Source of the DNA: an uncultured Solibacteraceae bacterium
GTDB lineage: Bacteria; Acidobacteriota; Terriglobia; Bryobacterales; Bryobacteraceae
Reading direction: 5' to 3'
Assembly (NCBI GenBank): GCA_964413655.1
Contig: CAYPUQ010000119.1
Coordinates: 1 to 14,510 of the forward strand
DNA length: 14,510 nucleotides
Shown piece by piece: positions 1-14,510 of the stretch. The translations under genes and the position numbers were made by a program. The notes beneath the pieces were generated by a model, which was not told the DNA's origin, ran no database searches, and was given only the letters and a program-made list of their open reading frames with translations. Numbering within the stretch: the stretch's first letter is position 1; every line of letters begins with the position of its first letter.

Positions 1-235
1 CCATGTGATGTATCAGCTTGACAATACAGTCTTCCAGCCAATGCGACTCGGCGTTCGTAAAGGGTTTTGGATCGCGCCCCTTCACTATCTTTCGCGCGGT
101 CGAAACATCTCCGCGTTCACTGCTCAGTTCCCCAAGTTTGTTCAGAACGGCCCGATCGACCGACAACGCCTTCGCGGCTCGCGGGCGGCGGTCCTTGCAG
201 CCGCGATTCCTTATGATCCCCGTACTGCCACTCAA
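1..235 (-). other. Possible 3'-truncated CDS running off the left edge (open minus-strand frame, candidate TTG/GTG starts). Peptide ...SVDRAVLNKLGELSSERGDVSTARKIVKGRDPKPFTNAESHWLEDCIVKLIHHM.. No recognisable family.
   Basis: Hand translation of the reverse complement of 1-240 gives a stop-free frame from a TAA at 236-238 to the window edge. The composition looks protein-like. There is no convincing RBS, and this region is visibly less GC-rich than the rest. The overlapping + ORF 5..319 looks less protein-like (Arg-rich, irregular). Confidence 0.2.
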
Positions 236-404
236 TTAAGAGTCAGGCAAAAATACGCCATTGCTGCAATCGGCTCGCGGCGGGCGTTGTCGTTTTTCAC
301 ATACCCCCACCCCGTATAGGATCCGTGTACCTCTCACGTACCAAATGGTGGCCGTTTCTGCCTTTCTCGCCGTTCTGTCGTTTATTGTTTTCAACAACTT
401 ACTG

Positions 405-446
405 AAACAAAAAAGGCGGAACACGGTCCTGTCCAGGCCGTGTCCC
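405..446 (-). terminator. Rho-independent terminator of the TonB-receptor-like gene.
   Basis: The minus-strand RNA reads GGGACACGGCCUGGACAGGACCGUGUUCC-GCC-UUUUUUGUUU. The GC-rich interrupted stem (plus 418-446) is followed by a U-run, seen on plus as aaacaaaaaa at 405-414. It lies 30 nt past the stop codon at 476-478. Confidence 0.6.
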
Positions 447-475
447 GCTTACGCCAAGGAGCGTTCAGGCGTGAA

Positions 476-3400
476 TCAAAAATCGATGCGGATGCCGAAC
501 TGCATCACGCGGGCGCTGCCGATGGTGCCCTGGTACTGGCCGAAACTGGCCCGGCCGGCGCCGAGGTCGAGCGAAATGTTGTCCGGATCGAAGCGCACCG
601 AATTGGTCGCATTGAAGATCTCCCAACGGAACTGGAGAGTCCGGTTCTCGCTGCCAAGATAGAAATTCTTGGCCAGCCCGAGATCGATATTGAAGGCGCC
701 GTCGCCGCGCAAGTTGGTCCGGTCGCCCGATTCGCCCGGATGCGTGTAGTCGAAAGCTTCAATCGCCGTGATCGGATTGGGGAACAGATTCGGTCCGCTT
801 CCGCCGCCCGCCAGCCCCGCGTTCTTATTGGTGCCGGTTGTGACGGGGCTGAACTGCGTCGCGAAGCCCGTCAGGTTCCAGTTCGTGGGCCAGAACCTTC
901 CGTTACCCACCGAAGTCGGAAAGCCCGACGTCTGGCGCCACAGACCGCTGAGCTGCCACCCACCAATGAAGGCGTTCAGCACCGAGTTTGCCGAATTCCC
1001 CAATGCTCTGCCGCGGCCGAACGGAAGACCAACCACGCCGCTGGCGTTGAAGGAGTGCAGCGTGTCGTAGTCGGAAACCGAACGCCGCTGCCGACGGTTC
1101 CACGGGTTGATGCTGACGCCGAACGTATCGCGCTCGGGCGCCGACGAATCGTCGATCGACTTGCTCAGCGTATAGTTCAGGTCGAACATGTCGCCTCGGG
1201 AGAAGCGCTTGCGCAAGGTCCATTGCATCGCGTTGTAGTTGCCGAAGCCGACCGACCGCAGCGCCCGCAGATAGGAATACTGCCGGTTATAAAACGCATG
1301 CGGCCCCAGCTTGCTGCACGTGCGGGTCGCCGTGGGACAGGCCACGTCGAGCAGATACAGCGCGTAAGTGTAGTCCGGTGTCAGGCCCTCGTAGAACGTA
1401 TACGCCGTCTGGGTGGCCGTCCGAGTAGCCGTGGCCAGCCCAGGATACATGTTTTCCCAAAAAGCATTCGGCTGCACTTGGGAGATTGGCGTGCCGGCAC
1501 GCTCGTGATAGGTCAGATACTTGGCCGCCGAAAAATAGTCGATCCCCGACGCTGGATCGACCAGGTTGGTGGGCGTGGCGAGATCCTCGCTCAATAGCGA
1601 CCGCCGCGAGAAGCGCCCGACGTACGACCCCTGGACAAACCAGCCCCCGGAGAACTCGCGCGAAACGGTGAGGTTCATGTTCATCGTGTAGGGCGGCCGC
1701 AACGAATCGTCCAGACTGTTCGTGATCTGGAAGATGTCCGGCTGCAACTGCGGGAAGCCGCCAGCCGGAGCCGGCGTGACCAACTGTTGCGGAACCGCCG
1801 TGAATCCCTGGTACCGCGGCGCGTCGGGCAGCCCGAGGACAAACGACGGGTTCGCGATGTCGGTCGAGAGGCCCAGCGCCGAGGCGTCATAGTTCGTGAT
1901 CAGCCCCGAACCCATAAGGTCGTAGAACATGCCCCATCCGGCGCGGATGGCCGTCCGGCCCGGACCGCCAAAAAGGAAGCGCGACAACCCACTGCCTCCC
2001 TGCGGCGAGTAAGCGAGCGACAACCGGGGCGCGAAGTTCTTCTTATGGAATGGGTACAACGAGCGCCCTCCCTCCATGTCGCGGAGAACGTACTCTACCG
2101 GCCGGACGACGTCCTGGCTAATGCCGGCGTTGGCGAAAGCCGTCCGGTCGTTGAACCACTCGTTCAGCGGCTGAATCGAATTGGTCTGAAACCCATTGGA
2201 CTCATAGATGGGCGGCATAAGCGACCAGCGCAGCCCCGCCGTTAGCGTCAACGATCGCGTCATCCGGAAGTTATCCTGCACGTACAGCTCGTACTCATTT
2301 CCGGTGAAGTCGCGAACCTTCGGGGTTCCGATGCCCTGAACCGAACCGTCCAACAGGTAGTTGTACCGGGAGTTGACTTGGCTTACCACGCCCAGGACGG
2401 CCATCGAAGCATCTCGCCACGCCGTGCGGAACGTCGCGGCCACATCCGGAACGGCGGCGTCGAGCTGGCTGCCGCTACCGACTAACCACGAGGAGTTCGT
2501 CGAGCCGGTCAGGAACGAGTTGGCGTAGTCGATCCGGTTGTTGCTGATATGACGCGACACGTAACCGAACGACAAGGTGTGTTTGGACTTGGTCCAGACC
2601 ATGTCGTTGCTGATGTTGTGCAGGGGCGTCAGGCGGATGAACGGCCGGGTTGTCCCCTGAACGTTGTCCAGTCCGCGGAAGGCGATGAAATTTTGCAGAA
2701 ACACACCGGTATTCTCGATGCCCTGCCGCGTGAAGCCGTAACGAAAATTATTCACCAGCGTGGGCGACAGCACCGACGTGTAACCGACGGCAAGGCCCTT
2801 GCTGTTATCCAGCCGCGTGTTGTTCGGCGACTGGCCGGGAAACTGCGGCGCCCAGGTATTAGACGACACGGTGTCGTTGTCGTTCTGGAGATTACCCCGG
2901 AAGAACAGGTTGTGCTTGCCCTGGCTGTCGATCAGATAGTCCCAGCGGGTGATATAGGTGTTGAAGCGAAGCGAGGTCGGAGCGTTGAACCGGAAGCCGA
3001 CCATGTTCAGCGTATCGCCCTGGGTCAGGTCGTTCGGCATAGGGTACTGCTGCATCACCTGCAGGGCGGCTTGACTGGGACCGATCCCAAGCGGGTCGCC
3101 CCGTTCCCGCAACTCCTGCGGGGTTACCGTCCCGATGCTTCCATTCGTCCTGAAGTAACGCAGGGTTCCCTGCCGCATTTCGGCCGATGGCACCGTCCGC
3201 AGCACCGAGACTTCGGAGCGGTCCTGGCGGCCTTCGTAGTTTCCGAAAAAGAACAGCTTGTTCTTGATCACGGGACCGCCAAGGCTGGCGCCGTAAACGT
3301 TGCGGTTGAGTTTCGGCACCGGCAGTACCGCGCTGCCGTCCGGTTCCCGGCCGGCCTTGTTGTTGAAAAACTCGTTAGCGTTGAAGTAACGGTTCCGGAC

Positions 3401-4162
3401 AAACCAGTACGCCGAGCCGTGAATCTCATTGGTGCCGCTCTTTGTCACCAGCGCGACCTGCGCGCCGGAACTGCGGCCCTGGTCGGCGTTGGCGTTCGTC
3501 GTCGTCACGCGGAACTCCTGGACCGAGTCCAGCGTCACTCGCAAGACGCTGGTGAACGCCGACCGGCCCTGCTGGTCGTTGACGTCCACACCGTCGAGCG
3601 TCACGTTCGCCTGATCGCTCTTTCCGCCGTTCACCGAACCGCTCCGGTAATCGCTGATCGATCCGTTATAGGTCACGCCGGGCTGAAGCGTCAGCAGTCC
3701 CACCACGTTCCGCCCCTCGAACGGCATCTGGAGAATTGGCTTCGTGGAGAAGGCGTTACCGAGAGTGGCGTCGGTGGTATTCACCTGCACCGCCTCGGCC
3801 GCCACCGAGATGGTTTCCGCCACCGCGCCCACTTTTTCGAAGGTGATGTTCACGGTGGCCGGATTGTTCACTAACAGCCGGACGTCATTCACGATGACGT
3901 CGGTGAATCCGGCCGCTTTCGCCAGGATCTGGTACAGACCAGACTGAACCTGCGAGAACGTGTAGTTGCCCGAGGAATCGGACATCGTCTCGCGGGAACC
4001 CTGGGTTTCGACGTTTCTTAAAGTCAGTTCCGCTCCGGGCACCACGGCCCCGGTCGGATCGCTGACGGTTCCGGTAAGAGACGTCAGACCCTGTGCGAAC
4101 AGGCCCGACGCGGTGGTGAGAGACAAAGACAGTGTGAGCGCGGTTGCGCGTAAGCGTACCAT
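476..4162 (-). CDS. TonB-dependent receptor-like outer-membrane beta-barrel protein with an N-terminal carboxypeptidase-regulatory-like (CarboxypepD_reg) domain, 1228 aa.
   Basis: ATG at 4160-4162. N-terminal signal peptide (MVRLRATALTLSLSLTTASGLFAQ). It is followed by a Cna-B/CarboxypepD_reg-like segment (TGTVSDPTGAVVPGAELTLRNVETQ...SGNYTF), then plug-like and long Gly/Asn/Ser/Tyr-rich barrel sequence. The C-terminal residue is Phe (..FGIRIDF), typical of OMPs. TGA stop at 476-478. Confidence 0.85.
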   Translation of the reverse strand: MVRLRATALTLSLSLTTASGLFAQGLTSLTGTVSDPTGAVVPGAELTLRNVETQGSRETMSDSSGNYTFSQVQSGLYQILAKAAGFTDVIVNDVRLLVNNPATVNITFEKVGAVAETISVAAEAVQVNTTDATLGNAFSTKPILQMPFEGRNVVGLLTLQPGVTYNGSISDYRSGSVNGGKSDQANVTLDGVDVNDQQGRSAFTSVLRVTLDSVQEFRVTTTNANADQGRSSGAQVALVTKSGTNEIHGSAYWFVRNRYFNANEFFNNKAGREPDGSAVLPVPKLNRNVYGASLGGPVIKNKLFFFGNYEGRQDRSEVSVLRTVPSAEMRQGTLRYFRTNGSIGTVTPQELRERGDPLGIGPSQAALQVMQQYPMPNDLTQGDTLNMVGFRFNAPTSLRFNTYITRWDYLIDSQGKHNLFFRGNLQNDNDTVSSNTWAPQFPGQSPNNTRLDNSKGLAVGYTSVLSPTLVNNFRYGFTRQGIENTGVFLQNFIAFRGLDNVQGTTRPFIRLTPLHNISNDMVWTKSKHTLSFGYVSRHISNNRIDYANSFLTGSTNSSWLVGSGSQLDAAVPDVAATFRTAWRDASMAVLGVVSQVNSRYNYLLDGSVQGIGTPKVRDFTGNEYELYVQDNFRMTRSLTLTAGLRWSLMPPIYESNGFQTNSIQPLNEWFNDRTAFANAGISQDVVRPVEYVLRDMEGGRSLYPFHKKNFAPRLSLAYSPQGGSGLSRFLFGGPGRTAIRAGWGMFYDLMGSGLITNYDASALGLSTDIANPSFVLGLPDAPRYQGFTAVPQQLVTPAPAGGFPQLQPDIFQITNSLDDSLRPPYTMNMNLTVSREFSGGWFVQGSYVGRFSRRSLLSEDLATPTNLVDPASGIDYFSAAKYLTYHERAGTPISQVQPNAFWENMYPGLATATRTATQTAYTFYEGLTPDYTYALYLLDVACPTATRTCSKLGPHAFYNRQYSYLRALRSVGFGNYNAMQWTLRKRFSRGDMFDLNYTLSKSIDDSSAPERDTFGVSINPWNRRQRRSVSDYDTLHSFNASGVVGLPFGRGRALGNSANSVLNAFIGGWQLSGLWRQTSGFPTSVGNGRFWPTNWNLTGFATQFSPVTTGTNKNAGLAGGGSGPNLFPNPITAIEAFDYTHPGESGDRTNLRGDGAFNIDLGLAKNFYLGSENRTLQFRWEIFNATNSVRFDPDNISLDLGAGRASFGQYQGTIGSARVMQFGIRIDF

Positions 4163-4232
4163 CCGTTTAACCCTTTCCCACTTCTATTCCTACGAGCCCT
4201 TTCCCTAAGCCCGCAGTTTTCTTAATAGTGGT

Positions 4233-4261
4233 GTTGTAACAGAAACGTGGTGCAAGGTCAA
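4233..4261 (-). promoter_or_regulatory. Candidate sigma70-like promoter for the TonB-receptor-like gene (TTGACC-17 nt-TACAAC on the minus strand).
   Basis: Minus-strand read: cgaTTGACCttgcaccacgtttctgtTACAACacc. The -35 is plus 4256-4261 (ggtcaa) and the -10 is plus 4233-4238 (gttgta), with a 17-nt spacer. It sits about 70 nt upstream of the ATG at 4162. Promoter consensus for this lineage is not established, so this is tentative. Confidence 0.2.
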
Positions 4262-4323
4262 TCGAAAATTTCTACCGCAGCTATCAGCCGCCAACCCTGC
4301 GACTTAAGCTATTGAAAACAGGG

Positions 4324-5247
4324 CTATGGCTGCCGGTAGAATTCGGTGGCTTCGCGCAGCACGTCCTGGCGGCCGGACCAGCGTTTCATCACCAGCCGAC
4401 CACGCAGCGTGTACTCGCGGCCGGGTTCGGCGCCGGGCATCAGCCACTGGAAGTCCCAGGCGGGATTGGTGTCCGTGCTGTCGGTCGTGACCCCTCCACC
4501 GGAGGGCGAGTGCGCGAAACGGATGGTTTGGCTGCGCTCGAAAAAGAAGATCAGGACGTAGTCCCGCCAGCGGCCATAGTAGAAGGGCTCGGCGTAGCGG
4601 AGCGGCGAGAGGTTATTCCACAACGCCGGCGGACCGGGCCGCAAGTCGAAACGCCCGGCCTCGGACGCCGCCGGGACGCTGCTGTCGTGGTTGTGCCGCT
4701 GGGTCACCAATTGAACCCAGCGCGGCTTCTCAATTGTGCTGCCGGCGTCAAGAAAGTAGATGCCCTTGTTCTCCGGCGCGTTCAGATAGGAGGCCCAGAA
4801 CACCCCGAGAAAACCGCCTTCCAGAGGCCGGTGCGGCTTACAGCGGAAGGTGAAATCGACGGCACTGGACTCGCGCGCTTCAAACCGCGTCCAGCTTTCG
4901 ACCCCGAAGTGCGCGGTCGCCTCCTGGTAGAGTTCCGCCGCCGCCGGACCCAGCGAGCGAACCATCATCGGCGCCCGGCGCGGCTCGAACAGGATACGCG
5001 GATCCTCGCTGGCCGGACGGGCATCGAAGTAGTGCTCGAGGTTCCAACCGGCGAACAGCGGCACGAATGGTGATTCGGAGCCCTCGATGCGCACTTCGGC
5101 CAATCCGTTGTAGCCGCTCCGGCGCGGACTGGCGGCCTCGTTTCCGGCCACGACCGCCGAGAGGGCACCAGCGCGGATCTCCACCTGCGGCGGCCCCTGG
5201 CCATTGAGTGCCGCCGTGGCGATCAAGCACAGGGTGAGCCTTCGCAT
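4324..5247 (-). CDS. Secreted hypothetical protein, 307 aa, unknown family.
   Basis: Internal ATG at 5245-5247 (M107 of track ORF 4324..5565) starts a classic signal peptide, MRRLTLCLIATAALNGQGPP. Upstream of that Met the ORF overlaps pyrF on the same strand and is Arg/Pro-rich nonsense. TAG stop at 4324-4326. It lies 5 nt downstream of the pyrF stop, so translational coupling is likely and the RBS is weak. Confidence 0.6.
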   Translation of the reverse strand: MRRLTLCLIATAALNGQGPPQVEIRAGALSAVVAGNEAASPRRSGYNGLAEVRIEGSESPFVPLFAGWNLEHYFDARPASEDPRILFEPRRAPMMVRSLGPAAAELYQEATAHFGVESWTRFEARESSAVDFTFRCKPHRPLEGGFLGVFWASYLNAPENKGIYFLDAGSTIEKPRWVQLVTQRHNHDSSVPAASEAGRFDLRPGPPALWNNLSPLRYAEPFYYGRWRDYVLIFFFERSQTIRFAHSPSGGGVTTDSTDTNPAWDFQWLMPGAEPGREYTLRGRLVMKRWSGRQDVLREATEFYRQP

Positions 5248-5252
5248 CGGTG

Positions 5253-5945
5253 TTAGGAGCGCGGAGCGCCCGCGATCTCGTCGAGGATGCGTTCGATCTC
5301 GGCGGCCGGCGATTCGGCGCGCGTGACCTGCCGTCCGATCACCAGGTAGTTGGCTCCGCTCGCGATTGCCTCCGCCGGGGTGGCGACGCGCTTCTGGTCT
5401 CCCTTGCCCGCTCCGGCGGAACGTACGCCGGGCGTGACGAGGACGCATTCGGGTCCGGCGAGGGCGCGTACCGACTGCACTTCGAGCGGCGAGCAGACAA
5501 TGCCATCGACACCGGATTCGCGAGCCTTGCGCACCCGCAGTGCCACCAAGCTGCCGACCTCGCATGGGTAACCGAGGTCGCGGAGGTCGTCCTGATCGAA
5601 GCTCGTTAAGACCGTAACGGCCAGGAGTTGGAGTTCGGAACCGCCGCGGCCCTCGACGGCGGCGCGCATCACGGCGCCGCTGCCGTGGACGGTGAGAAAC
5701 CGGACGCCCGAGTCCGCGACCCGCCGGACCGCCCGTTTTACGGTTTCGGGGATGTCGTAGAACTTCATGTCAAGAAAGACCTGCTTGCCGCCGGCGATGA
5801 GTTCGCGGACGAATTCCATACCGGCGGCTGCGTACAGTTCCATCCCGACCTTGTAGAACGATGCCGCCGGTCCGATGGTCTGCACGAGCGCGCGAGCTTC
5901 GGCGGCGGAAGGAACGTCGAGCGCGATGATCAGCCGGTTGGTCAT
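5253..5945 (-). CDS. pyrF: Orotidine 5'-phosphate decarboxylase.
   Basis: From the internal ATG at 5943-5945 (M62 of track ORF 5253..6128): MTNRLIIALDVPS...FLDMKFYDIPETV (D-x-K-x-x-D motif) ...TPGVR...VIGR. Length about 230 aa. TAA stop at 5253-5255. The start overlaps the selD stop in an ATGA configuration (5942-5945). Confidence 0.9.
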   Translation of the reverse strand: MTNRLIIALDVPSAAEARALVQTIGPAASFYKVGMELYAAAGMEFVRELIAGGKQVFLDMKFYDIPETVKRAVRRVADSGVRFLTVHGSGAVMRAAVEGRGGSELQLLAVTVLTSFDQDDLRDLGYPCEVGSLVALRVRKARESGVDGIVCSPLEVQSVRALAGPECVLVTPGVRSAGAGKGDQKRVATPAEAIASGANYLVIGRQVTRAESPAAEIERILDEIAGAPRS

Positions 5946-6964
5946 ATCAGGATGATAGGCTTCTCGCCGGGCGGCCGGACGACGCCGATGGCGAAAGCCG
6001 CCGGGAACCGGCCCAGGAATTCGGCGGCGGACTCGGGCCGCATGGAAATCAGCAGCCCACCCGAGGTCTGAGGATCGTAGATCAGTTCCGCCACGGCGGG
6101 CGTGGGCGGCGATTCCACTTTGACGCACGGGCCCGCGAAATCGCGATTGTTCCGCAGGCCGCCCGGAATCGCCCCCGCTTCGGCGAGGCGCTCGGCGCCG
6201 GGCAGGAAACGGAGCGCGGCGGTCTGGATTTTGAGCGTTACGCCGCTGCCCAGGGCCATTTCGCGGGCGTGGCCAATGAGACCAAACCCGGTGACGTCGG
6301 TACAGCCGTGCGCATCGAGCCCTTCAAGCGCCTCGGCCGCGGACTTGTTCAGCGTCAACATGGATGCCACCGACGCGGCAACCTCCTCTTCCGTGGCCAG
6401 ACCACGCTTCAATCCGGTGGAAATGATGCCGGTCCCAAGCGGCTTGGTGAGCACGAGCGTATCACCGGGACGGGCGCCCGAGTTTGGCAGGAATCGCTCC
6501 GGATGCACCGTGCCCGTCACGGCATAACCAAACTTGATCTCGTCGTCCGAGACGCTGTGGCCGCCGAGGATAGCGCAACCGGCCTCACGCATCTTCTCGG
6601 CCCCGCCCCGCAGGATCTGCCGGAGGGTTTCGATATCTCCCTTGTTCGGGTAGCACACGAGCGAGAGGGCCGTGAGCGGCCGGCCGCCCATCGCATATAC
6701 GTCGCTCAGCGAGTTCGCCGCCGCGATCGCGCCGTAAGTGAATGGGTCGTCGACGATCGGAGTGAAAAAGTCGGTGGTCTGGACGAGGGCACACTCCGGG
6801 TTCAGCCGGTAGACACCGGCGTCGTCCGACGTATTAAAGCCGACCAGCACGTTCGGGTCGGCCGGACCGGCAAGCCCGTCCAAGACTTGGTCCAAGACCT
6901 TTGGACTCAGCTTGGAGGCTCAACCGGCGGCCTTCACGTGGGCCGTGAGTCTCTCCACGGACAT
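5942..6964 (-). CDS. selD: Selenide, water dikinase (selenophosphate synthetase) with an in-frame UGA at 6920-6922 read as selenocysteine.
   Basis: Track ORF 5942..6895 (TTG 'start') matches SelD from VDPNLLVG onward: VGFNTSDDAGVYRL, TTDFFTPIVDDPFTYG, GGHSV, DVTGFGLIGH. Track ORF 6920..7114 ends ..MSVERLTAHVKAAG at the TGA. Reading through gives MSVERLTAHVKAAG-U-ASKLSPKVLDQVL, which aligns to E. coli [30 protein letters not shown] with U at the essential Cys17. ATG at 6962-6964, TGA stop at 5942-5944, about 340 aa. Confidence 0.8.
6890..6906 (-). promoter_or_regulatory. Candidate bacterial SECIS hairpin downstream of the selD UGA.
   Basis: mRNA: UGA-GCCUCCAAGCUGA-GUCCAA-AGGUC-UUGGAC. This gives a 6-bp stem with a 5-nt loop containing GGU. 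The stem starts 13 nt after the UGA. The region also holds a near-perfect 12-nt tandem repeat (plus 6878-6889 gtccaagacttg and 6890-6901 gtccaagacctt), which could support alternative or extended pairings. Confidence 0.35.
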
Positions 6965-7025
6965 CAGATCCAGTGTAGCGTTGAAGGAATGGAGGCACGG
7001 ACATTTGGATAGGTACCTCGCCGTC

Positions 7026-7379
7026 ATGGCTGGGGCGGCGGCCGGCGGTCTGGCGCGGTACGTCATTGGACTGGCGGTGATGCAGCGCTTCGGTGGGCGG
7101 TTTCCGCTGGGCACGCTTGTGGTAAACGTGAGCGGATGCTTCCTGATCGGTGTCGTCGTAACGGTATTGGCCGAACGGTTGGACCTCCACCCGAACTGGC
7201 GCCTGCTGCTCGTGGTTGGAATCCTCGGCGGCTACACGACGTTTTCCAGCTTCGGCTACGAGACCTACCAAGCAGTTCGCGGCGGCGCCGCATGGGTGGG
7301 CTTGGCCAACGTTGTGGCGAGCGTCGTGCTAGGGTATGTGGCGGTGTGGCTGGGCATCGTGCTGACGGCCCGGCGATGA
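7026..7379 (+). CDS. crcB: Fluoride ion channel/exporter CrcB (FluC).
   Basis: ATG at 7026. MAGAAAGGLARYVIGLAV...GTLVVNVSGCFLIGVV...GGYTTFSSFGYE is the conserved CrcB signature (GG-TTFS-F). About 117 aa with 4 TM segments. TGA stop at 7377-7379. An alternative in-frame TTG at 7005 is possible. The start of track ORF 6912 would overlap the selD N-terminus and is rejected. Confidence 0.85.
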   Translation: MAGAAAGGLARYVIGLAVMQRFGGRFPLGTLVVNVSGCFLIGVVVTVLAERLDLHPNWRLLLVVGILGGYTTFSSFGYETYQAVRGGAAWVGLANVVASVVLGYVAVWLGIVLTARR

Positions 7380-8098
7380 AAGGAGACGGCGTGCTCGCAA
7401 CGGGCCCGGCGAAGAAAGTCACAATCTACGTCAACGAGGAGACGCGGTACGAGCACAGTCCGCTGTGGCTGGCGATCTTCGAGTATCTGCGCCACAAACA
7501 GGTAGCGGGAGTGACGGTAACGCAGTCCCGGCTCAGTTTGGGCGGGCAGGGAAAGGTCCACCACGGAGAAGCCGCCGAATCGGCCGAGTACTCCATGCGC
7601 GTGGAGTTCATCGAAACCGCAAGCAAGACCGAACAGTTGCTCCCGACGCTCTACGGAATGGTGGCGGACGGGTTGATCGAAGCTCAGGACACGACCATCG
7701 TCAAGGCGGCGCGTCCCGAGCGGGAGGGAAAGGAGGTCCGTTACGTGAAGGAAAGACGCGAAGGCCGCGGCAAAATGCTGCGCGTCTATCTCGGCGAGGA
7801 CGACCGGTGGGAGGGCGACCCGCTCCACGAAGCGATTGTCAACAAGCTGCGGATGATGGACATCGCCGGGGCGACCGTCTACCGCGGCATTCTTGGCTAC
7901 GGCGCAAAAGGCCAGACGCACAAGGAAGGGTTTTTTCACCTGTCGCGAGATCTGCCGCTGATGATTACGGTAGTGGACACGCCGGAAAAAGTAGAGACCG
8001 CGAAGGCGGCGGTGGAGGAGATGCTGGAGGACGGCCTGATCGTTGTATCGGACGTGGATCTAGTACGCGTGTACCGCCGGCCGGCGGCAACCGATTGA
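7376..8098 (+). CDS. Tandem-DUF190 protein (two PII-like DUF190 repeats), a CrcB-associated family.
   Basis: Internal ATG at 7376-7378 (M81 of track ORF 7136..8098) overlaps the crcB TGA as ATGA. Two homologous halves: KVTIYVNEETRYEHSPLWLAIFEYLRHKQVAGVTVTQSRLSLGGQGKVH and MLRVYLGEDDRWEGDPLHEAIVNKLRMMDIAGATVYRGILGYGAKGQTH. The upstream 80 codons of the track ORF are Arg/Pro-rich and overlap crcB. Confidence 0.8.
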   Translation: MKGDGVLATGPAKKVTIYVNEETRYEHSPLWLAIFEYLRHKQVAGVTVTQSRLSLGGQGKVHHGEAAESAEYSMRVEFIETASKTEQLLPTLYGMVADGLIEAQDTTIVKAARPEREGKEVRYVKERREGRGKMLRVYLGEDDRWEGDPLHEAIVNKLRMMDIAGATVYRGILGYGAKGQTHKEGFFHLSRDLPLMITVVDTPEKVETAKAAVEEMLEDGLIVVSDVDLVRVYRRPAATD

Positions 8099-8144
8099 CT
8101 TGCCGCCGGCGAAACCATTAGATTGAGGCGACGGAGGGCACACA

Positions 8145-8675
8145 GTGTCCGGTCTTTTTTCTCAAATATCGGCGTTCGGGGTCTTTCTGGCCATCGCGGG
8201 CGCCGGTTTTCTCTACTTGCTTTTCACCCTTATTTTCGGCGAGATCTTCGAGCACCTCGACCACGATTTCGACCACGGCGGACCGAGTTTCTTCAGCGGC
8301 AAGGTGCTGGGGGTATTCGTGACGGCGTTCGGCGCCACCGGCGCCGGCGCGACGCATTACGGGCTGTCCGTGCCGGCGGCCAGCGGCGCGGGACTGGCGA
8401 GCGGCATAGTCTTCGGCGGGGTCATCTTTTTCTTCGCGCGTTTCCTGTACAGCCAGCAGGCGACGACACAGGTCACCAGCGCGGACATGGTAGGGTGTTC
8501 GGCGCGCGTCGTGGTGGCGATTCCGTCGAGCGGCGTCGGCCAGGTGCGGTGCCAGGTGGGTGAGGAGATCGTGGACAAGGTTGCGCGATCGGAAGACGGC
8601 GAACCGATCGCGGCGAACAGCATTGTCCGGATCGAGCAGGTGTTGGGAGAGGTTGTCATCGTCAAACCGCGATAG
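8145..8675 (+). CDS. NfeD-like (YuaF-type) membrane protein with a C-terminal OB-fold domain, a flotillin partner.
   Basis: GTG at 8145, preceded by GGAGGG at 8133-8138. Hydrophobic N-terminal half (AFGVFLAIAGAGFLYLLFTLIFG...GVIFFFARFLY). Soluble C-terminal beta-rich domain (GCSARVVVAIPSSGVGQVRCQVGEEIVDKVARSEDGEPIAANSIVRIEQVLGEVVIVKP). It sits immediately upstream of flotillin, a 14-nt gap. Confidence 0.75.
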   Translation: MSGLFSQISAFGVFLAIAGAGFLYLLFTLIFGEIFEHLDHDFDHGGPSFFSGKVLGVFVTAFGATGAGATHYGLSVPAASGAGLASGIVFGGVIFFFARFLYSQQATTQVTSADMVGCSARVVVAIPSSGVGQVRCQVGEEIVDKVARSEDGEPIAANSIVRIEQVLGEVVIVKPR

Positions 8676-8689
8676 GGAGGAGGTCCCTC

Positions 8690-10258
8690 ATGTTCGACAC
8701 ATTTTCGGGCGCGTGGCTGCCCGTTCTGGCGCTGGTGATTCTGCTGTCGCTGTTCATTGTGACGGCACTATTCAGCCGCAATTACCTGAAAGTTTCGCCC
8801 AACGTCGTGGCGGTATTAAGCGGCCGCAAACGGAAACTGGCCGATGGCCGGGCGGTCGGGTACCGCATGGTCCGCGGCGGCGCGGCGCTGCGCATTCCGC
8901 TTTTGGAGAAGGTGGACTACCTGGCGTTGAACGTCTTCACCATCCCATTGGAGATTCGCCGCGCCTACACGCTGCAAGGCGTTCCGGTGTCGGTTAAGGC
9001 GGTGGCGAACGTCAAGATCCGCGGCGATGAAGCGTCGCTGCACGCCGCCGCGGAGCGGTTTCTCGGCATGAAACAGGATGAGATCCAGCGCGTGATCTTC
9101 CAGACGCTGGAAGGCCACCTGCGGTCGATCCTCGGCACGCTGACGGTGGAGGAGGTGAACAGCGACCGCCAGAGCTTCGCGCAGAAACTGACCAGTGAAG
9201 CGGCGGTGGATCTCGAGAAGATGGGCATCGGCGTGGACGTGCTGACGATCCAGGAGATCAGCGACGAGGAAGACTACCTGAACGCGCTGGGCCGCCGCCG
9301 GACGGCCGAGGTGAAGCGCGACGCCATTATCGGCGAGGCAGAGGCGCAGCGGGATTCGAAGGTAAAGTCGGCCAGCGCGATGCAGGAGGGCGAACGCGCG
9401 AAGTATTCGGCCGACATCTCCATCGCCGGCGCGCAGCGCGACTTCGCCATGCGGCAAGCGCAGTACCAAGCCGAAGTCGAGATCGAAAAAGCAAAGGCGG
9501 CGCAGGCCGGACCGCTGGCCGAAGCACAGGCCCGGCAGGCAGTGGTGGCCGAAGAAGTCAAGGTCGAGCGGGTGCGGACGCAGGAATTGATTTCGGTGCA
9601 GGAGCAGGAGGTGCAGCGGCGGCAGCGCGAGCTCGAGGCCACCGTCATCAAGCCGGCCGACGCCGAGCGGCAAGCCGCCGTCGTGCGGGCCGAGGCGCAG
9701 AAGACGGCGGCGATTCTGGAAGCCGAAGGCCGCCGGTCGGCGCTGATCGCAATGGCCGAAGCCGAACAGGAGAAACTGCGCAAGGAAGGTATGGGACGAG
9801 CGGCAGCCGTCGAGGCGGAAGGGCGCGCCGAAGCGGCGAAGATCGAGGCGATCGGTATGGCCGAGGCGAAGGCGATCGAAGCGAAGGGTGTCGCCGAAGC
9901 CGCCGCGATTCTGAAGAAGGCCGAGGCGTGGAAGGAATTCAACGAAGCGGCGCGGTTGCAGACGATTCTTGAACGGCTGCCGTCGATTATCGAAGCCTCC
10001 AGTGGTGTATTCGGCGCGGTGGCGGCGCCGCTCGGCAACATCGATAAGGTGGTTGTGATCGACCAGGGCGGTGGCGGCAACGGCCAGAGTGGCATCACCC
10101 GGCTCGCCAATACAGGACCGGCGGTGGCGTTCAACCTGCTTCAACAGTTGGAGGCGCTGGGTTTGAACGTACCAGCCGTCATGGAACAACTCGGTCTGAA
10201 GAGCGGAAACGGCGCCAAACCCGTGGAGACGGCCCCGGGAACCGGCGCGACCGTCTGA
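8690..10258 (+). CDS. Flotillin-like SPFH/band-7 protein, 522 aa.
   Basis: ATG at 8690 with RBS GGGAGGAGG at 8675-8683. N-terminal TM segment, then an SPFH domain (ALNVFTIPLEIRRAYTLQGVPVSVKAVANVKI...). Long Ala/Glu-rich coiled-coil 'flotillin' repeats follow (EAEGRAEAAKIEAIGMAEAKAIEAKGVAEAAAIL). TGA stop at 10256-10258. Confidence 0.9.
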   Translation: MFDTFSGAWLPVLALVILLSLFIVTALFSRNYLKVSPNVVAVLSGRKRKLADGRAVGYRMVRGGAALRIPLLEKVDYLALNVFTIPLEIRRAYTLQGVPVSVKAVANVKIRGDEASLHAAAERFLGMKQDEIQRVIFQTLEGHLRSILGTLTVEEVNSDRQSFAQKLTSEAAVDLEKMGIGVDVLTIQEISDEEDYLNALGRRRTAEVKRDAIIGEAEAQRDSKVKSASAMQEGERAKYSADISIAGAQRDFAMRQAQYQAEVEIEKAKAAQAGPLAEAQARQAVVAEEVKVERVRTQELISVQEQEVQRRQRELEATVIKPADAERQAAVVRAEAQKTAAILEAEGRRSALIAMAEAEQEKLRKEGMGRAAAVEAEGRAEAAKIEAIGMAEAKAIEAKGVAEAAAILKKAEAWKEFNEAARLQTILERLPSIIEASSGVFGAVAAPLGNIDKVVVIDQGGGGNGQSGITRLANTGPAVAFNLLQQLEALGLNVPAVMEQLGLKSGNGAKPVETAPGTGATV

Positions 10259-10303
10259 GGCCGCCCGCGCCACGCCGGAGAGTCGTAGTCTGAAGATGTA
10301 GGA

Positions 10304-11224
10304 ATGCGAAGGCGCGACTTTCTCACAATGGCTGCCGGCGCCGCGGCGATGCGCGCGGCGATACCGGAAGGGACCGTGCTCGTTCACGAGCACGTCATGG
10401 TCGACTTCGTGGGAGCCGCCGGGATTGGACCCGGCCGTTACGATCCCGAAGAGGTTTTCGCTACCGCCCTCCCGAAGTTGGAGGAAGTGAAGGCGCTGGG
10501 ATGCCGGCGCCTGCTGGAGTGTACGCCGAACTTCCTCGGCCGGGATGCGGCGTTAATGCAGCGGCTCGCCGAGGCGTCGGGCCTGGAAATTTGGATTAAT
10601 ACGGGATTATATGCGGCGGCCGAGCACAAGTTTCTCCCGGAATTCGCGAAGGAAGAATCGCCGCATCAACTGGCAGAGCGGTGGATCAAGGAAACGCGCG
10701 ACGGCATCGACGGCGTTACCCCGAAGTTCATCAAGATCGGCGTGAACAAGGGGCCGCTTCATCGGTGGGACCGGAATATCGTGACAGCCGCGGCGCTGGC
10801 CGTGCGCGAAACGGGATTGACAGTGGCTTCGCACACCGGCGATGGGCGCGCGGCGATCGAGCAGATTGAGATCTTCGAATCGCTGCGGGTGAGCCCGGCC
10901 AAGTTCGTCTGGGTCCATGCGCAGAGCGAGAAGAACCACGACTTTCACGAGCAGGCGGCGCGCTCCGGCGCTTGGGTGGAGTTCGATGGCGTCCGCGAGC
11001 GGTCGGCGGACTGGCACCTGGACTGCGTCCGCTTCATGGCGAGCCGCGGGCTGCTCGGACAGACACTGATCTCCCAGGATTCGGGCTGGTATCGCGTGGG
11101 CGAACCCGGCGGCGGCGAGTACAACAGCTACACGTATCTATATACGGATTTCCTGCCGAGGCTGGAAGAAGCGTGGGTGACGCGGCTGATGCTGGAGAAC
11201 CCGGTGGAGGCGTTCGGGGATTAG
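10304..11224 (+). CDS. Phosphotriesterase (PTE) family amidohydrolase with an N-terminal twin-arginine (Tat) signal.
   Basis: ATG at 10304. MRRRDFLTMAAGAAAMRAA is an RR-x-FL Tat motif followed by an Ala-rich h-region. VLVHEHV (H-x-H metal ligands), KFIKIGV (the carboxylated-Lys position), VASHTGDG, VWVHAQSE and ISQDSGW (catalytic Asp) match the PTE/PHP family. 306 aa. TAG stop at 11222-11224. Confidence 0.85.
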   Translation: MRRRDFLTMAAGAAAMRAAIPEGTVLVHEHVMVDFVGAAGIGPGRYDPEEVFATALPKLEEVKALGCRRLLECTPNFLGRDAALMQRLAEASGLEIWINTGLYAAAEHKFLPEFAKEESPHQLAERWIKETRDGIDGVTPKFIKIGVNKGPLHRWDRNIVTAAALAVRETGLTVASHTGDGRAAIEQIEIFESLRVSPAKFVWVHAQSEKNHDFHEQAARSGAWVEFDGVRERSADWHLDCVRFMASRGLLGQTLISQDSGWYRVGEPGGGEYNSYTYLYTDFLPRLEEAWVTRLMLENPVEAFGD

Positions 11225-11243
11225 CAAGCGGCGGAGCCGACGG

Positions 11244-11278
11244 CAAACAAAAAGGCCGGCCCCTTGCGGGACCGGCCT
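11244..11278. terminator. Convergent, probably bidirectional, rho-independent terminator between the PTE gene (+) and the small secreted protein gene (-).
   Basis: Stem AGGCCGGCCCC (11253-11263), loop UUGC, stem GGGACCGGCCU (11268-11278), with one mismatch. The minus-strand reading is followed by UUUUUGUUUG (plus 11244-11252 caaacaaaaa), which terminates the 11312..11728 gene. The plus-strand reading follows the PTE stop by about 30 nt but has a weaker U-tail. Confidence 0.6.
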
Positions 11279-11311
11279 CTTGCCCTCCTCCTCCTCCTCC
11301 TTCATCCTGGG

Positions 11312-11728
11312 TCAGCGTTGCGGCACGGACCGCGCGTAGAGGACGTGCTCGACGGGTCGGCCGATGGTCTGCGCGATTTCGCGCTCACGGCGGCTCTTGC
11401 GGATGGTCTTCACTTGGGCCGTGTAACCCGGCCAGACCTCCGCCAGGAAGTATTCGTTGCCGTAGCGGTGGAACACCAGCTTGCAGTCTGACGAATTGCC
11501 GGCCGATTTGGCGTTCGTGAGCAAGAAAACGGACGGCGAACCGCTCGGCTTGTGGATCCGGATCGCGCTCGCCACACCGGGCTGCGAGACCCGGTATTCT
11601 CCCGCTTTCATTTGGACGGCGCCCGCGTGAAAGTCGAACGGAACGTTCGCGACCAGCATGGCGCTCTGTGCGTGGGCCGTAACGGCGGCCATTACCACCA
11701 CCGCGACTGCCAAAAGTATACGTTTCAT
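11312..11728 (-). CDS. Small secreted hypothetical protein, 138 aa.
   Basis: ATG at 11726-11728, with GAGGAGG on the minus strand 6-12 nt upstream (plus 11733-11739 cctcctc). Signal peptide MKRILLAVAVVVMAAVTAHAQ. TGA stop at 11312-11314, followed by the terminator. Confidence 0.6.
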   Translation of the reverse strand: MKRILLAVAVVVMAAVTAHAQSAMLVANVPFDFHAGAVQMKAGEYRVSQPGVASAIRIHKPSGSPSVFLLTNAKSAGNSSDCKLVFHRYGNEYFLAEVWPGYTAQVKTIRKSRREREIAQTIGRPVEHVLYARSVPQR

Positions 11729-11800
11729 GGTCTCTTTTCCTCCTCAACAAGAGATCGAGGTTTGCTGTCTCTTCCGATCCAGGTCCTCGCCGTGGAATTG

Positions 11801-11816
11801 TGCACGCCGCACGCCA
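11801..11816 (-). promoter_or_regulatory. Candidate sigma-54 (-24/-12) promoter driving the small secreted protein gene.
   Basis: The minus strand reads TGGCGTGCGGCGTGCA against the consensus TGGCACG-N4-TTGCA. The GG-N10-GC invariants are present and 13 of 16 positions match. It points toward the ATG at 11728 with about 60 nt of 5'UTR. It is divergent from a sigma-54 activator gene. A chance GG-N10-GC match is plausible in GC-rich DNA. Confidence 0.25.
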
Positions 11817-11932
11817 CTTCGCAAGTCGTTTGTTTGCCTCAGCACGGCGGCCGGAGGCCGTTCCGTTCTTATCCGTTCCGGCAAACTGCCGCATCAATCG
11901 GATAAGCCGCCGCCGTATACTGCATAGAAAGC

Positions 11933-13747
11933 ATGTCGAGCGTGAGACTCCTCGCCGTCGCCGGCCCGGTGAAAGGCACTGTGATCCCCTTGGACGGTGA
12001 ACATCTCGTGATGGGCCGGAGCGCCGCCTGCGACTTCGTTCTCGACGACCCGGCCGTCTCGCGGCGCCACTGCGCCATTCGCAGCGAGAACGGCAAGTGG
12101 GCGGTCACCGATATCGAGACCCGCAACGGGACCTTCGTCAACGGCGCCAGGGTCCACGAGCAGGGACTGAAACACTGCGATCAGATTCGCGTGGGCGCGT
12201 CACTGTTCCTGTTTCTCACCGAACCCGAGGGGTACGGCTCTTTACTACCGGACCTGCCGCCGGAGCCCGCCGATATCACTCATACCGTGGTGATTCGCAC
12301 CGACGATTCGTTAGTCCTGCGCGGCGCCGTGGCCGCTCAAGAGTTACAGACGCTGCTCTCTCTCAGCGGCGAGATTCACGCGATCCGGAAGCTGGACGAC
12401 CTCCAGCGGCGGCTCCTGGAAGCCATCTTCGAAGTAACGCCCGCACGGCATGCCGGAATCCTCTGGTTCGACGCCGAATCCGCCGATCCCTACGAATCCT
12501 TCGGCTGGGAACGGGAGAAGGGACGCGCCCCCGCGCCGGAGGTCTCACGAGCCGACTTGGAGCGGGTTCAACGGGAACGAGTGGCCCTGGTCAGCGAGAG
12601 CCCGCGTCAGTCCGGCGCCACGGTCATCCTCCCGCTTCGCTCCGCCGAGGCGGTTTTTGGCGCGATCGCCGTGCAGTCCGGTGAGGCCTTCCGCGAACGT
12701 CACACGCAACTCCTGGTGGCGGTCGCGGCCATCTCGTCCACCGCGCTCGATACCGCACACCGTCTGCAATGGCTGGAGAGCGAAAACAGCCGCCTGCGCG
12801 CCGAGATCGGTTTGCAGCACAACATGGTCGGCGAAAGTCCGGCGATGCGGGCCATCTTCCGGCAGATCGACAAGATCGGCCCTTCGGAAGCCACCATCCT
12901 GATTCTGGGCGAAAGCGGCACCGGCAAGGAACTGGTGGCGCGGGCGATTCACGCATCGAGCCCCCGCGCGGCACGGCCGTTCGTCGCCATCAACTGCGCG
13001 ACGCTCTCGGAGACGCTGCTCGAAAGCGAACTGTTCGGCCACGAGAAGGGCGCCTTTACGGGCGCCGTCGCGCAGAAGCGTGGCAAACTGGAACTCGCCG
13101 AAGGCGGCACGCTCTTTCTCGACGAGATCGGTGAGGTGGCGCCGCTGCTGCAAGCGAAACTGTTGCGCGTCCTCCAGGAGCGCGAGTTCGAACGGGTCGG
13201 CGGCGTGAAAACGCTGCGCGCCAACATCCGGGTGATCGCGGCCACGAACCGCGATCTGGAGGAACAGGTGCGGACTCACCAGTTCCGGCAAGATCTCTAT
13301 TTCCGTCTCAACGTCATTGCGATTCGCATGCCCGCGCTGCGCGACCGCCGCGAAGATATCCCGCTGCTGGCCGACTACTTCCTCCAGCAGTTCGCCGCCA
13401 AATCGGGCCGCCCGATCAGCGGCTTTGCGCCTGCCGCGCGCGCCTGCATGGCTACCTACTACTGGCCCGGAAACGTTCGTGAGTTGGAAAACACGGTGGA
13501 GCGCGCGGTCGTTTTGGGATCGTCCGAGTTCGTTCTGCCCGAGGATCTGCCGGAGTCGCTGCTTGAAACCTGGCAGCCGCCCGATACCGAGGAAGGCGGG
13601 TACCACGAACAGGTGCGCCTCAGTAAACGCCAGATCATCATACGCGCGTTGGAGGAGTGCGGCGGCAACCAAGTGCAGGCAGCTCGTTCGCTTGGGCTCA
13701 ACCCCACTTATCTCTCGCGCCTGATCCGTAACCTCGACCTGCGATAG
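11933..13747 (+). CDS. Sigma-54-dependent transcriptional activator (bacterial enhancer-binding protein) with an FHA-GAF-AAA+(sigma54)-HTH(Fis) architecture.
   Basis: ATG at 11933. N-terminal FHA domain ([60 protein letters not shown]). A central GAF-like domain follows. Walker A GESGTGKE, the GAFTGA loop ([11 protein letters not shown]), Walker B LFLDEIGE, and the C-terminal [25 protein letters not shown] are all present. TAG stop at 13745-13747. Confidence 0.9.
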
Positions 13748-13774
13748 AATCCGTGCTTTATAGGGAGAGCACTC

Positions 13775-14510
13775 ATGAGCAACGAAACCGGCCGCCGCGG
13801 CTTTCTCAAATCCACGGCCGCGGCGGCCCTAACCACGAACCTGTTCACCGGCCAGGTACGCGGCGCGAACGATCGCGTCCGTGTCGCCCACATCGGGATG
13901 GGCCGCATGGGCCGGTCGAATCTCAACTTCTCGATGAAGCAGGACAACGTCGAGATTGCCGCGGTCTGCGACGTGTACCAACCGCATCTCGACCAAGCGG
14001 TGGAACTGGCCGGCGGGCAGGCCAAGGGCGTGAAGGATTTCCGCGAGATCCTCGCCGATAAGTCGATCGACATTGTCTGCATCTCGACGCCCGATCACTG
14101 GCACGCCTACATGACCGTGGAAGCCTGTAAGGCCGGCAAGGATGTTTACGTCGAGAAGCCGATCTGCGTCACGGTCGAAGAAGGGGTGAAGATGGTGCAG
14201 GCCGCGCGGAAGTATAAGCGCGTCGTACAGGCCGGCACGATGCAGCGGTCGGGTGTCCATTTTCAGAAGGCGTGCGATATCGTCCGCTCCGGCGAACTCG
14301 GCCTGGTGACCTTCGTTCGCTGCTGGAACTACGGCAACGCGCAACGGGAGGGGATCGGCAATCCGCCGGACGGGCCGCCGCCGCCGGAACTCGATTGGGA
14401 TATGTGGCTGGGGCCCGCGCCAATGCGGCCGTTCAACCAGAACCGTTTTGGGGTGGATCCCAAGGCGTTCTCGCACTTCCGCTGGTTCTGGGATTACGCC
14501 GGCGGCATGA
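13775..14510 (+). CDS. Gfo/Idh/MocA-family NAD(P)-dependent oxidoreductase with a Tat signal. It is 3'-truncated by the window edge.
   Basis: ATG at 13775 with RBS AGGGAGAG at 13762-13769. MSNETGRRGFLKSTAAAALTT is a Tat motif. Rossmann start VRVAHIGMGRMGRSNL, then ..DIVCISTPDHWHAYMTVEACKAGKDVYVEKP (the E-K-P motif of Gfo/Idh/MocA). It is hand-translated and absent from the ORF track because no stop falls in the window. Confidence 0.85.
   Translation, partial: MSNETGRRGFLKSTAAAALTTNLFTGQVRGANDRVRVAHIGMGRMGRSNLNFSMKQDNVEIAAVCDVYQPHLDQAVELAGGQAKGVKDFREILADKSIDIVCISTPDHWHAYMTVEACKAGKDVYVEKPICVTVEEGVKMVQAARKYKRVVQAGTMQRSGVHFQKACDIVRSGELGLVTFVRCWNYGNAQREGIGNPPDGPPPPELDWDMWLGPAPMRPFNQNRFGVDPKAFSHFRWFWDYAGGM

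Follow-up and report, generated by a model that had tools for sequence, protein, structure and literature searches.

A 17-nt hairpin inside the coding sequence of selD, at 6906-6890 on the minus strand, is very probably (a probability of roughly 0.9) the apical stem-loop of a bacterial SECIS. The hairpin was found in the window, a term used here for the whole analysed stretch of 14,510 nucleotides from an uncultured Solibacteraceae bacterium, immediately 3' of an in-frame UGA codon that takes the place of the catalytic cysteine codon of other selD genes. As a SECIS it is an ordinary one, of a kind that is already known. The evidence comes mainly from a comparison with selD genes of Bryobacterales and allies, in which the hairpin accompanies the UGA codon and decays where a cysteine codon is used instead. 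Adjacent to the hairpin lies a 12-nt repeat, which is a lineage-specific coincidence of point mutations and lies outside the conserved element.

The selD gene and its in-frame UGA codon

The gene and the codon concerned are the following.

5942..6964, minus strand: selD (selenide, water dikinase) coding sequence, 340 codons plus stop, with the UGA at codon 15 read through
6920..6922, minus strand: codon 15, a UGA that encodes selenocysteine (Sec) at the position where Cys-type SelD has its homologous catalytic Cys

The gene opens with an ATG at 6964-6962 and closes with a TGA stop at 5942. Its N-terminus reads MSVERLTAHVKAAG-UGA-ASKLSPKVLDQVLDG, and the context of the recoded codon is KAAG-U-ASKLSPKVLDQVLDG. 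When Cys was placed at the UGA codon and the translation was scored against NCBIfam, it reached 373.6 bits with the selD equivalog TIGR00476 (cutoff 125) and 325.5 bits with NF002098 (cutoff 299); the Pfam domains AIRS and AIRS_C were identified in the product, and the N-terminus upstream of the UGA aligns with full-length Cys-type SelD. TGA acts as an ordinary stop in five of the eight ORFs of the window, that of selD itself among them, so that a local recoding is needed at codon 15 rather than a reassigned genetic code.

The corresponding public protein, P0001 (313 aa), begins at an internal TTG at 6883 and is devoid of the first 27 residues, including the selenocysteine, and other short homologs of 307 to 317 aa show the same N-terminal truncation. 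The start of P0001 is what would be expected if the TGA were a real stop or a pseudogene lesion and a truncated SelD were made from the downstream TTG. However, the 14 codons that precede the TGA are in frame and encode a homolog of the Cys-type SelD N-terminus, and in the 132 loci of our comparison that carry TGA at this codon they are conserved at the protein level (LTAHVKAAG) while varying synonymously. The truncated product would, moreover, miss both the Sec/Cys position and the conserved G-U/C-x-x-K stretch that follows directly, and the chance that the TGA is a true stop is in our view negligible. The public 313-aa gene call is truncated, and a 340-residue selenoprotein should replace it. 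A crude scan of the window for read-through ORFs returned only off-frame ORFs of the type typical of GC-rich DNA, and its filter excluded even selD.

The hairpin downstream of the UGA codon

6890..6906, minus strand: apical hairpin of the SECIS, nt 17-33 of the RNA if the U of the UGA is taken as nt 1

On the minus strand, the 5' arm GUCCAA (6906-6901) and the 3' arm UUGGAC (6895-6890) enclose the loop AGGUC (6900-6896), and the 17-mer formed by nt 17-33 is GUCCAAAGGUCUUGGAC. The gap between the UGA and the stem is exactly 13 nt. A preliminary description, made from the letters of this stretch, had noticed a 6-bp stem at this distance from the selD UGA, and the stem was indeed found there. Folding of the RNA downstream of the UGA, the check that this description had proposed, gave an agreeing result: the 63-nt RNA that starts at the UGA has a minimum free energy (MFE) of -28.9 kcal/mol (z = -3.08), a stability reached by none of 200 shuffled sequences, and the hairpin is present in the MFE fold with a base-pair probability of 0.97. 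Taken alone, the apical hairpin has a stability of -5.7 to -6.9 kcal/mol, and nt 1-51, which include an extended helix specific to the window, reach -23.8 kcal/mol.

A total of 74 perfect 6-bp hairpins with loops of 3 to 8 nt are present on both strands of the window, and 9 of its 329 TGA triplets are followed by one. The probability that such a hairpin starts by chance in the appropriate 18-nt span is approximately 0.045. The hairpin of this single sequence, by itself, is only marginally more than what chance would provide, and the case for a SECIS therefore rests on the comparison with other genes. The sequence, including the repeat dealt with below, recurs without any difference in L163 and L164, which are independent assemblies, and is consequently not an assembly artefact.

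Conservation and covariation of the stem

The comparative set comprises 161 selD loci from Bryobacterales and allies in which the homologous region is intact. Eighty of them stem from one-genome-per-species contigs, mostly of Bryobacterales, Solibacteraceae and Paludibaculum, with protein identities of 62 to 69%; 78 were retained from 80 metagenome loci retrieved with a Cys-type query, of which L116 and L120 do not contain the region; and the remaining three are two contigs of closer relatives and the window itself. Contigs L163 to L165 were added later and were used only for the alignment of nearest relatives. At the homologous codon, TGA was found in 132 loci (Sec-type) and TGC or TGT in 29 (Cys-type), and a neighbor-joining (NJ) protein tree, constructed without the first 14 codons, indicates at least 12 independent switches between Sec and Cys.

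The hairpin is conserved and is exclusively associated with the UGA codon. All six stem pairs can form in 130 of the 132 Sec-types and in 1 of the 29 Cys-types, and for each Cys-type the nearest Sec-type relative in the NJ tree has six out of six pairs. The mean local MFE is -8.0 kcal/mol for Sec-types as compared to -3.0 kcal/mol for Cys-types (Mann-Whitney p = 8e-17, or 3e-14 on distinct sequences). The preliminary description had suggested asking whether Sec-containing orthologs keep the hairpin and Cys-containing ones do not; this is the pattern that these counts show, and 16 sequences carry compensatory changes at pair 22-28. The hairpin also occurs in the Sec-type selD of a close isolate, Paludibaculum fermentans (L008). 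Relic hairpins were noted in Cys-types.

The codons that make up the stem point in the same direction. Three codons that are rare in the same selD genes, whose usage served as background, are nearly fixed in the Sec-types only, namely, AGU (127/129; background, 4.3%), CCA (119/132; 7.3%) and UUG (112/132; 12.6%). Lys is encoded by AAG in 98 of 98 Sec-types and Asp by GAC in 129 of 131, whereas the Leu, Lys, Val and Ala codons that flank the hairpin vary freely in the same sequences. At the same codons the Cys-types use CCC or CCG, CUG or CUC, and GAU. Synonymous randomisation of the hairpin codons gave a z of -1.74 for Sec-types and of -0.12 for Cys-types. Since the element is situated within a reading frame, otherwise rare synonymous codons (AGU, CCA, UUG) have become fixed.

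Covariation was analyzed in the 129 distinct Sec-type sequences, which align without gaps. Pair 22-28 is AU in 111 sequences and GC in 16; pair 23-27 is AU in 49, CG in 17 and GU in 10; and pair 18-32 is UA in 127 and CG in one, L071, where the change came about through amino-acid replacements. CCG occurs in 12 Sec-types, in lineages that also use CUG. Cells with a double change number 35 against 9.1 expected, and none of 500 shuffles reached 35, a significance that shuffle controls overstate because the sequences are related. In the register of the hairpin 93.9% of the cells are paired, as opposed to 16 to 61% in slid registers, and the RNAalifold consensus of the 129 sequences consists of exactly nt 17-22 paired with nt 28-33 and of nothing else.

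These data also bear on the notion that a conserved peptide (SPKVLD), codon bias or shared ancestry gave rise to the inverted repeat as a by-product, with no function at the RNA level. The peptide ASKLSPK(V/L)LD is highly conserved, and four of the seven stem pairs tested are either invariant or change on one side only, as would be anticipated in such a case. However, Cys-types encode almost the same peptide with other codons and have lost the hairpin, the codons that were fixed are the rare ones (4 to 13% background) while adjacent codons for the same amino acids vary freely, the association holds over the 12 or more switches, and true compensatory changes are seen. This explanation is largely refuted, and we regard it as exceedingly improbable.

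Comparison with published SECIS models

The published criteria for bacterial SECIS (bSECIS) elements, those of the bSECISearch model of Zhang and Gladyshev, were applied by hand. As depicted in Fig. 2 of PMC13188914, the model has a loop of 3 to 9 nt and a stem of 4 to 16 bp; this account also gives a G as the first or second nucleotide of the loop, as a rule succeeded by G or U, a spacing of 16 to 37 nt between UGA and loop, and an MFE of -7.5 kcal/mol or lower. The element of the window resembles this model in its 5-nt apical loop, its 6-bp upper stem, the G at loop position 2 that is followed by another G, and the spacing of 19 nt. It differs in that the apical hairpin alone is, at the value given above, slightly weaker than the -7.5 kcal/mol cut-off, a value that nt 1-51 surpass by virtue of the extended helix of the window, so that the outcome for the energy depends on the span that is folded. 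In the relatives, loops of 3 to 5 nt and stems of 6 to 7 bp were found, and the spacing is 19 nt in all aligned loci. With respect to loop, stem, loop G and spacing, 130 of the 132 Sec-types agree with the model; the other two, L112 (loop CAU) and L159 (loop UUUG), have no G at loop positions 1-2. Two further features of bSECIS elements are present, as the in-frame UGA occupies the Cys position of a known selenoprotein family, and the structure is conserved in Sec-types with compensatory changes and is lost in Cys-types. Itoh et al. (PMC4605307) describe a stem of 6 to 8 bp and a conserved G about 20 nt downstream of the UGA, and the loop nucleotides G24 and G25 of the window, 21 to 22 nt past the UGA, match this description. 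The proposal of the preliminary description that the hairpin is a SECIS finds strong support in the Sec/Cys contrast, the rare codons, the covariation, the RNAalifold consensus, and the loop, stem and spacing of the model.

The tetranucleotide GGUC in the loop of the window is presumably the same as that in the loop of the E. coli fdhF SECIS. The latter has a 17-nt upper stem-loop (nt 15-31) that starts 11 nt from the UGA and contains a bulged U17 and the loop nucleotides G23 and U24 (PMC8659212). The selD element shares with it an apical element of 17 nt, the G-U in the loop (here nt 25-26, as compared to nt 23-24 in fdhF) and, in the window, a helix that extends down to the UGA. Unlike in fdhF, the hairpin is located 2 nt further downstream (nt 17-33, 13 nt after the UGA), its 5' arm has no bulged U, the stem being perfect in both the window and the consensus, and the lower helix of the window is not conserved among relatives. 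Given the 2-nt shift and the lack of the bulged U, the element fits the general bacterial model and not the fdhF subtype.

Elements of this kind have a precedent in the same gene, as bSECIS elements in Sec-containing SelD genes were reported by Mariotti et al. in 2015 (PMC4561486, Suppl. Fig. SM6.1); like these, and like the bSECIS model, the element in the window is a stem-loop in the coding sequence directly 3' of the Sec UGA. A search of the whole window against Rfam with the gathering threshold returned no match, and one of 6780-7000 with E-values up to 10 gave only noise on the wrong strand or from unrelated families.

The 12-nt repeat and the extended helix

6878..6901, minus strand: two adjacent 12-mers, 10/12 identical, RNA AAGGUCUUGGAC / CAAGUCUUGGAC
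6872..6921, minus strand: extended helix of nt 2-14 with nt 36-51, enclosing the hairpin and predicted for the window sequence only

A near-perfect tandem 12-mer, also noted in the preliminary description, is present at 6901-6878 of the minus strand. On the plus strand its two copies are gtccaagacttg (6878-6889) and gtccaagacctt (6890-6901), and they encode (K)VLD / QVLD. The first copy in the direction of the mRNA (6901-6890) contains the hairpin loop together with the 3' arm, and the second (6889-6878) forms the 3' strand of the lower stem that is specific to the window. From these two copies it had been proposed that a 12-nt duplication gave rise to the recoding element and that the RNA can switch between alternative registers. 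The repeat is rare, adjacent 12-mers with at least 10 of 12 identities being found at 6 of the 14,510 positions of the window, and pairing between its second copy and the 5' arm is conceivable in principle. However, there is no variation in length across the region, and hence no 12-nt indel, in the 161 loci, Cys-types included, and in Cys-types the number of codons between U/C and NVLVGF is equal. The two nearest relatives (83 to 84% protein identity) have CAGGTGCTGGAG / CAGGUGCUGGAG where the window has the second copy CAAGUCUUGGAC, which amounts to four substitutions and no indel. In most homologs the identity between the two 12-mers is 6 to 7 of 12, owing to the periodicity of the conserved peptide K-V-L-D / x-V-L-x, and it is 10 of 12 only in the window and in L158; the VL-x-x-VL periodicity is also found in Cys-type SelD.

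The hairpin is common to all Sec-type lineages and the second copy is confined to one lineage; the hairpin consequently long predates the repeat, and an origin of the recoding element by duplication fails. Nor does the proposed switching of registers hold up, as the probability that the 5' arm pairs with the second copy is close to 0 in each of four sequence contexts, whereas that of the hairpin is 0.97. A duplication that created the element and permits register switching is thus highly improbable. What looks like a tandem duplication arose in this lineage by a coincidence of point mutations: through four substitutions the VLD-coding stretch that comes next has grown similar to the 3' arm, and in the predicted fold it happens to pair with UCCAAG at nt 7-12, which lengthens the helix.

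It may be asked whether these substitutions were selected for a longer SECIS helix that reaches the UGA and tunes the efficiency of Sec insertion, an idea that would add to the SECIS reading and not exclude it. All four differences from the nearest relatives raise the pairing with UCCAAG at nt 7-12, the extended helix is predicted to reach into the UGA with a probability of 0.93 for the pairing of nt 7-12 with nt 39-44, and in E. coli the unpairing of the lower helix was reported to cut read-through by about 25% (PMC8659212). Yet 14% of synonymous-codon controls fold as stably as the extended helix (z = -1.19), the helix is not conserved in homologs, 60 to 75% of which have the lower-stem pairs unpaired, and the flanks of Sec-types barely exceed the controls (mean z = -0.28), much like those of Cys-types (-0.20). 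Such a tuning role is unlikely.

Loop and upstream context

6923..6925, minus strand: Gly codon GGU, conserved 5' context directly 5' of the UGA

The dinucleotide GU is present in the loop of 122 of the 132 Sec-types versus 6 of the 29 Cys-types, and all 132 Sec-types have a G at loop positions 1-3. The loop-coding residues of Sec-types are V or L, and K-I never occurs, so the element appears to restrict the choice of amino acids in the loop. Directly upstream of the UGA, the Gly codon GGU (GGT in the DNA) was found in 131 of the 132 Sec-types and in none of the 29 Cys-types, against a background of 8.9% for GGT among Gly codons; residue -2 is Ala in Sec-types and Gly in Cys-types. On these grounds it is conceivable, although we would put it at somewhat less than an even chance, that the selD recoding signal of this clade is larger than the textbook hairpin and includes the 5' GGU context and the residues dictated by the loop. 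A block of 26 nt after the SECIS is invariant in a distant (L122-type) clade.

Proposed mechanism

The mechanism proposed here follows the established model of E. coli and Moorella. A ribosome that has reached the UGA at codon 15 would have the hairpin at the mRNA entrance, where the C-terminal winged-helix domains of SelB, in complex with GTP and Sec-tRNA(Sec), would bind the G and U nucleotides of the loop. SelB would in this way bring Sec to the UGA in the A site, in competition with release factor 2, and the outcome would be a full-length SelD in which Sec replaces the catalytic Cys. By analogy with this model we infer that the hairpin binds SelB and directs Sec insertion.

A different role is suggested by eukaryotic genes of the same family. 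In SPS2 and SPS1-UGA genes, stem-loops termed SRE and HRE adjoin the homologous UGA, as does the hairpin in selD; according to PMC4561486, they act alongside or without a 3'-UTR SECIS, can overlap the UGA, and, in the case of SPS-gene stem-loops near the UGA, can stimulate Sec-independent read-through. The hairpin might, in the same manner, itself promote read-through of the UGA or pausing and not be a SelB-binding SECIS. SelB binding is here deduced from the model, and no selB is seen on the available DNA: the 14.5-kb contig carries no selA, selB or tRNA-Sec gene, and none turned up when 60 related loci were scanned up to 3 kb from selD. On the other hand, the loop is constrained like the stem (a G in every Sec-type, GU in 122 of 132 and avoidance of K-I), a constraint that fits the pattern of SelB contacts in the bSECIS model, the 19-nt spacing is fixed in all loci, and SelD would be inactive with any catalytic residue but Sec or Cys. 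Unlike SRE and HRE as described in that source, the conserved selD element is located only downstream of the UGA and bears the bacterial loop signature. A read-through element of the eukaryotic type is therefore quite improbable, and a SelB-binding SECIS remains the favored reading.

Significance

With the UGA and the hairpin recognised, the truncated gene call becomes a full-length SelD that is catalytically complete, and the organism is identified as a user of selenocysteine. The 132 Sec-type and 29 Cys-type genes, with their 12 or more switches, represent an unusually clean natural experiment, the result of which is confirmatory for the field and not surprising: an RNA element within a coding sequence forces rare codons and probably amino-acid choices onto the gene, and it decays once the UGA has been converted into UGC or UGU. 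If the recoding signal is indeed larger than the hairpin, conserved nucleotides on its 5' side would have a functional role in bacterial Sec decoding, one that is absent from current bSECIS models.

Gene call and genomic neighbourhood of selD

The public protein record that corresponds to the window selD (P0001, 313 amino acids; sources NCBI and Logan) begins at an internal TTG at 6883 and covers window positions 5942-6883 on the minus strand. It lacks the first 27 residues of SelD, the selenocysteine included, and the same truncation was found in other short homologs, namely, P0002-P0005 and P0031 (307-317 amino acids). The genes surrounding selD in the window are as follows.

5253-5945, minus strand: pyrF (orotidine-5'-phosphate decarboxylase; NF001273, 268.7 bits)
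about 7026-8098, plus strand: crcB fluoride-channel gene, divergent from selD, followed by a tandem-DUF190 gene
8690-11224, plus strand: Band7/flotillin and phosphotriesterase-family genes, next to selD

The pyrF gene lies directly downstream of selD with a 4-nt overlap, and this order recurs in the related loci L161 and L162. Band7/flotillin and phosphotriesterase-family genes, together with an NfeD-like gene, also adjoin selD in positions 1-2858 of L162, a 72% relative; judged from this gene order, local synteny around selD is thus conserved between the window and L162. At the gathering threshold, neither a fluoride riboswitch nor any other Rfam family was detected in the 60-nt intergenic region between the divergent selD and crcB genes or elsewhere in the window.

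An invariant block downstream of the SECIS hairpin

Every synonymous site is invariant among 15 distant Sec-type loci (those with an in-frame TGA at the catalytic codon) in the 26 nt directly 3' of the SECIS hairpin (GUGCUUGGGAAAUUAGCCCGGCAACA), even though the block includes AAA and UUA, which are rare codons.

RNA nt 36-62 after the UGA: invariant 26-nt block, in L122, L124, L126, L131, L132, L134, L139, L141, L143, L146, L148, L150, L151, L156, and L160

A second hairpin is predicted within it (GCU-GGG / AAAUUAG / CCC-GGC), for which the 15 loci offer zero variation with which to test covariation. This second hairpin is absent from the window selD.

Sequence differences between Sec-type and Cys-type selD

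Differences between the two gene types were noted at the following positions.

6923-6928, minus strand: codons 5' of the Sec UGA
6896-6901, minus strand: loop codons +7 and +8, counted from the UGA, at which the amino-acid choice differs between Sec- and Cys-types

Across the window gene and the homologous codons of L001-L162, the Gly codon abutting the UGA is GGU in 131 of 132 Sec-type genes and in none of the 29 Cys-types, which use GGC, GGA, or GGG, whereas the background frequency of GGU among Gly codons is 8.9%. At residue -2, Sec-types have Ala, and most Cys-types have Gly. Together, GGU fixation and the Ala/Gly contrast suggest a constrained 5' context at the selD UGA, a feature absent from the bSECIS model, the published bacterial SECIS consensus.

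In the loop, codon +8 specifies Ile in 11/132 Sec-types versus 19/29 Cys-types (Fisher p = 2e-10), and the dipeptide K-I, for which the loop reads AGAUU without GG or GU, is present in 0/132 versus 12/29. Where Sec-types do carry Ile, it is partnered by Ser or Arg, and GU or GG is thereby regained in 10 of the 11 loci, L112 (AGC-AUC) being the sole exception.

Hairpin relics in Cys-type genes

Remnants of the hairpin were found in Cys-type genes (L081, L077/L093, L145, L149, and L155, among others): 19 of the 29 loci keep 4-5 of the 6 pairs, and all six stem pairs are intact in L081. Ser is encoded by AGU in 15/26 cases among Cys-types, versus a background of 7%, and Fitch reconstruction assigned the Sec state to the midpoint root and required at least 12 Sec/Cys switches. 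These relics, the Ser codon, and the Sec root are consistent with repeated Sec-to-Cys conversion, after which the SECIS element would have decayed.
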